Positions 1 through 64,000 of a stretch of DNA of 64,000 nucleotides are shown here, in pieces (positions within the stretch are counted from its first letter, which is position 1; each line of letters starts with the position of its first letter). This DNA is from a virus. Location of the stretch: positions 32,001 through 96,000 of IMG/VR virus record IMGVR_UViG_3300020048_003770. One strand, written 5' to 3'. Both the position numbers and the translations under genes were made by a program. Under the pieces are notes generated by a model, which was not told where the DNA came from, searched no databases, and saw only the letters and a program-made list of their open reading frames with translations.

Positions 1-42
1 ATTATTGTTACAACTCCAAAAAGTGAAACAGAAAATTCTAGA

Positions 43-390
43 TTGGAAGCCGAGAAATGTATTGAGAATGGCGGCGGTTATTATTTCAGGACGATAGCAA
101 AACAGCCAAAAGATATTGAGCCATTTAAAAGTTTTATCTATTATGTTGAGGATGGATATGTTAGGGGAAGGGCGATTATAATGGGCGTTACTGGCGGAAT
201 TGAGGATTGCAGCGTAACAAATCGTGAATGGGGGGATAATAAATCAAAAAACATATGGATGCAGGCGAACACATGGGAGTGGATCAATCCTATTCCAATG
301 AAAGGTTTTCAAGGATGGAGATATTTTGACGATAAAGATGTTAAAGTTGTTGGCGGATGGAAAGATGAAAAGCCGTTGACAAACAATTGA
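43..390 (+). CDS. hypothetical protein (start uncertain, may extend beyond the window edge)
   Basis: ORF track; no recognisable motif. Confidence 0.5.
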   Translation: MEAEKCIENGGGYYFRTIAKQPKDIEPFKSFIYYVEDGYVRGRAIIMGVTGGIEDCSVTNREWGDNKSKNIWMQANTWEWINPIPMKGFQGWRYFDDKDVKVVGGWKDEKPLTNN

Positions 391-504
391 TTTTAAATTG
401 AAAGAAGGAATTATCATGGAATTGACGGAGAAGAAATATAAATAGAAAAGAAGGATAAAAATAGAACTTCCTAGAAATATATTGATAATGGAGGAAGTTC
501 TATT

Positions 505-1218
505 ATGATGAATGGACATGCTAAAAAAGATAATAATTATGCTTTACATTGGGCTAAAAAAATAAAATGTGTGCGACTTCTTGGAGGTCGATGTGAAAAA
601 TGTGGTGATTCCAATATTATACATTTAGAATTTCATCACGAAGACGGAAGTAAAAAAGAAGATAGCGTTAGCCGTTTGATAGACACTAAAAAATGGGATT
701 CTGTTGAATTAGAACTAAAAAAATGTAAATTGCTATGCTCTAATTGTCATATGGATTATCATTGTGGAAGTGGTAGAAAAACAACAATTAAGACTCGTTT
801 TCTCGATAACATCAATAAAACAAAATGTAATGTTTGTGGATATAGTAAAAATGTCGGCGTTTTATCTTTTCACCATGTTAACCCTATAGATAAGAAATAT
901 GGTATCGCAAAAATAATGGAAAGAAAAAAGAATGAAACTTCACTTAAGGAGTTGTCGGACGAAATCGATAAATGCGAACTCCTTTGTAGGAATTGCCATC
1001 GAGATAAGCATTTCGACATAAATAGATTTAAGCGTCTGGAGGCATATATATATCACAAGGTAGAAACTCATAAACAACACAAGGTTGTGGATGAAAACAA
1101 AGTAATAGAAATGGTTAGACTGGGCAAAAGACATTGCGAAATAGCAAAAGAAATTGACTGTTGCCAAACAACCGTCCGAGGCATTATTAACAGAATGAAA
1201 AGGAAACATAGATTATGA
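505..1218 (+). CDS. HNH endonuclease with two HNH/zinc-finger repeats and a C-terminal HTH
   Basis: CEKCG..LEFHH..K..C.LLCSNCH and CNVCG..LSFHH..CELLCRNCH; C-terminal EIAKEIDCCQTTVRGII HTH. Confidence 0.85.
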   Translation: MMNGHAKKDNNYALHWAKKIKCVRLLGGRCEKCGDSNIIHLEFHHEDGSKKEDSVSRLIDTKKWDSVELELKKCKLLCSNCHMDYHCGSGRKTTIKTRFLDNINKTKCNVCGYSKNVGVLSFHHVNPIDKKYGIAKIMERKKNETSLKELSDEIDKCELLCRNCHRDKHFDINRFKRLEAYIYHKVETHKQHKVVDENKVIEMVRLGKRHCEIAKEIDCCQTTVRGIINRMKRKHRL

Positions 1219-3530
1219 ACGAAATCCCCGTTATAATAGAATCGGTTAGGATGTTTGCTAATGGATGGTCATTAATGTCTTGTAACTTGAACCCATATTC
1301 AGAGTTATATTCAGACGCATTGGAAGAAATGGTTCAGCCATATATTGACAAGAAATATCATACCTTTACAGTTACCGGCACTATACCTGAAGATATGGGC
1401 AATATGCAAGGCGGTCAATTCGTCTTTATTGGCGATTTTTGCACACATCCTAAATACGGCAATCAATTTAAAGCGGACTTTTTCTATCAAGATGTTCCAG
1501 CTACCGAAGATGGATTAATTTGTTTTCTTATGTCTTTGCCCAACATTAAGGAATCTCGTTCTAAGGCAATTGTAAGTAAATTTGGGGTTCAAGGTACATT
1601 TGACATTCTAAATAACGACATTTATAGGTTGACAGAAATAAATGGCATTACTGTGCATAGAATTCCTGCGATAGAAAAAGCATGGCAAGAGAAAAAGTGT
1701 CTTAGAGAATTATATGAGTTTTTAGTTGAACATGGCATTTCTCACAAATTTGCAGAAGCTATTTATAAGAAATGGGGTCCATTGGCGAAACAAGTAATAA
1801 TCGAGAATCCTTATCGTTTCGTTGAATTGAGGGGAGTCGGGTTTGTAACGGCTGATAAATTGGCTCATCAGATAATGGATGTTGTATCTAATGAGTTTAG
1901 AACTATTGCTTGTTTAAAGTATATACTGGAAGATTTTGTAAACCAAAACAGCAATCTTTGCATTCCATATGAGCAATTAAAATCTAAGCTGAAAGAGATA
2001 ATTAGTGAATGTGATATTGCATTGGGTAATCAGCCGAATAATATGTGCGTTGATTTGATTCCGCATTGTATAAAAACAAATCTTGATGTTTTCATGGCCG
2101 TTAAAGATCTTGAAACAAAAATAACTTATGTTTATCTTAAGGATATTTGGGATAAGGAAGTGTTTATTTCTAGGGAATTGTATAAAAGAAGTAAATCAGA
2201 CCATAATAAGGGAGAATGTAGCGAAAATGACATAGAAAAAGCTGAAAAAGGATTGTCTCTTTTTTATGATAGAGAAATAAAATTAGACGAAACTCAAATA
2301 CAAGGGATAAGGACGGCGTTTGACCATAAGGTTTCTGTTATTACAGGTGGGGGTGGAACTGGGAAAAGTACTATTTGTCGTTGTATCTTTGAATTGGCGC
2401 AAGAAAAGGAGCTGTCAATAAGAATGATGTCTCCAACTGGTAAGGCTGCACAAGTATTGGAAGCTAAGACTGGTTGTGGGGCTTCTACAATTCATCGTGG
2501 TTTAAAAATGGTTCCTGGCGAAGACCTTCCTAGAGAAGATATTGTAGAAGATATATTGTTGATTGATGAAGCCAGTATGTGTGGTGTTGATACTATGTAC
2601 GCCATGCTAAAAGCAATGGAATCGAATATATGGGGAAATATTGTATTTGTTGGTGATAAAAATCAGCTTCCGTCTGTTGCTCCAGGTAACTTTTTGTCTG
2701 ATATTATAGAATCAGGATGTGCTAATGTGGTTACTTTGGATAAAATTCATCGACAAAGTGAAGACAGTTATATAAGTTTATTGGCGAATGATATAGCTAA
2801 GGGGAAGGTCGTTGGAATCCCTGTTAATGCTACAGATATAAAATGGCATAATATTGATGTTGATAATTTTGACGCTGATATTTTAAGATTTGTTGATAAT
2901 TATCTTAAAAAAGGTAATTCTATTGAAGATTTGCAGATAATGAGTCCGATGAAGAAAGGTTTGTGTGGAGTTTACAAGATTAACGAGATAGTTCAGAAAA
3001 GAATGGCTATTGTAAATGGAACAAATGACCATGGAATGAAATATAAATTTACTGAATTTTTTGTTGGTGACAGGGTTATACAGGTTGAAAATGATTATGA
3101 TAAGATGGTTTTCAATGGCGATATGGGAGTAATTACGGATTTGGGCGAAAAGGTGGTTGATTCGAAGAAAAGTGACAAAAAGGAGAAGTTCATAACGGTT
3201 TCTTTTTATGGCGACGAGATTTCTTTCTATGGAGATGAGATTGAACAAATTCATTTAGCTTGGGCGATAACCGTACATAAGTTCCAAGGCTCACAATGCC
3301 CTAATATATTGTTGGTTTTAGCGAGTGAGGCTAGTATGATGATGTCTAAAGAATTAGTTTATACGGCGTTCACAAGGGCTGAGAAGCAATTGGACATTTT
3401 TGGTAATAATTCTGTATTTAGAAATGCTCCGACTAAGAGCGCGATTAGAAAGCGATATACCAATTTTACTAGGATTGTTGACAGTTTTAAGCAGAATAAG
3501 AAAATTTTGTCATTGTTGGGTCAAAAATGA
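1215..3530 (+). CDS. recD2: RecD2-like SF1B DNA helicase
   Basis: HPKYGNQF N-terminal motif, HhH repeats, Walker A GGGGTGKS, IDEASM, VGDKNQLPSV, IHRQ, FNGDMG, AITVHKFQGS, YTAFTRA. Confidence 0.95.
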   Translation: MNEIPVIIESVRMFANGWSLMSCNLNPYSELYSDALEEMVQPYIDKKYHTFTVTGTIPEDMGNMQGGQFVFIGDFCTHPKYGNQFKADFFYQDVPATEDGLICFLMSLPNIKESRSKAIVSKFGVQGTFDILNNDIYRLTEINGITVHRIPAIEKAWQEKKCLRELYEFLVEHGISHKFAEAIYKKWGPLAKQVIIENPYRFVELRGVGFVTADKLAHQIMDVVSNEFRTIACLKYILEDFVNQNSNLCIPYEQLKSKLKEIISECDIALGNQPNNMCVDLIPHCIKTNLDVFMAVKDLETKITYVYLKDIWDKEVFISRELYKRSKSDHNKGECSENDIEKAEKGLSLFYDREIKLDETQIQGIRTAFDHKVSVITGGGGTGKSTICRCIFELAQEKELSIRMMSPTGKAAQVLEAKTGCGASTIHRGLKMVPGEDLPREDIVEDILLIDEASMCGVDTMYAMLKAMESNIWGNIVFVGDKNQLPSVAPGNFLSDIIESGCANVVTLDKIHRQSEDSYISLLANDIAKGKVVGIPVNATDIKWHNIDVDNFDADILRFVDNYLKKGNSIEDLQIMSPMKKGLCGVYKINEIVQKRMAIVNGTNDHGMKYKFTEFFVGDRVIQVENDYDKMVFNGDMGVITDLGEKVVDSKKSDKKEKFITVSFYGDEISFYGDEIEQIHLAWAITVHKFQGSQCPNILLVLASEASMMMSKELVYTAFTRAEKQLDIFGNNSVFRNAPTKSAIRKRYTNFTRIVDSFKQNKKILSLLGQK

Positions 3531-3799
3531 TATCTTGGAAAGAATTGGCAATAGAATACAGGAAGGAAATTGAATCATTATTGGATTATATTGAGGATGC
3601 TTGTATTGAATTTGAAAAGAAAGTTCCCAATTCTTATGCTCAAGGCTTGAAAATATTAGAAGAATGTCTTGATTTATCGACAGAAAACGTTAGAATATTG
3701 TCATGTTCGGAACCGATGGATTTATTTGAGGAAAAGATAGATATTCAAAAGTTTAAAATAGAGAGTAAAATAGAAGATGATGATTGGTTGTTTAATTAG
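3527..3799 (+). CDS. hypothetical protein
   Basis: ORF overlapping the recD2 stop (ATGA coupling). Confidence 0.55.
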   Translation: MISWKELAIEYRKEIESLLDYIEDACIEFEKKVPNSYAQGLKILEECLDLSTENVRILSCSEPMDLFEEKIDIQKFKIESKIEDDDWLFN

Positions 3800-3829
3800 G
3801 GGAAATGATTAAAAGAAAGTGAGGTTGTT

Positions 3830-4408
3830 ATCAAATACTGTTCAATTGATTTGGAGACATGTGGACTTGACCCTGAAACTTGTGATATTTTGGAATTTGG
3901 AGCAGTTTTAGATGATTTAAAGAACCAAAGACCGATAAAGATGCTTCCAACATTTCATTGTTATTTTTCTCAGCCAACATATAAGGGCGAACCATATGCG
4001 TTGTCTATGCATGGTAAGATATTTGAGAGGATAGCAAATAAAGAGAAAGGTTATGATTATTATGCCCCTACTAAATTCGGTATGGCGTTCAAACGGTTTC
4101 TTATGCAGAACGGATATGAGTGTGAGCGTGATTTAATAACGATAAATGTTGCAGGTAAGAATTTTGGAGCTTTTGATTTGCAATTTCTCAATCAGCAAAC
4201 AGATTTGAAAAAGCACGTAAAAATCAGTCATAAATTTTTAGATCCTGCTATTCTTTTTGTTGATAGAGATGACAATCGTTTGCCGGGTTTGTCTGATTGC
4301 AAAAAAAGAGCAGGAATGTCAGAACATGTAGCTCATACTGCTGTTGCTGATGCGATGGATGTTGTTCAATTGATACGTGAGGGATTGGTTGGTAAGTTTC
4401 CGTCTTAG
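3830..4408 (+). CDS. DEDDh 3'-5' exonuclease (DnaQ/oligoribonuclease-like), probable non-AUG start
   Basis: SIDLETCGLD (ExoI), GKNFGAFDLQFL (ExoII), HTAVADA (ExoIII); first catalytic Asp lies upstream of the ORF-track TTG at 3851. Confidence 0.85.
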   Translation: MKYCSIDLETCGLDPETCDILEFGAVLDDLKNQRPIKMLPTFHCYFSQPTYKGEPYALSMHGKIFERIANKEKGYDYYAPTKFGMAFKRFLMQNGYECERDLITINVAGKNFGAFDLQFLNQQTDLKKHVKISHKFLDPAILFVDRDDNRLPGLSDCKKRAGMSEHVAHTAVADAMDVVQLIREGLVGKFPS

Positions 4409-4416
4409 GAGATGTT

Positions 4417-4599
4417 ATGATGGTATTTGCAATTTTATATTTTTTAACTTGTTTGTTTTGGATGCTTTATACCTTGAGATGGCAATTGGAAATATATCCG
4501 CATTCTAGTTTAGCCAGATTAATCATTTGTGGGATTCTTAATTTTCTGTTTTGTCCTATGGCGATTGTAATGGCTCATTGCAATTTTGATCGAATCTAA
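4417..4599 (+). CDS. small membrane protein
   Basis: two hydrophobic segments; AGGAG RBS. Confidence 0.55.
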   Translation: MMVFAILYFLTCLFWMLYTLRWQLEIYPHSSLARLIICGILNFLFCPMAIVMAHCNFDRI

Positions 4600-4655
4600 T
4601 ACTTTATGGCATTCTGCAAAGGATTAATCTATTTAAATTGGCAAATATATAGATT

Positions 4656-4898
4656 ATGCCATTATATAATTCATCAGATTCATTTACCAAACAGTCTCCA
4701 CCTCCTGTAGATACTAGAGATGAGATTCCAAAAGAATTAAATATCTTTTATCGGAATGAAACTGCATTTTTGCCAGAAGGGAAGAAGGTTGAAGATTTGA
4801 CACCTGAAGAATTGCAAAAGGTGAAATCTCAATATCGATTTGATTATTTCGTTCCGGGGCTTTATCAAACGCTAACTGGAATAGGCAAAATGATTTGA
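4656..4898 (+). CDS. hypothetical protein
   Basis: ORF directly downstream of an AAAGGA-type promoter motif. Confidence 0.55.
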   Translation: MPLYNSSDSFTKQSPPPVDTRDEIPKELNIFYRNETAFLPEGKKVEDLTPEELQKVKSQYRFDYFVPGLYQTLTGIGKMI

Positions 4899-4987
4899 AA
4901 AACTTTTGTATAATAATCACATGATTTTTGATGACTGAAAAAACCTAATAACTCGAAAAATGTAGTTTTAGGAAAAAGGAGAATGAT

Positions 4988-6571
4988 ATGGACGAAACTA
5001 GAGGCGTAATATTGTTTAATAGAGGCGATAAGATGATTGTACGCGCTATTGTCACTCTTTATACTCTCAGGCAATATTGGGATGGTCCAGTGACGATGTA
5101 TTTGGAAGATCCTTATCCGCATGAATTTGACGAAGTATGCAAACATTTTAATGTAGATATTGTTTATAACGTTGAGAAGCATGAAATAAAAACATTGGCT
5201 CGAAAAACCGAAATGTTTTCAAATCCGCCTTATGATAGGACTTTATGGTTAGATATAGATACTGTTATCGTTGGTAAAATAGATGAAATGTTTGACTATT
5301 TAGATGAAAGCGATGTATCTATCCCTCATTTTTGTGGATGGGTTTCTAATGGTGGAACTATCTCAAAACGGATTAAAAGGTTCCATGGTATTGCAGATGA
5401 TAAGTATATGTCAAAAGCGTTAGAATGTCATCCTGCAATAAATACTGGTGTTTTATCTTTTAAAAAATCTGAAGCGTGGACGAAGTTTGTTGAATATTGG
5501 GTTGATTTGACGAATGAAGGCTTCAAAAATGGTGTTTTCATAAGTGATGAAGTGGCTTTTCAAATACTTTATCCGTCTATTTCAGATTGGGGGTTGAAAT
5601 GTCATATATCTCCGTCAAAATTCAACATTAGTGTAAAACATGACAATCATACAGAAGATAAAAGGTGCGTACATTTTCACGGCCAAAAACATTGTATGGA
5701 TTTTGGTCTTTGCTATATGTGGAAAGAAGTTTTTGAACATATGCGTAAAGAGAATATCGCTAACATAAATGCATTTTTAAAGTATGCTGATAAAAGATTG
5801 GTTTCTTATTTGCAAGGCGGTCAAGATGTAACTATTGTGACGGCTTGTGATGAAAAATATGTAGAAATATTAAGAGAGACATTCCCTAATTGGCGTAAAT
5901 ATAAGAATATTGATGATTATCCAGTGATTGTATTTGTACACGGAATAGAATTATTGGATTCAAGACTTGATTTTCTTCGTTTAAAAAATGTAAAGATTGT
6001 GCCATGGAAAATGGAAAATGCTGAAAGTCATAGGGCGGAGATGCTTAGTGCGTTTGTATTTGGGGCGGCAGAGCATGTTAAAACAGATTATTGGTTGAAA
6101 TTAGATGCAGATAGCTATGCAACTGATTCAAGACCATTTATAGATAACGAGATGAAGCAATATGCATTTTGTGGTCATAAATGGAGTTATAGCCGTCCTG
6201 AGCATATAAATAAGTTAGATGAATGGGCTAAAGGTCATTGGAAGAGGAAGCTTAGGAATGCTGAGCCTATGATAAAAGAGGGAAAAATTGAAGGGAATCG
6301 ATTTTATCATAATACAAGAAGGACGATTTCTTTTATCCAGTTGCACAAGACAAGATTTACTCAGTTTTGTATTAAATTATTGCGAGAGAGAAAATTACCT
6401 GCGCCTACCCAAGATACTTTTATGTTTTATGTTGCTAATAGATTTGATCCTCAAACTGTTGGAACTAGGAACTTCAAGAGAGATTATGGATTTACACAAG
6501 GGAATGGAAGAAGAGGATTTGAATCAATTAAAGAGGCGATTAAGTTAATAAACGAGACGAATGTTAATTAG
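4988..6571 (+). CDS. two-domain GT-A glycosyltransferase (GT8-like N-terminal domain)
   Basis: LWLDIDT, INTGVLSF, SDE, HFHG in domain 1; second DxD (KLDADSY) in domain 2. Confidence 0.75.
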   Translation: MDETRGVILFNRGDKMIVRAIVTLYTLRQYWDGPVTMYLEDPYPHEFDEVCKHFNVDIVYNVEKHEIKTLARKTEMFSNPPYDRTLWLDIDTVIVGKIDEMFDYLDESDVSIPHFCGWVSNGGTISKRIKRFHGIADDKYMSKALECHPAINTGVLSFKKSEAWTKFVEYWVDLTNEGFKNGVFISDEVAFQILYPSISDWGLKCHISPSKFNISVKHDNHTEDKRCVHFHGQKHCMDFGLCYMWKEVFEHMRKENIANINAFLKYADKRLVSYLQGGQDVTIVTACDEKYVEILRETFPNWRKYKNIDDYPVIVFVHGIELLDSRLDFLRLKNVKIVPWKMENAESHRAEMLSAFVFGAAEHVKTDYWLKLDADSYATDSRPFIDNEMKQYAFCGHKWSYSRPEHINKLDEWAKGHWKRKLRNAEPMIKEGKIEGNRFYHNTRRTISFIQLHKTRFTQFCIKLLRERKLPAPTQDTFMFYVANRFDPQTVGTRNFKRDYGFTQGNGRRGFESIKEAIKLINETNVN

Positions 6572-6593
6572 TCTATAAGTGGGAATTTTAAAT

Positions 6594-7220
6594 ATGGGAA
6601 TTTTAAATAGTTTGGGATTGAAGTACGGTACGGATAAATCCAGTTCTCGTCATGGTTATCTAGATATATATGAAAAGCATTTTTGTGAAATTAAAGATAG
6701 ACCGATTAAAATGTTGGAAATTGGAATATTCAATGGGGCTTCTTTAAAAATGTGGGAAGAGTATTTTTCTAACGCTCAAATATATGCCATTGATATAGAT
6801 CCGAAAAGAATGCAAAATTATGGCAGGGTAAGTTCTTTTATAGCGAATCAAGAGGACAGGCAAAGTTTATTGAATGTTATAAACAAAATTGGCGATTGTG
6901 ATATAATTATAGATGATGGTGGGCACACAATGCTTCAGCAGCAACTTACGTTAGGGTGTTTATTTCCATTTGTTAAAAGTGGAGGGATTTATTGCATAGA
7001 AGATTTGCATACTTCGTATTGGAAAAAGCGTCATGGTAACTTTAATCAAACTCAAACAAAAAATACGACATTAACAATAATAGAAAGTATTTCTAAAAAA
7101 GAAGATTTTGTTAGTGATTTTATGTCGGATGATGAAATTCAATATGTAAAAAACAATTGTGAATATTGTGTTGTTGGAAAAGGATTTAAATCAGAAATTG
7201 CTTTTATAAAAAAGAAATAA
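6594..7220 (+). CDS. class I SAM-dependent (sugar O-) methyltransferase
   Basis: YGTDK..HGY, MLEIGI, AIDID, IIDDGGH, GGIYCIEDLHTSY. Confidence 0.85.
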   Translation: MGILNSLGLKYGTDKSSSRHGYLDIYEKHFCEIKDRPIKMLEIGIFNGASLKMWEEYFSNAQIYAIDIDPKRMQNYGRVSSFIANQEDRQSLLNVINKIGDCDIIIDDGGHTMLQQQLTLGCLFPFVKSGGIYCIEDLHTSYWKKRHGNFNQTQTKNTTLTIIESISKKEDFVSDFMSDDEIQYVKNNCEYCVVGKGFKSEIAFIKKK

Positions 7221-7252
7221 ATTGAATTATTGTTTCATACAGGGGCGTTAAA

Positions 7253-7819
7253 ATGCAGATTGGAACACGTAATGATTTTGGAGAATTGTTAAAAATAAAA
7301 CAATTAAATGGATTTGGGGCTGAGATAGGAGTCGCGAATGGTTCGTATTCAGAGTTATTAATTAACAATACTCCAATTGGTAAGTTGTATTTGATTGATC
7401 CTTGGAAAGACTACCAAGACCCTACCGCAGATCGTGGCGATTGTTACGGTACACAATTGGAACAGGATAGGCGTTATGAATTTGTAGTTAATAAATTCAA
7501 GGTTTATGGCAATAGAGTTTCCGTTTTGAGAAAAGAGTCGTTAGAAGCCGCAAACGATTTTGAAGATGGACATTTTGATTTTATATATATTGATGCCAAC
7601 CACTCTTATGATTTTGTTAAAGCAGATATAAACGCTTGGTATTCTAAGTTAAATGTTAATGGGATTTTAGCTGGGCATGATTATTTGGTCGGAATACATG
7701 GAAGAGATGGCGTTAAAAAAGCAGTAGATGAATTTTGCTTTAAAAATAAACATAAGTTATACATAACTGGGGGGACTAAGAGATGTCCTCCGTCTTGGTA
7801 TTTTATAAAGGAGAGTTAA
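7253..7819 (+). CDS. SAM-dependent methyltransferase (Methyltransf_24-like)
   Basis: AEIGV, LIDPW, DFIYIDANHSY, GILAGHDY. Confidence 0.85.
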   Translation: MQIGTRNDFGELLKIKQLNGFGAEIGVANGSYSELLINNTPIGKLYLIDPWKDYQDPTADRGDCYGTQLEQDRRYEFVVNKFKVYGNRVSVLRKESLEAANDFEDGHFDFIYIDANHSYDFVKADINAWYSKLNVNGILAGHDYLVGIHGRDGVKKAVDEFCFKNKHKLYITGGTKRCPPSWYFIKES

Positions 7820-8568
7820 TGAAAAGAGGGTTTGTAAGAGGGTTGTGGGGGTCTTTTGATGTAACTAATCGTTTGACGGCAAGGAGATTTAATGTTGCAA
7901 ATGATATTTTAAATATAAAGAACAATAAATTTAATGAAAGGTTTGTAACTTATGTTATGGGGGTTGATAATTTTAAGATATTGAATGATCTTGGCATTGA
8001 AGATGTAGTTCTGATTGACAAAGAACCATTTAGATTTGATTTGACGGCTCATCAATATAGAAATAAGATAGAAGTTATTGCTCACGCTTTTTTAAATGAT
8101 GGATATGATGAATTGGTATATCTTGATTGGGATTGTGTTCCTCAAAAAAAACTACCCAATGATTTTTGGACAGAACTTGGCAAACGAGAGATGTTTCAGG
8201 CAAATTTACAAGCTTATAAGAAGAACAAGATAACATGGCGACAAACTGACAATCAAATAATCCCGAATGGCGGGTTCCTTTATCTACGCAATAAATCGAT
8301 ATGCGAATTGGCAATTGAAAAGTGGGAACCTATTGGGAAACCGGTGAATGATGAAGTTGTATGGGCGTCTATTACAGACGATATGGTTGGCGGATGGAAG
8401 GGCAGAGAAACATATAAGAATATTTTTGAATCTATGTACTCTAACTTGCATAAAAGTTCGCCTTTCCAAAAAGACTGGTTAAATTCAAAAGATGTTTGTT
8501 TTGTCCATTATCAAGGTGGTGGAACTAAAATCCCTGCTGATTTTGTAAATGCTAAAAATAACGGTTAA
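7819..8568 (+). CDS. putative nucleotide-sugar transferase (GT-A fold)
   Basis: VYLDWDC DxD motif, PNGGFLY, NDE, late HY; cluster context. Confidence 0.6.
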   Translation: MKRGFVRGLWGSFDVTNRLTARRFNVANDILNIKNNKFNERFVTYVMGVDNFKILNDLGIEDVVLIDKEPFRFDLTAHQYRNKIEVIAHAFLNDGYDELVYLDWDCVPQKKLPNDFWTELGKREMFQANLQAYKKNKITWRQTDNQIIPNGGFLYLRNKSICELAIEKWEPIGKPVNDEVVWASITDDMVGGWKGRETYKNIFESMYSNLHKSSPFQKDWLNSKDVCFVHYQGGGTKIPADFVNAKNNG

Positions 8569-8578
8569 TGGAGTTGAA

Positions 8579-9118
8579 ATGATAAATAATAGAAATGAGT
8601 TTGGTATCTTTGTTAAAGATAATTTATTAAATAATAACATTGTTGAGGTGGGCGTTAATAATGGGAATTTTTCTAAAGTTTTGATTGATAGTTCAAATGC
8701 ACAAAATATTTATCTTGTTGATCCATGGAAAGAGGATTCCCCTGATTCAATTGATATCGATAAATATGGAACCAAAGATGATCAGGACGGGAGATATAAT
8801 ATGGTTTTAGAACGGTTTAAAAACAATTTAAATGTGAAATTGGTAAGAAAGGAATCCTTAGAAGCTGCCAAGGCGTTTGAAGACGGATATTTTGCCTTCA
8901 TATATATTGATGCATTACACGAATATAAACATGTTAAAGATGATTTAAATGCATGGTATCCTAAATTAAAGGAAGGTGGTTTATTTGCCGGTCACGACTA
9001 TAAAAGGTCAAGATCAAAACGAGGACTATGTGTTGCAGTTGATGAATTTGCTGAATTAAACAATAAGATTATTATGACTACATGCGAAAGATGTCCGTCA
9101 TGGTATTTTTTTAAATAG
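8579..9118 (+). CDS. SAM-dependent methyltransferase (Methyltransf_24-like), paralog of 7253..7819
   Basis: VEVGV, LVDPW, FIYIDALHEY, GLFAGHDY. Confidence 0.85.
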   Translation: MINNRNEFGIFVKDNLLNNNIVEVGVNNGNFSKVLIDSSNAQNIYLVDPWKEDSPDSIDIDKYGTKDDQDGRYNMVLERFKNNLNVKLVRKESLEAAKAFEDGYFAFIYIDALHEYKHVKDDLNAWYPKLKEGGLFAGHDYKRSRSKRGLCVAVDEFAELNNKIIMTTCERCPSWYFFK

Positions 9119-9140
9119 ACTATCGTTCATTTGTATTGTT

Positions 9141-10013
9141 ATGATTAAGATAAAATATCACGGAAGATTAGGAAACCATTTGTTGCAATTCTGTTTTGCA
9201 AAAATATTGAGTTTGGAATTAAATCAATATCTTCCTTCTTATAAGATTGATTTCTTCCCATATACTGATAATGAATTCAATCTAGAATATAAACGACAAT
9301 GGGAGACGCCGTATCTGATTTTGAGAGGGCGAAACCTTTTTTCGATAGATAAAATAAAAAAACAAATGGAATCTATAGGGGCTGACAGTATATTATTGAG
9401 GGACTCTTGTGCTAATTATGGAAATTTTGTCAATTATAAAGACCAAATAAAAAACAGTTGGCTTAATATTAATCAGCCATATGATAAAAATAACCTCAGC
9501 AATAAACCGAAATTATTTATTAAAAAAAATGGCGTTATGGAGCCATGTGCGGTTAATGAAATTTGTGATGAAGATATAATAGTTAACGTTCGGCTTGGAG
9601 ACATTGAAAGTAAATATACAGACCGATTGCTTACTATAGATTATTTTAAAATTATTTTGGACAATATTAGGTATAATAAATTGTTCATTGCAGCGGAAGA
9701 TATGAATAGTAAATTGCTGTTGCCTTTTGAAAAATATAATCCGATTTATTTTATTCAAGACCATTATATGGATACTTTTAATTTTGCTCGTTTGTTTAAT
9801 CGTATTATCATTTCTCAAAGTAGTTATTGCTGGTGGATTGCATATTTATCTGATGCAAAAGAAATATATTATCCCGTTGTTCAAAATGGACCTTGGGTTG
9901 TTCCTTCTGTTGTCAATGAGGATTTAAGGGTTGATGAGGATAGATACATATATGTTAGTCAAAAAAACGAAAAAATATTAGGGCGATATTGTGAAATAAA
10001 AAAATGGGAATAA
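9141..10013 (+). CDS. GT11 (alpha-1,2-fucosyltransferase-like) glycosyltransferase
   Basis: GRLGNHLLQF, NVRLGD (HxRxxD-like), IISQSSYCWWIAYLS. Confidence 0.8.
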   Translation: MIKIKYHGRLGNHLLQFCFAKILSLELNQYLPSYKIDFFPYTDNEFNLEYKRQWETPYLILRGRNLFSIDKIKKQMESIGADSILLRDSCANYGNFVNYKDQIKNSWLNINQPYDKNNLSNKPKLFIKKNGVMEPCAVNEICDEDIIVNVRLGDIESKYTDRLLTIDYFKIILDNIRYNKLFIAAEDMNSKLLLPFEKYNPIYFIQDHYMDTFNFARLFNRIIISQSSYCWWIAYLSDAKEIYYPVVQNGPWVVPSVVNEDLRVDEDRYIYVSQKNEKILGRYCEIKKWE

Positions 10014-10045
10014 ATTTTGTATTGTAAAATTGAAGGAGTTTTAAC

Positions 10046-10714
10046 ATGGGCAATTTAAGAACTGTAGAAAAAAAAGATTCTAATTTTCGTAGAGTCAGAC
10101 GTTGTAAAGAAGGAAAGACTCCGAAACAAAATATATACGAGGCTATGGCGTTGCATTCAAAGAGTCGTTATCTTTTTGGATATCGTATAGAGCAAAATAT
10201 GCCTTCTATATGGGTTCTAGATCATTTGCTATCCTCTTATCGCCCAACTCTAATCGTAGAATTAGGAACTGGTATGGGAACATTATGTACTTATTTTTCT
10301 GTTTATGGAATGTTTTCTGATTTTAACGTTGAAGTCATATCTTTAGACTTAATTAAACCAGTCCTGCATGAAAAAATATGCGATATAAATAACAATAGGA
10401 CTTCTATATTAGATTGGGATATTTATGAGAAGGATACGATTGATTATCTTACTAAAAAAATAAATGAAGCAGAAAGACCATTTCTGCTTTCTGACGGTAA
10501 AGACCCAAAGAGTGATGAAGTTAATGTTTATTCTAAGAATTTAAGATCTGGCGTTCCGATTTTTGCCCATGATGCTATTTTAGATGGGAAACCAAAATTC
10601 AGGTGGGGATATACTGAAGATAAAATCGATTGGAATTACGTAAAGAGATACGAACCTTATTATTCTTGGTCTAAAGAAGGCGATACAAGAATGATGTGCA
10701 TGATGACGGTGTAA
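10046..10714 (+). CDS. putative methyltransferase (CmcI-like)
   Basis: RPTLIVELGTGMG motif I, SLD, HD. Confidence 0.65.
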   Translation: MGNLRTVEKKDSNFRRVRRCKEGKTPKQNIYEAMALHSKSRYLFGYRIEQNMPSIWVLDHLLSSYRPTLIVELGTGMGTLCTYFSVYGMFSDFNVEVISLDLIKPVLHEKICDINNNRTSILDWDIYEKDTIDYLTKKINEAERPFLLSDGKDPKSDEVNVYSKNLRSGVPIFAHDAILDGKPKFRWGYTEDKIDWNYVKRYEPYYSWSKEGDTRMMCMMTV

Positions 10715-10715
10715 T

Positions 10716-11429
10716 ATGGAATTAGAAATTTGTATACATTGTGTCGCTTACCAAAGACGGTTATGTTGGATGTTGAGTTCTATACTCCAACAAAAAGGAG
10801 ATTTGCCCAATATAGTTATCAATTTATCATACGCGAAAGACGAAGGTAATCCGAAAACCATAGATGTAATTGATTATTTCACTAATAAAGGATTGAATAT
10901 AATTCCTCTGGAGATGGAAGAAGAACCGGCGAAAAATAGAGCTATTGCGAGAAACATACAAACCAAAAACGCACACGCCGATTGGATTCTATTTGCCGAT
11001 TGCGATCATGTTTATGACCCGTATTTTTTCGAAGATATATATAGACAACTTTTAACCGACAAATTCAAGAACGAAACAAAAGTTATTGGAGCGGATAGAC
11101 ACTCTTTGGATATACCTTTTTGCGTTGATTATTTTGACAATGATACAAGAGTTTATCCATGTGAAATACCAGATGTTGCTAATTTAGTGTCTACTTGGCC
11201 GGTTATGTATGTCAATGGAAAGAAGATTGCTGCTGGTAATTTCCAATTGGCGAATGTAAAATCTATAAAAGAAAAAGGTGGCATTTATTCTGGGAGGCAA
11301 AGAGATGGCGGACGAAGATTTAAATCAGATAGACAATTTAGAAATCATATGGGCGGGAAAGTTCCAATGGATGTTAGACCGCAGTACCATTTAAACCACA
11401 ATAGAGACCTTATAGATATAAAACGATGA
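10716..11429 (+). CDS. GT2-family glycosyltransferase
   Basis: LSSILQQ, RAIARN, WILFADCDH, late YHLNH. Confidence 0.75.
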   Translation: MELEICIHCVAYQRRLCWMLSSILQQKGDLPNIVINLSYAKDEGNPKTIDVIDYFTNKGLNIIPLEMEEEPAKNRAIARNIQTKNAHADWILFADCDHVYDPYFFEDIYRQLLTDKFKNETKVIGADRHSLDIPFCVDYFDNDTRVYPCEIPDVANLVSTWPVMYVNGKKIAAGNFQLANVKSIKEKGGIYSGRQRDGGRRFKSDRQFRNHMGGKVPMDVRPQYHLNHNRDLIDIKR

Positions 11430-11497
11430 TTTTTTATTGTATAATATTCCTGTGATTAATCATATCGTTTGATTATATTTGAAAACAGGAGAAAAAA

Positions 11498-12568
11498 GTG
11501 AGAAGAAGAAGTTTGAATAAAGACGTAAATGATATAAAGAGATTTGATTCGGCAAGGGACAAGAATATGGGGATTTCAATATCTAATGAATTTTATCAAC
11601 AAGTCCCGATGTTCTTTACAAGAGAAAAATCCCCACTCAATCTAGTCGGACATTATAGAGGTGGTTCTATATTTATAATCGGCAATGGTCCTAGTCTAGC
11701 CAGTGGAAAATACGATCTCTCATTGCTAAAGAGACCCGGTGTAATGACCTATGGAATGAATAATGGGGCTAAAACCATCAGACCTAATTTCTGGTCGTGT
11801 GTCGATGATCCTAAAAGGTTCCTTAAATCAATATGGACAGACCCATGCATCACTAAATTCGTGCCTCACGCTCATGCAGAAAAAAGACTGTTCGATAATG
11901 AAAAATGGCAAGATATGGACTTGGTGGTTGGACAATGCCCTAACGTTATATATTTCCACCGTAATGAAAAATTTATGGCAAACAGATTCTTATTTGAAGA
12001 TACTATCAATTGGGGAAATAGCAAAGAGAATGGTGGTGGAAGATCCGTTATGCTACCTATTTTAAGAATTTGTTTTCTACTTGGATTCAGAAAAATTTAT
12101 TTGCTAGGTGTTGATTTTAAGATGAGTGCCGACTATACATACCATTTTGATGAACAAAGAGCTAATGGTGCGGTTAAAGGCAATATGAATACATATGACC
12201 GTTTAAACAATGAATATCTTCCTTCTTTAAAGCCTTATCTGGAAGCCGAAGGAGTTTCTGTTTTCAATTGTAATCCGGAAAGCCAACTTGATAAGTTTGA
12301 ATATGTGTCTTATGAACAAGCAATAAACGACGCTACTGCTTTATTGGGAGATGTTAAAAACGAAAGAACATGGGGATTGTATTCTAAGCCTGAAGAAAGA
12401 GTCAAGTGGAAGGACGAGCCTAGTGTTGAAGCTAAAACTCATTTGAACGCTATAAAGATAAATACGTCAGAAATTTCAACGTATGTTAATCCAGTTAGTT
12501 CTAATGAATGTTGCACCAATAACAATGCGTCCTTCAAACCAATAACTATTGAAGATGATGGAAATTAA
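11498..12568 (+). CDS. Maf/DUF115-like (sialyltransferase-fold) glycosyltransferase
   Basis: IFIIGNGPSL, GMNN, LGFRKIYLLGVDF, VFNCNPES. Confidence 0.7.
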   Translation: MRRRSLNKDVNDIKRFDSARDKNMGISISNEFYQQVPMFFTREKSPLNLVGHYRGGSIFIIGNGPSLASGKYDLSLLKRPGVMTYGMNNGAKTIRPNFWSCVDDPKRFLKSIWTDPCITKFVPHAHAEKRLFDNEKWQDMDLVVGQCPNVIYFHRNEKFMANRFLFEDTINWGNSKENGGGRSVMLPILRICFLLGFRKIYLLGVDFKMSADYTYHFDEQRANGAVKGNMNTYDRLNNEYLPSLKPYLEAEGVSVFNCNPESQLDKFEYVSYEQAINDATALLGDVKNERTWGLYSKPEERVKWKDEPSVEAKTHLNAIKINTSEISTYVNPVSSNECCTNNNASFKPITIEDDGN

Positions 12569-13485
12569 TGAAATATAAACTAAAAATAAATGGTCGTCAA
12601 ATTAATAAAAACGGCGGAATATTGGGTATGAGTTATCTTTTGACTTGCTTGAATGAAAGCCCGTTGTTTGAAATTGAATATCATCGAGAGTTTATTGATT
12701 CCAACAGAGGGAATGCAGGCTCCGTAATATACTTTGAAGATAAGAAAATATATTTGGATTTATGGGAATATGCGACTCCATCTCATACCGATATAGTATA
12801 TAACTCCAATTTCGATCTAATAATTAAAGCTCAACACAAAAAAATGTCACTTCAGGCGTATAGTCGATATTGTGACCGTAAAAAATTAATGTCAATAGAC
12901 CCAAGTTTAAGAGGACAGTGGCTTGAAAAATTTGTTCCTTGGACTTTTTTCCCAAGCAAAATGATGGATAGACTTAATGTTGAACGAATAATGACAGAAC
13001 CAAATAAATATCCTATTGAAAGAGATTGTTTTTTTTGCGGAAGGCATTGGAAAGGAAGACTTAAAATAATTGATTCGTTAAAAAAACAGGGGATAGAGTG
13101 TGAAGCAAGCGATCAATCAGGGGAGGTAGGCTTTAAAATTAGCGATGAGGAATTTCTCCATAAAATGCAAACAAGTCGATATGGACTCGTATTGGCAGGA
13201 AGAGCAACCCCGATAACCGATCCTAAGAACAGAAGAGAGATTGATTATCTTATGTTAGGGAAGCCATTACTAATAAATTACAAACCATTTTATTACAACG
13301 AATTTGAAGCGGGGAAGCATTATATATACATAGATGAAAATACTGATATAAAATCATTGGATAAAATGTATAATATAGATGAGATAGCAAAGAATGGGTA
13401 TGAATGGTATTTGCAAAACGCAACGCCAGAAGCAATCCCAAAAACGTTTGTTCAAATAATGCAAGAAAAACTAATAAAGGAGTAA
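12568..13485 (+). CDS. GT-B glycosyltransferase (CgeB/exostosin-like C-terminal domain)
   Basis: FFCG, SRYGLVLAG, RREIDYLMLG, FEAGKHYI, IAKNGYEWY. Confidence 0.65.
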   Translation: MKYKLKINGRQINKNGGILGMSYLLTCLNESPLFEIEYHREFIDSNRGNAGSVIYFEDKKIYLDLWEYATPSHTDIVYNSNFDLIIKAQHKKMSLQAYSRYCDRKKLMSIDPSLRGQWLEKFVPWTFFPSKMMDRLNVERIMTEPNKYPIERDCFFCGRHWKGRLKIIDSLKKQGIECEASDQSGEVGFKISDEEFLHKMQTSRYGLVLAGRATPITDPKNRREIDYLMLGKPLLINYKPFYYNEFEAGKHYIYIDENTDIKSLDKMYNIDEIAKNGYEWYLQNATPEAIPKTFVQIMQEKLIKE

Positions 13486-13488
13486 GCT

Positions 13489-13758
13489 ATGAATGAATTA
13501 AAAGAGTGCCAATGTAATTGTAATGAAAACCCATGTTCATGCGATTCTCGCGATCCAGAATACCTTGAACTCCAAAACAAGTATTTAAGAAATTCAGAAG
13601 ATGAAAGAAAAATTCGCAATAAAACAAATCGAATTGAACAGGCAAGATCGAATTTATATGCTTTGTTGGGATTTGTCGGCATTAATGTTGCGTCGGAAAT
13701 GGTTATTGAGTCTATTGAAAAAAACATTAAAATTATGGACGAGGTTGAAAAACTATGA
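13489..13758 (+). CDS. hypothetical protein
   Basis: AAGGAG RBS; Cys-rich N-terminus. Confidence 0.55.
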   Translation: MNELKECQCNCNENPCSCDSRDPEYLELQNKYLRNSEDERKIRNKTNRIEQARSNLYALLGFVGINVASEMVIESIEKNIKIMDEVEKL

Positions 13759-13791
13759 GACCATCCGACATATACAGCCAGCAAATATTGT

Positions 13792-14037
13792 TTGAAGAGT
13801 GTAATGAGCGCCAAAATGGAGATAGATAACGCCCCGGCTGACCGGGCGGCGGTAGCCGATACGGTCAAGCCGGTTGTTCGCCGGGACTGGTATCCATCTG
13901 GAACGATGGAACAAGCCTTGTCGCTTGAAGATCCCCCCGAGTTCCACGAAGGCGATACGGCGAACTGGATATGTCCCGCAACACCAGAAGCAATCCCAAA
14001 AAAGTTTGTTCAAATAATGCAAGAAAAACTAACATAG
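13792..14037 (+). CDS. chimeric ORF: GC-rich foreign segment fused to the duplicated GT C-terminus
   Basis: ends ATPEAIPKKFVQIMQEKLT, nearly identical to the C-terminus of 12568..13485. Confidence 0.4.
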   Translation: MKSVMSAKMEIDNAPADRAAVADTVKPVVRRDWYPSGTMEQALSLEDPPEFHEGDTANWICPATPEAIPKKFVQIMQEKLT

Positions 14038-14046
14038 GAGATAAAA

Positions 14047-14519
14047 ATGATTATTAAATTCATTCCAGAAACAGCATCGGAAAAGAAAGATTTTGAAAAT
14101 AGAGGTATTGACGATGTCACTCATTATGGCGTTAAAGAGTACATGATATTCGGAAATAAAATGGACGATGACGGTGGAATTGAGGACTTCCATGAATGGC
14201 ATGGGGGCATGGGGCTTATAAATTTTTGTTGGGAAGTCTTAAGTGTTTTTATGAAGTAATTAATGATAATCGTCGCGGACAACAAAACTCATCTCCCCTT
14301 CGAGTAGTTGATAACAAAACGGCAAAAAGTAAAGTTGCTCCTAATATGACGCCTATGATTAAACGTGGTGAGATAGCTCCTAATATTACTCCTCTTAATA
14401 TTGTTGATTTTGCTGGAGCTAAAGCAGAGAATGATGATGGCGATGAAGGTGTCCTCTCGCACCAGCCGCTAACACTTGCCGACTTTGCCGAACGAGATAT
14501 TAACGACGAAACTTGTTGA
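14047..14519 (+). pseudogene. hypothetical gene split by an 8-bp tandem duplication
   Basis: gcatgggg twice at 14199-14214; removing one copy fuses 14047..14259 with 14196..14519 (..HEWHGAYKFLLGS..). Confidence 0.7.
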
Positions 14520-14609
14520 AAAATAGTTCTTGATTTTTAAAATATTTCTGTTACAATTGGAAAATAAATAAAGGAATATTTAACAGAAATATAGAAACTA
14601 GATTGGAAC

Positions 14610-14702
14610 ATGAATATGAACAAGCAAATAATAGGTATAGGAATAGCGGGAGCCTGCGGCGGAGCTGCAAGGCTACGGACTTTCTATGTCTGTTTATGCT
14701 AA
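14610..14702 (+). CDS. attenuator leader peptide MNMNKQIIGIGIAGACGGAARLRTFYVCLC
   Basis: short ORF after promoter motifs; its 3' part overlaps the antiterminator strand; codons 7-20 are 13/14 Ile/Gly/Ala. Confidence 0.7.
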   Translation: MNMNKQIIGIGIAGACGGAARLRTFYVCLC

Positions 14703-14765
14703 ATGATATAACAGATTAAAAAATAGAGAGTCCGATAAACTAATGGTTTGTCGGACTTTTGCTTT
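14676..14765 (+). promoter_or_regulatory. transcription attenuator 1 (antiterminator/terminator)
   Basis: cggactttcta(14676) pairs tagagagtccg(14724), and tctgtt pairs aacaga; mutually exclusive with terminator agagtccgataaac/gtttgtcggactttt plus T-rich tail. Confidence 0.75.
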
Positions 14766-14970
14766 ATAAGGAGAAAATGGGTAGGAAAAAGAGTCAAAAA
14801 AGGAAAAACACGAATGTCGTAAAGAACGAAATGGTTTTTCTTAGGTGCTTTGAATTGCTGGGAGCATAAACGGTTCTGTCTTCTCTAAAACAAAGGCGGA
14901 ACCGAATGAAACAGGAAGGAAACAATTTTATGAATATCAAACGCAAGGACTGTATAAATGTGAAAGATGG

Positions 14971-15213
14971 ATGTCTGGTAAACTCGATCCGTACTTTTTT
15001 GTTCTTAAACATGGTAAACATCAATTTGATTTAATAACTAGCGAATATGAGCAGAGATACGAAAACGGTTTGGATTGGGATGGATTATATCAGCTATGGA
15101 TGGATTGGAAAGGAGATAGATGGTTGTTGAGGCACGTTTTGAAATGGATGAAAAATTTGCCAGATTGGATAGATAAGGAAAGTGAAGAAATAGATTTGAA
15201 TATGGGGGCGTAG
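14971..15213 (+). CDS. hypothetical protein
   Basis: ORF track; its stop lies inside the tRNA-Ala 5' end. Confidence 0.45.
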   Translation: MSGKLDPYFFVLKHGKHQFDLITSEYEQRYENGLDWDGLYQLWMDWKGDRWLLRHVLKWMKNLPDWIDKESEEIDLNMGA

Positions 15214-15277
15214 CTTAGTTGGCTAAAGCGTCTGATTTGCATTCAGAAGATCGTCGGTTCGACCCCGGTCGCCTCCA
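15204..15277 (+). tRNA. tRNA-Ala(UGC), CCA not encoded
   Basis: acceptor gggggcg/cgcctcc with G3:U70; anticodon arm tctga-tttgcat-tcaga; T-loop ttcgacc. Confidence 0.9.
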
Positions 15278-15371
15278 AGTTGACAAGCAGATTACTTCCA
15301 CGTAGTGTCAACTGGTAACTAAGAAATTAGGCTAAAATCTGCAAGTAACAAAAGAGAATAGAAAGGATAAT

Positions 15372-15620
15372 ATGAAGAAAGTTAATACATGTTTAACGGT
15401 ATATGATATGTTGGGACAGGCGTTGAACCATGAATGCAGCGGATCTAAAAGGTTTTCGCCTGATAATACCAAAGAGGATGTCGGAATAAAATGTCTGGAA
15501 TGTGACGACTCATTCAAGATATCCATTCGTAGACTGCGTAATACTATGAGAGATCCAAGATTGACTGAATTAGTTAAACAATATAAATACATGGATTTGT
15601 TGAAGAAGTTTGTTATTTAA
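15372..15620 (+). CDS. small zinc-ribbon-like protein
   Basis: HECSG..CLECD; AAGGA RBS. Confidence 0.55.
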   Translation: MKKVNTCLTVYDMLGQALNHECSGSKRFSPDNTKEDVGIKCLECDDSFKISIRRLRNTMRDPRLTELVKQYKYMDLLKKFVI

Positions 15621-15626
15621 AAATAT

Positions 15627-15701
15627 GCATCTTAGGTGTTTATGGACACACGCTAGGCTTCCAACCTTGAGTAATGGGATCGTTACCCATAAGATGCTCC
15701 A
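15627..15701 (+). tRNA. tRNA-Gly(UCC)
   Basis: acceptor gcatctt/aagatgc, U73-CCA; anticodon loop cttccaa. Confidence 0.85.
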
Positions 15702-15720
15702 ATTTTAAATTAAGGATATT

Positions 15721-15963
15721 ATGTTTAAATCATATAAGATCTTAAAAGAATGCAAATTAGAAGAGTCTAATTTGATTCAAATGTTGCGTGAAAATAAAGA
15801 AGGATTGACTATAGATAGGATTATGTTAATGGGTTTTGACAAATGGAACTCGCTTAACAAATTATTGGCTATGCAGAAGGTTAAAGGGATTAAACAAAAA
15901 AATGATCCTTTTGTTAAAGAGACTGTTATCGTTTCATGCGGGAGTAACTCACCAATCTTATGA
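15721..15963 (+). CDS. hypothetical protein
   Basis: ORF with AAGGA RBS; runs into the following tRNA-like gene. Confidence 0.5.
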   Translation: MFKSYKILKECKLEESNLIQMLRENKEGLTIDRIMLMGFDKWNSLNKLLAMQKVKGIKQKNDPFVKETVIVSCGSNSPIL

Positions 15964-16022
15964 ATTGGGCAGTATAATTAGAGTAATGGTGCATGTTGGT
16001 TCAAGTCCAATCTCCCGTACCA
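15938..16022 (+). tRNA. atypical tRNA-Ile(UAU)-like RNA (D-arm truncated, long variable region)
   Basis: acceptor gcgggag/ctcccgt plus ACCA; perfect anticodon arm ccaat-cttatga-attgg; T-arm ttgg-ttcaagt-ccaa. Confidence 0.6.
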
Positions 16023-16094
16023 ATTTTATTCAGAAATTCTATTTGTATTTTGTATAATAGAAATGTTGAAATAAAACATAAATTGGAGGTAATA

Positions 16095-16970
16095 ATGAAT
16101 GCAGATAGAACCGTTGAAGCGTTAAAGACTATATTGGATGGTAAAACGCCTGAAGAAATAGACGCTGTTGTCCGTGATTTGAAAGAAACATTAGATCAAG
16201 CTGCGGCAGATATAAAGGGAGAAATGGATATCGATTCTACTGCTGTAGTTAGTGATTTGAAAGATGAAATTAATCAATTAAGCACTATTGAATCTGCTAA
16301 AAACTTCTCTGTTCCTGATTGCGTTATTCCTTCAGAGTCGGATGTCAAAATTAAATCGTGCAATAGAGAGACCGATATGGCTTCCGTAGAAAAACGGTTT
16401 AAGTCTGTTGTAACTTTGGATTCCTCTTTTGTATGCGCTCCAGAGGGTTTGTTTGGAGATAAGTTGGAGTTTACTTGCGCTCCTATCGGAACGAGTTCTT
16501 GCAACAAAGGTGGAGACGCTTTTGAAAATTTAGAAGTTACTGAGTTAAATGAAGAGTTGTTGAGTAAAATTGAACGGGAAAGTTCGAGTGATGAAATACA
16601 ATTATTTACAGAACCGATTCAGCCTTTTGCAACTAGATTATTCAATAAAAAATTATCCAAAGTAGAATCTGAAATATATTCTAAATATAACGTTAAAAAG
16701 AATTTGAAAAAGATAAAAACAAAAGAAAAAATAAACGATATATTAAGGAAATTCCATTTATCTAGACTTTTTTCTTTTTCTACAGATTCTATTGACAAGC
16801 ATGAAAAACCGATTTACGATGCAATACAGGAAGTTATGTTGAAAGTAAACCACTTAGACGATGATTCAATTAATGAAAGATATGAGTTAGTCGCTTCTAA
16901 AATAGACAGTTGTAGACAAGCTGCTATAAGTAATAGAGAAGAACCCATTCTATATGCTCATCCATTATAA
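16095..16970 (+). CDS. hypothetical acidic/coiled-coil protein
   Basis: GGAGG RBS before MNADR. Confidence 0.6.
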   Translation: MNADRTVEALKTILDGKTPEEIDAVVRDLKETLDQAAADIKGEMDIDSTAVVSDLKDEINQLSTIESAKNFSVPDCVIPSESDVKIKSCNRETDMASVEKRFKSVVTLDSSFVCAPEGLFGDKLEFTCAPIGTSSCNKGGDAFENLEVTELNEELLSKIERESSSDEIQLFTEPIQPFATRLFNKKLSKVESEIYSKYNVKKNLKKIKTKEKINDILRKFHLSRLFSFSTDSIDKHEKPIYDAIQEVMLKVNHLDDDSINERYELVASKIDSCRQAAISNREEPILYAHPL

Positions 16971-16973
16971 ATC

Positions 16974-17324
16974 ATGAGAGAACCTTGTTTAGATTGTACG
17001 ATTAAGCATTTGGGACAGGCATACGCTTTACATGGAGAACTTAAGCAAGGATATCCGAAACATCTTTTGGGCGTTATTGGACATTTGGCGGAAGCTTCAG
17101 AAGAATGCATGTCTATGTCAAAAGAATTAGCTGATAAAATACGCCAATATAGATTATTACTATTAGAAAATGCAGTAGATATTGTGTTTAATGAAAAAGA
17201 TATTGATATTCCATATTTTGATTTATTCATGGAAGTCATGCAAATGAAAAAAGAGATCGGTTGCGGCAATTGTTCGAAAGCTTCGGATGATTTCAAAGAG
17301 AGATTGAAAAATAAATTAAAATAG
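16974..17324 (+). CDS. hypothetical Cys/His metal-binding protein
   Basis: PCLDCTIKHLGQA..GY..H..GHLAEA. Confidence 0.6.
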   Translation: MREPCLDCTIKHLGQAYALHGELKQGYPKHLLGVIGHLAEASEECMSMSKELADKIRQYRLLLLENAVDIVFNEKDIDIPYFDLFMEVMQMKKEIGCGNCSKASDDFKERLKNKLK

Positions 17325-17397
17325 TTCTTGATTTTTAAATTCTATATTGTATAGTCTAAATATCGTTTAAGAAAAAACAAAGAAATGGAGGTACATT

Positions 17398-17676
17398 ATG
17401 GCAGATGAAATGAATCAGTTGGATATTAATGAAGTTCGTAGAAATGAAGTTATTGTTACATTGGATGGACGTGATATTGCAACGCCTATGGGTTCTCTTG
17501 GGGTATCTATGGAATCAACTCCTAGAGAAATTCTAGATGCTGTTGGCGGTATTATCGAGGAAGCGGAAGGAACTCGCGACGGCTATCAGGATGCTTATGG
17601 CGATTTTACTTACACCGTTCGCAAGGCAATGAATTCAAATACTATTTATGTATATCCTAAGCCTGTTGCTGGATGA
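17398..17676 (+). CDS. ubiquitin-like (beta-grasp) protein with C-terminal Gly
   Basis: 92 aa, ends IYVYPKPVAG-stop (ThiS/MoaD-like terminal strand); first gene of the operon with the JAB protein, ThiF nearby. Confidence 0.65.
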   Translation: MADEMNQLDINEVRRNEVIVTLDGRDIATPMGSLGVSMESTPREILDAVGGIIEEAEGTRDGYQDAYGDFTYTVRKAMNSNTIYVYPKPVAG

Positions 17677-17719
17677 TTAAATAATTGTATTAAACTAAAA
17701 TAAAGAAAGAAGGCAAACT

Positions 17720-19321
17720 ATGGAAGCACAAACTATGAATGTTGACGCACTGAATGAATATTCTGATGAAAAGAGATTGAGTATCTACAAAATGCTTTCT
17801 GCGGCATGTACCCATTTATATTCAAAGGGTAAGTTGCAGGAAGATAAGTTTATTAAGGTATCGGAAGTGTTTGCTGATTTGGCAGTTAATGATCCTGTTT
17901 TCATGGCTCATTTGACTGCTTATTTGAGCAAGAAAGAATCTAAGGATTTGAAGGTTCTTTCTGTATTCTTCAATTCTTTGAATGATGCGAATGGAACTCC
18001 TTTCTTCAAGGGAGCAAAACAGTGCAAGCCTAACTATAGAGATGTTAGTTATTCCGTATTGCAGCAGTTTGATCCGCATTTGGCGTTGAGAGTATTGACG
18101 CTTGCGCATAAGAAGTTTGGAGTTAAGGGGGTATTGAATGAGGCTAGGCATTTCCCAACTGGATTAAAGACTGCTTTCCGTAAGTATATTGGATATCGTG
18201 AGTCTAATATTGAGTCTTTGCGTGGAATGAAGAAGAGTGGTTTGACAAAGAAGATGCAGCAGATTTATCGTTTGACTCATACAAAGCCTAGTGATAGTGC
18301 CGTTGCTATTCTTCGTTGGAGTCAGAAGGACGGTAGAGATGTACAGATGGAGAATTTGCCAGACTTTGCTAATATGACTTCTAGTGAAATCGCAAGCAAG
18401 TTGGGTGAGATTAAGCTTTCTCCAACGGTTGCTTTGTCAGTTATCCCACAGGAAAAGATTACAGCTAAAGTTGCGGAAGCTCTGTTGAAGGGATGTACCG
18501 GTAATCAGTCTATCATTCTTTATAATTGGTTTGCAAGTAATGGGTTCTTGGACGTTAAGAGCATTAAGTCTCTTTTCAAGGATAAGGTTTCAACTTCCAC
18601 TACCGCTGTGGATAGAATTGATACATTGACTAAGAATGCAGACGAAGAAGACAAGCAGGAAATGGCTGAAATTCGTTCGACTGTTAGAAAGAGAGCGGCA
18701 AAAACATCTGAACTTGGCAAGATTTATGTTCATATTGATGCAAGTGGTTCTATGCAAAACGCAATTCAGTTTGCTATGGATAATGCATCGACTATTGCAG
18801 AATGTGTAACTGAACCATCAAAGAACTTCGGTTGGGGTCTTTTTGCAAATCATGGACGGAAATTGCCAATCCCTACTAATTTTAAGAAGGAAGATTTCTA
18901 CAAGATCCTATATGGTGCTAAGGCGGGTGGTTCAACTGATTGTATTGCTCTATATGAAGATGCTAGGAAGATGGGGGCGGAAGTTGATATTTATATTACT
19001 GATCAAGGTCATAATGTTGGTACGATTTCCAAGAGGATTCTAGATTTTCATGCTAGTCATCCACAGTTTAGTAAGCCAAAAGCTGCTGTTATTATCGATT
19101 TCAGTGGCAATAGGAATGCTCAAATTGTAAATCAGTTGGAAGATGGATTGAAAAAGGCTGGAATTCCAGTTTCAATCATGTATCCTGAAGCTCTTAAGGA
19201 GTCAGCATTAATCTCTCAGAGTGTTGCAACTGCTATTAAGGGCGAATTGACGGTTATTGAAGAAATCTTGGAAACTCCATTGCCATCGCTTCCAAAGTGG
19301 TGGGACAAAGTTAACAAGTAG
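17720..19321 (+). CDS. Ro60/TROVE-like helical domain plus C-terminal vWA domain protein
   Basis: helical N-terminus (DPVFMAHLTAY, LYRLTH-like), MIDAS IDASGSM, GGSTD, IYITDQG; 533 aa as in Ro60/Rsr. Confidence 0.75.
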   Translation: MEAQTMNVDALNEYSDEKRLSIYKMLSAACTHLYSKGKLQEDKFIKVSEVFADLAVNDPVFMAHLTAYLSKKESKDLKVLSVFFNSLNDANGTPFFKGAKQCKPNYRDVSYSVLQQFDPHLALRVLTLAHKKFGVKGVLNEARHFPTGLKTAFRKYIGYRESNIESLRGMKKSGLTKKMQQIYRLTHTKPSDSAVAILRWSQKDGRDVQMENLPDFANMTSSEIASKLGEIKLSPTVALSVIPQEKITAKVAEALLKGCTGNQSIILYNWFASNGFLDVKSIKSLFKDKVSTSTTAVDRIDTLTKNADEEDKQEMAEIRSTVRKRAAKTSELGKIYVHIDASGSMQNAIQFAMDNASTIAECVTEPSKNFGWGLFANHGRKLPIPTNFKKEDFYKILYGAKAGGSTDCIALYEDARKMGAEVDIYITDQGHNVGTISKRILDFHASHPQFSKPKAAVIIDFSGNRNAQIVNQLEDGLKKAGIPVSIMYPEALKESALISQSVATAIKGELTVIEEILETPLPSLPKWWDKVNK

Positions 19322-19333
19322 AAAGTAATAATC

Positions 19334-19900
19334 GTGAATATAATTGATGCTCAAATATGTTATGCGGATACCTCTCTTGGATTTTTGAGAGAGGTATCTT
19401 GCTTTATAACTCCAGAACACGGACTTCTATCTTTGACAACAAATGATAGTGGTGGTTCAGTTGATTTCGGATGGGATAAGATATGGGATACATTACGTTC
19501 TAGTAAAATTAAATCTAGTTGTGTAATAATGATCCATTCACATCCAAATGGAATGCCTACGATGTCTTCAATTGATTTTAATATGGTACAGGGGTGGAGA
19601 TTAGCTTTGGGAGTGCCTATTTATTTCAATATTGTTACGCAAGGTCATGGATGGTTTAGAGGTTGGAATGGCGGATGGAGCTTGGGGAGAGTTTCATCTT
19701 GTAAAGTTGATCGTGATGAAAACAAAAAGATAGTTGTAAATAGTGAAATTTTCCATGAGGTTGAATATTTAAATCGCAGTTATAGAATTTTGTATGAAAT
19801 AATTTATGGACTGTCTAAGTATCCTTTTTTACGTGAAAGTGGTATATTAGAAATTGAAAATTATATCAAGGATTCTTCAATGATGGAGTTTGAATTATGA
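19334..19900 (+). CDS. JAB/MPN+ (JAMM) isopeptidase
   Basis: N-terminal Glu (REVSCF) and HSHPNGMPTMSSID, i.e. HxHx7Sx2D. Confidence 0.8.
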   Translation: MNIIDAQICYADTSLGFLREVSCFITPEHGLLSLTTNDSGGSVDFGWDKIWDTLRSSKIKSSCVIMIHSHPNGMPTMSSIDFNMVQGWRLALGVPIYFNIVTQGHGWFRGWNGGWSLGRVSSCKVDRDENKKIVVNSEIFHEVEYLNRSYRILYEIIYGLSKYPFLRESGILEIENYIKDSSMMEFEL

Positions 19901-20208
19901 TAAAATTCCTTTCTAAGCTGATAGAACGTATAAGACGCCCTGTTTATGTGGTTTCAAGCAATGATGACGAAATGGATCGACTTTTATATCAAATCAAAAA
20001 ACAAAGTAGTGAGATAGAAGAGCAAAAGTTAGAGATACAAACTCTAAAAAATCAGTTGTTTTCAAATAGAGTGGAGGTGAATCCTGATTGTAATTCGTTT
20101 GATAATATTATACAAATCAAACTGAGTACGCATGGAGTTGCTGGAAGAGATAGAGAAAAACTTTTAGAACATGTGGTGCATGAATTGGTAAAGAAAGCTG
20201 GTTGGTGA
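19897..20208 (+). CDS. hypothetical coiled-coil protein
   Basis: ORF coupled to the JAB gene. Confidence 0.55.
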   Translation: MIKFLSKLIERIRRPVYVVSSNDDEMDRLLYQIKKQSSEIEEQKLEIQTLKNQLFSNRVEVNPDCNSFDNIIQIKLSTHGVAGRDREKLLEHVVHELVKKAGW

Positions 20209-20209
20209 A

Positions 20210-20974
20210 ATGAATGTTTATGGAGTTATTTTAAATGGAATGTGGTATTCTAATCGTTCTGAATTTAGAATGAATGGAATCGCTAACGGCATTTATAGCA
20301 TGAATATGGATGCGGATGATTTTCGTTCAACCATATCTCCCGCCAACATAGATGATGCTCGTAAATTTTTTAGCAAGGCGTCAAAAGTGAAATTAATCAG
20401 AGGTATATCGTTTCATGATGGTATTATCCCTGAAAATCCAATCTCTTACAAGTCTATTCCATTAAAGGTGAATGATTCTACCTATGATGAATTTGAAGAG
20501 ATTGAAGTTGCTCATTTGAAAGATAAGGTTTGTTATTACCTGCAAACAGTGTATACAAATAAATCTTATGCTTTATTGGACGTTAAGACTGCATATGAAG
20601 AGAAAAAGCCTTTAGATGGAGTTAAGGACGTTACTCCAGAGATGAGAATGGTTTATACATTCCATTGCTTTGAAAGAAAACAGGAAGAGATTAGAAAGGC
20701 GGTTTTGGAGCCTGAGCAAATCATTCGGAGATCTATGTCTGAGGGCGGTGCTGAAGTTGAGTATGTCAAGAAGAACAATAGAGGATTTGAAGTTCAGTGG
20801 AGTTCTGGAGGACATACTATCAATACTCAGTTGGATTCTAATTATAGAGTTGTTGAAGCTGGTTTTTGTGTTAGTAATTGGGATGGAACTCAATCTGCTA
20901 GGTCTTTGGTAAATGTATTGGATGATTATGTTGACGGTGGTGATTACATTCATAAAACAAGAACAGTGAGATGA
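20210..20974 (+). CDS. conserved hypothetical protein, candidate E2-like Ubl carrier
   Basis: C-terminal beta-rich domain with AGFCVSNWD..SARSLVNVL; operon context. Confidence 0.45.
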   Translation: MNVYGVILNGMWYSNRSEFRMNGIANGIYSMNMDADDFRSTISPANIDDARKFFSKASKVKLIRGISFHDGIIPENPISYKSIPLKVNDSTYDEFEEIEVAHLKDKVCYYLQTVYTNKSYALLDVKTAYEEKKPLDGVKDVTPEMRMVYTFHCFERKQEEIRKAVLEPEQIIRRSMSEGGAEVEYVKKNNRGFEVQWSSGGHTINTQLDSNYRVVEAGFCVSNWDGTQSARSLVNVLDDYVDGGDYIHKTRTVR

Positions 20975-20977
20975 TAA

Positions 20978-21382
20978 ATGGAAAAGCCCAATAAGATACA
21001 CGATAGCTTCTTTTGCGGAGGGATGTCAAACGAAGAAATTAATGAATTAGTTGGTTTTTTAGATTACAAATATTCTGTTGGGACTATGGTTCTGGTACAT
21101 GGTTCATTTAGTTCCTTTTCGGCTAAAGTGGTTGAACAAACTTATGGTTTTTGGGGAAGTTTTGGGAATATGTTACGTCAAGAATATATTGTTGAGACAG
21201 AGCAAGGAACTTTGGTTAGATATCCTGAGAATTGGTTAGAAACAGAAGAAGAAAGATCTGATAAAAGGTCAAAAATACGTAGGTTAATGGAAAAAGCGAA
21301 AACTCAAAATGATAATGACGTTAAAGAGGCACTTGTTTTTTGGGCGAATGCAATAGATGAAAGAATGTATCCTCAATTTTAG
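20978..21382 (+). CDS. hypothetical protein (SH3/KOW-like N-terminal part)
   Basis: KYSVGTMV..YIVE pattern. Confidence 0.5.
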   Translation: MEKPNKIHDSFFCGGMSNEEINELVGFLDYKYSVGTMVLVHGSFSSFSAKVVEQTYGFWGSFGNMLRQEYIVETEQGTLVRYPENWLETEEERSDKRSKIRRLMEKAKTQNDNDVKEALVFWANAIDERMYPQF

Positions 21383-21418
21383 AAAGGATTGTTTTAAAGA
21401 AAATTTGAAAACAGATTA

Positions 21419-21988
21419 ATGAAAATCTATAAAATAGCTCAAGAAAAATCTTATGAAGCCGAGTTTTTATCTACATTTAAACCGCAAAGTTTAGTTGGAT
21501 TGGCTTCTGAGGCATTAAAGTGTGAAAACTTTGAAAACTTTGAATCTGATTATCTTGGGGATATTAAACATGGAACTTATTGGCATGTAACAGATAATCC
21601 TAATTTTGCCATAGATTTATCTAAAGGTTCCAGAGATATGTCGTCTATGGCTGGCGGTGGAGAAAATGCGGGATCTTTAATGGTGACTTCTGATTTAACC
21701 CATTGGGCAAACTATTATGGAGATAGTCGTGGATATGCCGCTGAAATTGATTTAAGCGGGTTGAAACGTGACGAGTATAAGCAAATAAGCAGAGGTTTTG
21801 GAAATGAATTTTATATTAATGATGCATCAAAAGTTAAAGTGAAACAGGTTCTTCCCATTAAAAACGCTTTAAAAATAGATTCATATAGAAATTCAAGAAT
21901 TCCCAACAGCCAAGAGGAATTGAAACGATTTTATAATCAAGTCAACGATAGATATAAACAGTTTGTTGAATCTAAAAATAAATATTGA
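21419..21988 (+). CDS. putative ADP-ribosyltransferase-fold protein with MKIYKIAQ N-terminus
   Basis: YWHVTD, LMVTSD, GNEFYI ordered like the ART catalytic strands. Confidence 0.4.
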   Translation: MKIYKIAQEKSYEAEFLSTFKPQSLVGLASEALKCENFENFESDYLGDIKHGTYWHVTDNPNFAIDLSKGSRDMSSMAGGGENAGSLMVTSDLTHWANYYGDSRGYAAEIDLSGLKRDEYKQISRGFGNEFYINDASKVKVKQVLPIKNALKIDSYRNSRIPNSQEELKRFYNQVNDRYKQFVESKNKY

Positions 21989-22058
21989 TTTTTAACTTCA
22001 GATGTTGTATAATATAAACAGTTCAGGACAAGATTTGATCTTTGATCTTTGAGATTAT

Positions 22059-22192
22059 GGGGAAGTAGCCAAATGGAAAGGCACTATTATTCGGAAATAG
22101 CAAACAGCGATTATTACTTAAATTGTTTAATAGCAATTTCTTATCTAAACGCTTACAAACTTTTGGGGGTTCGATTCCCTCCTTCCCCACCA
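22059..22192 (+). ncRNA. tRNA-like RNA 1 (loop attcgga, UCG) with a ~60-nt module in the variable loop
   Basis: ggggaag/cttcccc plus ACCA, D-arm gcc..ggc, arm ctatt/aatag, T-loop ttcgatt; own TTGATT-N17-TATAAT promoter. Confidence 0.8.
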
Positions 22193-22282
22193 CTTTAAAA
22201 TAATTAAAATAAATATTGATTTTTGAAATAATATTTGTATAATAATGATACGAAACGATTTACTTGATCTTTAATAATTTAT

Positions 22283-22418
22283 GGAGAGGACGCCTAACGG
22301 TAGGGCACTATTCAGTTAAAATAGCAAAAATACAGCGATTATGCCTTCAATTGTTTAACCGCAATTGCTTTATGAACGCTTACAAACATATTAGGTTCGA
22401 CTCCTAAACTCTCCACCA
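22283..22418 (+). ncRNA. tRNA-like RNA 2 (loop cagttaa, GUU) with the same variable-loop module
   Basis: ggagag/ctctcc plus ACCA, D-arm, arm ctatt/aatag, T-arm ttagg-ttcgact-cctaa; own promoter. Confidence 0.8.
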
Positions 22419-22427
22419 CTTTTAATT

Positions 22428-22568
22428 TAGCGTATGAAATATGACGCAAGCCGAACCGAATATGCTCCTTGAGATAGTTAATGGGTTAGGCTTAGATAGC
22501 GAAGTTGTAAGGATTATATGCATGTAATTCTTTGAACATGGTCTTAAGTCCAAATGCCTATCTTGAGA
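22428..22568 (+). ncRNA. candidate structured RNA 3
   Basis: stems gcgt/acgc, aagcc.aacc/ggtt.ggctt, agatag/ctatct, aaggattata/tgtaattctt; no ORF. Confidence 0.45.
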
Positions 22569-22589
22569 TTTCTGTTCTTTTATAATTTA

Positions 22590-22707
22590 AAGCGATCCCT
22601 TATGAAATACTTACACGCAAGTTCATTTGGTTGAACAAATCACTATTAATGATTCGGATCTGGTTCAAATCCAGAGCAAAAAATAGTATTGCTAACTTGG
22701 ATCGCTT
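22590..22707 (+). ncRNA. Y RNA (YrlA)-like RNA 4: closing stem enclosing D, anticodon and T arms
   Basis: aagcgatcc/ggatcgctt outer stem, aatact/agtatt inner stem, gttc/gaac, aatca-ctattaa-tgatt, tctgg-ttcaaat-ccaga. Confidence 0.75.
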
Positions 22708-22730
22708 CTTTTTCTTGTTCTTTTATATTT

Positions 22731-22862
22731 TGACTTGTGGTTTACGAACAATGCCCGACATTTTTTTGTAAACGTAAGCCTTCAACTGCTGCTAAAAACA
22801 AATAACATTACTGTCTCAGGTTCGCAGTAGTCGGCGTAGAGTAGACATTCTCTACCAAGTCA
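22731..22862 (+). ncRNA. candidate structured RNA 5 (long closing stem, large single-stranded loop)
   Basis: tgacttg/caagtca, ccgac/gtcgg, tactg/cagta; boxA-like element upstream. Confidence 0.55.
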
Positions 22863-22869
22863 TTTCATT

Positions 22870-23013
22870 TTCCCAACAATCCCTTATTCAATGCTTACAA
22901 ACCGCGAATATAGCTCATTTGGTTAGAGCATTGTCCTTAAAAAACAAACGTAGAGGGTTCAAATCCTTCTATTTGCACCAAAAATAAAGCATTTACAACT
23001 TGGATTGTTGGAA
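22870..23013 (+). ncRNA. Y RNA-like RNA 6 enclosing a complete tRNA body (22904-22980, loop cttaaaa, UAA)
   Basis: ccaacaatcc/ggattgttgg outer stem, aatgctt/aagcatt inner stem; tRNA gcgaata/tatttgc plus ACCA. Confidence 0.75.
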
Positions 23014-23020
23014 TTTTTTT

Positions 23021-23053
23021 AAAAAGCGTATTATTAATTTAATACGCTTTTTT
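23021..23053 (+). terminator. intrinsic terminator closing the ncRNA array
   Basis: aaaaagcgtatta/taatacgcttttt plus T-tract. Confidence 0.85.
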
Positions 23054-23120
23054 GTTTTTTATCTTGATTATTGTACTTAATGGAGTATAATATTAAAAAT
23101 AGAAATTAGAAAGGATTAAT

Positions 23121-23420
23121 ATGTATAACGATTATAAAGACCTATGGTTGTCTTTTAACGGAATTTTAGATAATAGTTCTAAGGATTTTCAATATTCTTT
23201 GGATAGTAACAAAAATCCAAAGCCTAGAATGGTAATGGGCTGGAATCATTGTCATAGATGCAGCCGTTCATTTAGTAGATTTTGGTTTTACTCCAAAGAA
23301 CAGTTTGATAAAGAGGTTTCTGAAAATATAAAATGTCCTTGGTGTGACGGAGAAACAAAAGTATTTCATGAGACGGATGAAGAGATAATGCCCCAGTCTG
23401 AATTTGGAGTCGATATATGA
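23121..23420 (+). CDS. zinc-ribbon protein
   Basis: CHRC...CPWC. Confidence 0.6.
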   Translation: MYNDYKDLWLSFNGILDNSSKDFQYSLDSNKNPKPRMVMGWNHCHRCSRSFSRFWFYSKEQFDKEVSENIKCPWCDGETKVFHETDEEIMPQSEFGVDI

Positions 23421-23442
23421 GAACAAAATAGAAAGGATTAAC

Positions 23443-24051
23443 ATGGAAACAAAAATCGAAAACTTTTTAATTTGTGGAATAGGGGCGGCAGGGGCAAATA
23501 TCTTCATGAACTTGCTATATGCCTACCCTAATGCCACATTCACTGTAGTTGATTTTGATAAAGTGGAAGATAGAAATGTCAGTCCAGGAACTCAACCTTA
23601 CACTAAAGCTGATATAAATCGCCCTAAAACGCAAGCCTTGCAGAGAATAGCTCAAATGTTAAAACAAAAAAGAATTGATGCAGCGAATATAAAAATTGCA
23701 TCGAAGTTGGATATAACAGATAGAGTTAAAGACCCAAAAACAACATTGATAATTGATGCTTTCGATAATGCGGAATCTAGGAATCTATTTTTAGAATTAC
23801 CGAAGAAGTATAATGTATTGCATGTTGGATTTAGTGCCTTATTAAGTGGGGAAGCGGCTTGGAATGAGATTTATGAACCAATGACTAAATCAAAGTCGGA
23901 TGGTGAGATTGACGTTTGCGAAATGTCTATAGCTCGCCCTTTCATTATGTCATTAACTGGTATGGCATCTATCGTTATTGCTAATTTCATTGAGAGTGGC
24001 AAGAAAATCAATATGTATTTTGATAAGCATTTGAATGTTAAGAAGTTCTAA
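23443..24051 (+). CDS. ThiF/MoeB-family (E1-like) adenylyltransferase
   Basis: ICGIGAAG, VVDFDKVEDRNV, K..AL, IIDAFDN..SR; lone Cys in DVCE, no CxxC zinc pairs. Confidence 0.9.
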   Translation: METKIENFLICGIGAAGANIFMNLLYAYPNATFTVVDFDKVEDRNVSPGTQPYTKADINRPKTQALQRIAQMLKQKRIDAANIKIASKLDITDRVKDPKTTLIIDAFDNAESRNLFLELPKKYNVLHVGFSALLSGEAAWNEIYEPMTKSKSDGEIDVCEMSIARPFIMSLTGMASIVIANFIESGKKINMYFDKHLNVKKF

Positions 24052-24063
24052 AGAAAGGATTAA

Positions 24064-24478
24064 TATGCATTATGGATATTTGGAAGAAGGCGATAAGTGT
24101 CCAGAAAAAGAGTGTAAAGGTATATTGGAATATCCTCATCCTAAGAATTGTTCGTGTCATATAAGTCCGCCGTGTCACGCATGTACTTCTGTCGTTTTGA
24201 CCTGTAATGAGTGTGGATGGGAAGATGAGTCAGAACCAGTTGACTATGTGGCATGTTGTCCGGGACTTTATCTGGTAGTTAACAAACCACAACCATTAGA
24301 TAATACAAAGGTTAGCTATAGATGTGAATTGCATTCTAATTCTTCTATGATAAAGAAGGGCGTTTATCCTGAACATATGAGTTGGGAAGATGTTCGAAAA
24401 GAGGTAGATGGAACATTTGGTGGAAGGTTTGAGTATTTTAATGATGGGAAGTTTAAATTTATAGCATACACTGATTGA
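24064..24478 (+). CDS. Cys-rich hypothetical phage protein
   Basis: CPEKEC, CSCHISPPCHAC, CNECG; GTFGGRF C-terminus. Confidence 0.6.
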
Positions 24479-24488
24479 AAGGAGAATT

Positions 24489-24913
24489 ATGAAAATTAAT
24501 GTTGAAATTGAAAAACTTTATCAGGATTCCGAAATTCCAGAATATAAATCGGATGGAAGAGTAGAATATGATTTGAAGGCGTATGTAAAGACATCGAATA
24601 ATATGCCTTGGAGTTTTTTGTGACAGAGGGGATGAGAAGTGTTCCAATTCCAACAGGATTGAAAATTTCTATACCTGACAATTATTGTGCAGTTATAACA
24701 ACGGGACGTAAATTATTGGAAAATACAACGATTAGAGTTTCTGGTGGGGCTATTATTTTAAATGGAAGTTACAATGACGAGTTAGCCATTTATATTGATA
24801 ATATTGGCGAATGCGAAAGAGATGACGTATCGATTAAACACGGTGACGTTATTGCACAATTAACATTTCTCCCATATCATATCGCTAAATTTATAGTTAA
24901 AGGAGAATTATGA
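24489..24913 (+). pseudogene. dUTPase-like gene split by a -1 frameshift
   Basis: frame A MKINVEIEKLYQDSEIPEYKSDGRVEYDLKA (stop 24621-24623); frame B IPTGLKISIPDNY..IKHGDVIAQL. Confidence 0.7.
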
Positions 24914-25161
24914 TAATTAATACGCAACTATGACTTGATGAATGCGCTTCAAAATTTTTGGGTAAAACGGTATTCTTTTTAGATTCATTTGGTTTGCCGT
25001 GTAAAGGCGTCGTATCTAATTATGATGCTCGCCAGTTATTCGTTGGGAAGAATCGCAGCTTGATTTATGGGCAATCTGAATTCTTTTTTTCAATAGAAGA
25101 ATTGTGTAAGTGGGTTAAAGATAATGTTAGAGAAGTATAAAGCTGATTGAAAGGTAAAATA

Positions 25162-25947
25162 ATGAGCGATTTAAACATAAGCTCTCTAGAAACATATAAT
25201 CGAAGAATGTCCACCAGCCTAATCGACAAGATATTCTTCCTAGATAAGGTCAATGTCAAAAACTTTTTAGATTTTGGATGTGCGAATGGAGAATTACTAT
25301 CTTTTATGGTTACTATTGTTGATGGTGACGTTCATCTGATCGGATATGATAAATATCCTGAAATGATAAAACTAGCCAAAAATAGATTGGGCGGATTAAA
25401 AAGCGTTACTTTAAGTGATTCATTTGAAGAATTAGAAAAAATCGACTTTAGCGAAACTTGTTTGGTTCTAAGTTCTGTTTTGCATGAGATTTACCATTAT
25501 GGAACTCCAAAAGATATAGAAGATTTTTGGGAAATGGTATGGAAGTCGAATTTCAAGAATATTGTCATTAGAGATACAATTCCCTCATCGACTATTGAAA
25601 GGTTATCTCATGTAAATGATATCCGTTCAGTTATGACTCATGATTTGTTGCATAGATGTCTGTTAAGAGACTTTGAGGATAATTTCGGCAGTATATCTAG
25701 TAATAAGAACTTAATCCATCTATTGCTTAAATATCAATATATCGAGCCAAATTGGAAGCGAGAAGTCAAGGAGAACTATTTTCCTATATATTATGAGAAT
25801 TTACTTAGGTTAATCCCTTCCAAATATGAAACTATATATAGCAATCATTATGTGTTGCCTTATTTTTATCGTCATATTAAGAATGAGTTTGGAATAACGA
25901 TAAAAGACAATACGCATTTACAATTGATACTTGAAAGGACAACATGA
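25162..25947 (+). CDS. class I SAM-dependent methyltransferase
   Basis: FLDFGCANG, IGYD, LSSVLHEIY, IVIRD. Confidence 0.8.
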   Translation: MSDLNISSLETYNRRMSTSLIDKIFFLDKVNVKNFLDFGCANGELLSFMVTIVDGDVHLIGYDKYPEMIKLAKNRLGGLKSVTLSDSFEELEKIDFSETCLVLSSVLHEIYHYGTPKDIEDFWEMVWKSNFKNIVIRDTIPSSTIERLSHVNDIRSVMTHDLLHRCLLRDFEDNFGSISSNKNLIHLLLKYQYIEPNWKREVKENYFPIYYENLLRLIPSKYETIYSNHYVLPYFYRHIKNEFGITIKDNTHLQLILERTT

Positions 25948-26141
25948 TTGAAGAATTAGCAGAAATTAAATCGGAATTAGCGAAAATTAATAACGATCCA
26001 GATGTGATGTTTTTAGAATGTCATTGTTTTGAGATTGAAAACATTAAAACTATAGGGCGGAAAGCCGAACAGTGCAAGAAATGTCCTGCTTATATTAGTT
26101 TTGCTTCACAATATCCAAAGCACTTCCCCAATTATTATTAA
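25944..26141 (+). CDS. hypothetical protein
   Basis: ORF track. Confidence 0.45.
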   Translation: MIEELAEIKSELAKINNDPDVMFLECHCFEIENIKTIGRKAEQCKKCPAYISFASQYPKHFPNYY

Positions 26142-26244
26142 AGCGGAATTGACAAAGCCACTATTTAAAATTGCAAAAGGAATCTGTTTCACTTTTTACG
26201 AATTAGTAATCTGTTCAATTTTTAACTAGCATAAAGGAGAATAG

Positions 26245-26640
26245 ATGAAAATAGTAAAGACAGCATCAGGCAAACAAACAATAAAGATTTCCAAAAAAGA
26301 ATGGACATCTCTTGGTAAAAAAGCTGGTTGGATAAAAACGGCGACATCCAGTAGAGAAAAAGTGATGCATGATTTGAGATCTATCCTTGGCGATAAGGCT
26401 TTTATTAGACCAACTGAAGAATTTGATGGGACTCCAGACGGGATATGGTTCTCAAATGAAGAAGATGGTATTGACGGACTTCCAACATTTGATACCAATG
26501 GAGAAACGGAGATGCTCGCTAATTTCGGTATAGAAGCATATCCATATCAAGCTCACCCTAAACTCGAAGCTCTAATGAATAGTCATAATTGGTATATTGA
26601 ACCATATGACGGTGGAACATTAATGGCTTGGACAAGATAA
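26245..26640 (+). CDS. protein with conserved N-terminal KTASGK..EW..GKKAGW motif (paralog 1)
   Basis: shared ~33-aa N-terminus. Confidence 0.75.
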   Translation: MKIVKTASGKQTIKISKKEWTSLGKKAGWIKTATSSREKVMHDLRSILGDKAFIRPTEEFDGTPDGIWFSNEEDGIDGLPTFDTNGETEMLANFGIEAYPYQAHPKLEALMNSHNWYIEPYDGGTLMAWTR

Positions 26641-26655
26641 ATTCAAGGAGAATAT

Positions 26656-27174
26656 ATGAGAGTTACAAAAACAGCAAATAAATCAAAAATCACTTTGTCT
26701 CAAAAAGAATGGCAAAACATAGGTCAGAAAGCAGGATGGATGAAAACTGCTCAATTTGGTAGTGGAATGGAAACTGTCGAAATAGGTAGCACTCCAAACG
26801 ACGAACCATGCGCTCAAGTTGGATCAGATAACTATAGGCAACTAGCTCAAATGGAAATAAAAGCATTTGCAAAACAATGTCAAAGAATGTTCCCGAATAA
26901 GCCACAAGGTGCTAGATTCGTAGTAACTAATAACCCACACGATTTTGGTACTTATTATGAGTTAGGAGTAAAATTTAGAACGGATGATGAAGAAGCTGAA
27001 AATTATGCTTATGAAGTTCAAAATAGCATGCCTTCTAATTGGGATGATCAAGCGAGAGCAGAATTAGAACAACAAGGGTATTTTCAATTGTTAGATGGCA
27101 ATAAAGAAAATGATTCTGAGATGCCAGGTTTTGAAGGCACTAATGATTCTCTCAATAATTTAGGAATACGATAA
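26656..27174 (+). CDS. N-terminal-motif protein (paralog 2)
   Basis: MRVTKTANKSKITLSQKEWQNIGQKAGWMKTAQ; body has E.CAQVG..Y and PHDFGTYYE. Confidence 0.75.
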   Translation: MRVTKTANKSKITLSQKEWQNIGQKAGWMKTAQFGSGMETVEIGSTPNDEPCAQVGSDNYRQLAQMEIKAFAKQCQRMFPNKPQGARFVVTNNPHDFGTYYELGVKFRTDDEEAENYAYEVQNSMPSNWDDQARAELEQQGYFQLLDGNKENDSEMPGFEGTNDSLNNLGIR

Positions 27175-27176
27175 TT

Positions 27177-27719
27177 GTGAAAATAGTAAAAACAGCTAGT
27201 GGTAAGCAAAATATAAGATTGAGTAGAAGCGAATGGCAATCCATTGGAGAACGTGCTGGATGGATAAAAACAGCCAAACAGTATGAAGTCAGTTATTCTG
27301 TTGGTTTCTCCCCTGAAATAAAAAAGAAAACTGTTTTTGTCAATCCCTCCAAGCTTCCAGAAGGTGTTACAGAAAAAGATTTTATTGCTAAACAATTGAG
27401 CAAAAAAGAGGGGAAGAATGTAATTATAGTGAAATCAATACCGATAGGTTCTGTTAGTAAAAAGCATGGACCGAATGTAAAAGATTTGCAAAGGGCTCGT
27501 GGCGAAGAAATGAGGAAAGAACGCCAACGTATAAAAAACAGGGAAGACCATGAAAATTGGTTGAAACAGAAATTGAAAGAAAATGATTTGCCAGAAGATA
27601 TAGATGAGGAAAGAGCACTCCCATTGATTGAAGAATTCGAACAAGTTAAAGGATTGGGTGAAGAAGAAAAAGAACTTTCATTAATTGAACAATTGGAACG
27701 GAAAAAGAAAAACATATGA
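27177..27719 (+). CDS. N-terminal-motif protein (paralog 3)
   Basis: MKIVKTASGKQNIRLSRSEWQSIGERAGWIKTA. Confidence 0.75.
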   Translation: MKIVKTASGKQNIRLSRSEWQSIGERAGWIKTAKQYEVSYSVGFSPEIKKKTVFVNPSKLPEGVTEKDFIAKQLSKKEGKNVIIVKSIPIGSVSKKHGPNVKDLQRARGEEMRKERQRIKNREDHENWLKQKLKENDLPEDIDEERALPLIEEFEQVKGLGEEEKELSLIEQLERKKKNI

Positions 27720-28129
27720 AAATAACTAAAACAGCAAGCGGTAAACAAACGATTAAGATTTCCAAGAAAGAATGGGCAAGTATTGGTAAAAAAGCGGGTT
27801 GGTTGGATGGAGACGTTATGAAAGTTGTAAAAGAAGACATTCAGTATCAAGCCGCTCCATATGGTTATATCGCTACTATACCAAAAGGAACCGCCGTTGT
27901 ACCTGCATCTAATCTAGAGATGGGTGGATATTGGGCTGAAGAGTGGGATGGAATGGACGAAAAGGCAAGATCATGGTTGGATAATTATGGCTTTCATCTT
28001 TTAGAAAGCGATGTCGAAGATGTTGACGATACTTATCACTCAGAACCTAATCACCAAGATGTTTTAGATAGAAGAGCGGATGCAGAAGATGAGGCGGAAT
28101 ATAATAAATGGATGTCAGAACGAGGATAA
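27716..28129 (+). CDS. N-terminal-motif protein (paralog 4)
   Basis: MKITKTASGKQTIKISKKEWASIGKKAGW. Confidence 0.75.
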   Translation: MKITKTASGKQTIKISKKEWASIGKKAGWLDGDVMKVVKEDIQYQAAPYGYIATIPKGTAVVPASNLEMGGYWAEEWDGMDEKARSWLDNYGFHLLESDVEDVDDTYHSEPNHQDVLDRRADAEDEAEYNKWMSERG

Positions 28130-28209
28130 TTATTTAAAATAGTTCTTGATTTTAAAACAGAACAAGCCCTTGACATACTCCCCATGAATAAATTCAGGGG
28201 ATTCTAGGC

Positions 28210-29382
28210 TCAAGCGAGGGCAGCTTGACTCACGTCAAGTCTGACACCCTCTCGCCAGCAGGATGATGTCCCATCCTTTAAATCATTTAAACCTCTCTTA
28301 ACTATATTTATAGCTGCGTTCATATCTCTATTATGAGAAGTCAAACACTCAGGACAAACCCACTCTCTATCTTTTTGAGTTAATTCATTGTTCTTATATC
28401 CACAGGAACTGCATGTTTTCGTACTGGCAAACCATTTATCAATATGGTGAATAATTTTTCCATATTCCAAAGCTTTATTTTCCAATATTCCCATGAAATT
28501 AGAAAATCCAAGATCATTTATCTTCTTCCCATGTTCTTTTTTCATTGAACTGATATCCAAAGTTTCAAAAAACATAACATCATAAGTTTCACATAATTGT
28601 TTTGCAAGTTTGAAATGATAATCTAATCTTTTATTTGCAACTTTCTTATGTAATTTAGCCAATTGATGTTTTGCTTGTTGGTAATTATTTGAACCTTCAG
28701 TCTTTCTTGATAATGTCTTGTTCGCTTTGGATATCTTGTTTCTATTTTGTTTGAAAAATAGTGGAGCTTTTATTTTGGTTCCATCATCTTTAACTAGAAA
28801 ATCCGTACATCCGAAATCAAAGCCTGCGGTTTCACCCGTCATGGAAATTAATTCAGAATCATTTTCTAATTCGCAAACAATATAAACATACCAATCCTCT
28901 GATTTATCTTTTTTAAGTGTAATGCATTTTATTTCTCCTTTTGTTTCTCTTGATTTCCAGTATTTGTAAATTCTGTTATTTATTTTGATTTGGTTGAACG
29001 GCAATATTTTGTATCCATCTTGTTTGAAGGTAATGCTTGCATAGGATCTAACTTTTTTGAATGATGGAGGGCTTACTTTTCTAGTTTTGTTTTTCTTTTT
29101 GCAATTATCAAAGAATGCCTTGTATCCTTTTTGGATTCTATCTGTAATTTCTTGAATAGCTTGAGCGTTTACTTTTTTCCAGAATGAATATTTTTCTAAT
29201 TTTTTCAGTTTTGTGATATGTTTTTGGAGTTGAAATTTATTGAGGGATTTTCCGAATAGTTTGTAATATCTATAGTGGAGAGCGATGCAGTGGTTATAGA
29301 TATTGCCTGCTATTTTGGTTTGTTCATTCAGGAATTTGTTTTTCTTTGAATGATATAATTTATATTTGAATGTCTTTATCAT
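28210..29382 (-). CDS. tnpB: RNA-guided endonuclease TnpB
   Basis: KTFKYKLY HTH start; RuvC GFDFG / FFETLD / RDMNAAINI; zinc ribbon CSSCG..CPEC. Confidence 0.95.
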   Translation of the reverse strand: MIKTFKYKLYHSKKNKFLNEQTKIAGNIYNHCIALHYRYYKLFGKSLNKFQLQKHITKLKKLEKYSFWKKVNAQAIQEITDRIQKGYKAFFDNCKKKNKTRKVSPPSFKKVRSYASITFKQDGYKILPFNQIKINNRIYKYWKSRETKGEIKCITLKKDKSEDWYVYIVCELENDSELISMTGETAGFDFGCTDFLVKDDGTKIKAPLFFKQNRNKISKANKTLSRKTEGSNNYQQAKHQLAKLHKKVANKRLDYHFKLAKQLCETYDVMFFETLDISSMKKEHGKKINDLGFSNFMGILENKALEYGKIIHHIDKWFASTKTCSSCGYKNNELTQKDREWVCPECLTSHNRDMNAAINIVKRGLNDLKDGTSSCWREGVRLDVSQAALA

Positions 29383-29539
29383 TATCTTTTAGAACCTTGA
29401 GGTATTTTTTCAGGAACATTTTAAATGCGCCTGAAATATTTATGGCGTAATTATTTTTAAGTTCTTCCATGGCGTCGAAGTCTTCTTGATTTAATCTGAA
29501 GGCATATGGGTATTGTTTTTTAACATAATTATTTTTCAT
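29360..29539 (-). CDS. small ribbon-helix-helix-like DNA-binding protein (59 aa, not in ORF track)
   Basis: MKNNYVKKQYPYAFRLNQEDFDAMEELKNNYAINISGAFKMFLKKYL..; overlaps the tnpB start. Confidence 0.6.
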   Translation of the reverse strand: MKNNYVKKQYPYAFRLNQEDFDAMEELKNNYAINISGAFKMFLKKYLKVLKDNDKDIQI

Positions 29540-29682
29540 GTTTATTTATTCAATACTTTTCAAATAATTCCTTTATTTGTAAATGAGAAAATAATTTAAA
29601 ATAGTTCTTGATTATTAAAAGGAGTTATGTATAATGATTAGGAACATTAAATAGATTCGAGATTTGGAGAAGGAATAAAATT

Positions 29683-29760
29683 ATGTATATTAAAACGAAA
29701 ACAGTAGAAAAAGCAACGGTATTCAAAAAAACCGTTATGGGCTTATTCTGTTTTGTTTAA
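29683..29760 (+). CDS. attenuator leader peptide MYIKTKTVEKATVFKKTVMGLFCFV
   Basis: AAGGA RBS after a TTGATT-N17-TATAAT promoter; codons 4-18 are 12/15 Lys/Thr/Val. Confidence 0.75.
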   Translation: MYIKTKTVEKATVFKKTVMGLFCFV

Positions 29761-29810
29761 GTACAAAATAGATTTTTAAAAGCCCGTAAGTGTTACTTGC
29801 GGGCTTTTTT
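29739..29810 (+). promoter_or_regulatory. transcription attenuator 2 (antiterminator/terminator)
   Basis: gggctt..tctgttttgt pairs acaaaataga..aagccc; mutually exclusive with terminator aaaagcccgtaag/cttgcgggctttttt. Confidence 0.8.
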
Positions 29811-29847
29811 GTTTTATTTAATGGTAATTTGGGGGATAGAATAAAAT

Positions 29848-29922
29848 GGAAGTGTAGTTCAACGGTAGAACAACGGTCTTTTAAACCGTGAAATGATGGT
29901 TCGATTCCATCCACTTCTACCA
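29848..29922 (+). tRNA. tRNA-Lys(UUU)
   Basis: acggt-cttttaa-accgt; cloverleaf; CCA. Confidence 0.92.
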
Positions 29923-29964
29923 TTTTTAAAGGAAACGATAAGAAGGAATATGATATAATATAAT

Positions 29965-30038
29965 GGGCGATTAGTTCAATGGTAGAACTCTGTCTTTACA
30001 CGGCAGTTACGGGAGTTCGATTCTCTCATCGCCTACCA
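29965..30038 (+). tRNA. tRNA-Val(UAC)
   Basis: ctgtc-tttacac-ggcag; CCA. Confidence 0.92.
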
Positions 30039-30062
30039 TTTTAAAAAAGAAAGGGAGTTGTA

Positions 30063-30242
30063 ATGAAAATATTAAATGTAGATACTAAGATCCACGAAGC
30101 GATAGGAATGACTATATTGACGAAAGAAGATGTCGCTAGCAGAAGATTGGGAGAACCTATGGAGATATGGCCGAAAGACTGTTCATTTAATCCATCGGGA
30201 ATCTCTTTGGAAGAAGCTAGAGGAGCAATGAGGAAAATGTAA
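30063..30242 (+). CDS. small hypothetical protein (59 aa)
   Basis: GGGAG RBS; MKILNVDTKIHEAIG.. Confidence 0.45.
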   Translation: MKILNVDTKIHEAIGMTILTKEDVASRRLGEPMEIWPKDCSFNPSGISLEEARGAMRKM

Positions 30243-30297
30243 AGAACATAGAGGGGAGAAGGTTGTAGTTGAAGAAATTAAAACATTATTTAAAAAC

Positions 30298-30373
30298 GCC
30301 GGTTTAGCTCAGTTGGTAGAGCAATAGTTTTGTAAACTATAGGTCGTCGGATCGTACCCGTCAACCGGCTCCA
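30298..30373 (+). tRNA. tRNA-Thr(UGU)
   Basis: atagt-tttgtaa-actat; CCA. Confidence 0.92.
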
Positions 30374-30382
30374 TTTTTTAAT

Positions 30383-30458
30383 GCCACCATAGCTCAGTTG
30401 GTAGAGCAATAGTTTCGTAAACTTTAGGTCGCAGGTTCGATGCTTGCTGGTGGCTCCA
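30383..30458 (+). tRNA. tRNA-Thr(CGU)
   Basis: anticodon loop ttcgtaa; gccacca/tggtggc; CCA. Confidence 0.9.
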
Positions 30459-30497
30459 TAAAAGAAAATAACCGTATAAGATAAAAGATTTTAAAAC

Positions 30498-31264
30498 GAT
30501 GGTATGGCGGAAAATGGTTATGCGCCTTACTTATTTTTATATTTATAAAGGATTTTTATTTTGTTTATAGAATAAATATTTATGAATGAAATAAAAATAG
30601 AAAATATTCAAAAATATTATAATGACGGACATTCTTGGAGAGAAGTAATTGAAGAATTCCATACGGGCTGGAAAACGATACAGAAACTAGTTAGAAGTGG
30701 GAAGTTGATTTCTAGAAGTTTATCTGAGAGTACTAAGCTGGCATATAAAATTGGGAAAATAGTAAAAGTGCATACAGAAGAAAGTAAGAAGCATCTATCG
30801 GCAATTGCAAAGAAAAGGGGATTGGGTGGCGATAGACCGAGTAAGCATATTGAATATAACGGCTTTAAATTATGTTCGACATATGAATTGAGAGTTGCAA
30901 AAATTTTAGATAAAAGTGAAATAAAATGGATAAAACCAAAAACTACGTTTGGGTGGACTGATTTAAATAACGAAAAACACACATACCATCCGGACTTTTT
31001 TTTGCCGGATTTTAATGTCTATTTAGATCCGAAAAACAGTTATTGCATAGAAAGAGATAAAGAAAAAATTAAAAGGGTTAGAATGGAGAATATGGTTAGC
31101 GTTTTTATTATTCCGATAGAAGTTATAAAAAAATGGGAAAATAAAATAATAATAAGCATACAAGATATAAATCAAGATACGGAAGGTTTGTAGTTCTAAG
31201 GTGAAGGACATATGTCAAAATTTGTAATAAGAACTATGGGGTTTCGATACCTCTGCCGGCTCCA
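30498..31264 (+). pseudogene. tRNA-like gene split at the anticodon loop by an endonuclease ORF
   Basis: 5' half gatggtatggcggaaaatggttatgcgccttactt; 3' half gatacggaagg..ggggtttcgatacctctgccggctcca. Confidence 0.55.
30582..31193 (+). CDS. putative homing endonuclease (NUMOD3-like plus PD-(D/E)xK)
   Basis: HTEESKKHLS; STYELRVA..YHPDFFL..YLDPKN. Confidence 0.75.
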   Translation: MNEIKIENIQKYYNDGHSWREVIEEFHTGWKTIQKLVRSGKLISRSLSESTKLAYKIGKIVKVHTEESKKHLSAIAKKRGLGGDRPSKHIEYNGFKLCSTYELRVAKILDKSEIKWIKPKTTFGWTDLNNEKHTYHPDFFLPDFNVYLDPKNSYCIERDKEKIKRVRMENMVSVFIIPIEVIKKWENKIIISIQDINQDTEGL

Positions 31265-31270
31265 TTTTTT

Positions 31271-31390
31271 GCCAAAGATGCTTAGGAGTTCGATTCTCCT
31301 TCGTTCCATTTGACGGGACGGATGGTTCACAAAGTGCTACGGTGACACGGTTCGCTACTGTATCGGGTTCGATTCCCGACTTTGGCTCCA
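31271..31390 (+). ncRNA. atypical 120-nt tRNA-like RNA with two T-loop hairpins
   Basis: gccaaag/ctttggc plus UCCA; aggag-ttcgatt-ctcct and tcggg-ttcgatt-cccga. Confidence 0.6.
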
Positions 31391-31406
31391 TTTTTAGAGG
31401 AATGAT

Positions 31407-31580
31407 ATGAATATAAAAAACGAGATAGAACTTGATGCCGCCCTTGAACACATAAATGATAATTGGCATTTATTAGATATTCCAGATGATGCCGATTCTG
31501 AATTGGTTACTAAACGCGATAATCTTCTTAAATTAATTTATGATGCTGAAGAGTACGAGAAGAAATATGTTTTTGATTAA
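31407..31580 (+). CDS. small helical protein resembling the HigA antitoxin N-terminal domain (57 aa)
   Basis: IKNEIELDAALEHI..RDNLLKLIYDAEEYEKKY; GAGG RBS. Confidence 0.4.
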   Translation: MNIKNEIELDAALEHINDNWHLLDIPDDADSELVTKRDNLLKLIYDAEEYEKKYVFD

Positions 31581-31591
31581 TATAAGTGCAT

Positions 31592-31666
31592 GGATTGCAA
31601 GCTTTTATGGTGAAGCAATAGATTCTTAATCTTTGGAACGGGGTTCAAGTCCCTGGAGATCTACCA
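31592..31666 (+). tRNA. tRNA-Lys(CUU)
   Basis: anticodon loop ttcttaa; T-arm cgggg-ttcaagt-ccctg; CCA; imperfect stems. Confidence 0.8.
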
Positions 31667-31740
31667 ATTTTTATCTTGATTTTCTATTCCTCTTATTGTA
31701 TAATATAACATCGATTAGAATAATTATGGAAAGGGAAATT

Positions 31741-32016
31741 ATGGAATTAAAATGTTTTGAAGATATTGATGAAATGATGACGATACCAGCAGGGCATTTT
31801 GTAAACCATGTTGATTTAGATTGTGATACTCCATATTGTCAAGTGTGTCGAGAAAGTGACATGAAAGATTTTGACGATAAGATATTCGTTCCGAAAGCAC
31901 TGGCGTATTATTTGCGGACTCATTTTTGTGGAAGTGAAAGAATGCATAAATCTCTTAAGGAAGACGGAAGAAGATCTTGTCAGAATGAAATAAAAGAAGC
32001 ATTAGGAATAAAATAG
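31741..32016 (+). CDS. hypothetical protein
   Basis: ORF after a sigma70-type promoter. Confidence 0.55.
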   Translation: MELKCFEDIDEMMTIPAGHFVNHVDLDCDTPYCQVCRESDMKDFDDKIFVPKALAYYLRTHFCGSERMHKSLKEDGRRSCQNEIKEALGIK

Positions 32017-32026
32017 AAGGTAAATC

Positions 32027-32812
32027 ATGAAATTAAAATTTTTAGGAGTTGGTGGAGCTTTTTGTGATTCAAATCAGTATCAGTCTAATTGTGCGATTGA
32101 AATAGATGATAAATTGTTTTTAATTGATTGTGGGTCGGATATTAGATTCTCTTTGAAAGAACAATATCCACTTATAAATAATGGCAATATTTCTGATTAT
32201 GTTAAGTGGGTTTATATTTCTCATTTGCATGGAGATCATTGTCACGGATTGGAATGGTTAGGATATTGTACTTACTTTAATCCATCAGCCAGTAAGCCTA
32301 TTCTAATTGGAGATAGTAATGTCATTCATTCGTTATGGGATTATACACTGAAAGGTACAATGGGCGATGTAAAAGGTAAAGAGTTAAAGTTGAATGATTT
32401 CTTTGAGATTATGGATTCTGATTGTTCAAATCGAAATCTTATGATTGGGGATAAAGAGCAAATGTTATTGACGTTAGTTGAATCTCCTCATGTTGATCCT
32501 TATAAAAAGTCATTTGGATTATTTATTGAGACCCCACGCAGAAAAACGTATTATACTTCCGATGTCAATGATTCTAATATGGTTGTCAATAAAAAATATT
32601 ATGAACATGCGGATATTATATTTCATGATTGCGAGACATACAAGTTTCATTCAGGCGTTCATGCTCATTATGAATCGCTTAAAAATTTGCCATATAATAT
32701 AAAGGAGAAAATTTGGTTGTATCATTACAGTGACGATGCGATAGATAAATATGATCCGGTTTTTGATGGGTTTAGTGGATTTTGCAAGAAAGGGGATTGG
32801 TTTCAGATATGA
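32027..32812 (+). CDS. MBL-fold metallo-hydrolase, Apyc1/RNase Z-like
   Basis: FLGVGGAF, LIDCG, SHLHGDH, LWDYTLKG, YTSD, FHDC, VHA..L, LYHYSD. Confidence 0.85.
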   Translation: MKLKFLGVGGAFCDSNQYQSNCAIEIDDKLFLIDCGSDIRFSLKEQYPLINNGNISDYVKWVYISHLHGDHCHGLEWLGYCTYFNPSASKPILIGDSNVIHSLWDYTLKGTMGDVKGKELKLNDFFEIMDSDCSNRNLMIGDKEQMLLTLVESPHVDPYKKSFGLFIETPRRKTYYTSDVNDSNMVVNKKYYEHADIIFHDCETYKFHSGVHAHYESLKNLPYNIKEKIWLYHYSDDAIDKYDPVFDGFSGFCKKGDWFQI

Positions 32813-33147
32813 ATGGTTTATGGAAAAACCAATATGAAGTTTCATGGTGTGGGCTTTGCGAGGTAGCTTCAATAGTTTGTCCTGTTTGCAAAGCTACATC
32901 TTGTAATGGGACTTCTTGTTCGGTTTGCCATGAAGATTTCAGTGAGTTTTGTTCCTCAGTTAGTTATTGTTATGAAGATTATTGTTCAGACAAAGAAATT
33001 AACGCTTATAATAAAGTGAGAAGAATTCAATCATTAATTGTCAGTTCAATCCAAATGGGTGATGATAAAATAAATTGGGAACATATGGAAGAGCAAGGGC
33101 GGCTTTGCGAAAATGACCGTGAAATATTCAATCTAAAATCAGAGTAA
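32809..33147 (+). CDS. Cys-rich hypothetical protein
   Basis: several CxxC motifs. Confidence 0.55.
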   Translation: MNGLWKNQYEVSWCGLCEVASIVCPVCKATSCNGTSCSVCHEDFSEFCSSVSYCYEDYCSDKEINAYNKVRRIQSLIVSSIQMGDDKINWEHMEEQGRLCENDREIFNLKSE

Positions 33148-33151
33148 TGAA

Positions 33152-33484
33152 ATGAAAAACAAAATAATTAATGATCATATGAAATGGGCGAAAGATAATG
33201 GATTTTGTACACAATGTATTCATCCATGGTTTGATGGTCTATGTAGTTGCGGGAATTATGCGAAATATGCCAACAGAATAGATGCAATAACTATATTGGC
33301 TTTGGAAGAGCTTGATGAAGATTGGGATAAGAAAAGGCAAAAATATAATGAGCAAATAAAAAAACGTATGAAAATTGTAAAAAAGAAAACCGTGGATAAT
33401 CCCAAATGGATGACTAAGCTGAAAGATTATATGATGAGTAAAATGATTGAAAATATTTGTAAGGAAGATTACAATGCAAATTAA
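33152..33484 (+). CDS. hypothetical protein
   Basis: ORF track. Confidence 0.5.
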   Translation: MKNKIINDHMKWAKDNGFCTQCIHPWFDGLCSCGNYAKYANRIDAITILALEELDEDWDKKRQKYNEQIKKRMKIVKKKTVDNPKWMTKLKDYMMSKMIENICKEDYNAN

Positions 33485-34091
33485 GTTAGAAAATGATAAA
33501 ACAATTCATATTTGTTTAGGAGACATTACTAGAGTCGCTGCTGTAGATGTCATAGTTAACGCTGCACATAGAGCTTTACTTGGCGGTGGAGGGGTAGATG
33601 GAGCAATTCATAGGGCGGCTGGAGAAGAGCTTTTAATGGAATGTAGAGATATTCCATGCGATAAAAATGGAGTTAGATGCAAAACTGGAGAAGCTCATAT
33701 AACAAAAGGATATAATCTTCCTGCAAAATATGTAATCCACACTGTTGCTCCTATTTTTGTAGGTGGAATAATCAGAAGGAATATTGATGGAGTAATGACG
33801 CCAATTTTTAATAACGTTAGCCCAGAAGACGGTAATTTGCAAATGGCTGAATGTTATAAGAATTGTATTGAGTTGGCAGAGACGCACAGTCTTAAGTCTA
33901 TAGCGTTTCCTTCATTGGGTACTGGAGGTCATGCTTATCCGATAGAGATTGCATGTCCAATTGCTATAAAAACGGTTATTGAAGCTCTTAAAAATACAAA
34001 ATCTGTTAAAGATGTTGTATTTGTTTGTTTCAGTTCTGAGGATTGGGAATTTTATGAGGAAACGGCAACTGGAATAATGAAGACTAACTGA
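33474..34091 (+). CDS. macrodomain ADP-ribose hydrolase (YmdB/MacroD-like)
   Basis: GDIT, IVNAAH..LLGGGGVDGAIHRAAG, VIHTVAP, SIAFPSLGTG. Confidence 0.92.
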   Translation: MQIKLENDKTIHICLGDITRVAAVDVIVNAAHRALLGGGGVDGAIHRAAGEELLMECRDIPCDKNGVRCKTGEAHITKGYNLPAKYVIHTVAPIFVGGIIRRNIDGVMTPIFNNVSPEDGNLQMAECYKNCIELAETHSLKSIAFPSLGTGGHAYPIEIACPIAIKTVIEALKNTKSVKDVVFVCFSSEDWEFYEETATGIMKTN

Positions 34092-34320
34092 TAATTGGTA
34101 TCCAGTCTTTATAAAAACTGAAAATGTATGCTTGCCCTTTCAGTTTTTCTTTAATATCTTCAGAAATATTTGAATTTATTGATATTTTACCATCTAAAAT
34201 ATCATTTGGATCTATCATTGTATTTTCAGCAGGATGTGACCCGTCAAGATTACAATAAGTCGATGGATTAAAAACATAATCCTCAACTTCTTTCATTACT
34301 GGTGCTTTTTTTATTATCAT
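34084..34320 (-). CDS. hypothetical protein
   Basis: ORF track. Confidence 0.45.
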   Translation of the reverse strand: MIIKKAPVMKEVEDYVFNPSTYCNLDGSHPAENTMIDPNDILDGKISINSNISEDIKEKLKGQAYIFSFYKDWIPIIS

Positions 34321-34357
34321 AGGAATATTATATGGCTTTAAAAATAAAAGTCAAGAA

Positions 34358-35095
34358 TTATTTTGCATTTGGGAATATTTCTTTTATTCTTTTCAAATAG
34401 ATATCAACAATTTGTCGTTCAACATGCTCTGCCATTGTTTCGCCTACTGTTTTTTTTATCAGTTGCTCTTCTTTGTTGTTATTTGAGAATAATTGTTCAT
34501 GGATAAATTGAGTTATGTTATCGTTTATTGGCACATTCCGTTTTTTGCTTTGTAACATGAAGCCTTTTATAAATGGAACTTGTTCGGATTGGTCGATGAG
34601 ATATTGCGCCATACTTTCGAATTGTATTTTGATGTCTTTAGACCTTAATCCTTCCTGTGAATATTTTGGTTTTAAAAGTCCATTAAGGTCGTCGGCATAA
34701 TGTTGCAATTCGTGCCTTATGACATTTACGGCGTCCATATAAAAATCATTATAGATATTGTGGTCGAAAGAAGGACTGAATTTGATATTTACGGTAATTT
34801 CTCGAATGAATATAGTTATTTTATTACTAAGTTGCATTTCGCGTCTGACATATTTTGCTTCAATTAAATATGGGGGATTTATATAGGTGTCTATAACTTC
34901 CATTTTTATTGTATATAACAGGTTTGTTTTGATTCCATCATAGTTTAGATTATCTGTGCTAGAATAGCCGTTTAGATATTCTTTTGTAATTTTCCCTTGT
35001 GCATTTAGTCGTCGAATTTTTGAAGATATTTCTTTTGCTAAGGTATTGGTTATTGTATCCAGAGCGTTGCGGAAAGCTATTTTGTAAATTTTCAT
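34358..35095 (-). CDS. HExxH zincin-like protein with MKIYKIAF N-terminus
   Basis: VIRHELQH..Y....SE; AGGA-type promoter upstream. Confidence 0.6.
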   Translation of the reverse strand: MKIYKIAFRNALDTITNTLAKEISSKIRRLNAQGKITKEYLNGYSSTDNLNYDGIKTNLLYTIKMEVIDTYINPPYLIEAKYVRREMQLSNKITIFIREITVNIKFSPSFDHNIYNDFYMDAVNVIRHELQHYADDLNGLLKPKYSQEGLRSKDIKIQFESMAQYLIDQSEQVPFIKGFMLQSKKRNVPINDNITQFIHEQLFSNNNKEEQLIKKTVGETMAEHVERQIVDIYLKRIKEIFPNAK

Positions 35096-35202
35096 ATTCA
35101 TTATAATTCTTGGTTTGAAAATTGAACTCCTGCATTTTTGTAGTTGCTTCCAGTCTAATTTAATGTATAATATTATCGTAACCAAATTAGAAAGGAGATA
35201 GG

Positions 35203-35460
35203 ATGAAATATTACATACAGCGGCATGCAAGTGGATATGTTGGCAATTGTTTATTGTGGTGGAGGAAAGGTGGACATGGATATACCTGTGACTTAGATGA
35301 TGCTGAAGTTTTTGAGTCAGAGTCTGAGGAATTTAAATCCGCTTCAAGAGATAAATCAACATTTACAGCTTGGGAAAAAGATTATGTTGATTCAGTTTCT
35401 CAAAGGCATGCGGTTTGTGAGAGTTTGGATTTCAAGAAACATTCATTATTTAAGGAGTAA
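35203..35460 (+). CDS. conserved small phage protein
   Basis: YVGNCLLWW..GYTCDLDDA. Confidence 0.6.
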   Translation: MKYYIQRHASGYVGNCLLWWRKGGHGYTCDLDDAEVFESESEEFKSASRDKSTFTAWEKDYVDSVSQRHAVCESLDFKKHSLFKE

Positions 35461-35461
35461 A

Positions 35462-35722
35462 ATGATAACAATAAGAGATTTTTATACCAGTAGATGTGTT
35501 CCATGTCAGCAATTAGCTCCTGTTTTGGAAAAAATTGCTAATGAGAATGATGATGTTAAGTTAGTTAAAATTGATTGTGAGAAGAATCTTGAGTTAGCTA
35601 TTGCAGAAGGAATCCGTTCAGTCCCAGTTTTAATTATTGAATCAGATAATGGTGACGTAGTTAGATTAAATGGTATGCAAACGGAAGCTGCTATTTTAAA
35701 AGAGATTGATTTGATGCGTTAA
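35462..35722 (+). CDS. thioredoxin
   Basis: DFYTSRCVPCQQLAP, GIRSVP. Confidence 0.85.
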   Translation: MITIRDFYTSRCVPCQQLAPVLEKIANENDDVKLVKIDCEKNLELAIAEGIRSVPVLIIESDNGDVVRLNGMQTEAAILKEIDLMR

Positions 35723-35725
35723 AAT

Positions 35726-36166
35726 ATGCATAAGTTAATTGTATATATTGATATGGATGGCGTTTTATGTGATTTCAAATCTGCATATGACGCTAAAAAA
35801 CATATTATTAAGTATCCTCAGGCGGAATTTGATTTTTTCAGAAAATTAAAGCCAATTGAAGGGGCGATAGACGCTTTCAATGCCTTATTTGAAAAATTCG
35901 ATACCTATATATTGACAGCTCCATCTATTTATAATCCGATTTGTTATATGGAAAAAAGGTTGTGGGTAGAAGATTATTTAGGGCTAAGGGCGGTTGAAAA
36001 ATTGATATTAAGCAATCATAAAGAGTTGTTGATCGGCGATTATTTAATAGATGATAATTGCAAAGGTCAAGGACAAGATGGATTCAAGGGGAAATTGATT
36101 CATTTTGGTTCGGATAAGGTTAAATCATGGTCAGATGTTATGATGTATTTTAAGTCAAAGGAGTAA
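35726..36166 (+). CDS. HAD-family 5'(3')-deoxyribonucleotidase (NT5C-like)
   Basis: YIDMDGVLCDF, EKRLWV, GDYLIDD. Confidence 0.9.
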   Translation: MHKLIVYIDMDGVLCDFKSAYDAKKHIIKYPQAEFDFFRKLKPIEGAIDAFNALFEKFDTYILTAPSIYNPICYMEKRLWVEDYLGLRAVEKLILSNHKELLIGDYLIDDNCKGQGQDGFKGKLIHFGSDKVKSWSDVMMYFKSKE

Positions 36167-36168
36167 TT

Positions 36169-36732
36169 ATGATTAGAGAGATTTTGGGCAAAACATATGG
36201 CGACGATCTTAGGTTTATGGATGGTTTCGATGATTGTATAGAAGGGGTAGTTGAATGTTTCGGTCAACCCAATATTGTCTGTTATGATAAGGCTAAGGTA
36301 ATTGCGAAACTTATGGAAGACGGAATAGAGGAAGAAGAGGCTGAAGAATATTTTAATTTTAATCAACTCGGCGCATATGTTGGAGAAACAACTCCGTGTT
36401 TTTTGACTAAAATAAATTACAATAAGCCAAAATTAGATAATAAGCAGGAGTTGTGCAAGAAAATAATGTTAGTTTGGGACGAATTGTGTAAACACGAACC
36501 AAAAATAATTCAAGACGCAAAGAAACTTGAATATTCTTTTATTGATGATATAGGGAATAAGATGTTGACCTTATCCATAAAGGAATTGAATTCAACAAGT
36601 AAATATGTTGTTGAACATTTTTGTAATGAAAACCTTTGTGCAGAAAAAGCAATGGCAGACATAGGACTGTGGGCGTTCACAGAGTCTGACGATAGTACTT
36701 ATGATGAAGTGATGGATCTATTGAAAAAATAA
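36169..36732 (+). CDS. hypothetical phage protein
   Basis: DGFDDCIEG..YD..EEAEEYFNFN..GAYVGETTP. Confidence 0.6.
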   Translation: MIREILGKTYGDDLRFMDGFDDCIEGVVECFGQPNIVCYDKAKVIAKLMEDGIEEEEAEEYFNFNQLGAYVGETTPCFLTKINYNKPKLDNKQELCKKIMLVWDELCKHEPKIIQDAKKLEYSFIDDIGNKMLTLSIKELNSTSKYVVEHFCNENLCAEKAMADIGLWAFTESDDSTYDEVMDLLKK

Positions 36733-36997
36733 GGTTTGAATATGAAATTAAAAAACATAAAAATGTCAATGAGTCGTATGATTGTAATTGGAATTGCGTT
36801 GTTTTTTGTGTTTATAGGTAGTGGATGTTGTGTTTTTCGTGGGTTGGCTGAAATGGGATTTATGGGGGCGGGATGGAAATCTTCTGATATTCCGACAGAA
36901 TCCAATGACTTAATTGAAGATAACTCAAATTAATTATTGAAATTTAGAATTTATCGCATATAATGTTATTAGTTTGACGGAATTAGAAAGGATGGTT

Positions 36998-37396
36998 TAT
37001 ATGGGGTTAGGAATTGGATTTGGAAAGTATAACAGGAGTCATTGTGTGTCTTACAAAAGTTCTGGAAACTATGGGAACTGGGTGAATTCTCAACCTGCTA
37101 AACCTGAAAATTTGGATGTTGTTTTGCCTAATCCAGATCCAGAGAGATTTACTATTATTTCAACAATACAAATAGGAAAATCTTTGGTTGTTGAAGTCAA
37201 TTATCCTGATTGCATTAATTATGAAGGGAATAAGATTCTAGTGTTCAGCGATTGCGAAGAAAGAGAACTAAGAAGTAGGAAGACGCTAGACCCTCATTTT
37301 TCTCCCGATAATGGACCGATTGCCAGATTTGCTCCAACGGTTGAAGGTCTTCGATTGGCTGTTAAATTGGCTCATTTGATTAAGGAAACAAAATGA
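36998..37396 (+). CDS. hypothetical phage protein
   Basis: PNPDP..VNYPDCINYEGNKIL..LDPHF..PIARF. Confidence 0.6.
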   Translation, partial: YMGLGIGFGKYNRSHCVSYKSSGNYGNWVNSQPAKPENLDVVLPNPDPERFTIISTIQIGKSLVVEVNYPDCINYEGNKILVFSDCEERELRSRKTLDPHFSPDNGPIARFAPTVEGLRLAVKLAHLIKETK

Positions 37397-37842
37397 CTGA
37401 CGAAACTGAATCTATTAATTTAGACACCTACGATATGCCTAGAAGAGAAAAGGCTAAAGAATTGGGATGGACGGATGTTGCATGGACTTATGATGATATA
37501 TATGGTGGAATATATCTTGGGGGAGTAAACCCATTAACAAAAGAGTGGGATAAAGTTCCGCATATGAATATTAATATAACAATAGAAGGATGTTGTTCAA
37601 TGCATAAGTCTGAAATTGCTAAAATAATTGGGGAAAGACTTAAGGAAACAGGATTTGGTACGGTATTTATAATTGGCACCGATTACAAAGGGGAATATTT
37701 CAAGGGATTGTTAAGTGACGAATCTGTAACAATAGAAGTCGTGCCAGAAAAATTTCAGATTAGAGACGGTTTTGAGGGTAATATGGAATACGTACTGAAG
37801 AGCAGAGAACGAAACAAAATTGAACTAAATACAATTATATAG
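37393..37842 (+). CDS. hypothetical protein
   Basis: ORF track; ATGA coupling. Confidence 0.5.
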   Translation: MTDETESINLDTYDMPRREKAKELGWTDVAWTYDDIYGGIYLGGVNPLTKEWDKVPHMNINITIEGCCSMHKSEIAKIIGERLKETGFGTVFIIGTDYKGEYFKGLLSDESVTIEVVPEKFQIRDGFEGNMEYVLKSRERNKIELNTII

Positions 37843-37850
37843 ATGATAAC

Positions 37851-38096
37851 ATGATTGCGATTGAACGAATAGAAGATGGATATAGGATAACTATTACTGA
37901 GTTTAGATGGACATATTGGGTTTATCCTGATCTGCATGAAATATATAACAATGGCGAAAGATTTAAGGCTAGGAGTGCTCCAGTTTCTCCACGATTAACC
38001 CTTTTAGGTAATTGGACGATGGGTACAGTCTTAGACCAAATATTAATACAATGTCAAAAAAAGGAAAAACAAGACGAGATAGAAAGGGCAACATGA
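37851..38096 (+). CDS. hypothetical protein
   Basis: ORF track. Confidence 0.45.
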   Translation: MIAIERIEDGYRITITEFRWTYWVYPDLHEIYNNGERFKARSAPVSPRLTLLGNWTMGTVLDQILIQCQKKEKQDEIERAT

Positions 38097-38200
38097 ATAC
38101 GCTAAAAGAACAGATTCAAGATGACGTACTCCATCGGCTAAAGCACAATGGTTTCTTACTCCCATTAATGCTATAACTTAGGATTTCAATTTTCATGACA

Positions 38201-39487
38201 TCAAACGCTTTCTCTTTCAAGATCACGTCTGAAGGATAAATTGATATTTGGTTTATACTTCACCCCAAATATCAATGGAAGCGTCATTCTTCCTATTACG
38301 TCCAAACTATAAAGCCCAAACGATACTTGCGATGCACTTTCATTAATATATAAATTGTATATGTTAATAGCACCAACTCCATCCCTGTCAAAAACAAATC
38401 CACATTTATCACATTTGAAAACTCTTCCTTTCGGAGAAGATTCCTTAATATGATTGCAACTAGGACATGTTCTCGATGTGTTGTATTCTGGAATAATTTC
38501 ACATTTCCCACCAACACTCTCAAATTTATACCTGATATATTCCTTTAACTTCTGTTCAGGATTTTGCGTTATTTTCTGGTTATTCGCTTTCCCTAAATTC
38601 GTATCCTTGTGAGTACTTGAATTATTTCCAATAACAATTGTATTTATATTGTTTCCAATAGCATCATTGACAATTCTTCTTGCATATTTATGAAGAATAT
38701 CTTTTTCTTTGTTCTTTATCTTTTTCACATTACTTCTATATGCTCTTTTAAGATATTTCCTTCGTCTTGATTCCTTCCCGGCATTTGCATATTTGGATTG
38801 AGTTTTTGCCAATAATTTATTCCTCAATTTTCCTAATGCAAGAAACTCCTTACCTGAATATGTGTTTATTGCGTCAGGAGTGCATGTTGTGGCAATCCTT
38901 TTAACTCCTAAATCAATTGACATTACTTCTTCTGATTTGTTTATGGTATTTTGGAGTTTTGTATTGCAAACCATATTGATTTTCCAACCAGTGAAACAAT
39001 CATAGGAAATCGTTATGTATTTCGGAATTGGAAGATCGTCGCCCCACTTTATCTTGATTGGTTCAAATGGTTTCTTGACCGACAACAATAAATACCCATT
39101 TCGTCTTCTAATCGCTTCCTCTTTGAATATAACAGATCTAAGATATTTTTCCTTATGTGGAGGTTTTGGTTGTCCTGTGAAATTAGATGGGTTTGCCTTA
39201 TATGCTTTTAATGCTTTCGTGAAATTTTTGAAATCGTTTATGTACGCTTCATAAGATCCTTGCAATGATTGGGCGATTAGGAATTTTGGTTTATAAGTAT
39301 TGTAAATGGTTTTCCCAATAGCCTTGAAATCATTTCCTTCCGAATGAAGTTTCATAGCCATATTATATATCTCAGATGATTCATGGGACATATCGAATAT
39401 AAATGCGTTTGGTTTGTATGTCTGTGAATATGTTCTTGTATCATATTCCTTGACATTATCTATTTTTATATTGTCTTTTTTATACAT
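38201..39487 (-). CDS. tnpB: TnpB RNA-guided endonuclease
   Basis: SIDLGV, EYNTSRTCPSC..CDKC, DRDGVGAINI. Confidence 0.9.
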   Translation of the reverse strand: MYKKDNIKIDNVKEYDTRTYSQTYKPNAFIFDMSHESSEIYNMAMKLHSEGNDFKAIGKTIYNTYKPKFLIAQSLQGSYEAYINDFKNFTKALKAYKANPSNFTGQPKPPHKEKYLRSVIFKEEAIRRRNGYLLLSVKKPFEPIKIKWGDDLPIPKYITISYDCFTGWKINMVCNTKLQNTINKSEEVMSIDLGVKRIATTCTPDAINTYSGKEFLALGKLRNKLLAKTQSKYANAGKESRRRKYLKRAYRSNVKKIKNKEKDILHKYARRIVNDAIGNNINTIVIGNNSSTHKDTNLGKANNQKITQNPEQKLKEYIRYKFESVGGKCEIIPEYNTSRTCPSCNHIKESSPKGRVFKCDKCGFVFDRDGVGAINIYNLYINESASQVSFGLYSLDVIGRMTLPLIFGVKYKPNINLSFRRDLERESV

Positions 39488-39893
39488 TTTTCTGATCTTC
39501 TATATATTTCTTGACTATTTCCAATGATACGCTTCCAACGGTTGATATGAATTTTGATCTTGTCCATAACGTGGGGAGTCTGGATTTCAAATATGGGAAT
39601 TCCGATCTAAGTGTATTTGAAGTATATCCTTTGATTTTTGCGATTTGATTATTAATTCCTAGTTTTGGGTTGCAATCAATTAAGAGGTGAACGTGGTCTG
39701 GCATGATTTCTATTTCTATTATTTTGTATTGATATTCTGTTTGTTTTTCTAGGATAAGTTCTTTGAGTCGTTTTGCGATATTTTCGTCGAGGACTTTTCT
39801 TCTATATTTTGGGCAGAAGATAACGTGATATTGACATGAGTATACGGAGTTGCAGTCTTTGTTATATTCTTTATGGTTATTTACCAGTTCCAT
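39480..39893 (-). CDS. tnpA: Y1 transposase TnpA (IS200/IS605)
   Basis: YHVIFCPKYRR, MPDHVHLL (HUH), LWTRS, KKYIEDQ. Confidence 0.95.
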   Translation of the reverse strand: MELVNNHKEYNKDCNSVYSCQYHVIFCPKYRRKVLDENIAKRLKELILEKQTEYQYKIIEIEIMPDHVHLLIDCNPKLGINNQIAKIKGYTSNTLRSEFPYLKSRLPTLWTRSKFISTVGSVSLEIVKKYIEDQKNV

Positions 39894-40091
39894 TATATTT
39901 TCTCCTATTTATTACTTAACACAATATATTGTACAATAAAAGATAATGAAATTCCTTCTTGATTTTGAAAATATTTTTGTTATAATAAGAAAAATGGAAT
40001 AAGTATTGAAGATATTTGGTTTATAGTTGCGAAATTCATCCACGCGCTAAAGCATCGTGGTTCTCTTTCGAAAGTTCCTATAGAAAACAAA

Positions 40092-40406
40092 ATGAATAAC
40101 AGTTTAAAAGCAAGTTTTTGTGAACATTCAGATGAGTCTTCTGGTGTCGCTTATATTTGTTGGGGTGATTGTCAAAATTGGCATATTGGGTATATCCACC
40201 AAGAAGCAACTGAAATGTTTGGAGAGTCTGAAGTCGGGTCTCTTAAACGAGATGATAATCAGGTTTTATATTTTGAATTTTCAGATAATGTTGATTTTGT
40301 TGCTTTGGGAAATAAAATTGGCGTTAGACGGTCTACAATATCATGGTCAAGTTCTTCAGAGCGTCCTGTTCGAACATATGACCATAAAATAAAAAGGAAA
40401 TTATGA
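40092..40406 (+). CDS. hypothetical protein (possibly the 3' part of the IS-interrupted gene)
   Basis: ORF track. Confidence 0.45.
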   Translation: MNNSLKASFCEHSDESSGVAYICWGDCQNWHIGYIHQEATEMFGESEVGSLKRDDNQVLYFEFSDNVDFVALGNKIGVRRSTISWSSSSERPVRTYDHKIKRKL

Positions 40407-40840
40407 AATTTAGAGTATGGGATAAATTAAGAAAAGCGCATATATATTATGATCCTAAAAAATACCAAGGGCATTTCAATATATCTTTAAATGGTAGATT
40501 TTTTGATTCACACAATGGTAGTGGCGGAGATGAATATATTGTTCAACTTTGTTCCGATGTAAAGGATGCTAATGGGATTGAAATTTATGAAGGGGATATA
40601 GTTCGTACACTTAGGGGAGAAATGCATCCTAATATTGGACATGTTTATTTCGTGGCAGGAACATTTATGATTGATGGTGCAGGAACATTATATGAAGAAG
40701 TTACATCTAATGCGCCTGATCAAGCTATGGATATAGAAGTAATAGGGAATGCGTTTGAGGAATATATTGGTTGTAATCATAAGTTTGGGTCAGATGGCGG
40801 ACAATGCGAATATTGCGGGTGCCAAGGAGGTTTGTTGTGA
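40403..40840 (+). CDS. YopX-family protein
   Basis: MKFRVWDK..KDANGIEIYEGDIV..EVIGNAFE. Confidence 0.85.
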   Translation: MKFRVWDKLRKAHIYYDPKKYQGHFNISLNGRFFDSHNGSGGDEYIVQLCSDVKDANGIEIYEGDIVRTLRGEMHPNIGHVYFVAGTFMIDGAGTLYEEVTSNAPDQAMDIEVIGNAFEEYIGCNHKFGSDGGQCEYCGCQGGLL

Positions 40841-41133
40841 GTGAAAATACTGCAAGGATATATACAATTACTGGTATAACTAAAGATTTCCCAAAAGGAC
40901 GGGTTAGAAATTTTGGGTGGTTTCCATTTTTTGAAGAAGCGGAATCTGCGGTTTTGAATAATAGTTGCGGTATGGACGAAGGTGGATTTTATTCAACTAT
41001 TGTAATTGAAGAATGCGAAAGTGGAGTATACGTTATCGGAAATTATGAAACATCAAATGAATGGGATGGCGAAAAATATAATAAGTCGGAAAAACCATTA
41101 CGGTGTAAAGGTATTGTGAATTTTAGTTTTTGA
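40837..41133 (+). CDS. hypothetical protein
   Basis: ORF track. Confidence 0.5.
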   Translation: MSENTARIYTITGITKDFPKGRVRNFGWFPFFEEAESAVLNNSCGMDEGGFYSTIVIEECESGVYVIGNYETSNEWDGEKYNKSEKPLRCKGIVNFSF

Positions 41134-41150
41134 TTCTTTTAAGGAGCGAT

Positions 41151-41939
41151 ATGATTGGTTCTATAATTGGAGATGTTGTTGGAAGTTGTTTTGAATTTGA
41201 TAATACGGACGATCCTAATTTTGAATTATTTAGCGAAACAAGTACATTCACAGATGATACAGTTCTCACGGTAGCTACAGCAGATGTCATACGATTTGGT
41301 GGCAATTTCCTTGAAGAGTATCAAAAAGCTTTCAACAACTATCCTAATCGGGGTTGGGGAGGTATGTTTCTTTCTATTGCGTCAAAAGGAGAATTAGCGC
41401 CTTATAACAGCTTTGGGAATGGTTCTGCTATGCGAGTTTCTCCTGTTGGATGGGTTTGTGATAATATAAATGATACAATGGACTTGGCGAAGGAAACATC
41501 TATTGTAACCCATGATCATCCTGAAGGTGTAAAGGGCGCTCAAGCAGTAGCTATTGCGATTTATTTGGCTAGGAATGGCTATAATAAAAAATATATAATT
41601 GATGCTGTTAGTGAACTTGGTTATGATTTATCTAAGCCTTTAAATGAGTTTGATCATTCTTTTGATGTCACATGTCAAGGTACTATTCCTATATGTATGG
41701 CTTTATTTAATGAGACTAAAGATTTTGAAGAAGCGATACGTGTAACTGTTGCTCAGGGCGGAGATTGTGATACGAACGCTTGTATAGTTGGAGGTATTGC
41801 GGAAGCGTTTTATGGAATGCCACCAAAATATATGATTGAAGAAACACTTAATAGGCTTCCCGTTGAAATGCAGTTCACAGTTTGTAAATTTGTTGAGAAA
41901 TTTTGTTATAATAGTTTTGAAGATATGTTCATAAGATAA
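41151..41939 (+). CDS. ADP-ribosylglycohydrolase (DraG/ARH family)
   Basis: GSIIGDVVGS, FTDDT, SFGNGSAMRVSP, THDHPEG, GGDCDT. Confidence 0.92.
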   Translation: MIGSIIGDVVGSCFEFDNTDDPNFELFSETSTFTDDTVLTVATADVIRFGGNFLEEYQKAFNNYPNRGWGGMFLSIASKGELAPYNSFGNGSAMRVSPVGWVCDNINDTMDLAKETSIVTHDHPEGVKGAQAVAIAIYLARNGYNKKYIIDAVSELGYDLSKPLNEFDHSFDVTCQGTIPICMALFNETKDFEEAIRVTVAQGGDCDTNACIVGGIAEAFYGMPPKYMIEETLNRLPVEMQFTVCKFVEKFCYNSFEDMFIR

Positions 41940-41959
41940 ACAAAACAAGGAGGTGGGAA

Positions 41960-42202
41960 ATGGCTAAGCTAGTTGATAAGGTGTCGATTAAGAATGGTAG
42001 ATTAGTTAAGGTTTGGAATACTCTGAGGAAGAAGTTTTCAAATGCAAAAATGATTTATTTTGTCATTTGGGTAGAAGACGCTAATGGTAAGAATGAGCGG
42101 TGTTTGTTGTTCACGGAATCTGAAATCGCAAGAGCAGAGCATAGAGCACAGAATAAAGAGGATTTAACTAAGAAAAGTCTTTTAACTAATCTATTAGACT
42201 AA
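41960..42202 (+). CDS. hypothetical protein
   Basis: GGAGG RBS. Confidence 0.6.
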   Translation: MAKLVDKVSIKNGRLVKVWNTLRKKFSNAKMIYFVIWVEDANGKNERCLLFTESEIARAEHRAQNKEDLTKKSLLTNLLD

Positions 42203-42223
42203 TTTTAAATATAAAGGAGAAAA

Positions 42224-42769
42224 ATGGCAAGAAAGACAAGATCGTATTCAAGAGTTGGTGACGCTACAGATATTATTAACAAGCTTTATGATAAATATAC
42301 CGATGTTTTTTGGTGTATCAATCCATCTTCAATTGCGGTAATGGGAATTGATAATATGGAAAGATCAGAAAAGGCGGTAGAGAAACAGCCGATTTGGTCG
42401 AGAATGAGAAATGTAAAGGGCGTAGAAAAGGCTATCTTTCAGGAACATAATATTGGCGAACGATACATTTTGGAGGTTTACTGGTCGGACTGGCAGGGGT
42501 GGAGCGATTCAGTTCGTGCGGCTGTAATTGCCAATCATCTATTGGAAATTACGCCTGAAGTTGAAGTGAAGAACAGTCCTGATTGTGTAGGCTTCAAGAT
42601 TCTTTATAAGGCGTTGGGAGTTAATTGGGAACATGATATCACTCATATTCCGAATCTTTTGACTTCTGATATTGAGTTTGATTTGGATTTGCGTCCCGGT
42701 CTTTCGGAGATTGAGACAATGGAAGAGGATGGCGGACCAGAAGATCCAGGTGATGGGGATGACATCTAA
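42224..42769 (+). CDS. hypothetical protein (weak resemblance to a degenerate phage metallopeptidase)
   Basis: YILEVY..W..W...R.AVIANHLLEI. Confidence 0.5.
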   Translation: MARKTRSYSRVGDATDIINKLYDKYTDVFWCINPSSIAVMGIDNMERSEKAVEKQPIWSRMRNVKGVEKAIFQEHNIGERYILEVYWSDWQGWSDSVRAAVIANHLLEITPEVEVKNSPDCVGFKILYKALGVNWEHDITHIPNLLTSDIEFDLDLRPGLSEIETMEEDGGPEDPGDGDDI

Positions 42770-42996
42770 TGACAGTTAGAGCAATTGGTAGAAAAACGGA
42801 GATTGAGATCAAACCTGCAAAGGAGGTCTCAATCTCTAAAATAATTATTGGTAAAATCGAGCAAGACCTGTCAGATAGGGCGGGTCTTGCTGATCAATGG
42901 CATGAGATTGATGATGACATTAAACAAGAGATTAGAAACTCATGGATGGAAATAATTGAGAAAGAGATTGTAGCGGATTATAATAGTTGGACTTGA
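42769..42996 (+). CDS. hypothetical protein
   Basis: DLSDRAGL..W..ID..I..W. Confidence 0.55.
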   Translation: MTVRAIGRKTEIEIKPAKEVSISKIIIGKIEQDLSDRAGLADQWHEIDDDIKQEIRNSWMEIIEKEIVADYNSWT

Positions 42997-43162
42997 AATG
43001 TTTTTTGAGTTAATTCATGAATCGTCGAAAAGAATTTGGTAAAACATGTGAATTGTGTCGAAAGAAACGCGAAAGTCACATGTTCCCGTTTTTGATTAAT
43101 GAGAAATATATCAGATTATGCAAACAGTGTTGGGATGATCTGATTGCGAAAAGGACAACAAT

Positions 43163-43774
43163 ATGACGGAATCTATTGACGATTTTAATTTGGAATGGCA
43201 AAGTTCAAAATTCAAAGATACTATAACTGTATCTAAAAGTTATTTTGAGCATTTGTTGAGCTGTTTGGCTAATCAAAAGTTTATCGGCGATATAAATGCA
43301 GACGCTTTAGAATTAGATAAAAAAGAATACGAAAAGATACAGATTGAAAACCAAGATGTTATCGATAAGGCGTGGCGTAATGGTATGTTTATGCTTTGTC
43401 TAGAGCATAAAATGGAAGAATCTTGTAAAGAAATACATAAAAAATATTGTGATTTTTGGAACAGTCACGTAGATTTTATAAATAATCTAATGGCGGAAGA
43501 TAAAAAGTTATTTCCAGAAGATGAGAATATTACTTTCAAATGGGTGCATCTAGTCCAACAAGAAATCGAGATGTGGATTTCTTTATGTTCTTCTTCGAGT
43601 AATTCTAATCTTATCATAGACTGTAAAAACGAGATATATAAACACGGATATGTTGAGATTGACGACTTTGATTTTATTTGCAACAGAAGAGGATTTACGC
43701 CAGCAATGATTGATTTTTTGGTTGATATTTTAAAAGAAATCGGAATCGGAGAGAAATTAAATTATAGTTCTTGA
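43163..43774 (+). CDS. hypothetical protein
   Basis: ORF track. Confidence 0.55.
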   Translation: MTESIDDFNLEWQSSKFKDTITVSKSYFEHLLSCLANQKFIGDINADALELDKKEYEKIQIENQDVIDKAWRNGMFMLCLEHKMEESCKEIHKKYCDFWNSHVDFINNLMAEDKKLFPEDENITFKWVHLVQQEIEMWISLCSSSSNSNLIIDCKNEIYKHGYVEIDDFDFICNRRGFTPAMIDFLVDILKEIGIGEKLNYSS

Positions 43775-43816
43775 AAAACAACTATGGATAAACTATAATT
43801 TAGCATTGGAGGAATT

Positions 43817-44047
43817 ATGGCAGAGGGATTTATAGAAAAAATTGTAATTGAGGATGAATGGACTAGTGGCGGTGAACAGTTTAGGTTGATTGATGTTGGT
43901 GCCGGTCCAATGCGTTTGCAGGTTCTCAAAGATGGAGAGTGGGTTAAAGAAAGCGAACATTATGAGTGGGGAGTTTTAACCCATAGGATTAAGTCACTTG
44001 CGGCAATTACAAACAATTTTATTAGCGACGGAGGAGACGTTTTCTAA
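43817..44047 (+). CDS. hypothetical protein
   Basis: GGAGG RBS; promoter upstream. Confidence 0.55.
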   Translation: MAEGFIEKIVIEDEWTSGGEQFRLIDVGAGPMRLQVLKDGEWVKESEHYEWGVLTHRIKSLAAITNNFISDGGDVF

Positions 44048-44069
44048 AAAGACATTTGAAAGGGGAATT

Positions 44070-44975
44070 ATGGGCGACAAGTTAAAAGAAATAAGTAAAA
44101 TGCTATCGTTGGTTCTAAGGCATGATCCGAAGAAGATTGGCATAGAATTAGACAATAATGGGTGGACAAGTGTTGACAATTTGATCACAAAGGTTAATCT
44201 ATCTTTTAATGGTCGATACTTTATTACAAAAGATATACTTGACGAAATCGTTAGAACAAACAACAAGAAGCGTTTCGAGTATAGTTCTGATGGGTCAATG
44301 ATTAGGGCAAGACAGGGACATTCTGTTTCTGTTGATTTGGGCTATAAACCAGTTACTCCTCCAGAGGTCTTATATCATGGAACGTCCGAAGATGTCGTTG
44401 ATTCTATTTTCGAGAATGGAATTGAAAAACGAAGTCGTCACCATGTCCATCTTTCGGAAAATCATGAAACCGCTATGGCTGTAGGTAAGAGACATGGAAA
44501 GCCTTGTGCATTGACGATAGATTGCAAGAGTATGGTCGCGGATGGATATGAATTTTTCAAGACGGATAACGGAGTCTGGTTAGTAGATCATGTTCCGTCT
44601 ATTTATATCTACTCTGAATTACGATTTAAGTCAAAATCTAAGCAAAGCAACGAAAGAATTCAAAGTTATTTTAACGAAACAGAATCTGAAATTGAAAAAA
44701 AATTAGAAAAAGATGATGGCATAAGCAGGTATAGGTTCGAACAAAATCCTGCTGAAAGAATTTTCGTTGAAGAATTTATGGAACAAGATAAGTGGAGTAA
44801 TACTTTGGAATATATATTGTCCAGCTATTCTAATATAAGACAAGATGTAACAGATGAACAAAGAGCTGTTGCAATGACGATTATTCAGTGGATGGGTTCT
44901 CCTTGTGGTCAATCGTTCCTTCAAGTAGTTGCAGAAAGATGTAAAAAAGAAGGATGTAAGTTGCGAGGTTTTTAA
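44070..44975 (+). CDS. kptA: RNA 2'-phosphotransferase (Tpt1/KptA) fused to an extra C-terminal domain
   Basis: SKMLSLVLRH, NKKRFE, IRARQGHS, LYHGT, RHHVHLS, NGVWL. Confidence 0.92.
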   Translation: MGDKLKEISKMLSLVLRHDPKKIGIELDNNGWTSVDNLITKVNLSFNGRYFITKDILDEIVRTNNKKRFEYSSDGSMIRARQGHSVSVDLGYKPVTPPEVLYHGTSEDVVDSIFENGIEKRSRHHVHLSENHETAMAVGKRHGKPCALTIDCKSMVADGYEFFKTDNGVWLVDHVPSIYIYSELRFKSKSKQSNERIQSYFNETESEIEKKLEKDDGISRYRFEQNPAERIFVEEFMEQDKWSNTLEYILSSYSNIRQDVTDEQRAVAMTIIQWMGSPCGQSFLQVVAERCKKEGCKLRGF

Positions 44976-44979
44976 AAAA

Positions 44980-45234
44980 ATGAAAACCGAAAAAGGAATA
45001 CCGATTTTAAATGATAATCATGATATAGAAAAACTATATTTGTCTATTCTTTCTAATGCTTTCAGGGAGATGACTAATTCTTTGGTTGAAATGGAAATAC
45101 AAGACGCGAATCCAAAAGATATGATGGAAAAATGCGTGTGGCCAATTCTACATGAAGCTGGAAGAAGGGTTTCAACTATATTGAGTGGTGATTTGGATGT
45201 TCCTGATGGCGGCTTTGATTTGGTGGTTGGTTAA
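44980..45234 (+). CDS. hypothetical protein
   Basis: ORF track. Confidence 0.45.
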   Translation: MKTEKGIPILNDNHDIEKLYLSILSNAFREMTNSLVEMEIQDANPKDMMEKCVWPILHEAGRRVSTILSGDLDVPDGGFDLVVG

Positions 45235-45313
45235 TTGAAGGAATAGTAGAAAAAATATTTGAAATATCATTAAATGTAGTTATAATATAGTTATATTTGA
45301 TCTTTGATTCAAT

Positions 45314-45673
45314 GGGAGCGCTAGGAATCGATTGGCGTTTGAAAAAGTATTATTGCATGCAGAAGATCATGGCTGGCTTCTATAAATATCCATGAAAAAC
45401 AAGTAAACGGCGAAAGTCTTAAACTTGCTGCCTAATTAAAGGTAGCCAGAAACGGAGCAAGATAGTCTTGGTAGCTCTTAGTACTGTTGATTACAAGGCG
45501 GCGATTTGATTAAGCCTAATGGTCATGGCAAGAACGGGAAGACGTTCTGCGACTCATAATAAGCAATGAGAAGGTTTCTTTTGTTGAGCCTTTTAAATCA
45601 GCACAACAAGCATGTGAAGAAGTAATATCGTTTCTCGCACAACACGGGAGTTCGACTCTCCCCGCTTCCACCA
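45314..45673 (+). ncRNA. ssrA: tmRNA; tag (A)GESLKLAA at 45409-45435
   Basis: gggagcg/cgcttcc with G3:U70 plus ACCA; gcatgc/gcatgt helix; T-loop ttcgact; tag ORF ending LAA-stop. Confidence 0.92.
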
Positions 45674-45721
45674 TTTTTTGAGTGTTAGATTAAGTGTGTT
45701 CAATAAAAAAAGGAGGGAATA

Positions 45722-46984
45722 ATGTTGAAATTATCAATTGTGTCGTTGGTTGTTGTGTTATCGTTGGTTTGTCCAAGTGGGGCTAGACCAGCTAAATTTG
45801 ATTATAATGGCGATGGTCGGTCGGAACTTGTTGTCGTAGCCAATGGAACATGGTCGGCAATTACGCACGATTCATCTTATTTCGTAACAAAAAAAATAGG
45901 TGACAACAGTTCAATCCCATTGACTGGTAATTATTTGTATAGTGATGGAGTCAAGAGTGATTTCGCAATTTATAATAACGTAAATGCGAATTGGCAAATA
46001 CAAAGAACATCAGATCTAATATGGACTAGGAATAGTACATTTGGATTTAGCGGCGTTTATCCAATTCCAGCAGATTATGACGGAGACGGTATTACTGATT
46101 TAGCTGTTTATTATGACAAAAAATGGTATTTGCAGAGAACTAAGTCTAAATTTATAATTATAGATTTTGGCGATGAAAACAGCCTCCCTGCTGTAGGGGA
46201 TTTCAATGGAGATGGGACGGATGACATTGCTGTGGTTGCAAACAATAAGGACACGATGAAAATGAAATGGAAGGTTTATCTGTCTGCAACTAATATTGTA
46301 GAGTTTGAATTTGGAGAATTAGATTCCGTTCCAATACCTGGTTATTACATAAATCGTTCTAATGTTACTCCTGCTGTTTGGTCTGTGGACAAATCTACGG
46401 GTGATGGTTATTTCGTTCTATCGAAAGTGTTTGGTGCTGATGAATCTCCATTTAAAATAAAATTTGGAAAAGCAACTGACATCCCAATTGCCGGATGTGA
46501 TTTTGATGGTGATGGTAAAACGGATATGGCAACATATGACAATAATGGTGTATGGTCTATTTGGTTGAGCAGATCGGGTGGCAAGAAAATCAATTTTGGA
46601 CACAAAGGTGCTAGAGCGGCCGGTGAATATAGATATAGCATTCATATGCCCATTATCGAGCCGAAAGATTTCAAAGGAACCTTATGGAAAGCCACAAACC
46701 ATAATAAAGATGGTGTAGCTATTCTTTTTGCCAAAAAATACCGAGCCGAGTATGACGCGCAATTGTGGTCTGGACTTGTTGTCTCTACCGATCCTACTGG
46801 CAAAAACGTATTACCTGGCGGAGTAGGTCGAATCGTACCACCATACGCAGATGGAAGACCAATTATACGGGTTGATAAGGATGGTTCATATTTTGGTACG
46901 AATGCGGTATATATGGTTTTGCTTTATAAAGACGGCAGGAAACAACCTTGGCTTATTCCAAATCCTAGTTTAAGAACTGAATGA
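45722..46984 (+). CDS. secreted FG-GAP/VCBS-repeat beta-propeller protein
   Basis: signal peptide; DYNGDG, DYDGDG, DFNGDG, DFDGDG repeats. Confidence 0.85.
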   Translation: MLKLSIVSLVVVLSLVCPSGARPAKFDYNGDGRSELVVVANGTWSAITHDSSYFVTKKIGDNSSIPLTGNYLYSDGVKSDFAIYNNVNANWQIQRTSDLIWTRNSTFGFSGVYPIPADYDGDGITDLAVYYDKKWYLQRTKSKFIIIDFGDENSLPAVGDFNGDGTDDIAVVANNKDTMKMKWKVYLSATNIVEFEFGELDSVPIPGYYINRSNVTPAVWSVDKSTGDGYFVLSKVFGADESPFKIKFGKATDIPIAGCDFDGDGKTDMATYDNNGVWSIWLSRSGGKKINFGHKGARAAGEYRYSIHMPIIEPKDFKGTLWKATNHNKDGVAILFAKKYRAEYDAQLWSGLVVSTDPTGKNVLPGGVGRIVPPYADGRPIIRVDKDGSYFGTNAVYMVLLYKDGRKQPWLIPNPSLRTE

Positions 46985-47009
46985 AATATTTAAAACGACG
47001 AAAGGAACA

Positions 47010-47297
47010 ATGAGATATAACATCGGAGATACGGTCAACTATCATTCCATGGTTGGCGGAACAATAACAAGTACGGGGCATGTCATAGAATTAATAGATT
47101 TAGCTCCTAATAATTTCGGGTGTAATGTTGCATGGATTACTGGAAAATCAGGATGTGTCTGTCTTGATAATTTATCCAACAAACAAAATCCCATGAAACC
47201 ATATGTGAAGTTATCTAGAAGCAAAAAGAGATATCAGGAATATCTTAAATCTGAAGAATTGGGTGGTTTTGCAGAATGGCTGGGAATTGAAAAATAA
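47010..47297 (+). CDS. hypothetical protein
   Basis: ORF track. Confidence 0.55.
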   Translation: MRYNIGDTVNYHSMVGGTITSTGHVIELIDLAPNNFGCNVAWITGKSGCVCLDNLSNKQNPMKPYVKLSRSKKRYQEYLKSEELGGFAEWLGIEK

Positions 47298-47354
47298 CAA
47301 TGAAGGAATAATATGACAAATTGAAAAATAACAATGAAGGAATAATATGACAAA
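47285..47354 (+). repeat. 34-bp perfect tandem duplication spanning stop, RBS and start codon
   Basis: aattgaaaaataacaatgaaggaataatatgaca twice. Confidence 0.9.
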
Positions 47355-47763
47355 AAGCATTAAGATTGTATATGAAGATTGGAGTATTTCAGCGAGTAGC
47401 GTTTTTGCAACAGGTAACATTTTTGCAAGTAAAATTAAAGAAGCGATTGTTGAGTTTGACGGGAATAATACGCCCTATGTAGAATCCATGAGTTATTCTG
47501 ATAATTTTGATAGTTTTGTTCATGATGTATTTAATTCTGGTTTCGTTTATATTAATCAAAGAAAAGCCGTTTCAATTTTACAGATTAAATGTTTTGAATT
47601 TAATGATGTTGAAGGCGTAAAAGATACTACTTCTGTGAATGCAACTCCGCAACAAGCTTCTCAAAACACTTTAAAGCGCAAATCTAATAAGCGGAATATA
47701 AGAAAACAAAGAAAACCTATTGAAAAGAAAAACGCAGTAAACGATGGAGTAAAAAATGAATGA
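47347..47763 (+). CDS. hypothetical protein with basic C-terminus
   Basis: ORF track. Confidence 0.55.
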   Translation: MTKSIKIVYEDWSISASSVFATGNIFASKIKEAIVEFDGNNTPYVESMSYSDNFDSFVHDVFNSGFVYINQRKAVSILQIKCFEFNDVEGVKDTTSVNATPQQASQNTLKRKSNKRNIRKQRKPIEKKNAVNDGVKNE

Positions 47764-48583
47764 TGATATGGGAGACCGCATAAAAGAATACGAATCTATT
47801 TCAAAAATTCGTATGACAAAAAGGGTTCCTGTTATAATCAGATGTGATGGGAAATCATTTAGTAATTTTTGTAAACGTTTTGAATTGCCCTATGATATTT
47901 ATTTTAATACATATATGAATAATGTCATGAAATATCTTTGTGCGAATATACAAGGAGCAAAGTTGGCGGAACGACATTCTGATGAGATATCTATTCTAGT
48001 TACAGATTACGATAATATAAACACAGACTCTTATTTCGATTATCAAGTTCAAAAGATATGTTCTATTGTTTCAAGCATGGCAACGGCAGAGTTTTGTAGA
48101 CAGTTAATGCTAAAGGATATTATAATAAAAAAATATATGTATTATGGTACAGATTCTGTCGATATTGAAGTGCCCAATAAAATCTGTTTAACAACTGATG
48201 AGCCATTTCCGTCCTTTGATTGTAGGTGCTTTAATTTGCCAGAATCAGAAATATCTAATTATTTTTATTGGCGTTTAAAAGATGCCGTTAGAAATTCTAT
48301 AAATATGACTGCTCAATCTAAATTCAGCCACAAACAGTTGCAAGGCGTATCTTGTAATCAAATGCAGGAAATGTTATTCAAGGAACATAATTTCAATTGG
48401 AATAATTTGCCTTCGGGACAGAAAACGGGCTTTATCTGCTTAAAAAGGAAAATCAACAGTGAAATTCCTGACGGACCATATAAGGGCGTTCTATTTGAAA
48501 GAAACTCATGGATTGTTGATCCTGCACCATCTCAGCTACAGGATTTGCGAGATATTGTTTATTCTATTTTCGGCAAAGAATAG
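47756..48583 (+). CDS. tRNA(His) guanylyltransferase Thg1-like protein
   Basis: IIRCDGKSFSNF, HSDEISIL, FDCRCF, YFYWRLKDAVRNSI. Confidence 0.9.
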   Translation: MNDDMGDRIKEYESISKIRMTKRVPVIIRCDGKSFSNFCKRFELPYDIYFNTYMNNVMKYLCANIQGAKLAERHSDEISILVTDYDNINTDSYFDYQVQKICSIVSSMATAEFCRQLMLKDIIIKKYMYYGTDSVDIEVPNKICLTTDEPFPSFDCRCFNLPESEISNYFYWRLKDAVRNSINMTAQSKFSHKQLQGVSCNQMQEMLFKEHNFNWNNLPSGQKTGFICLKRKINSEIPDGPYKGVLFERNSWIVDPAPSQLQDLRDIVYSIFGKE

Positions 48584-48618
48584 TTCTTGTAAAAGTAAAA
48601 GTTGTATAATATTGAATA

Positions 48619-48894
48619 ATGAAAATAAGAAATGTCGATTTTTGTTTTGATGGCGGCACAGCGATTATAGATACGGATGAAGGATTCTATTACGTGGATC
48701 GTCGATTGGGCACAAATACATGTGGTTATATTTATAAATGTGCTTATCCAGACGAAGAAGGTTCTATTATCGCAAATGACGTTAAAGATGAATTGTTATT
48801 GGCTCTGCAAAGTAATAGAGACGCAATGTGTCCTGCAACAATAGATGCTTTGATTTTAAACGCTCTGATTTTAGATATTAAAAAATGTAATTGA
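48619..48894 (+). CDS. hypothetical protein
   Basis: starts right after a TATAAT box. Confidence 0.5.
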   Translation: MKIRNVDFCFDGGTAIIDTDEGFYYVDRRLGTNTCGYIYKCAYPDEEGSIIANDVKDELLLALQSNRDAMCPATIDALILNALILDIKKCN

Positions 48895-48923
48895 ATTTAA
48901 ACAACAAATGTCAAGGAGTAGCT

Positions 48924-49535
48924 ATGGGTTTCTTTTGCTGCGTGGAAGGTCCAAATGGAAGTGGGAAAACGTCTTTAATAAAATCATTATCTGAAAAAGG
49001 ATATAATACCTTATCAAGTCCAAATGGAACACCTTTGGCTCAGATGTTGCGTTCTGCATGTAGGGGAACTGAACCATGGACGGATATTGACAAACAAGTT
49101 CAGTTCATGCTTTTTAGTGCGGCTCGTTTGGATGAATATATAAGATTAGTCCATAATGTAGATAAAATTGTTTTTGCAGATAGATGGTGGACTTCTACAT
49201 ATGTTTATCAGGTTGTACTTCAGGGTCTTCCAGCAGAGTTTCTTGAACATACCATCCATCCAGAGGAAAAAGTCGATCTGGTTGTTCTGTTGGATGGAGA
49301 AGATGATGTATTGATTAATCGAGTATTCGCTGAAAGGTCTTTAAATCCTGAACATGGTAAATGCAGATGGACGCAAGATGCCGAGATGATGAAACAACTT
49401 ATACGCATCTACAGAGAGGATTTGCCTATATATCTTGCGAGTAAAGGGATAAAAACTTGCAGAATTGATACAACCAATTTGGATAGAGATATGGTTTCTG
49501 AAAAAGTTATTGAAATTGTCAAAAAAAATGAATAA
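48924..49535 (+). CDS. tmk: thymidylate kinase
   Basis: VEGPNGSGKTS, LFSAAR, ADRWWTSTYVYQ. Confidence 0.85.
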   Translation: MGFFCCVEGPNGSGKTSLIKSLSEKGYNTLSSPNGTPLAQMLRSACRGTEPWTDIDKQVQFMLFSAARLDEYIRLVHNVDKIVFADRWWTSTYVYQVVLQGLPAEFLEHTIHPEEKVDLVVLLDGEDDVLINRVFAERSLNPEHGKCRWTQDAEMMKQLIRIYREDLPIYLASKGIKTCRIDTTNLDRDMVSEKVIEIVKKNE

Positions 49536-50247
49536 AGTAATACAAGGCGATTGTTTAGAAGTTATGAAGGAGATGCCATCAAATAGCGTTAATTTGGTGT
49601 TTACATCTCCACCATACAATATGCGGACTAGAATCAGTAAAGGTAAATATATTACTCGCGAAAAGACAGAACATTTCAGCAAAAAATACAAGCACTTTGA
49701 TGACGCTCTGCCTATTGATGAATTTTATTCCTTTCATAAATCTTGTATAATGGAAATGTTAAGAATATCGCCAATCGTAGTTTATAATTTTCAAATTGTA
49801 ACTGGCAGTAAAGAAGCTTTTTTCAAAATTATTGGCGATTTCAATCAGGATATAAAAGATATTATCATATGGGATAAGGGGCATGGACAACCAGCGATGC
49901 ATGCTAATATATTAAATAGCGCATATGAGATGATTTTGGTATTGGAAGGAGATAAAAAATGCGGTCGTTTAATCCAAAATGCAAAATTCAAGCGTGGAGA
50001 AATGCAGAATATTTTGAGAATAGGTAGGGGTAAAAAAGTCTCCAAGATTCATTCCGCTACATTTCCAGATAAATTGGCTGAGGAAATAATTACTAATTTT
50101 TCAAATGAAGGAGATATTGTTCTTGATCCATTCGCAGGAAGCGGTACAGTAGGCAAAGTAGCTGAAAGATTGAAAAGGAATTATATTCTTATTGAAAAAG
50201 AGCCTGAATACATAGATATAATTAATCAACAAATCGAAAAAGGATAA
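49528..50247 (+). CDS. beta-class N4-C/N6-A DNA methyltransferase (orphan)
   Basis: GDCLEVM, TSPPY, HSATFP, LDPFAGSGT. Confidence 0.9.
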   Translation: MNKVIQGDCLEVMKEMPSNSVNLVFTSPPYNMRTRISKGKYITREKTEHFSKKYKHFDDALPIDEFYSFHKSCIMEMLRISPIVVYNFQIVTGSKEAFFKIIGDFNQDIKDIIIWDKGHGQPAMHANILNSAYEMILVLEGDKKCGRLIQNAKFKRGEMQNILRIGRGKKVSKIHSATFPDKLAEEIITNFSNEGDIVLDPFAGSGTVGKVAERLKRNYILIEKEPEYIDIINQQIEKG

Positions 50248-50250
50248 ATC

Positions 50251-50727
50251 ATGCAACATCTTAATTTACCATTTATAAAAGAACGAGTAAAAGCGGCTCA
50301 TCTTAATTTTATTGAGTCTGTTGGTGAAATGCCAGAAAAAATGTCAGCGGATCATCAGTTTTTGTTGAAGAGGATGGAAGCAAGACTATCTTCAATATTG
50401 AAATGTTTTATAGATTTAGGAGTTATTGATAGCGCGACATTAATAAAAGATAGTTCGTTAGATTCGTCATGTTCTTGTACTAAATTGAATAAGAAAGCAT
50501 ATGATAAAGCCGTATACATATGGACGAACGGAATTAATATAGTAATAAAGTCGGTTAATTACCCGTCTTGGTCGGGATTAGATTTAGGGGACTCAATTAC
50601 CGTTAGTGTAATTGATTTTGAGACTCATAATTGGATTGAGTTTTCGGACAATTTATTGCATTTTATTCATAAGGTTATTTATGCTAGAACTAAATCTATA
50701 GAAGCGCAGATATTTGAGACCAATTAA
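50251..50727 (+). CDS. hypothetical protein
   Basis: ORF track. Confidence 0.55.
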   Translation: MQHLNLPFIKERVKAAHLNFIESVGEMPEKMSADHQFLLKRMEARLSSILKCFIDLGVIDSATLIKDSSLDSSCSCTKLNKKAYDKAVYIWTNGINIVIKSVNYPSWSGLDLGDSITVSVIDFETHNWIEFSDNLLHFIHKVIYARTKSIEAQIFETN

Positions 50728-50736
50728 AGGAGAAAA

Positions 50737-51333
50737 ATGAAAGCATATAAAGCAACTTACAACATGAAATGCAGAGACATGGAATATGAAGTCGGTAAAA
50801 CCTACATTCACGATGGAGAACTCATAATATGCGAACAAGGTTTCCACTTCTGTAAGAAAGCAATAGACACATTAAATTATTATTATTACGATAAAAATTT
50901 TAAACTCATGGAGATTGATGTTATAGGTGATATTATTGATGAAGGTATTAAATCAGTTACTAATAAATTAACAGTTATTAGAGTTATCCCTAAATCTGAA
51001 TATCCTGAATTAATTGGATTTACTCTTGACGAAAATGATAATATTATTAAACGGGTGTATCCAGATGGTGAAACCTCATTGTTTGAATATGACCAAAACA
51101 ATAACATGATAAAAGAAGTATGTTCAAATGGTGAAACTTTGTTTGAATATGATCAAAACAATAACCAAATTAAAGCAGTATATCCAAACGGTAATGTTTG
51201 GTCTTCCGAATATGACGAAAACAATAATAGGACAAAACTAGTATACCCAGATGGAACGACTTATTTGTGCGTATATGACGAAAACAATAATTTAATTCAA
51301 GAATTTTATGGAGACGGACAGTTAAGGAGTTAA
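50737..51333 (+). CDS. phage protein with C-terminal YD-like repeats
   Basis: AYKAT..CR..YEVGKTY..C..GFHFC N-terminal domain; five (E)YDxNNN..YPxG repeats. Confidence 0.75.
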   Translation: MKAYKATYNMKCRDMEYEVGKTYIHDGELIICEQGFHFCKKAIDTLNYYYYDKNFKLMEIDVIGDIIDEGIKSVTNKLTVIRVIPKSEYPELIGFTLDENDNIIKRVYPDGETSLFEYDQNNNMIKEVCSNGETLFEYDQNNNQIKAVYPNGNVWSSEYDENNNRTKLVYPDGTTYLCVYDENNNLIQEFYGDGQLRS

Positions 51334-51353
51334 TTAATGATTGAATTCATTGA

Positions 51354-51770
51354 TTGATGTTATTGGAGAATATGACAAAAGAAGAATTGGATGCAGAGTA
51401 TGAAGAGAGACTTTATGAGTTGCAACAAAAATGCGACCACGTATTGATTAATGTAAGTGCAGGTTCATATGGTTCAGATTGTTATGGGACGTGTAAGTTT
51501 TGCGATGTGGAGATTCAATTTGATGCCAGAATCGCTAGAGATCAAAATGAAGCAGAGTCGGTTGAACTAATTTCATGGAATCGTATTGGGAGTAGGGAGA
51601 AGAACGAAGCCGTTTTGCACCGTTTTGGTATAATACTGTCACATTCCGATGTTGAAAAATATTATTCAGATGCTAGGTTATTTAAAACGCGCAATACATT
51701 GGCTGAAGTTATTCTTAACCTTATAAAAGAAAAGCCATATACAACATGGGCGAAATGTATAAATCGTTAG
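51354..51770 (+). CDS. hypothetical protein
   Basis: ORF track. Confidence 0.5.
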   Translation: MMLLENMTKEELDAEYEERLYELQQKCDHVLINVSAGSYGSDCYGTCKFCDVEIQFDARIARDQNEAESVELISWNRIGSREKNEAVLHRFGIILSHSDVEKYYSDARLFKTRNTLAEVILNLIKEKPYTTWAKCINR

Positions 51771-51792
51771 AGATTGGTTACTTGGAGAAAAT

Positions 51793-54700
51793 ATGATTGA
51801 ATTTACTGGCGAAAAATATGTTAATCTGCACAACCATTCATATTATAGCGCATTAGATGGATTATCTTCTCCTGAGGATATGGTTGATGCCTGTATCGCT
51901 AATGGTTCAAGAGCTTTGGCAATTACAGACCATGGAACTTGTGGCGGATGGTATAATTTTCAAAAAGTATGTCTAGCTAAAGGTGTAAAACCTATACTTG
52001 GCAATGAAGTATATATTTCTCCAGACCACACTTCTGTAGACCCTAAAGACCCACGTTATCATCTAGTTCTTTTAGCTAAGAATCATTTAGGTGTTCAGAA
52101 CCTCATGGAACTATCAACTATCGCAGAAACAAAAGGTAAATATAAGAAGCCGCGTATTGACTTTAAATTATTACAAGCTCATCACGAAGGGCTAATATGC
52201 ATGAGTGCTTGTTGCATTGGAGAATTGCCGTCTAAGCTATGGCAGGGGGATAATGATGGCGCTGTCAAGATGGCTAATGAATATAAGGATTTATTTGGCG
52301 ACGATTACTATATTGAAATCATGATGCATAAATACAATCAGAATGCACAAGAACAAGAAAAAAGAGAAAAAGTTCTTGCTAAACAATTGTATTCATTAGC
52401 GAAGAAACTGAATATAAAAACGGTTTGCAGTAACGACGCTCATTACGCTAATCGGTCAGATGCACCTTATCATGACGTTATGTTGTCAATGCAAACTCAT
52501 GATCATATTAAAAATCCAGATCGTTTTACATTCAACGGAGAACAGTTCTATTTGAGACCATATGAAGAGATGTATGATTTATATAAGAGTGCGCCTGAAA
52601 TGTTACTTCATACTGTTGAAATAGCGGAGAAGATAGAGAGTGATGCGATATTGTTGCCTTCAAAAGATTTGCTTCCGATATTTAATGTTCCGCAAGGGGT
52701 TACTAGTGAAACTGCTTATTTAAAGGAATTAGTTAAAGAGGGTATGAAGTTACATGGTTTCATTAACGATCCAATATATAGAGAACGTATAAAGATGGAA
52801 ATGGAACTTATTGTAAGATGCGGATTCGTGCGATATTTCTTAACTTTGTGGGATATTATAAATTATGCGAAACAACAAGGGGTTCGCACCGGAATTGGTC
52901 GCGGAAGCGGAGCGGGTAGTTTGTGTTTGTATTGTTTAGGAATCACGAAACTAGATCCGATTAAGTATGGTTTATTGTTTGAACGATTCATTAATCCGGA
53001 ACGTGTAAGTCCGCCAGATGTAGATATTGACTTTGATTATTCCCGTAGAGATGAGATATTTGACTATATCATCAGAAAATATGGGACTGATTATTGTTGT
53101 AAAATTGGCACATACAATACGTTTAAAGCTAAGGGGGCGATTAGATACGCAGCCAAAGCATTAGACATAGGCAATGATTGGGAAACATATCAAGCTGCCA
53201 AGAAACGAAATCCAAATGCAAAAATAGAAATGACCAAGAAGAGTCTGGATTTGGCTGATTTTATCGCTAAACAGATTCCAGAGGTTCCAGGTACAACAAT
53301 CGAATCAGCTTTGAAAGATGATGAATCGTTCCGTAGTGCTATGCAGAAATATCCTAAGCTTTTAGATGCAGTAAGACATGTTGAGAACACTGTATCTTCT
53401 GCTGGCGTTCATCCTGCTGGTATTATTATCTGCAAAGACCCTATTGCCAAACATATCCCCTTACGTGAATCTAAGGGTGCGATATGTTCTCAATTCGTAA
53501 TGTCTGAGGTAGATGAGTTGGGATTGCTTAAATTGGATATGCTTGCTCTAAAGACATTGACGGTTATTGAAGATACTGTCCAAATGATTAAAAAGCGATA
53601 TGGAATTGATATTGACATTGACAATTTAGATCCAACAGACAAAAATGTTTTTAAGTTGTTTAATGGCGGATATAAAAATATGGACAATAGGGGTATATTC
53701 CAATTTGAAGCGCATGGCATTTCTAAACTATTAAAAAGTATTAGAGTGGATACGTTCAATGATTTGGTTGTTTGCAACGCCCTCTATCGTCCTGGTCCTT
53801 TGGGCGCAGGAGTTCATGAGTTATATAGCGACTACAAGCATGGTCGTAAAAAGATTGAATATTTGCATCCAAAGATGGGAGAGGTGCTAAAAGATACCTA
53901 TGGGATTATGTGTTTTTCAAAGGATCAAATAGTTTATACAAATAATGGTCCAAAATGTATTGAAGAAATATGCAAGCAACCGGTGTATTGCTTGGACAAT
54001 GGTAAATTAAACAAATATCCTTCTGTTAATGGGGCGTTTAAAAGTGGAGTGCGAGAAATTTTCGAATATACGTTGTCGAATGGAGCTATTATAAAAAGCA
54101 CTAACGACCATCCAATTTTTAATGGAGAAAATTATATTGCTATGGATGAAATATTTTATAAAAAATTACCTATCCATTATACGTTGGGGAATATAAAGGA
54201 TTCAACCGAGAATGAAAAAATGGAGAAGAAAGCTTATTTATGGGGGGCTTTAATCGGCGACGGGACTACGAAGCCTTCAACTCCTATATTGTGTGTTGGT
54301 AAAAATAAAAGTTATGGCGAAATGGTAATAAACTTATTTTCCGATGTATATGGGGAGGACGGTGACGCAAATTTGTTTTATTCTACAAGATCTTGGTATG
54401 TAAGATTTTCTTTTAAAAGTAATTCTTGCAAATGGGGAACGAATAAAACTAATCAATTAAAGAATGAACTTGAATCTATGAATTTAAGGTGTTTGTCCAT
54501 TGATAAATTTTTGCCGTTTGACAGTCTTAAACCAAATCGTCGAATCTATTTATCGTTGTTGGCAGGGCTTGTAGACACTGACGGCAGTATACAAAAAGAT
54601 ATTTATTATTCATCGTCAAGTAAACAGTTGTTAATTGATGTTGAATATGTTTTATGGAGGCTTGGATATACGACATACAGAAGTCATCATATGGTTCATG

Positions 54701-55905
54701 TGTATGAGAGTATTGACCTATTTAATGAACTTCAGCCGTATCTTATTAATAAAAAAGGTGCAAATCGACTATATTGCAATGGAGGCAATATTCGTTTGAA
54801 TTCAAAAATGGTTGCTGAATTGCTAAAAAATAAAATAGGCAATATGTCGGTTCGAAAGTTTTGCGAGATAAACAAGTTGAATAGATGTACCGTTATGAGG
54901 ATTATGTCGCAGAAGAATACATGGTGCAAAAAAAGCGGCGTCGAAAGAGTATTGAATAAAGATGAAATTAATGCTTGCAAATGCATTTTTGTTGAGCGTC
55001 GTAAGTCATTGGGGATGCAGGATGTATATGACTTAAGTATGCCACATGACGATCACAATTTCATTGTTAATTCAGGCGTTTCTGTTCATAACTGTTTTCA
55101 AGAAAATATTATGAAAGTTGTTCAGGTTCTTGCTGGATTCACTTTAGGACAGGCGGATTGGCTCAGAAAGGTTATTGGCAAGAAAAAGCCAGAACTTATA
55201 AAGAAAGAAAATCTTGACACTTTATTTATAGAGGGTTGTAAAAAGCATTCTGATATCGACCCGAAAGTTGCAAAAGCTATATTTGATCAGATTGAATATT
55301 TCGGTGGATATGGCTTCAACCTATCCCACGCGGCGAGCTATTCCCTGATTTCTTATCAAACAGCTTGGCTTAAAGTTTACTATCCGCTTGAGTATATGTG
55401 TAATCTTTTGTCTTCGGAAATAAATAACAGCGACAAAGGATTTAAATTAAACTCTTACCTAAGTGAAGCACGGAGAATGAATTTAGTTGTTAAAGGGGCA
55501 GATATTAACAAGAGCGGTCTAAAATATAGTATCGCCAGTTTTAGAGATGAAATTTCTGGAGAAGAAAAGGATGGGATTAGAACGCCTTTGACGATTTTAA
55601 ATGGGGTTGGCGAGAAAGCGGTAGAAAGTATTGTTGCAAATCAACCTTTTGCCAATTTAAAAGAGTTTTTGCATTCAGTTGATACTAGAAAAGTTACTAG
55701 TCGGGTGTTTACCGCTTTAGTAGAAAACGGATGCATGAGGGACAGTTGGGGGATTGGAGATGAAGCTTTGTTGAATCAATATGTGGATGTAAAGGCAGAA
55801 GTCGATAAGGAAAAGAAACAGAAGAAGAAAAAGGAAGAACAAATGGATCAATATGGAGGTGTTTCAATATTTTCTGCATTTGGTTCTGAAGGATTAGAAA
55901 TTTAA
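51793..55905 (+). CDS. dnaE: DNA polymerase III alpha subunit (family C) with intein
   Basis: PHP HNHSYYSALDG, AITDHG; GRGSGAGSL; PPDVDIDF; GVHPAG; KLDMLAL; YGFNLSHA. Confidence 0.97.
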   Translation: MIEFTGEKYVNLHNHSYYSALDGLSSPEDMVDACIANGSRALAITDHGTCGGWYNFQKVCLAKGVKPILGNEVYISPDHTSVDPKDPRYHLVLLAKNHLGVQNLMELSTIAETKGKYKKPRIDFKLLQAHHEGLICMSACCIGELPSKLWQGDNDGAVKMANEYKDLFGDDYYIEIMMHKYNQNAQEQEKREKVLAKQLYSLAKKLNIKTVCSNDAHYANRSDAPYHDVMLSMQTHDHIKNPDRFTFNGEQFYLRPYEEMYDLYKSAPEMLLHTVEIAEKIESDAILLPSKDLLPIFNVPQGVTSETAYLKELVKEGMKLHGFINDPIYRERIKMEMELIVRCGFVRYFLTLWDIINYAKQQGVRTGIGRGSGAGSLCLYCLGITKLDPIKYGLLFERFINPERVSPPDVDIDFDYSRRDEIFDYIIRKYGTDYCCKIGTYNTFKAKGAIRYAAKALDIGNDWETYQAAKKRNPNAKIEMTKKSLDLADFIAKQIPEVPGTTIESALKDDESFRSAMQKYPKLLDAVRHVENTVSSAGVHPAGIIICKDPIAKHIPLRESKGAICSQFVMSEVDELGLLKLDMLALKTLTVIEDTVQMIKKRYGIDIDIDNLDPTDKNVFKLFNGGYKNMDNRGIFQFEAHGISKLLKSIRVDTFNDLVVCNALYRPGPLGAGVHELYSDYKHGRKKIEYLHPKMGEVLKDTYGIMCFSKDQIVYTNNGPKCIEEICKQPVYCLDNGKLNKYPSVNGAFKSGVREIFEYTLSNGAIIKSTNDHPIFNGENYIAMDEIFYKKLPIHYTLGNIKDSTENEKMEKKAYLWGALIGDGTTKPSTPILCVGKNKSYGEMVINLFSDVYGEDGDANLFYSTRSWYVRFSFKSNSCKWGTNKTNQLKNELESMNLRCLSIDKFLPFDSLKPNRRIYLSLLAGLVDTDGSIQKDIYYSSSSKQLLIDVEYVLWRLGYTTYRSHHMVHVYESIDLFNELQPYLINKKGANRLYCNGGNIRLNSKMVAELLKNKIGNMSVRKFCEINKLNRCTVMRIMSQKNTWCKKSGVERVLNKDEINACKCIFVERRKSLGMQDVYDLSMPHDDHNFIVNSGVSVHNCFQENIMKVVQVLAGFTLGQADWLRKVIGKKKPELIKKENLDTLFIEGCKKHSDIDPKVAKAIFDQIEYFGGYGFNLSHAASYSLISYQTAWLKVYYPLEYMCNLLSSEINNSDKGFKLNSYLSEARRMNLVVKGADINKSGLKYSIASFRDEISGEEKDGIRTPLTILNGVGEKAVESIVANQPFANLKEFLHSVDTRKVTSRVFTALVENGCMRDSWGIGDEALLNQYVDVKAEVDKEKKQKKKKEEQMDQYGGVSIFSAFGSEGLEI
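53911..55092 (+). mobile_element. 394-aa intein with LAGLIDADG homing endonuclease in dnaE
   Basis: YGIM|CFSKDQ..T.DH..LWGALIGDG..LAGLVDTDG..VYDLS..SVHN|CFQE. Confidence 0.95.
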
Positions 55906-55949
55906 TTGTATAATAGATGTATCAAAGTTAAAATCAATAGGAGTAAAAC

Positions 55950-56564
55950 ATGTCACAAAGAAAAATATCAGAATGCATTAATGTAAGAATTAACGTTGGT
56001 AATTATCAGCATATTGAATTAAGTAAATATGCAGAAGAAACGATTGAATATTCTTCCAAAGAGGAGCTTATTCAAAAGGAAGATTCGTTGAGGGATGACC
56101 TTATCGCAAGTGTAATCCGTAGTATGAAGTCTATTCCAGAAAGATTGGGTAAAGGTGTTGAAGCTGCAATCGAGGTGGAAGAGTCCATTAAGAAAGCAAT
56201 CCCTTCATGGCTTGAAAACGGTGCGGTTCCTAACATTGCCAATCTTCCTAAGAAAAACAATCTAAAGGATGCGGCTGAGCAAAAGAACAAGAAGGACGAA
56301 GCTGCTAAAAATCTTGTTGAAGTTACAGATACAGTTATTCCTGAAGTAAAAGCTGAAGTAAAAAAATCAACAGTGGCTGTCGTGACTACAAAAACTCCCG
56401 TTAGTTCAGATGATCTTTTTGAAGATGACTCTGTTGTAACTACATTTGAATCGGCTAATGTTCTTCCAATAGATAATACTGAGACAAAGAAGGTTGATAA
56501 AAGTGCAGAGTTAGATGGATTTTTTGACGGTGATGATGACGATTTGTTTGGCGACATATCATAA
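55950..56564 (+). CDS. hypothetical protein with acidic DDLF tail
   Basis: VRINVGNYQHIE; replication cluster. Confidence 0.6.
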   Translation: MSQRKISECINVRINVGNYQHIELSKYAEETIEYSSKEELIQKEDSLRDDLIASVIRSMKSIPERLGKGVEAAIEVEESIKKAIPSWLENGAVPNIANLPKKNNLKDAAEQKNKKDEAAKNLVEVTDTVIPEVKAEVKKSTVAVVTTKTPVSSDDLFEDDSVVTTFESANVLPIDNTETKKVDKSAELDGFFDGDDDDLFGDIS

Positions 56565-56577
56565 AATAAGGAGAAAA

Positions 56578-56916
56578 ATGAAAGAAATGAAGTTAGAAAG
56601 AGTTAGTAGTGAAGAATTGATTTCAATGTTTGAAGAGGCTTTTGAACATCAAGTGGCTCAACTGAATGATATTGAATCTTTTGGTGTCGAATGCAATGAG
56701 CGGGGTATGGGTAAGCCTGTACAAATTAACGTTGACATTTCCGGTCATGCAGGTACGCCAACTGTAGATCAGTTCAAGCGTGGCGAGGTTGAAGGTAGTG
56801 AGTCTGTAACTATATCTCGCGATGATATTGGCGAGAAAACATTCAAACTAGTAAATAGTCTTACAACTTATGTTAGTGGAAATGATTATTTGGTTGTATA
56901 CGAAGCATCAGTATAA
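56578..56916 (+). CDS. hypothetical protein
   Basis: AGGAG RBS. Confidence 0.6.
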   Translation: MKEMKLERVSSEELISMFEEAFEHQVAQLNDIESFGVECNERGMGKPVQINVDISGHAGTPTVDQFKRGEVEGSESVTISRDDIGEKTFKLVNSLTTYVSGNDYLVVYEASV

Positions 56917-56936
56917 AAATATCTTAGGTTAATAAA

Positions 56937-57713
56937 ATGGCTAAAGACGACATATTGGGTGATGATTTTTTCGATGAGCTTAATGCTGATGAAACTATCA
57001 TTAATGAGGCTGAACCATTGGAAGAAGATATTCCAGAATCAAAATATTCAATACCAGTGGTTGACATATCTAGCCATTTGCCAAAACTGGTTGGAGATAA
57101 TGTACCTAAAGATTATCAATGCGTAATTGATAGGTTTATCTCTATGTATATGACTTTGCCAATTATTAATTATGACGCCATCCATAAGGAACTTTCTGAA
57201 TTAAATGTTGATTCAAGTCCTACGCCAACGTTGCAATTAATTAATCTTAAATTGCAAAGGGTACAGGCCAGTAAAGATAGATTGGCTGAAATATATCAAC
57301 AGGTAATTAGATGTTATACGTTTAAGAAGAGAGCGGTAAACGTTTTAAGTGAAGCATGGAATAAATTTGCGGAAGGTTCGAGTGCAGATAAAAGAAAATC
57401 TGATTCGTCTTTTAGATTAAGCGAATTTCATGCTGATTTAGCTCAAGTAGAAGCATTATATAGTGTTTGCGAGCATATTCTTAGGAATTTGGATAGTCAA
57501 AGTAATTCTATCTCTAGGCAGATAACAATTATACAGTCGCAATTGAAAATGTTTGATATGGGTCGCGGCGCATTGCCTGATTTTGATTTCAATAAATCGG
57601 CACTTAATGAGGGATTTGAATCATTAGGTACGCCTGTTGAATCTGAAAACAACGAAAACAATAATGAAGTAGATGTAACGGAAAGAAGAAGTGCAGAAGA
57701 ATTATCTTTTTGA
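56937..57713 (+). CDS. coiled-coil protein (possible recombination mediator)
   Basis: long helical core; next to SSB and RecA. Confidence 0.5.
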   Translation: MAKDDILGDDFFDELNADETIINEAEPLEEDIPESKYSIPVVDISSHLPKLVGDNVPKDYQCVIDRFISMYMTLPIINYDAIHKELSELNVDSSPTPTLQLINLKLQRVQASKDRLAEIYQQVIRCYTFKKRAVNVLSEAWNKFAEGSSADKRKSDSSFRLSEFHADLAQVEALYSVCEHILRNLDSQSNSISRQITIIQSQLKMFDMGRGALPDFDFNKSALNEGFESLGTPVESENNENNNEVDVTERRSAEELSF

Positions 57714-57809
57714 AAATTTTTCTGAAAAAGTGAAAAATTTTCTGAAAAAAAATGTATAATTAAGATGTAAACAAACGACGAGTGGAGCAACAAAAAAAGG
57801 AGGTTCAGT

Positions 57810-58568
57810 ATGAGCGACAAGCAGCAAGCTAATGTAGGTAGTTGGGATAGCGATTTTCCACCAGAAGACGAAAAGAAGGGTGGCGGAGAAGGTGGCGAAT
57901 TGAAACGTTTGCCATTTATGAAGTTCGAAAAGCCAGGTAATTATACGATTCGCTTGGTTGGCAATCATGTTAAGTTTCGTAGACACTGGCAACCGTTTAC
58001 TGATCGAGTGATTACGCATGATGATTACAAAGATCAAGATCCAGCTTGGCAGGCAGGTTTCTATCCTCGTGAAACATTTGCGATTCATGTTATTGACAGA
58101 GCTGACGGCAAGTTGAAGATTCTTGAAAAGGGTCGTAGTTTGTTTAAGCAGTTCGCCAGTTATAAGATCGTAAATGAGATTAATCCCGCTGGCAAGGAAG
58201 GTCCAGATTGGGTGATTACGCTGGAATGGCCACAGGGGAATAAGCGTCAAGCTAAGTATTCTGCAACGGCAAAGGCAAAACCAGCGCCATTTACAGCAGA
58301 AGAAGTTGAAATGATTAAGTCTTCAAAAGCGCCTTTAATTGAGATTTACGCTTCAACACCATTGGCGAAGATTCAGGAACTTTGGGATGCCCTTCCTGAT
58401 GAAGCTAAGATTCCGCCGAAGAAGGACGAGAATGGTAATGAGCATGAGGATAAGCCAAAGTCAAAGCCAGCAGCAAGCAAGCAAGCAAAGGTAGAAGAGA
58501 CGATGACTGATTCTCCAGCCGAATCTGATGATTTGTTTGGGGATAACGAAGATGACACGTCGTTTTAA
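57810..58568 (+). CDS. phage single-stranded DNA-binding protein (gp32-like)
   Basis: FMKF..G..TIRLVG, HW, VIDRADG.LKIL, acidic tail DDLFGDNEDDTSF. Confidence 0.75.
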   Translation: MSDKQQANVGSWDSDFPPEDEKKGGGEGGELKRLPFMKFEKPGNYTIRLVGNHVKFRRHWQPFTDRVITHDDYKDQDPAWQAGFYPRETFAIHVIDRADGKLKILEKGRSLFKQFASYKIVNEINPAGKEGPDWVITLEWPQGNKRQAKYSATAKAKPAPFTAEEVEMIKSSKAPLIEIYASTPLAKIQELWDALPDEAKIPPKKDENGNEHEDKPKSKPAASKQAKVEETMTDSPAESDDLFGDNEDDTSF

Positions 58569-58575
58569 GTAATGT

Positions 58576-58614
58576 AATAGCTGAGTTGGATTTTACGCCA
58601 ACTCAGCTATTTTT
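58576..58614 (+). terminator. intrinsic terminator
   Basis: aatagctgagttgg/ccaactcagctatt plus T-tract. Confidence 0.85.
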
Positions 58615-58637
58615 ATATTGATTAATTAAGGAGAAAA

Positions 58638-59882
58638 ATGGCAACTGTAAAACAAAGTGCTGTTACGAATGCAAAAAAGCCAAAGTCTATCGATACTATT
58701 TTGGCTAATATTGAAAAGTCTATGAAGAATATTGGTGCTCCAGTTGTAGTAAAAGCCCCAACTATGAAGGATTTTTCTATGGTCCCTGTTATATCCTTCG
58801 GCTTTGCTGATGTTGATGCGGCTAGTTTTTGTGGAGGAATTCCACAAGGCAAATTGGTAGAAATATTTGGTCCAGAATCTGGTGGTAAATCACTTCTGTC
58901 ATTGAATTTAATTGCTTCGGCTCAAAAATCTGGAATGGTATGTTGTTTGGTTGATGCTGAAAATTCATATGATCCTATTTGGGCTGATTCGCATGGAGTT
59001 TGCACCGATGACCTTTATATCATGAGGAGTCCTATTTCGGCAGAGCAAATTCTTGAATATGTAGATAAGCTTTGCGAGAGTGGAGTGTTTGGTTTGATTG
59101 TTGTTGACTCAACTGCTGCTTTGATTCCTCAAAAAGAGTTGGAAGGCAGTATCTCAGACCAAAATTATGCGCTGCTTGCGAGAGCTATGTCAACAGCATG
59201 CCGTAAAATCGTATCTAATTGTTCTGTAACTAATACTACATGTGTGTTTTTAAACCAGATTCGAGATAAGATGGGTGTCGTTTTTGGTTCTTCTGAAACT
59301 ACACCTGGAGGTAGAGCTTTGAAGTTTTATTCACATCAAAGAATTAGGGTTACTCCTGGTAAGAAGATTAAGGTTCAAGAGGGCGATAAGGAAATTATTA
59401 TCGCAAGACAGAGTTTTATTCAATTCGTTAAGAATAAAGCGGCCAGACCTTTCGGCGAATGTATTATGGAGATTGTTTTCGATAAGACTGCTAGAAATCC
59501 TGTCGTTAAGCTTTGTAAGGTAGCCAAGGATTATAAAGTTGTTTCTTTGAGAGAAGGAACTTTCCGTATTTCCAAAGAGCTATTCGAGGGATGTAAGAAG
59601 AACGTTGATACTGGCGCAAAGACTTCTGTTGAACTGGCAGATTATCTAGTTAAGGAAGAACTTGTCAATGTCGTTCTTGAAGCGTTCGTTTCAAATTACA
59701 CGGATGAACATGGTAGCGAAGATAAGATTGACAAAGACATATTAGCGTTAAGAGACGATCCTACGTTAATTGTTTCGCCTTTGAACGGTGCGATTGTTGA
59801 TACTATTAATAATGATGCTCCATCTATTACAAATCAAGATATCGAGGACACAGATGGTGGACTTGATCTTGGCAATGAATAA
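58638..59882 (+). CDS. recA: RecA/UvsX recombinase
   Basis: GGIPQGKLVEIFGPESGGKS, VDAE, IVVDS, NQIRDKMGV.FG..ETTPGGRALKFY. Confidence 0.95.
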   Translation: MATVKQSAVTNAKKPKSIDTILANIEKSMKNIGAPVVVKAPTMKDFSMVPVISFGFADVDAASFCGGIPQGKLVEIFGPESGGKSLLSLNLIASAQKSGMVCCLVDAENSYDPIWADSHGVCTDDLYIMRSPISAEQILEYVDKLCESGVFGLIVVDSTAALIPQKELEGSISDQNYALLARAMSTACRKIVSNCSVTNTTCVFLNQIRDKMGVVFGSSETTPGGRALKFYSHQRIRVTPGKKIKVQEGDKEIIIARQSFIQFVKNKAARPFGECIMEIVFDKTARNPVVKLCKVAKDYKVVSLREGTFRISKELFEGCKKNVDTGAKTSVELADYLVKEELVNVVLEAFVSNYTDEHGSEDKIDKDILALRDDPTLIVSPLNGAIVDTINNDAPSITNQDIEDTDGGLDLGNE

Positions 59883-59891
59883 AGGAGAAAA

Positions 59892-60089
59892 ATGACAGTT
59901 GAAGAAACAAAGCGATTCAGTTTGGAGGTTCAGGCTAAGGAAGTTGAAATTAAAATATTGGAGCAACAAGTCGAATTGTTGAAGGCTCAGGTTGAATATA
60001 CTAAGGCTCAAACAAAATCAATTGGATACAACGATTCGGTTAGGTATGCGTCAGGTGGCACTAATTCATATAGTGCAACATCTAATTGA
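59892..60089 (+). CDS. small coiled-coil protein
   Basis: AAGGAG RBS. Confidence 0.55.
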   Translation: MTVEETKRFSLEVQAKEVEIKILEQQVELLKAQVEYTKAQTKSIGYNDSVRYASGGTNSYSATSN

Positions 60090-60105
60090 ATTATAGAGGA
60101 TTAAT

Positions 60106-60909
60106 ATGTCGGACTTGCTCCCATTTTTGCAATCGTGTAACAATGATTTATTGAATGGGACAAGTCAGGGCATAGATTCTGCTAGAAAATATTTGTTAAA
60201 TGACAGAAAAATACTTGAAGAAAGCATAAAATGTCATACAATAGGGTATTGCAGTAAAGATATTGAGATACCAGATGAAGTTCGTTTTTTTGGAACTATT
60301 GATAAAGAAAACAAATGGGACATTTCTAGTAGGGTAAAAGGTAGGATTATCGTACCTATATATTCGGAGAGCGGTAAGGCTGTAGCATTCGCAACGAGAG
60401 TTCCTACAACCGAACCCGGAAATCCTTGGTGGAATTTGCCAAGTCCATTCCAAAAAGGTAATCATTTATTTTTGTTTGACAAGGCGAAAAAAGAGATTTA
60501 TACAAAGAACAAGCTATATGTTGTCGAGGGCTATATAGACGCATTAATGTTATATCAGCATGGTCTTAGGAATGTATCGGCTATCATGGGTACAGCATAT
60601 ACCTTAAGAAAGCTTGGTTTGACGGCTAGATACTGCAATAATGTATGTTTATGTTTTGATACGGATGCAAATGAAGCTGGCACGAAAGCGAAAAAGATGT
60701 CAATTGCTATTTTAAACAAGTATTCATTTTGTGAGTCTATTAGTACGATTGACGGTTTGCCAACAGGAGACGACCCAGCTTCATTTGTTGGACGAGAAGG
60801 TATTGCTAAATTTTTAGAGATGGAAAGAGTTATCGATGAAGAAGAAATTGTAAGAACATGCATTGAAATTTCGAAAGGCAAAAGCGGTAAACTTCTTGAT
60901 GCAAAATGA
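60106..60909 (+). CDS. dnaG: DnaG-type primase catalytic core (no zinc-binding domain)
   Basis: GRIIVPI..AFATR, VVEGYIDAL, MGTA, CFDTD..AG, DDP. Confidence 0.88.
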   Translation: MSDLLPFLQSCNNDLLNGTSQGIDSARKYLLNDRKILEESIKCHTIGYCSKDIEIPDEVRFFGTIDKENKWDISSRVKGRIIVPIYSESGKAVAFATRVPTTEPGNPWWNLPSPFQKGNHLFLFDKAKKEIYTKNKLYVVEGYIDALMLYQHGLRNVSAIMGTAYTLRKLGLTARYCNNVCLCFDTDANEAGTKAKKMSIAILNKYSFCESISTIDGLPTGDDPASFVGREGIAKFLEMERVIDEEEIVRTCIEISKGKSGKLLDAK

Positions 60910-61571
60910 AATATATAAATCAATCTACTAAATTATTGTCCGCTGTAGAATTATCTATAAAGTCCGAAATAAAAAGAGGAAATTCAGACTTTAATCACGA
61001 AGTATTTAATATTCTGCATTTAACGGAATGCCCACGTCGAATGATGTATCGGGCTAATAATTGTGAAGTCGAAAATAAAAATATTTTAGTTGATTTTCAT
61101 TCAAAATGTCATAGAATCAAATGGTTGGATATATTTTCGAATTCAAAAGGAATAACTGTTTTAGATAAAAATATTTTAGCAGCGGATTCGGAATATAACA
61201 TAGTTGGCAAAGTCGATGCGATAATCTCATGCGAAGGTTACGTTAGCGTACTGATGATAGATTCAATTGATGAATGTTCATATGAGATTGCAATTAAGAA
61301 TGGAGGTCTACGACAACAAATAGTAGCATTGATGACATCGATGTGGCTTACTGAAGTCCAAAATGGTGTATTGTTATGTGAGAACAAAAATACGAATGAT
61401 TATTTTTTATCACATGTTATAATTAGTAATGCAATTATTAATGGGGTAAAAACAAAATGTAGAAAATTAATGGAAAATAAAATTTTACAACAACTTCCTT
61501 CCAGACCTTATAAAACAAATGATTGTGAGGAATGTAAAGGTTGCGAGTATAAAGATAAATGTTGGGAATAA
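60906..61571 (+). CDS. Cas4-like / PD-(D/E)xK-fold protein with Fe-S cysteines
   Basis: ECPR, GKVDAII, QI...M, CKGCEYKDKC. Confidence 0.7.
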   Translation: MKYINQSTKLLSAVELSIKSEIKRGNSDFNHEVFNILHLTECPRRMMYRANNCEVENKNILVDFHSKCHRIKWLDIFSNSKGITVLDKNILAADSEYNIVGKVDAIISCEGYVSVLMIDSIDECSYEIAIKNGGLRQQIVALMTSMWLTEVQNGVLLCENKNTNDYFLSHVIISNAIINGVKTKCRKLMENKILQQLPSRPYKTNDCEECKGCEYKDKCWE

Positions 61572-61592
61572 ACAAAAAGGAGTAGCAGGGAT

Positions 61593-62486
61593 ATGGTTAT
61601 TAACAAGACGATAGAAAGTGTCAAAACCCATGAAGATAAATTTGTTGATGTAATTGATGAAACGGTTTCTATTGATAGATACCAAGAAGATGCGGCAGTT
61701 GAGGAGTTCCAGAAAACGGGTGATTTAAAAATATTAGAAGAAGTATACAAGGCTAGGATACCAACCATTAGGAGTTGGGCGAATAAACATTATTATCCAG
61801 GACTTACATTCAGTGTAGAAGATTTGTTTTCAGATTTTTCAGTTGTATTTGTTAAGGCGGCTGAAAAATATAATAGAAGCAGAGGGGCGTTCAACACATG
61901 TTTGTTTACATTTTTGTTAAATAGATTGAAGAATATTAAAAATAGTAAACATGCAAAGAAAAGGCTTTCGGAAGAGTACAGCGGTCCAGCGGTTGGAATG
62001 ATTCTTTCATTAGATTATTCATACAATACAAGCGATGGTTCCGAAGTTACTCTCAAAGACGTTATCCCATCTGACAATCCAACTGAGACCGATTATGTTT
62101 TAACAAATACTTATATGGATGAAACTTTAAATGTTTTGTCTAATAATGATGAAAATTTCAAACAGTTTTTATCTAAGATAGGAGATGGAAACAGTTTGGT
62201 GTCTTTAATTAGAGAGTATAAGACTAGACAAGGTACTATTAAACTTTCTTCTGATGATGCCAAGAGATTTTCATCAAGGAAATGCAACCGTTTAGTGACT
62301 GATTTGATTAAGGATAAAATTTCTGATGACTTTAAACTCTTGGGTTACAAAATTGAAGGGACTAGCCACCTTAGATATGAAGTCGAATTGAAAAGAACAG
62401 AAGAAACAGATAAGTTCATGAAATCACTTCGTGAAATTCGTAAGAACAAAGAATCTTATATGGACAAATTAGAACGAGTTTGTTAA
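61593..62486 (+). CDS. phage sigma70-family RNA polymerase sigma factor
   Basis: region-2-like VEDLFSD..FVKAAEKYNRSRGAFNTCLF..NRLKN; SLD..TLKDVI. Confidence 0.75.
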   Translation: MVINKTIESVKTHEDKFVDVIDETVSIDRYQEDAAVEEFQKTGDLKILEEVYKARIPTIRSWANKHYYPGLTFSVEDLFSDFSVVFVKAAEKYNRSRGAFNTCLFTFLLNRLKNIKNSKHAKKRLSEEYSGPAVGMILSLDYSYNTSDGSEVTLKDVIPSDNPTETDYVLTNTYMDETLNVLSNNDENFKQFLSKIGDGNSLVSLIREYKTRQGTIKLSSDDAKRFSSRKCNRLVTDLIKDKISDDFKLLGYKIEGTSHLRYEVELKRTEETDKFMKSLREIRKNKESYMDKLERVC

Positions 62487-62509
62487 AAAGAATTTATCAT
62501 ATGTTTGCT

Positions 62510-62543
62510 AAAAAGAGACTGAATCAATTCAGTCTCTTTTTTT
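62510..62543 (+). terminator. intrinsic terminator
   Basis: aaaagagactgaa/ttcagtctctttt plus T-tract. Confidence 0.85.
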
Positions 62544-62634
62544 GTGCACAAGTTTTCCACATTTTATGTATAATAGATTTATATAAATTGTTTTTATATA
62601 AATTGAATACAAAAATCGTAAAAAGGAGGACACA

Positions 62635-63315
62635 ATGCATGAAGGAATTGATGTAGATTTTGATAACGTAAAGATGGCGGAAATTATTGACGATAAACCG
62701 TCTTTGAAAGTCGCGGCAGACCCACACGATATCAGTCCAGAAGATCGTAAGAGAAATGTCAAGAAGTTGGCTGGAGCTATCAGTCATTCTTTAAGAACTG
62801 GTGGCGAGATTAATGTTAGATGCTTTGGTAGTGCAAGTATAGGGAAAGCATGTAAAGCGTTGGCAATTGCAAAATCATATATTGCGGACACTCACAACCT
62901 ACAATTGGCTTATTCTCCAGCTTTTTTGACGGCTCAAATCGGAGATAGCACTTTGACAGGGATTTGCTTCGTGACCTTTTGTAATGAAAAGTACGATCCT
63001 AACCTTTTCAAAGATATAAAAACAGTATTGATGGTGAAAGCCGACCCTAAAGACATAAGTTCAGAAGACCGCAAGAGAAATGTTAAGAAGTTGGCTGGAG
63101 CTATCTCCCATGCAGTTGAAGAAAATAAAATTTGTTCTATTCGTTGCTTTGGGAATGCGAGTATTGGCAAAGCATGTAAAGCATTGGCAATCGCAAGGGG
63201 TTTTACGGCAACTAGAGGGTCAGACCTTTATTGCTGGAATGATTTTATCGTAACAACAATGGGCGACAATGAACGCACTGGAATTTGCTTTACGGCGTTT
63301 TCAAACGAATTGTAA
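62635..63315 (+). CDS. spoVS: tandem two-domain SpoVS-family (Alba-like) protein
   Basis: two copies of LKV.A..NVKKLAGAISH..RCFG.ASIGKACKALAIA..F..TGICF. Confidence 0.85.
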   Translation: MHEGIDVDFDNVKMAEIIDDKPSLKVAADPHDISPEDRKRNVKKLAGAISHSLRTGGEINVRCFGSASIGKACKALAIAKSYIADTHNLQLAYSPAFLTAQIGDSTLTGICFVTFCNEKYDPNLFKDIKTVLMVKADPKDISSEDRKRNVKKLAGAISHAVEENKICSIRCFGNASIGKACKALAIARGFTATRGSDLYCWNDFIVTTMGDNERTGICFTAFSNEL

Positions 63316-63407
63316 AATAAATAGGTTTTGTATATCGTCTTACAACATTTAGCAAAATATTTTAATTTTTATAAAGGATTGTTTACTTTTATTTTGTATA
63401 ATGTATT

Positions 63408-63609
63408 TATGAACTTTATCATCATAAGAAAAGAGGTTCTTTTGTTTTGATGAACATTTATATGTTGTTCATAGCGGGATAGTATTTGAATGACTTTCTA
63501 AGTTGTTGCAAATAATATTTATTCATAAGGATAAATATGGTGAGGAGTTTAGAGTCCCTCGTTCTAGTGAAAAGGAGGTAAATCTTTTATTTGATAATAA
63601 AAGTTTATA
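63408..63609 (+). ncRNA. candidate multibranch structured RNA
   Basis: closing helix tatgaacttt/aaagtttata; internal hairpins atgaac/gttcat, aatgactt/aagttgtt, atttatt/gataaat, gagg/cctc; promoter upstream, terminator downstream. Confidence 0.4.
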
Positions 63610-63645
63610 GTTCACCCAACTCTTTAGATTAATACTAAATTACAA

Positions 63646-63677
63646 AAAAAAGGAGTAACGCTTGTTGCTCCTTTTTT
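63646..63677 (+). terminator. intrinsic terminator
   Basis: aaaaaaggagtaac/gttgctcctttttt. Confidence 0.8.
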
Positions 63678-63689
63678 GTATAATAAAAA

Positions 63690-64000
63690 ATGAAAATATC
63701 CGTAATATCTGATTGCCATTTAAACAAGTCTCTATACAACATTTTTGACAAGGACAATCCATCATTGCCATTCAGAACTGTTGACTATATGGTGGCATTC
63801 AATTCAATAATAGAGCAGAACTTGAATGAAATAAAACCAGACCTTATCGTTATAGCCGGTGATGTTTATGATAGTTTCGATCCTTCTAATGACTTGAGGG
63901 CTTTTTTTAATGTCCAATGCAAGAAAGTAATTGATAAAGGGATTAAATTAATCGTATTGGTAGGCAATCATGATATTTGCAAAAAGCACCACGCATTGTT
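63690..64000 (+). CDS. SbcD/Mre11-like metallophosphoesterase nuclease (partial, runs off the window)
   Basis: MKISVISDCHL, IAGDVYD, LVGNHD read directly from the sequence. Confidence 0.85.
   Translation, partial: MKISVISDCHLNKSLYNIFDKDNPSLPFRTVDYMVAFNSIIEQNLNEIKPDLIVIAGDVYDSFDPSNDLRAFFNVQCKKVIDKGIKLIVLVGNHDICKKHHAL

Follow-up and report, generated by a model that had tools for sequence, protein, structure and literature searches.

A putative ribosome-mediated transcription attenuator whose leader codons match the phage tRNA operon that it precedes

The window, by which is meant the whole analysed stretch of 64,000 nucleotides of DNA from a huge uncultured phage (positions 32,001 to 96,000 of IMG/VR record IMGVR_UViG_3300020048_003770), carries a short open reading frame (ORF) rich in Ile, Gly and Ala codons, followed by an intrinsic terminator and a group of tRNA genes, and this arrangement raises the question of whether the phage makes these tRNAs only on demand. 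An earlier note, based on the letters alone, had read the locus as a codon-matched leader-peptide attenuator, and that reading is supported in silico by folding, covariation, an open frame and a leader composition that tracks the tRNAs. The element is likely to be a ribosome-mediated (leader-peptide) transcription attenuator gating a phage tRNA operon, with tRNA produced on demand, although there are no expression data. The anatomy, conservation, covariation and codon–tRNA match of the locus are observed, while leader translation, the conditional nature of read-through and the physiological trigger are inferred.

At positions 14519-14765 of the window, a promoter is followed by a leader ORF of 28 codons, and an antiterminator of 11 bp and an intrinsic terminator of 15 bp complete the unit, which sits upstream of tRNA-Ala(UGC), tRNA-Gly(UCC) and an odd RNA with a UAU anticodon. 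The parts of the unit are:

14519-14557, + strand: promoter, with -35 TTGATT at 14530-14535 and -10 TACAAT at 14552-14557
14616-14702, + strand: leader ORF of 28 codons plus stop, encoding the peptide MNKQIIGIGIAGACGGAARLRTFYVCLC
14628-14669, + strand: sensor codon run, in which 13/14 codons are Ile(ATA), Gly or Ala
14630-14660, + strand: region 1, within the sensor run, forming the 5' side of the predicted 1:2 hairpin
14664-14694, + strand: region 2, predicted to pair with region 1 in the free RNA, its core 14676-14686 being the antiterminator 5' arm
14724-14741, + strand: region 3, both antiterminator 3' arm and terminator 5' arm, the two pairings being mutually exclusive
14745-14765, + strand: region 4 and U-tract, with the terminator 3' arm extending to 14759, then TTTTGCTTT

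The promoter is of the sigma-70 type (9/12 match, with TG preceding the -10) and its box is unchanged across seven related sequences. An identical box heads a second attenuator (attenuator 2) and three further places on the + strand, and no copy was found in a search of IMG/VR. Attenuators are expected to have a short ORF, with start codon and ribosome-binding site, adjoining the 3' side of the promoter; this is the case here, although the site in the window is weak (GGA 9 nt 5' of ATG 14616) and that in the related locus L001 is weaker yet. The ORF beginning at ATG 14610, which the earlier note took as the leader, does exist in frame, but this ATG has been lost in L001, L002 and L008 and the conserved start is ATG 14616. 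A reading of the leader as a lipoprotein or signal peptide (IAGAC) was rejected, since the residue at position -3 is wrong for a lipobox and L008 has Gly in place of the Cys.

The codon content claimed for the ORF at 14610-14702 is present. Counted from ATG 14610, codons 7-20 are ATA ATA GGT ATA GGA ATA GCG GGA GCC TGC GGC GGA GCT GCA, and all four Ile codons are ATA, which accounts for 37% of Ile codons in the long ORFs of the phage. Among 844 small ORFs of the genome, only this leader attains 9/10 Ala/Gly/Ile residues, and the run of regulatory codons is far over background, as required of a leader attenuator (p about 3e-6 to 4e-7). Under strict wobble, UCC cannot read GGT or GGC and UGC cannot read GCC or GCT, leaving 9/13 Ile/Gly/Ala sensor codons strictly cognate; expressed over the sensor codons as a whole, 9/17 are strictly cognate to the operon anticodons, where 8.5% would be the background (p about 3e-6).

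A scan of the genome for similar units at other tRNA clusters, proposed in the earlier note as a check, found the predicted codon match in four further cassettes, with leaders fitting tRNAs for Asn/Gln, His/Ile/Glu/Pro, Phe and Lys/Thr/Val, respectively. In a leader-by-tRNA matrix of the five cassettes, the true diagonal beats all other 119 permutations (1/120). Matches extend to the isoacceptor level (ATA with UAU versus ATC/ATT with GAU; GCC with GGC; AAG with CUU), such that the cassette with tRNA-Ile(GAU) has ATC and ATT in its run, whereas the present cassette has ATA only, with the UAU RNA. Attenuator 2 had been described as unrelated in sequence and identical in architecture, and the promoter box is indeed the sole sequence that it shares with the present attenuator.

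The match can also be followed in distant relatives. In five syntenic loci (L015-L019), the flanking protein is 44-61% identical and the ATG-initiated leader, the terminator and the tRNA operon are all kept, with three-state folds that are alike on differing sequences. The leader run of L018 is VEIAIAVVAVAVVA (Val/Ala/Ile) and its tRNAs are Val(UAC) twice, Ala(UGC), Ala(GGC) and Ile(UAU), with Gly tRNA absent; the run of L019 is IVGKAIAVAKTTGKTV, and its operon tRNAs are Ala, Val, Lys, Ile, Gly and Thr. Strictly cognate leader codons number 9-14 of 17, with p values of 3e-5 to 1e-8 per locus. As judged by these sequence comparisons, leader composition in distant relatives tracks the tRNA set of each locus.

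This tracking bears on the possibility that the attenuator senses amino-acid starvation (for Ile, Gly and Ala, in the manner of ilv and thr), with the tRNAs as passengers and the small proteins as the real cargo. Leader-peptide attenuators read the charged tRNA pool, so that starvation also stalls the ribosome, as is known for trp and his, and conserved ORFs of unknown function do lie inside the operon. However, the leaders follow the anticodon set down to the isoacceptor, both across relatives and across the five cassettes, and amino-acid starvation is not relieved by extra tRNA. Nor is the protein cargo constant among relatives, in which it can be an HNH nuclease, an HTH protein, an RNA ligase or small ORFs. 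Starvation sensing is consequently regarded as improbable.

If the leader is a ribosome-read attenuator, ribosome position should decide between alternative pairings. The terminator is a 15-bp stem (14727-14759) followed by the U-tract and sits between the leader and the tRNA genes, and the antiterminator (the 2:3 pairing) joins 14676-14686 with 14724-14734. The competition between the two that had been proposed is borne out in silico, in that folds of masked RNA switch between them and both helices covary. In addition, Ile/Gly codons at 14630-14643 pair with 14681-14694 in a 1:2 hairpin, which would complete a three-state layout of the trp type. This hairpin is present in every single-sequence fold but is only 74% paired when the register of the window is projected on the alignment. 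The unmasked RNA folds as 1:2 hairpin plus terminator (-54 kcal/mol, z = -6.3). The suggested comparison of the two conformations by folding was run with ribosome masks, and antiterminator and terminator swap with mask position: with a mask to 14650-14660 the antiterminator displaces the terminator, full-length RNA included; with masks to 14670 or beyond the terminator is favoured in full-length RNA; and with a mask through the stop codon only the terminator forms. Mask folding models ribosome position and addresses thermodynamics, not kinetics, and it is within this model that the predicted behaviour resembles that of the trp attenuator.

The capacity for the 2:3 pairing exceeds expectation. 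The upstream complement of the terminator 5' arm reaches -18.9 kcal/mol versus -9.5 +/- 1.9, with 0/1000 dinucleotide shuffles as low, and when the approximately 24 strong terminators of the genome are ordered by such a complement, the five tRNA cassettes come at places 1, 2, 3, 5 and 8. Covariation was assessed on a sequence-only MAFFT alignment of eight sequences (about five independent lineages), with the structure taken from one. The antiterminator is 95.3% paired, with both sides changed in 7/11 pairs and 0/500 shuffles as high, and slid controls are at most 57% paired; in the terminator, 93.5% of cells are paired and 7/15 pairs are altered on both sides.

Among near relatives, the 145 nt from 14616 to 14760 show no substitutions against L005, L006 and L007, compared with 78-89% identity in flanking DNA and genes. 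In a contig from a lake metagenome, the attenuator differs at 6 of 263 nt and the ORF that follows at 44 of 337 nt; the attenuator differences that were listed lie in spacer or loop or convert G-U to A-U pairs, with one altering a leader-tail codon. The pattern suggests purifying selection on the attenuator stretch and was counted as support. Relatives were not found in every collection: a distant blastn search with 13400-17400 matched only tRNA genes among 50,697 phage records, IMG/VR gave no relative of the 533-aa neighbour protein, and a scan of metagenome contigs with the 82-aa ORF alignment returned one short locus only and no new one.

Conservation of this degree is also compatible with a structured non-coding sRNA, and a very improbable alternative is that 14565-14765 is such an sRNA, or a plain insulating terminator or short-transcript end, with an incidental ORF and with the tRNAs arising from promoters elsewhere or from constitutive leak. 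The free RNA, a long hairpin plus terminator, has a common sRNA shape, the Shine-Dalgarno site of the window leader is weak, and a promoter scan gave a TTGACA-N18-AATTAT match at 15836-15865, upstream of the Ile-like RNA. Against this, the leader frame is open in 8/8 diverged homologues, in which frame +1 has 3-7 stops, and GGAG or AGGA lies 8-10 nt 5' of the start codon in distant relatives. Leader residues vary jointly with the tRNA set, the five cassettes each fit their own tRNAs at a score reached by only 1/120 permutations, and covariation of an antiterminator would be needless for a plain terminator or an sRNA. Moreover, the simple promoter scan of the window found none between the terminator and tRNA-Ala/Gly, and in L001 and L008 tRNA-Ala begins approximately 10 nt past the U-tract, which leaves no space for a separate promoter. 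Direct sensing by the RNA, as in a T-box, or antitermination mediated by a protein is likewise very improbable. On this reading the ORF would go untranslated, and the leader RNA would be bound by uncharged tRNA or by a protein of the phage. A terminator–antiterminator pair is common to T-box and protein-dependent attenuators, and anticodons in trans could in principle read the codon run. However, there is no specifier loop or T-box motif, and a permissive Rfam scan of 14500-16100 (E up to 10) detected no T-box, no other cis-regulatory family and no amino-acid leader family, but only tRNAs and weak terminator-driven matches. The conserved start, the Shine-Dalgarno site, the open frame and a stop codon that in every relative lies after region 2 and before region 3 instead point to the ribosome as the sensor.

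Downstream of the terminator, the operon contains the following:

14777-14869, + strand: 30-aa basic ORF with an AAGGAG Shine-Dalgarno site, the first reading frame past the terminator
14971-15213, + strand: 80-aa ORF of unknown function, with an 11-nt overlap with the start of tRNA-Ala
15203-15278, + strand: tRNA-Ala(UGC), called by ARAGORN; Rfam 64.7 bits
15279-15345, + strand: non-coding element 3' of tRNA-Ala, nearly invariant, with nested inverted repeats
15372-15620, + strand: 82-aa Cys-rich ORF, kept in all relatives
15627-15701, + strand: tRNA-Gly(UCC), called by ARAGORN; Rfam 36.6 bits
15721-15963, + strand: 80-aa ORF of unknown function, its 3' end overlapping the Ile-like RNA
15938-16022, + strand: tRNA-like UAU RNA, anticodon loop CUUAUGA (UAU, reads ATA)

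The stretch from the terminator to tRNA-Ala (14777-15200) is a mosaic insert, absent from L001 and L008. The L017 terminator also precedes the 30-aa ORF, and the Shine-Dalgarno site and ATG of this ORF are invariant in near relatives. An internal promoter in the invariant TATAAGGAG 3' of the terminator was considered and rejected, there being no acceptable -35 at workable spacing; the motif corresponds to the Shine-Dalgarno site and start of the 30-aa ORF common to L017. The ORF at 14971-15213 is 96% identical to L017 12673-12915 and 48% identical to L015 12729-12992, that at 15372-15620 shows 84-91% identity in five loci and 94% to L017, and that at 15721-15963 is 95% identical to L003 468-728; PHROGs and Pfam returned no significant family for any of these three. 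The non-coding element after tRNA-Ala is found in the window, L001, L005 and L008 and is missing from L017, and no covariation was obtainable for its 65 nt because the copies are almost identical. A gene for the RNA-repair enzyme Tpt1/KptA is encoded in the neighbourhood within the window.

Of the downstream RNAs named in the earlier note, tRNA-Ala(UGC) and tRNA-Gly(UCC) are real, but the Ile(UAU)-like one departs from the usual tRNA form and has no counterpart in the L001 and L008 operons. It lacks a D arm, has a 23-nt insert and G37, and encodes CCA. On the Rfam tRNA model, 15938-16019 scores 31.1 bits (gathering score 29), and ARAGORN did not call the RNA in a bacterial search, including with intron and low-threshold options. 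The metazoan-mitochondrial mode of ARAGORN alone gave a different, 66-nt reading, which was not trusted. A near-identical copy is present in L009, and an insert interrupts the copy in L010. The same operon has a canonical tRNA-Ile(UAU) in L005-7, L015 and L017-19, and in the nearest relatives (L001, L002 and L008) it is without a UAU tRNA, the leaders still having four or five ATA codons. It is doubtful whether the UAU RNA of the window decodes ATA, and its function remains uncertain.

In the proposed attenuation mechanism, transcription would start from the promoter at 14530-14557 and a ribosome would translate the 28-codon leader. With fast decoding of Ile(ATA), Gly and Ala codons, the ribosome would reach the leader end and cover region 2, so that regions 3 and 4 would form the terminator and transcription would end at approximately 14765. 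A ribosome slowed on the sensor codons (14628 to approximately 14660) would cover region 1 and leave region 2 free, permitting the 2:3 pairing before region 4 is synthesised and precluding the terminator. RNA polymerase would then read on into the small ORFs, tRNA-Ala(UGC), tRNA-Gly(UCC) and the UAU RNA. Since the operon products are tRNAs reading the sensor codons, the whole would constitute a negative feedback circuit, predicted to set decoder supply to the needs of the phage's own codon usage and to come on whenever such tRNAs of the host grow scarce. The phage thus probably makes its Ala, Gly and Ile-like tRNAs only when ribosomes slow on those codons. The his leader attenuator is a readout of single-codon decoding speed (PMC4046918).

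The terms 'tRNA-depletion sensor' and 'counter-defence', as applied to this locus, are inferences. It is possible, as a tentative extension, that the cassettes form a damage-triggered circuit for tRNA replacement. Particular isoacceptors would run short through anticodon nucleases of the host defence, or through host shut-off that the phage induces, and stalling on the matching leader would turn on the replacement tRNAs of that block alone, along with repair or counter-defence genes in the same transcript. Candidates for the latter may be the RNA ligase gene that lies behind the homologous attenuator of L019 and the conserved small ORFs present here. Were this circuit real, it would follow that the UAU RNA decodes ATA despite lacking a D arm.

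If the attenuator reading is true, the phage could gauge decoding speed codon by codon and produce each tRNA block on demand, and direct feedback on the translation apparatus would account for the way in which dozens of tRNA genes are managed in huge phages. Each leader would be a statement of the codons that the phage treats as limiting, and the question of why phages carry tRNAs, whether for codon compensation or for escape from tRNA-cleaving defences, would become directly testable. Leaders could help to establish what odd tRNA-like RNAs do, the UAU RNA among them, and the cassettes, as compact modular sensors of isoacceptor supply, could act as reporters.

To our knowledge, leader-peptide attenuation is textbook material for amino-acid biosynthesis and for a synthetase, and not for tRNA genes. 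Full-text searching of the literature for attenuation or leader peptides in connection with phage or viral tRNA genes gave no account of such control of tRNA genes, and the locus would represent a known mechanism in a new application. Phage tRNA clusters, as in T4, T5, mycobacteriophages and huge phages, are attributed to codon-usage compensation or to replacement of tRNAs cut by defences. They resemble the present operon in providing the phage with its own tRNAs for frequently used codons and in having RNA-repair genes in the neighbourhood, but are described as being under ordinary phage promoters, and no codon-matched leader-peptide gate is known to have been described for them. T-box riboswitches likewise make a terminator/antiterminator choice before translation-related genes according to the state of one specific tRNA; they bind uncharged tRNA directly and without a ribosome, whereas the sensor of the phage element would be a translated ORF. 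The attenuator of E. coli phenylalanyl-tRNA synthetase (pheST, with the pheM leader) also applies leader-peptide attenuation to a component of the translation apparatus, but it controls a synthetase and responds to one amino acid, in contrast to tRNAs and several codon families in the phage. Closest in design are the leaders of enterobacterial amino-acid operons, among which ilvGMEDA senses Ile/Leu/Val and thrL Thr/Ile, and which further include trpL, hisL, leuL and pheL. These share with the phage element, as it is read here, a short leader that is translated and holds a run of regulatory codons, the 1:2, 2:3 and 3:4 pairings, an intrinsic terminator, the choice of terminator or antiterminator by ribosome position and, in multivalent leaders, several amino acids per leader. 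They control biosynthetic enzymes, whereas the phage element, which has no sequence or Rfam relation to them, would control tRNA genes and small ORFs, with a match at the level of codon and anticodon and an output that feeds straight onto the decoding step being sensed.

The elements listed in an earlier note for window positions 14610-16022 are all present in the sequence, and are best read as a ribosome-mediated attenuator gating a tRNA operon; leader translation and conditional read-through are inferred, in the absence of expression data. The signals heading the operon are as follows.

Control elements ahead of the tRNA operon
14530-14557, plus strand: sigma-70-type promoter
14727-14759, plus strand: strong hairpin with a 15-bp stem (terminator), followed by a U-tract and preceded by a short leader ORF

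Beyond the U-tract lie, in order, a 30-aa ORF, an 80-aa ORF, tRNA-Ala(UGC), a conserved 65-nt element, an 82-aa ORF, tRNA-Gly(UCC), a further 80-aa ORF and a tRNA-like RNA with a UAU anticodon loop (UAU RNA, 15938-16022). The UAU RNA scores 31.1 bits on the Rfam tRNA model, carries a 23-nt insert, has no D arm and was not called by the ARAGORN bacterial search. The leader ORF exists, but the start assigned to it at 14610 does not hold: that ATG is missing in the near relatives L001, L002 and L008, and alignment with relatives places the conserved start at ATG 14616, giving a 28-aa leader with a weak Shine-Dalgarno site. A promoter box, TTCTTGATT-N-TTAAA, occurs on the plus strand at 14527, 17325, 28143, 29605 and 39956, where it heads this attenuator, the separate attenuator 2 (29683-29810) and three further transcription units, and probably represents one phage promoter class.

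In the minimum-energy fold of the free RNA (14590-14790, z = -6.3), Ile/Gly codons 14630-14643 are base-paired to 14681-14694 within a long hairpin, and the 15-bp terminator comes next. A ribosome on the sensor codons (the Ile/Gly/Ala run of the leader) was mimicked by forcing the 5' part single-stranded up to 14650-14660. Under this mask the best fold replaces the terminator with pairing of 14676-86 to 14724-34 plus an inner hairpin, and this antiterminator wins even in full-length RNA; when the mask is extended to the stop codon, as for a ribosome at the leader end, the terminator alone forms. As modelled, the states follow the 1:2 (hairpin), 2:3 (antiterminator) and 3:4 (terminator) logic of the trp attenuator. 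The complement to the terminator 5' arm pairs at -18.9 kcal/mol, against -9.5 +/- 1.9 in dinucleotide shuffles (0 of 1000 as low). Attenuator 2 behaves in the same way in mask folds and has only the promoter box in common, in keeping with the earlier description of two units unrelated in sequence and alike in architecture.

Strict cognates of the UGC, UCC and UAU anticodons make up 9 of the 17 sensor codons in the window's leader, against a background of 8.5% (p ~3e-6), and the amino acids match those of the operon tRNAs in 13 of 17, with four Gly or Ala codons not strictly cognate. All four Ile codons are ATA, which accounts for 37% of Ile codon usage in the long ORFs of the phage (chance ~0.02); the UAU RNA, the putative ATA decoder, is atypical, and the operons of L001, L002 and L008 lack it. 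The check proposed earlier, for leader-terminator units ahead of other tRNA clusters, held: the genome has four other such cassettes, with codons matching their tRNAs.

Leader composition and tRNAs following in the other cassettes of the genome
Leader rich in Asn/Gln: Asn, Gln, Asn
Leader rich in His/Ile/Pro/Glu: His, Ile(GAU), Glu, Pro(UGG)
Leader rich in Phe: Phe
Leader rich in Lys/Thr/Val: Lys, Val, Thr, Thr

Ahead of tRNA-Ile(GAU) the run uses ATC and ATT. The observed pairing of leaders with clusters in the five cassettes outscores all other 119 permutations, and in four of the five at most one other among 844 small ORFs reaches the leader's score. Ranked by the upstream complement to the 5' arm, the cassettes stand 1, 2, 3, 5 and 8 among ~24 strong genome terminators. 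Apart from the cassettes, a single terminator has a strong upstream complement of this kind (-15.6 kcal/mol). It lies outside the window, at contig 103855-103897 on the minus strand, and could be a further attenuator not linked to an ARAGORN-called tRNA.

Eight relatives of the protein downstream of the operon (16095-16970) were found in a large protein collection, and their contigs are syntenic. Flanking DNA in L005, L006 and L007 shares 78-89% identity with the window, whereas 14616-14760 has no substitutions and one single-base indel in an A-run. L001 and L002 carry a double synonymous change (Leu CTA to Leu TTG), one altered base in the terminator loop, and a G-to-A substitution that replaces G-U by A-U pairing in the 2:3 helix as well as in the 3:4 helix. 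The leader of L008 has four amino-acid changes, among which Gly to Ile and Cys to Gly remain within the Ile/Gly/Ala set. For one lake-metagenome contig the count is 6 differences over 263 nt in the attenuator and 44 over 337 nt in the ORF that follows; those listed for the attenuator fall in spacer or loop or strengthen pairs, and one alters a codon in the leader tail. Nucleotide-level constraint is therefore stronger on the attenuator than on the surrounding genes, exactly as expected where coding and structural constraints overlap.

The 305-aa protein encoded upstream has more than 100 relatives, from which five long contigs with distant loci (L015-L019, 44-61% protein identity) were chosen. 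In all five, a tRNA operon headed by a short ORF and an intrinsic terminator lies a few genes downstream of the 305-aa protein homologue, with GGAG or AGGA 8-10 nt before a start codon. Their sequences differ, yet the same three states form under the same masks. In L015 and L017 the leaders are of the Ile/Ala/Gly kind, and the tRNAs are Ala, Gly and canonical Ile(UAU). In L018 a Val/Ala/Ile run precedes Val(UAC) x2, Ala(UGC), Ala(GGC) and Ile(UAU), with no Gly tRNA, and 11 leader codons are cognate to its own tRNA set versus 5 to Ala/Gly/Ile sets; in L019 the run contains Ile, Val, Gly, Lys, Ala and Thr, the operon has tRNAs for all six, and 14 of 17 codons are strictly cognate. In a sequence-only MAFFT alignment of 8 sequences, representing few independent lineages, the antiterminator is 95.3% paired with both sides changed in 7 of 11 pairs (0 of 500 shuffles reach the observed level; slid controls do not exceed 57%). 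The corresponding values for the terminator are 93.5% and 7 of 15, and the 1:2 helix is 74% paired when taken in the window's register. The leader frame is open in all 8 sequences, and frame +1 has 3-7 stops.

The operon itself is a mosaic (window 14777-15620 versus L017 12470-13257). Identity to L017 is 96% for ORF 14971-15213 and 94% for ORF 15372-15620, against only 53% for the flanking 305-aa protein, and the L017 leader is different; tRNA-operon modules seem to be exchanged among these phages independently of the attenuator. In the stretch 14768-14869 (L017 12467-12570), an invariant AAGGAG and ATG directly after the terminator open the very basic 30-aa ORF, which is also present in L017, and in L001 and L008 the ATGGG of this start leads straight into tRNA-Ala, which looks like a recombination joint. 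Directly after tRNA-Ala, the 65-nt non-coding element (15279-15345) shows almost no variation between the window, L001, L005 and L008; L017 lacks it. It contains two inverted repeats, AGTTGAC/GTCAACT and GCAGATT/AATCTGC, that interleave and could therefore form a pseudoknot; it matched no family in Rfam, and no covariation was available. Protein cargo behind homologous attenuators varies between relatives; in L005, L006 and L007 the genes lying between the tRNAs encode an HNH endonuclease and an HTH protein (L005 2293-3219, 3995-4675). At the tRNA-Ala position these three have an Ala(UGC)-like RNA with acceptor-stem mismatches (L005 2085-2165), not called by ARAGORN, which may be a decaying or unusual tRNA. 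In L010 (1027-1300), an insert of ~190 nt splits the UAU tRNA-like gene immediately 3' of the anticodon. The initial ~53 nt of this insert match, as reverse complement, the opening ~53 nt of the window's genome contig (bases 1-100 region), where the sequence abuts the apparent 3' half of another tRNA; the arrangement suggests a small mobile element targeting tRNA anticodon loops in either orientation. Two long tRNA-like genes at 22059-22189 (131 nt, 46.9 bits on the Rfam tRNA model) and 22283-22420 have in common a variable-region insert of ~65 nt, part of whose motif recurs just before tRNA-Leu at 22904.

The source is an uncultured huge phage. The window is bases 32001-96000 of a single contig of 161,288 bp (G+C 34%) with 18 tRNA genes (ARAGORN) and a tmRNA (Rfam), and the largest contigs carrying relatives reach 525 kb. 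No close isolated phage was found when window 13400-17400 was compared by blastn with 50,697 phage records, only tRNA genes being matched. Pfam genes in the window include RecA, a RecD2-like helicase, two TnpB and the protein-coding genes located below.

Located genes elsewhere in the window
32027-32812: Apyc1-like metallo-beta-lactamase
43998-44975: RNA 2'-phosphotransferase Tpt1/KptA, adjoining the tmRNA gene
45314-45673: phage tmRNA gene
51793-55905: DnaE-type polymerase with a LAGLIDADG intein

In the proposed mechanism, slow decoding of the sensor codons would keep the ribosome on region 1, region 2 would capture region 3 and the polymerase would read through; with fast decoding the ribosome would cover region 2 and the terminator would form. 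The operon's products decode the sensor codons, so the loop would be self-limiting. In L001 and L008 tRNA-Ala starts ~10 nt past the U-tract, and read-through is thus its only evident source of transcription. That an attenuator can report the decoding speed of a single codon is established for the his leader (PMC4046918). Codon compensation, loss of host tRNAs and defence nucleases are possible triggers, and any choice among them is inference. In L019 the homologous attenuator is followed first by an RNA ligase gene (PF09414, 12863-13477), which, with the Tpt1/KptA elsewhere in the window, hints at tRNA damage without showing it.

A literature search found no description of such attenuator control of tRNA genes. 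By a permissive Rfam scan of 14500-16100, which gave no T-box match, the phage attenuator is not a T-box, and by the same scan it is not a member of the curated families of enterobacterial amino-acid operon leaders. The multivalent leader-peptide attenuators of those operons match it in every structural feature testable here except the 1:2 hairpin, for which the alignment gives only partial pairing (74%), and the difference lies in the regulated output, which in the phage is tRNA genes.

What the first reader, a model, noticed from the sequence alone, without database searches (positions are those of the whole stretch)
22059..23013. One RNA module grafted onto four tRNA bodies in two circularly permuted topologies
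Seen: RNAs 1 and 2 carry in the variable loop agcgatt-N4-ctt-[hairpin]-yttat-N1-3-aacgcttaca. RNAs 4 and 6 carry the same two strands outside the tRNA: 5' atcccttat..aatRcttaca-[tRNA]-agYatt-N3-aacttggat 3'. The two-helix module with a ctt/cttat internal loop and a ttaca tail is therefore conserved, but closed by a hairpin in one pair and by the RNA termini in the other. Base pairs co-vary (agcg/cgct, agta/tact, agca/tgct). Anticodon-position triplets differ (UCG, GUU, AUU, UAA) and several loops are non-canonical. Inference: a constant protein handle (Ro-binding site) plus a variable tRNA bait, i.e. a guide-like array rather than decoding tRNAs.
Basis: partly seen in the sequence, partly recalled or inferred. 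Interest (0 to 1): 0.92.

Follow-up and report, generated by a model that had tools for sequence, protein, structure and literature searches.

The report
Phage tRNA mimics with Ro60-type handle
Four small RNAs of an uncultured large phage share one conserved two-helix "handle" joined to different tRNA bodies; they lie beside a gene for a very divergent Ro60-like ring protein, so they look like an undescribed version of the Ro60/Y-RNA particle rather than ordinary tRNAs.

Summary
RNAs 1 and 2 are tRNA cloverleaves with a roughly 57-nt two-helix module in the variable arm. RNAs 4 and 6 carry the same module as a stem formed by their own ends.

Two covariance models find about 100 copies in 33 of 58 related phage loci. 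Both helices covary: 93-95% of cells are paired, against 33-45% when partners are slid. The same unpaired bases are near-invariant in both layouts: C, AACUU and the tail ACAAGC.

The neighbouring 533-aa gene matches no Pfam family, but its predicted fold matches only Ro60 over its full length (Z 14-16), with an invariant MIDAS motif. RNA and gene stay linked down to 24% protein identity. In one clade the RNAs have moved to just upstream of the gene.

The module lacks the known Ro-binding motif and matches no Rfam family. Between two phages whose Ro-like proteins are 96% identical, changes are concentrated in the anticodon arm or loop in three of the four orthologous RNAs.

Best reading (about 0.55): these are Y-RNA-like partners of the phage Ro60-like protein, with variable tRNA bodies. 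Binding and transcription were not tested.

Earlier notes of this scan describe similar systems in other phages. I found no paper describing this module. Verdict: a new variant of a known kind.

The parts
22059..22192 (+). RNA1: class-II-like tRNA body (3-bp D stem, anticodon loop AUUCGGA, encoded CCA) with the handle in the variable arm
   Evidence: Rfam tRNA 46.9 bits; the minimum-energy fold is a cloverleaf plus a two-helix arm
22106..22160 (+). Handle of RNA1, hairpin-closed. Inner helix 22106-22112 with 22146-22153; AC-UU loop; outer helix 22120-22127 with 22132-22139; tail ending ACAAAC at 22160
   Evidence: Model R2, 70.5 bits; fold
22283..22418 (+). RNA2: same build as RNA1, anticodon loop CAGUUAA (A at position 33), encoded CCA; handle at 22333-22388
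   Evidence: Model R2, 68 bits; the full-length minimum-energy fold is a cloverleaf plus handle; no Rfam tRNA match
22590..22707 (+). RNA4: handle closed by the RNA's own ends (9-bp outer helix, 6-bp inner helix) around a tRNA-like body with D, anticodon (CUAUUAA) and T arms and only a 2-bp acceptor
   Evidence: Model R1, 110.1 bits; Rfam tRNA 36 bits for 22617-22678; fold z -3.55
22873..23011 (+). RNA6: handle closed by the ends (10-bp and 7-bp helices) around a complete tRNA (22904-22980, anticodon UAA, CCA encoded but internal)
   Evidence: Model R1, 109.5 bits; ARAGORN and Rfam tRNA 60.4 bits; constrained fold -32.6 against a minimum of -34.6 kcal/mol
17720..19321 (+). Gene for a 533-aa divergent Ro60-like protein (helical ring plus vWA domain with MIDAS DxSxS); the proposed partner of the handle
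   Evidence: AlphaFold2 pLDDT 85. Foldseek: the top 13 hits are all Ro60, E 6e-9 to 5e-6. VIA-align Z 14.2-16.4 over 418-434 residues. Invariant D340, S342, S344, T406, D428. No Pfam, PHROG or PDB sequence match
21985..22013 (+). Sigma-70-like promoter ahead of RNA1; a near-identical one lies at 22216-22243 ahead of RNA2
   Evidence: Consensus scan, 10 of 12 matches each; the 19-nt upstream block is an exact repeat (D9)
23021..23052 (+). Terminator-like hairpin plus T run closing the array
   Evidence: T runs also follow the 3' strand of the outer helix in 43 of 65 end-closed copies, against a 15% background
22731..22865 (+). RNA5: a separate conserved structured RNA without the handle, lying inside the array
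   Evidence: Fold z -4.56; homologs in L018, L005 and L035 with compensatory changes

Best explanation
RNAs 1, 2, 4 and 6 belong to an undescribed family of phage small RNAs.

The constant part is a handle made of four elements:
- an outer helix;
- an asymmetric internal loop, with a near-invariant C on one strand and AACUU on the other;
- an inner helix;
- a single-stranded tail, Y-ACA-A-R-C.

This handle is joined to a tRNA or tRNA-like body at different places, or to almost nothing.

Inferred mechanism: the handle is the docking site for the phage's own divergent Ro60-like ring protein, as the terminal stem of a Y RNA is for Ro60. The tRNA body, with its fast-changing anticodon loop, is the exposed part. 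It would engage proteins that recognise tRNA, such as host anticodon nucleases, modification enzymes or repair enzymes, or aminoacyl-tRNA synthetases.

Shown here: the RNA family, its structure, its modularity, the fold of the protein, and the genomic linkage.
Inferred only: the binding, the expression, and what the particle does.
For: 1. Structure.
- End-closed model R1 gives 73 matches in 58 sources. 93.4% of cells are paired, against 61% when shuffled and 33-43% when slid, and all 15 handle pairs show double changes.
- Hairpin model R2 gives 29 matches, 95.3% paired against 74% shuffled and 33-45% slid.
- The result holds on a plain MAFFT alignment that was not fitted to the structure.

2. 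Shared unpaired bases in both layouts.
- CUU is 100% conserved in the hairpin form and 91-97% in the end-closed form.
- ACA is 100% conserved in both. The C after the outer helix is 87-89% conserved.

3. Partner protein. Ro60 is the only full-length structural match, and the MIDAS residues are invariant.

4. Linkage.
- 18 of 19 loci with about 5 kb on both sides have a copy, two of them only weakly at about 25 bits.
- In the clade with 41-44% protein identity, the RNAs lie 11-300 nt upstream of the gene instead of 2-5 kb downstream.
- A 595-kb phage whose protein is only 24% identical has copies of 88.6 and 78.3 bits 1-4 kb upstream.
- There are no further copies elsewhere in the 161-kb genome.

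5. Modularity.
- Bodies range from complete cloverleaves with at least 15 different anticodons to 65-86-nt forms with no tRNA.
- Relatives show a third insertion site.

6. Variable anticodon arm. Against the 96%-identity relative L018:
- RNA6 differs at 5 of 17 anticodon-arm positions (UAA versus UCC) but at about 5% of positions elsewhere.
- In RNA1 the anticodon loop is replaced by a 9-nt loop, beside several scattered changes in the acceptor, D stem and handle.
- RNA2's second L018 paralog differs mainly in the anticodon arm.
- RNA4's loop is unchanged in L018 and differs only in the more distant L005.
- Many loops have 8-9 nt or lack U33.

7. Precedent. Y RNAs with tRNA-like domains are encoded next to Ro60 in bacteria and phages (PMC4201824). 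Thermus phage phiLo Ro60 binds phage-encoded Y-like RNAs (PMC12135203).
Against: - No binding, transcription or processing data exist.
- The handle has neither the GGUCCGA nor the GNCGAA motif that Ro60/Rsr is reported to contact (PMC4201824, PMC12135203).
- It matches no Rfam Y RNA or YrlA model.
- The Ro-like gene sits in a conserved cluster with a small Ubl-like protein, several unknown proteins and a ThiF-type E1, so another cluster protein could be the partner.
- RNA6 is a complete tRNA with CCA and the only UAA-anticodon (Leu-reading) tRNA of the phage, which fits a decoding role.
- One locus with full flanks (L017) has no copy, and several others with about 5 kb on one side have none.
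- The large alignments were fitted to the models, which favours pairing.
Confidence: 0.55

Rival explanations
1. The RNAs are working (decoding) phage tRNAs. The handle is a maturation, stability or regulatory element of their precursors. In RNAs 4 and 6 it would be a leader-trailer duplex removed by RNase P and 3' trimming. In RNAs 1 and 2 it would be an enlarged class-II variable arm. It would have no dedicated tie to the Ro-like protein.
For: - RNA6 scores 60.4 bits as tRNA, encodes CCA like most of the phage's tRNAs, and is its only UAA-anticodon (Leu-reading) tRNA.
- Many end-closed copies embed ARAGORN-recognised cloverleaves.
- RNAs 1 and 2 have the 3-bp D stem and long-arm position typical of class II tRNAs and have free CCA ends. 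Synthetases for Ser and Leu do not read the anticodon (textbook knowledge, not tested here).
Against: - Body-less 65-86-nt copies keep the handle.
- RNA4-type bodies have no acceptor stem.
- Many anticodon loops have 8-9 nt or A33.
- The anticodon changes on an otherwise constant body between near-identical phages. This is hard to square with a fixed amino-acid identity.
- An internal insert cannot be trimmed off.
- The invariant unpaired bases and the persistent linkage to the Ro-like gene are left unexplained.
Confidence: 0.17
2. The handle is real, but its partner is another product of the conserved cluster (the Ubl / ThiF-type E1 / JAB-like set or one of the unknown 134-254-aa proteins), or a host protein. 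One example would be a Ubl-dependent tRNA sulfur-transfer or tagging pathway that uses tRNA-like RNAs. The Ro-like protein would act on other RNAs.
For: - The RNA array lies between unknown genes and the ThiF gene in most loci.
- ThiF remains nearby in distant clades.
- Ubl-E1 pairs that thiolate tRNA are established in Thermus and in eukaryotes (general knowledge, not tested here).
- The handle lacks the known Ro motif (PMC4201824).
Against: - When the array moves, it moves to the Ro-like gene's immediate upstream side, 11-300 nt away.
- Ro60 is the only cluster member with a known RNA-binding fold, and the Ro60 family is regularly encoded next to its RNAs (PMC4201824).
- No PP-loop or other tRNA-modifying domain was found in the neighbours.
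Confidence: 0.15
3. The variable-arm inserts of RNAs 1 and 2 are introns or mobile insertions that are spliced out, and the terminal stems of RNAs 4 and 6 are processing stems of the same origin.
For: The insert sits cleanly between the anticodon and T arms. Non-canonical intron positions exist in archaeal tRNAs (general knowledge).
Against: - No intron family was matched, apart from one chance-level 14.5-bit partial match.
- About 57 nt is far too short for a self-splicing intron.
- The phage uses bacterial signals: tmRNA, sigma-70-like promoters and intrinsic terminators.
- The same element occurs as a free-standing RNA and at three different positions.
Confidence: 0.03

Closest known systems
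YrlA-type bacterial and phage Y RNAs with Ro60/Rsr (Rfam RF02553; Chen et al. 2014, PMC4201824; structure preprint 10.1101/312249)
   Same: - Small RNAs encoded next to a Ro60-fold gene.
- A stem formed by the 5' and 3' ends (RNAs 4 and 6).
- A tRNA-like domain with T and D arms.
- More than one RNA per locus.
- Also present in phages.
   Different: - No GNCGAA motif and no match to the YrlA model.
- In YrlA the tRNA-like part is permuted, with the Ro stem in the place of the anticodon arm and no anticodon loop. Here the bodies keep the natural arm order and an anticodon arm, and some are complete tRNAs.
- The handle also occurs inside the variable arm, next to the D region, or alone.
- The protein is not detected by the TROVE profile.
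Thermus phage phiLo Ro60 with Yrl1/Yrl2 (PMC12135203; PDB 9KOP, 9L5Y)
   Same: A phage-encoded Ro60 with phage-encoded partner RNAs beside the gene. This protein is the top structural match to the model (Z 16.4).
   Different: - phiLo's RNAs are classic stem / large-bulge / stem Y RNAs with a CGAA motif and no tRNA body.
- The proteins share only 14-17% identity.
- A link to PNPase is shown there and is unknown here.
Metazoan Y RNAs (Rfam RF00019) with Ro60
   Same: - A terminal stem with a conserved interruption serves as the protein site.
- The rest of the RNA is variable.
- U-rich 3' ends follow the stem.
- The 3'-strand bases ACUUG next to the stem resemble those of vertebrate Y RNAs (from my memory of those sequences, not tested).
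   Different: The 5'-strand motif differs, there is no Rfam match, and there is no tRNA body.
Dictyostelium Class I RNAs (Rfam RF01414; PMC7919456)
   Same: A short stem joining the two ends, followed directly by a conserved unpaired motif. As I recall it, that motif reads CCUUACAGCAA, which is close to the tail here (CUUACAAGCA). The conserved positions given in the paper fit this.
   Different: - There is no model match at the array: the best match in the genome is 14 bits, elsewhere.
- The host is eukaryotic.
- There is no second helix or internal loop.
- The known partner is an RRM protein.
- This is a short-motif resemblance only.
Class II tRNAs (Ser, Leu, Tyr, Sec) with long variable arms
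   Same: RNAs 1 and 2 have the arm at the class II position, a 3-bp D stem and a CCA end.
   Different: The arm is about 57 nt with two helices and an internal loop, against 10-25 nt in class II tRNAs. The anticodon loops vary and are often non-canonical.

Membership tests
YrlA / Y RNA (Rfam RF02553, RF00019) | Match to the family covariance model | tested here: not met
   There is no YrlA or Y_RNA match at E up to 10 in 21900-23150 or in a second locus. RF02553 finds nothing in the whole genome.
YrlA / Y RNA (Rfam RF02553, RF00019) | Ro/Rsr-contact motif GGUCCGA or GNCGAAN0-1G near the 5' end (PMC4201824) | tested here: not met
   The 5' strand of the handle is outer helix, C-Y-N-A, inner helix, Y-ACA-A-R-C. 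No CGAA occurs in any handle of the window.
YrlA / Y RNA (Rfam RF02553, RF00019) | Encoded beside a Ro60 ortholog | tested here: met
   In the window the RNAs lie 2.8-3.6 kb downstream of a Ro60-fold gene. In another clade they lie 11-300 nt upstream. The linkage is kept at 24% protein identity.
YrlA / Y RNA (Rfam RF02553, RF00019) | Stem formed by the 5' and 3' ends plus a tRNA-like domain (T and D arms) | tested here: inconclusive
   RNAs 4 and 6 meet this in outline. However, the arm order and the joining point differ from YrlA, and RNAs 1 and 2 have the handle inside the tRNA.
YrlA / Y RNA (Rfam RF02553, RF00019) | Physically bound by Ro60 | not testable with these tools
   No tool for RNA-protein complexes is available. 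This needs a gel-shift assay or immunoprecipitation.
Ro60 / TROVE proteins (for the 533-aa neighbour) | Helical-repeat ring followed by a vWA domain with a MIDAS site | tested here: met
   Ten Ro60 entries match at Z 14.2-16.4 with 418-434 residues aligned across residues 17-523. vWA-only hits score about 12 over roughly 155 residues. DxSxS, T and D are invariant in 43 sequences.
Ro60 / TROVE proteins (for the 533-aa neighbour) | Match to Pfam TROVE (PF05731) or sequence similarity to solved Ro60 | tested here: not met
   Pfam gives no hit, and six-frame TROVE finds nothing in the genome. A profile of 43 sequences finds no Ro60 chain. Only a faint vWA_Ro60 match appears, in 3 of 43 members.
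tRNA (Rfam RF00005) | Cloverleaf above the gathering score | tested here: inconclusive
   RNA6 scores 60.4, RNA1 46.9 and the RNA4 core 36 bits without an acceptor stem. RNA2 has no match.
tRNA (Rfam RF00005) | Canonical 7-nt anticodon loop with U33, and a free acceptor end | tested here: inconclusive
   - RNA1 has a canonical loop and a free CCA end.
- RNA2 has A33.
- RNA4 has no acceptor stem.
- RNA6 has a C-A mismatch closing the loop, and its CCA is buried inside the RNA.
- Relatives often have 8-9-nt loops.
Dictyostelium Class I RNA (RF01414) | Match to the family model | tested here: not met
   There is no match at the array. The best match in the genome is 14 bits, elsewhere.

The most novel reading that the evidence does not exclude
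The array is a set of exchangeable baits. Each RNA would present a different tRNA anticodon arm on a common handle that docks on the phage Ro60-like ring. The particle could then capture tRNA-directed host defence proteins such as anticodon nucleases, or damaged tRNAs. It could hand them to the neighbouring ubiquitin-like E1/JAB machinery or to RNA-repair enzymes. That would make it an RNA-programmed targeting system built from tRNA parts.
Probability: 0.12. Interest if true: 0.9.

Novelty: new variant of a known kind. Interest (0 to 1): 0.7.

Why it matters
Ro60 and Y RNAs are conserved from bacteria to humans, but what the tRNA-like part of bacterial Y RNAs is for remains open. This family offers three things:
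- A Ro60-fold protein that sequence searches miss.
- A new, sharply defined RNA handle that is simple to mutate.
- A natural series in which the same handle carries complete tRNAs, partial tRNAs or nothing, with anticodon loops that change between near-identical phages.

Together these make the questions "what does the tRNA part recruit?" and "how does Ro60 choose its RNAs?" directly testable. The family also bears on how large phages deal with host attacks on tRNA, and it warns annotators that some phage "tRNA genes" sit inside larger RNAs.

Tried and rejected
- **Rfam.** At E up to 10, the array and a second locus gave only tRNA matches for the bodies. There was no Y RNA, YrlA, Class I or convincing intron match.
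- **Sequence routes to the protein.** Pfam, PHROGs and PDB sequence searches, with a single sequence and with a profile, gave nothing for the 533-aa protein. Only the predicted fold showed what it is.
- **Single-protein scan of viral contigs.** This found no relatives. The alignment-based scans did.
- **My own regular-expression helix descriptor.** It was too loose, giving hundreds of chance hits, and it missed RNAs 1 and 2 because of a mismatch in the inner helix. I replaced it with covariance models.
- **Full-length MAFFT alignment of the hairpin-type RNAs.** It misaligned the outer helix, so only the module was modelled.
- **Felix O1.** Earlier scan notes report a Ro60-like gene with handle-bearing RNAs in phages of this type. 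Neither model finds this handle there; only plain tRNAs match. That handle is therefore different or too distant.
- **Virus Rctr197k.** Its protein is 25% identical. The models find only ordinary tRNAs and one weak hit.
- **Cultured relatives.** Blastn against GenBank phages matched only the tRNA body of RNA6. No cultured phage carries the protein. Only two MAG contigs among 185,579 species genomes carry it, so the host stays unknown.
- **Promoter -10 boxes directly upstream of end-closed copies.** These are not clearly enriched (9 of 65 against a 6% background), so whether each unit is transcribed on its own is open.
- **RNA5 as a pairing partner.** The complementarity of RNA5 to the handle tail is not conserved in RNA5 homologs, so I rejected it as a pairing partner.
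- **ThiF neighbourhood.** ThiF stays nearby in distant clades too, so the neighbourhood cannot separate the Ro-like protein from the E1 system as the partner.
Full report
**What is in the window.** The window is part of a 161-kb uncultured-phage record. The stretch 22059-23013 is non-coding. It lies between unknown genes and a ThiF-type gene.

- RNA1 (22059-22192) scores 46.9 bits as tRNA, with a long insert in the variable region. Its minimum-energy fold is a cloverleaf whose variable arm is a two-helix hairpin.
- RNA2 (22283-22418) has the same build, and its full-length minimum-energy fold shows it.
- RNA4 (22590-22707) folds as a 9-bp stem between its two ends, an internal loop, a 6-bp helix and a three-arm tRNA-like core without an acceptor stem.
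- RNA6 (22873-23011) has 10-bp and 7-bp helices around a complete tRNA with anticodon UAA. The handle-plus-cloverleaf fold is 2 kcal/mol above an alternative in which the 5' strand of the inner helix pairs with the D-arm region.

The 5'-strand pattern occurs three times, against 0.01 expected. Sigma-70-like promoters precede RNAs 1 and 2, and a terminator closes the array.

**The module is a conserved, structured family.** The 533-aa neighbour has over 160 unannotated relatives in metagenomes. I fetched 58 loci around them. They share the gene order: small protein, 533-aa protein, two or three unknown genes, about 1 kb of non-coding DNA, then ThiF. The non-coding gap holds the same tail motif.

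- A covariance model of the end-closed form (R1) found 73 matches. A few of these are plain tRNAs matching only the body part of the model.
- A model of the hairpin-closed module alone (R2) found 29 matches.
- In the end-closed alignment 93.4% of cells are paired, against 61% after shuffling and 33-43% with partners slid. Every one of the 15 handle pairs shows changes on both sides.
- In the hairpin alignment the figures are 95.3%, 74% and 33-45%.
- These alignments are fitted to the models, which favours pairing, so I also counted on the plain MAFFT seed alignment. That gave 97.5% paired, against 74% shuffled and 31-50% slid.

The unpaired bases are the most conserved part, and they are the same in both layouts:
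- a C directly after the outer helix (87-89%);
- AACUU directly before its 3' strand (CUU 91-100%);
- the tail Y-ACA-A-R-C after the inner helix (ACA 100%).

Helices that covary around invariant unpaired bases are what one expects of a specific binding site.

**One handle, many bodies.** ARAGORN recognises cloverleaves with at least 15 different anticodons inside end-closed copies. Other copies hold acceptor-less bodies or non-tRNA inserts. Copies of 65-86 nt consist of little more than the handle and a small loop.

In several loci the handle sits at a third place, between a D-like hairpin and the anticodon arm. The relation is therefore grafting at several sites, not one circular permutation. 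17 loci carry both main layouts. The whole genome of this phage has only the four copies in the array.

**The anticodon arm is the variable part.** Locus L018 has a Ro-like protein 96% identical to the window's.
- Its RNA6 ortholog is 95% identical overall. It differs at 5 of 17 anticodon-arm positions, changing UAA to UCC with matching stem changes, but at about 5% of positions elsewhere.
- Its RNA1 ortholog has the 7-nt anticodon loop replaced by a 9-nt loop, alongside several scattered changes in the acceptor, D stem and handle.
- A second paralog of RNA2 differs mainly in the anticodon arm.
- RNA4's loop is unchanged in L018 and differs only in the more distant L005.
- Across the family many loops have 8-9 nt or lack U33.

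A change of anticodon on an otherwise constant body does not fit a fixed amino-acid identity. This favours mimicry over decoding for most members. Against that, RNA6 encodes CCA as most of the phage's tRNAs do, and it is the only UAA-anticodon (Leu-reading) tRNA among the 18 found. A decoding role for that one, after processing, is not excluded.

**The neighbour is a Ro60-fold protein.** Pfam, PHROGs and PDB sequence searches find nothing. Only a faint vWA_Ro60 signal appears, in 3 of 43 relatives.

The AlphaFold2 model, built from 43 sequences, has mean pLDDT 85.
- In Foldseek, the 13 best PDB matches are all Ro60, from frog, human, Deinococcus and Thermus phage phiLo. They have E 6e-9 to 5e-6 and are aligned over the full length.
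- In VIA-align, ten Ro60 entries score Z 14.2-16.4 with 418-434 residues aligned. The vWA-only matches score about 12 over roughly 155 residues.
- The MIDAS residues are invariant in the family.

**Linkage.**
- Of 19 loci with about 5 kb on both sides, 18 hold a copy, two of them only at about 25 bits.
- In relatives with 41-44% protein identity, the RNAs lie 11-300 nt upstream of the gene instead of 2-5 kb downstream.
- In a 595-kb uncultured phage whose protein is 24% identical, copies of 88.6 and 78.3 bits lie 1-4 kb upstream.
- The ThiF gene also stays nearby, so the neighbourhood alone cannot exclude other cluster proteins as the partner.
- T runs follow the 3' strand of the outer helix in 43 of 65 copies, against a 15% background. 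This fits termination, or a U-rich tail, at the end of each RNA.

**Comparison with what is known.** Chen et al. 2014 (PMC4201824) found YrlA-type RNAs with a tRNA-like domain next to Ro60 in more than 250 bacteria and phages, and proposed GNCGAA as the Rsr contact. Thermus phage phiLo Ro60 binds two phage Y-like RNAs with a CGAA motif (PMC12135203).

The present RNAs share the logic: a Ro60-fold gene, adjacent small RNAs, an end-to-end stem and tRNA mimicry. They fail the tests for membership:
- no model match;
- no CGAA motif;
- different connectivity;
- real anticodon arms;
- several graft sites.

The tail resembles the conserved motif of Dictyostelium Class I RNAs (PMC7919456), but that model finds nothing at the array. 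I found no paper describing this handle.

Earlier notes of this scan report similar Ro60-like genes with handle-tagged tRNA mimics in other phages. These are unpublished AI notes. I tested one lead: this handle's models do not match Felix O1.

**Verdict.**
- The inference of a constant protein handle plus a variable tRNA part is supported by structure, conservation, modularity and linkage.
- Binding to the Ro-like protein is likely but untested.
- The function (bait, tether, quality control or regulated tRNA supply) is open.

I rate this a new variant of the Ro60/Y-RNA kind, of high interest to RNA and phage biologists.

Noticed in passing
window 22731-22865: RNA5 is a separate structured RNA without the handle (fold z -4.56). 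It is conserved in L018, L005 and part of L035, with compensatory changes and an invariant GUAGACAUUC stretch. Its stretch complementary to the handle tail is not conserved.
   Followed up: partly
window 22420-22588: The 'RNA3' stretch has no fold signal (z -0.32) and is found only in the closest relative, L018.
   Followed up: partly
window 22265-22280, 22573-22588, 22716-22731: A repeated block, TGTTCTTTTATAATTT, sits a few bases before RNA2, RNA4 and RNA5. It recurs before RNAs in L005 and L008. It may be a compact promoter or a processing signal.
   Followed up: no
L019 10342-10488; L009 11121-11257; L030 8410-8540: These show a third layout: the handle lies between a D-like hairpin and the anticodon arm of a tRNA-like RNA that has a normal acceptor stem and CCA.
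   Followed up: partly
L008 11983-12046: The hairpin-type model also matches the junction of two tandem end-closed units, that is, the 3' strand of one plus the 5' strand of the next. This hints at how one layout could arise from the other, or at pairing between units in a long transcript.
   Followed up: no
L018 6265-7400: The closest relative has three hairpin-type copies where the window has two, so the copy number of the array changes quickly.
   Followed up: no
window 17398-24051 and loci L005-L010: The gene order is conserved: an ~80-100-aa protein, the Ro60-like protein, unknown proteins of ~190 and ~255 aa, the RNA array, then a ThiF-type E1. Relatives carry RNA ligase, 2'-phosphotransferase and HD/kinase genes nearby, which suggests RNA repair.
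   Followed up: partly
window 22890-22897 with 22926-22933: In RNA6 the 5' strand of the inner helix can instead pair with the D-arm region of the embedded tRNA. That fold is the computed minimum, 2 kcal/mol better, and could be a switch.
   Followed up: partly
window 28210-29382 (-): A 390-aa ORF matches phage transposase families (phrog_506, E 6e-93), so an insertion element lies inside the tRNA-rich region.
   Followed up: no
window 45314-45673: The phage encodes a tmRNA (Rfam, 66.4 bits). ARAGORN did not report it.
   Followed up: no

Follow-up and report, generated by a model that had tools for sequence, protein, structure and literature searches.

What does an intact TnpB nuclease do when it lacks the means of transposition and carries a guide for a site other than its own point of insertion? 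To our knowledge, the one site that TnpB has been found to cut is that from which its transposon has just departed, and the nuclease-dead relatives of TnpB are known as repressors. The question is raised by a locus in a 64,000-nucleotide stretch of viral DNA (hereafter the window), where a tnpB gene stands next to an attenuator-controlled tRNA operon and the predicted guide matches the attenuator's leader. The initial annotation of the locus proposed either a free-standing homing nuclease that cuts the allele of co-infecting relatives while sparing its own genome or a domesticated binder that regulates the tRNA operon. Judged by comparison with related sequences, the best reading is an RNA-guided, free-standing cassette for homing or marker exclusion with self-immunity, which we consider somewhat better than an even bet.

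Make-up of the TnpB module

The tnpB gene (28210..29382, minus strand) encodes a full-length protein of 390 aa that matches the Pfam family OrfB_IS605 and the Cas12f1-like TNB domain (E-values of 2e-20 and 4e-20). Its residues D189, E273, and D353 align with D191, E278, and D361 of ISDra2, in agreement with the annotation of all three acidic residues as intact, and the RuvC triad is thus complete; the zinc finger (CxxC..CxxC) is present as well. The protein is 92% identical to the TnpB of a complete, TnpA-bearing IS, and the DNA of the gene is about 91% identical to that of L009, a copy of the CTAC type. The right end and the omegaRNA scaffold (28170..28330, minus strand) overlap the 3' end of tnpB. 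In IS608, the right end consists of GAAT, an imperfect hairpin, and a TCAA located 10 nt 3' of the hairpin foot (PMC3201880). The same order is found here, with GAAT followed by a hairpin at 28200..28180 and by 10 nt that close with TCAA at 28173..28170 (the span from GAAT to TCAA being 28204..28170 on the minus strand). Among more than 10 related copies, similarity stops directly past a terminal GTATGTCA followed by A or C, which fixes the guide boundary and upholds both the annotated right end in TCAA at 28170 and the reading of the guide as the reverse complement of 28154-28169. The predicted 16-nt omegaRNA guide, GGGCTTGTTCTGTTTT (28154..28169, minus strand), is the DNA that flanks the right end and is identical in all carriers, which comprise three backbones (the window's phage, L041, and L022/L023). 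The consensus fold of the omegaRNA scaffold, derived from seven sequences, has three stems with eight pairs that show compensatory changes; no Rfam family was found to cover it.

The place of tnpA is taken by an Arc/RHH-like ORF of 59 aa (29360..29539, minus strand), which overlaps the tnpB start by 23 nt and is a conserved partner of TnpB in L015 and L016-18. A weak match to DUF6290 (E = 0.035) was obtained for two of four homologues, and the AF2 monomer model, which is of low confidence (pLDDT 58), contains two helices (residues 18-30 and 37-54). The gene annotated upstream of tnpB thus exists as a small ORF, and its assignment to the RHH family is tentative. It resembles the Arc of IS605 elements, a small RHH-like protein beside tnpB that represses the element promoter (bioRxiv 10.64898/2026.09.24.754181), and by this analogy the protein probably represses the promoter of the module. 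The Arc that has been studied, however, accompanies TnpA and is often encoded divergently from tnpB, whereas the gene described here replaces tnpA and overlaps the start of tnpB. No Y1 tnpA lies within the element. The phage's only Y1 tnpA (39480-39893) belongs to a separate complete IS at 38.1-40.1 kb, 10 kb off, and shares 54% identity with the cognate type; the earlier statement that tnpA is absent therefore holds for the element and fails for the phage.

Upstream of the RHH-like gene, an element-derived region (29540..29597, minus strand) retains similarity to IS relatives that stops within a phage promoter, here called promoter B, and the DNA to the right of this promoter is homologous to that of the element-free relative L044. 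Past this region, a search for a left-end hairpin, motif, or TAM found none. The complete IS608-type left end (TAM, 18-20 nt, guide tetranucleotide, and hairpin) is present in relatives and absent in the window. By its sequence, the module is an IS608-type element from which the transposase gene and the left end have been lost, and it would no longer be able to transpose; since the left-end hairpin and motif are absent, recombination would be its only route of spread.

Two promoter copies border the element. Promoter A (28125..28157, plus strand) consists of an UP element and a -35 box (TTGATT, 28146-28151) without a -10 box, and the right end of the element adjoins the place where this -10 should stand. 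It is identical over 20 nt to the promoter of L044 and is a candidate left homology arm. Promoter B (29587..29635, plus strand; -35 at 29608-29613 and -10 at 29630-29635) is homologous to the L044 promoter. The possibility that promoter B is the element's own outward promoter was rejected because L044, which carries no element, has the same promoter, UTR, and leader; the comparison identifies promoter B as native phage DNA that would serve the leader and the tRNA operon. The 33-nt direct repeat formed by the two copies (28125-28157 and 29587-29619) was also considered as a specific duplication or a Campbell-type junction. This was rejected too, as the repeat represents two copies of a phage promoter consensus that occurs about 10 times, and these two are no closer to each other than any other pair.

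The guide match in the attenuator leader

Promoter B is followed by a 25-codon leader ORF with many Lys, Thr, and Val codons (29683..29760, plus strand), by the intrinsic terminator of the attenuator (29778..29808, plus strand), and by the attenuator-controlled genes for tRNA-Lys(UUU), Val(UAC), Thr(UGU), and Thr(CGU) (29848..30458, plus strand). The last codons of the leader contain the self target, GGGCTTATTCTGTTTT (29739..29754, plus strand), which matches the guide in 15 of 16 positions. It lies on the opposite strand to the guide, about 200 bp from the element and 1.6 kb from the guide copy. The one mismatch is at guide position 7 (29745), where A stands instead of G; this transition alters the third base of a Leu codon (TTA for TTG, synonymous) and gives an rG:dT wobble pair. 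The match and the location of its mismatch at a Leu wobble base were both described correctly at the outset. The target is constrained by the coding of the leader as well as by the antiterminator and the inner hairpin, the 5' half of the terminator being able to pair alternatively with 29735-29745 (the TAM position and the start of the target). By analogy, such a constrained target is the kind of site that homing nucleases use.

A fortuitous resemblance between an AT-rich flank and the T-rich end of the leader could be invoked as each of the two looks like the 3' half of a terminator, with GGGC ahead of a T-rich run, and the next-best match to the guide in the genome, with two mismatches, is a terminator tail. 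We nevertheless regard this as extremely improbable. The target is the only match with at most one mismatch in the window and in the entire 161-kb genome, and it is found 1.6 kb away; by our own composition-based calculation, about 1e-4 such matches are expected within 2 kb, and among random 16-mers of the phage genome, 0.57% have such a partner within 2 kb, real repeats included. In addition, the homologous site of L044 carries the TAM of the family. For comparison, the guide of the window's second IS and those of 10 further copies of the IS family have no match with three or fewer mismatches in their own flanks. That none of the other RHH-TnpB family members examined has a guide aimed at a neighbouring site counts, in turn, against the homing reading.

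The family TAM was read from nine independent left-end flanks: five have TTTAC and four have CTAC, and in every case the distance to the left hairpin is 18-20 nt. At the self site, the corresponding position reads TTAT (29735..29738, plus strand) and differs from both at the invariant last C. Because the family TAM is TTTAC or CTAC, the self TTAT is, on sequence grounds, a disabled TAM and not the TAM-like motif that it had been taken for. When the distance between TAM and cut reported for TnpB (PMC8612924) is applied, the predicted cut falls 15-21 nt downstream of the TAM, at 29753-29759.

These features also bear on the second role originally proposed, that of a domesticated regulator of the TldR type, in which TnpB and its omegaRNA would bind the leader of their own phage and tune transcription of the tRNA operon. 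TnpB-derived repressors do exist in phages (PMC10705468), and the target lies within a regulatory element of the adjacent operon. Like TldR, the module comprises a phage-borne, transposase-free TnpB relative whose guide matches an outside site near a regulated operon. In TldR, however, the RuvC domain is inactivated or truncated and the promoter targets are perfect and flanked by a TAM, whereas the present TnpB has an intact RuvC triad and an imperfect self site, which combines a non-consensus TAM with a seed mismatch at guide position 7. The site is moreover located 130 nt downstream of the promoter, inside the translated leader. We therefore set the domesticated binder aside as very improbable.

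Alleles of the target site and the block shared by diverged phages

A single relative without the element, L044, was found. It shares promoter, leader, and tRNA operon with the window and is 84% identical overall. At the homologous position of its leader, CTAC is followed by GGGCTTGCTCTGTTTT, which matches the guide in 15 of 16 positions. L044 carries the TTG allele (G at position 7), as had been anticipated for relatives that lack the element, and this one genome is the extent of that confirmation. Its single mismatch is a C at position 8, again a transition, which gives an rU:dG wobble pair; a perfect 16/16 naive target was not seen in this one element-free relative. The mismatches of the self site and of L044 are thus both of the wobble type, and RNA-guided nucleases often tolerate wobble pairs. 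In the window's phage and in L041, the two carrier backbones whose sequence spans the self site, the alleles are TTAT and TTA (A at position 7). As the guide and L044 share G7, A7 is derived in the carriers, and as the guide and the carriers share T8, C8 is derived in L044. Over TAM and target, carriers and L044 differ at 4 of 20 nt, which equals the rate over the remaining leader (about 18%); drift alone could therefore account for the differences.

Further relatives were sought in several collections. L038, a relative of the upstream gene, was considered as an empty site and proved uninformative, as another paralogue follows the gene. No relative was found among public phage genomes, which yielded just tRNA matches and TnpB matches of at most 46% identity; the one relative that came from IMG/VR, L008, is weak and lacks synteny at the locus. 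Exact-pattern scans with the phage tRNA-Lys returned nothing from IMG/VR, the JGI metagenome collection, or the GTDB genomes, and a scan for the pattern of TAM and target returned a single unrelated chance match, L046.

A block at 28123..29762, the putative unit of homing or co-conversion, is nearly identical in the window and in L041, with one difference in 1640 nt. Outside the block, the two phages are 84% identical in the left flank, 65-84% in the right flank, and 88-94% in the backbone. The window and L022 show four differences over the 1299 nt of the block that are covered. The last site that separates the carrier allele from that of L044 is 29746, and the first difference between the window and L041 is 29763; the interval between them contains the predicted cut (29753-29759), and the right edge of the block lies 4-10 nt beyond this cut. 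The right edge rests on one lineage pair. L022 and L041 both show the left edge, which is counted once because they share the same allele of the upstream gene. Between the predicted cut and the element there are about 170 nt of homology, so many repairs would leave the element uncopied.

In the homing reading, a co-infection with a relative free of the cassette would allow TnpB and its omegaRNA to recognise CTAC or TTAC and the adjoining target in the relative's leader and to cut 15-21 nt downstream of the TAM. The break would be degraded and repaired from the carrier, with promoter A providing left homology and the sequence past the cut providing right homology, and a copy of the entire block (28123-29762) would thereby enter the recipient, in the manner of intronless homing by T4 SegF or SegG. 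The carrier would be spared by its broken TAM (TAC to TAT, with the antiterminator pair kept as U.G) and by the synonymous G to A change at position 7, of which the broken TAM is probably the main source of self-protection. Expression, cleavage, protection by these two changes, and TnpB cutting as the cause of the block's spread are what we infer from the comparisons. The homing nuclease of the original proposal gains from the TTG and CTAC of L044, from the TTAT and TTA of the carriers, and from the shared block. It has to be amended in that TTAT is a broken TAM and that L044 itself matches the guide in only 15 of 16 positions.

The same pattern of alleles, with a site predicted to be cuttable in L044 and disarmed in the carriers, would also be expected of a weapon, in which TnpB and its omegaRNA would cut the tRNA-operon leader of competing relatives and exclude them without passing on the cassette. 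Precedents exist for phage nucleases that damage competitors (PMC13565253). The near-identical block in diverged backbones speaks against this, for it shows movement of the cassette between genomes, and we consider the weapon without homing improbable; the two roles are not exclusive.

A more serious competitor, though still an unlikely one in our estimate, is that the locus is a fossil, left by a canonical insertion that was later rearranged. In this account, the IS would once have occupied the leader at YTAC|GGGCTTG..., from where its present flank would derive, and recombination would afterwards have moved and inverted it with loss of its left end; the guide would now be without a working target, and the block would reflect ordinary modular exchange at promoter boundaries. 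The leader of L044 is indeed a textbook insertion site of the IS608 type, with YTAC followed by the guide sequence, and the changes that separate the carrier site from L044 occur at no higher density than elsewhere in the leader. Shuffled left and right flanks in L016, L017, and L018 show that recombination is common at such IS copies, and the similarity between L044 and the window begins exactly at the promoter, which makes promoters mosaic boundaries in any case. Left unexplained by a fossil are the right edge of the block, which lies 4-10 nt from the predicted cut and not in the well-conserved tRNA genes, and the retention of exactly the 16 nt of a guide. The same holds for the intactness of tnpB, the omegaRNA, and the catalytic residues in at least three diverged backbones and for the two self-site changes, each of which is derived in the carriers and compatible with leader function. 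The homing reading, for its part, gives no account of how the 16-nt copy of the target arrived beside the right end. One speculative path would lead from an insertion in the leader through an inversion with a breakpoint at the guide end to recombination between an outward promoter of the element and a phage promoter.

Known systems and implications

Homing by IS608-type TnpB (PMC8612924, PMC10690162) shares with the module the protein family, an omegaRNA that derives from the 3' end of tnpB and the right end, a guide that equals the right-end flank, a TAM that equals the target motif of TnpA, and, in the homing reading, the logic of a cut followed by repair from the element-bearing copy. The window's element differs in having neither tnpA nor a left end, and its predicted target is not its own vacated site but one 200 bp off on the other strand. 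This target would be met in the genomes of related phages, the carrier's copy being disarmed by the TAM change. The free-standing SegF, SegG, and Mob nucleases of T-even phages, known for intronless homing and for localized marker exclusion (PMC13565253), offer a parallel in lifestyle: a nuclease gene lies between conserved genes with a conserved cut site a few hundred bp away, self is spared through small differences, as is proposed for the carriers, markers are co-converted, and islands are common to diverged phages. In contrast to these enzymes, recognition is predicted to depend on a 16-nt RNA guide and a TAM and not on a protein, the nuclease is a RuvC-type TnpB and not a GIY-YIG or HNH enzyme, and the parallel is drawn from sequence comparison.

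The locus thus presents an intact TnpB that has no means of transposition and a guide for a site elsewhere, together with comparative data that resemble a gene drive between phages. Whether the guide of this TnpB has been uncoupled from its own insertion site, so that an immobilised module homes or drives between phages and protects itself by a TAM mutation, is in our assessment about evenly balanced. If true, the module would be an intermediate between guides that equal the element's own flank and the CRISPR-like targeting of foreign DNA. If confirmed, it would give the free-standing homing endonucleases of the Seg/Mob type their first RNA-guided counterpart, and it would be a natural case of guide retargeting without a CRISPR array as well as a tangible example of self-immunity through the TAM. 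It would also provide a compact RNP built on a 390-aa protein with a predicted CTAC or TTAC TAM, and it would add a layer of selfish elements to the phage's unusual tRNA-operon attenuator.

Genomic setting and gene content of the element

The phage record, of which the window covers bases 32001-96000, is 161 kb long with a G+C content of 34%, and the phage genes near the locus are on the plus strand throughout. Four paralogous genes (26245-28129) precede a minus-strand insert, beyond which a promoter is followed by a short leader ORF, then a terminator and finally four tRNA genes. The products of the gene array share a conserved N-terminal segment of ~30 aa (MKI.KTASGK..I.ISKKEW...GKKAGW) with unrelated bodies, and paralogue number and order vary among related phages (window; L008, L019, L038, L039). 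Among the tRNA genes, a 203-aa ORF (30582-31193, plus strand) matches the phage endonuclease families PHROG 15137 and 945 and may encode another homing-type nuclease; different genes fill its position in the related contig L041 and in one further relative contig.

The insert contains tnpB (29382..28210, minus strand; 390 aa; Pfam OrfB_IS605 plus a Cas12f1-like TNB), which is preceded by a 59-aa ORF (29539..29360, minus strand) overlapping the tnpB start by 23 nt. An alignment with ISDra2 TnpB covers the full length of the protein; the zinc finger is present, and D189, E273, and D353 align with the catalytic D191, E278, and D361, which bears out the intact RuvC residues of the initial annotation. 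The tnpB 3' end and the DNA beyond it make up a three-stem RNA scaffold that is conserved, with compensatory changes at eight pairs (seven relatives). The right end consists of GAAT, an imperfect hairpin with a bulged T (28200..28180), and 10 nt finishing in TCAA (28173..28170), a layout that matches IS608 architecture (PMC3201880).

Close TnpB relatives (92% to 60% identity) are found in metagenomes, where the closest one (P0001, 92%) and another at 73% belong to complete elements, which have both a left end and a Y1 TnpA. The 59-aa gene recurrently takes the place of tnpA (L015, L016-18, L025-34), and most of these copies keep the left end; a search of the window element found neither a left-end hairpin nor a left-end motif. 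The sole Y1 transposase of the phage is encoded in another, complete IS (38.1-40.1 kb), whose TnpB is 25% identical to that of the window element. The reported lack of tnpA thus holds at the element, where the 59-aa ORF replaces it, but not phage-wide. Judged by its sequence, the element is unable to transpose. The 59-aa protein, initially called RHH, is probably an Arc-like repressor with a putative fold; an Arc repressor has recently been reported for IS605 elements (bioRxiv 10.64898/2026.09.24.754181).

The element (28170-29597) is mosaic. Its RHH gene, together with the DNA upstream of it, is ~85% identical to L015, an RHH-type copy, and tnpB with the omegaRNA shares ~91% DNA identity with the TnpA-type, CTAC-type copy L009. 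The RHH part is similar to TTTAC-type copies. The second IS (38100-40100, minus strand) is IS608-like, with Y1 TnpA at 39893..39480, a 428-aa TnpB at 39487..38201, a left hairpin near 40040-40060, and a right end stopping at ...GGAGTACGTCAT near 38121. Three copies with the same TnpB (P0011; L016, L017, L018) have two left and two right flanks in three combinations around identical elements, which places these IS copies at recombination points between genomes.

Guide, target, and TAM

In every readable copy that fixes the right boundary (L009-14, L015-18, L025-26, L029-30, L032, L034, L049, L050), similarity extends to ...GGGGAGTATGTCA[A/C] and is gone at the next base. The guide therefore begins at 28169, confirming the predicted GGGCTTGTTCTGTTTT. 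Its sole match with at most one mismatch, in the window and the whole genome, is GGGCTTATTCTGTTTT at 29739-29754 (plus strand), where position 7 (29745), the one mismatched base, falls on the wobble position of a TTA (Leu) codon of the leader ORF (29683-29760), as initially proposed. Base composition predicts ~1e-4 such matches within 2 kb by calculation; empirically, 0.57% of 6000 random 16-mers from the genome have such a partner at most 2 kb away, and those are real repeats. In the DNA available, no partner with up to three mismatches was found for the guides of 10 other family copies and of the second IS. The leader-derived stretch adjoining the right end (28152-28169) is exactly 15-16 nt, which matches both the TnpB guide length and the spacing to the cut in the non-target strand, a hint that the junction may have arisen from a TnpB cut or from a copy of processed omegaRNA.

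Of nine independent left-end flanks, five read TTTAC and four CTAC, in each case at 18-20 nt from the left hairpin. Ahead of this hairpin stands a tetranucleotide that co-varies with the flank (AAAG with TTTAC, AGTG with CTAC), as expected from IS608 biology (PMC3201880). An established rule equates the TAM of TnpB with the target motif of TnpA (PMC8612924), which predicts YTAC as the family TAM. The TTAT at 29735-29738, previously regarded as TAM-like, lacks the invariant final C.

An exchanged block and an element-free relative

Looking up the exact 59-aa protein and searching with neighbouring proteins yielded the relative contigs. L040, L042, and L043 represent the same phage as the window (99.99-100% identity); L022 and L023 have ~95% and L041 84-94% backbone identity. 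Element location and guide are identical in all of these carriers, and those reaching the leader (L040-43) have TTAT and A at position 7 (A7). L044 is 84% identical to the window phage and has no element. Its upstream gene is unrelated and without homologue in the window's genome, after which follow the same consensus promoter, UTR, Lys/Thr/Val-rich leader, terminator, and tRNA-Lys, Val, and Thr. The homologous leader site reads CTAC and then GGGCTTGCTCTGTTTT, i.e., a canonical TAM, the G7 of the guide, and a single mismatch at position 8; the TTG allele sought in element-free relatives is thus present in this one. With the guide as third witness, G7 is ancestral and A7 derived in carriers, and T8 is ancestral and C8 derived in L044.

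The end of the leader pairs with the terminator's 5' half as an antiterminator and its T-rich part gives an inner hairpin; both folds are also predicted in L044, so that coding and RNA structure constrain the target, which would make it a favourable one. In carriers, TAC-to-TAT replaces a C-G pair by U.G and Thr (ACG) by Met, and G7-to-A is synonymous; both are predicted to be compatible with leader function. Leader-peptide attenuators precede tRNA genes at 29683-29815 and 14616-14760; their codons match the downstream tRNAs and their last codons mimic the terminator 3' half. L044 keeps this design, and the terminator stem sequence differs per lineage.

Between the window and L041, a single base (28454) differs over 28123-29762, a block holding promoter copy A (28125-28157), the guide, the element, promoter B (29587-29635), the UTR, and the entire leader. 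Outside it, identity is 84% in the upstream gene, 65% in the terminator region, 84% in the tRNA region, and 88-94% in the farther backbone. L022 shows four differences in the 1299 nt of covered block against a backbone of 95%. This near-identity within diverged backbones indicates that the block was exchanged long after the backbones diverged. Its left edge (last difference 28122) coincides with the start of promoter copy A. In this copy the UP element and -35 from the ~10-copy consensus are present and the -10 is not, and 20 nt are identical to the L044 promoter. For the right edge, one lineage pair gives an interval from 29746 (last site distinguishing carriers from L044) to 29763 (first difference). 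The TnpB cleavage site is 15-21 nt away from its TAM (PMC8612924), and the cut predicted at the self site (29753-29759) falls inside this interval. The extended promoter consensus, AAAATAGTTCTTGAYT-N17-TATAAT, has ~10 copies genome-wide (in the window at 14520, 17318, 28136, 29598, and 34364(-)), and an outward-facing promoter near the left end of IS relatives (e.g., L028, L031) has the same extended -35.

A candidate homing cassette

The simplest account, which we moderately favor, is that the module would be an RNA-guided free-standing homing (marker-exclusion) cassette. Consistent with this initial proposal, element-free L044 has the TAM and G7, carriers have A7 and, at the TAM position, the non-consensus TTAT, and the block moved; against it, the only non-carrier relative, L044, itself matches the guide at 15/16. 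Furthermore, the density of differences in the TAM and target does not exceed that of the remaining leader, and both mismatches form wobble pairs. The main rival is a rather less probable explanation: the element would be the relic of a canonical insertion that once sat in the leader and was rearranged later, and ordinary modular recombination would have spread the block. The alternative initial reading, a domesticated regulator of the TldR kind, is unlikely, given the intact RuvC and the imperfect self site. Literature searches turned up work on TnpB transposon homing, TldR, Arc, and phage-borne tnpB copies, and no description of a phage TnpB that has an off-site guide and acts as a free-standing homing nuclease. 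As a homing cassette, the window module would be analogous to the free-standing homing of T4 SegF/SegG (PMC13565253).
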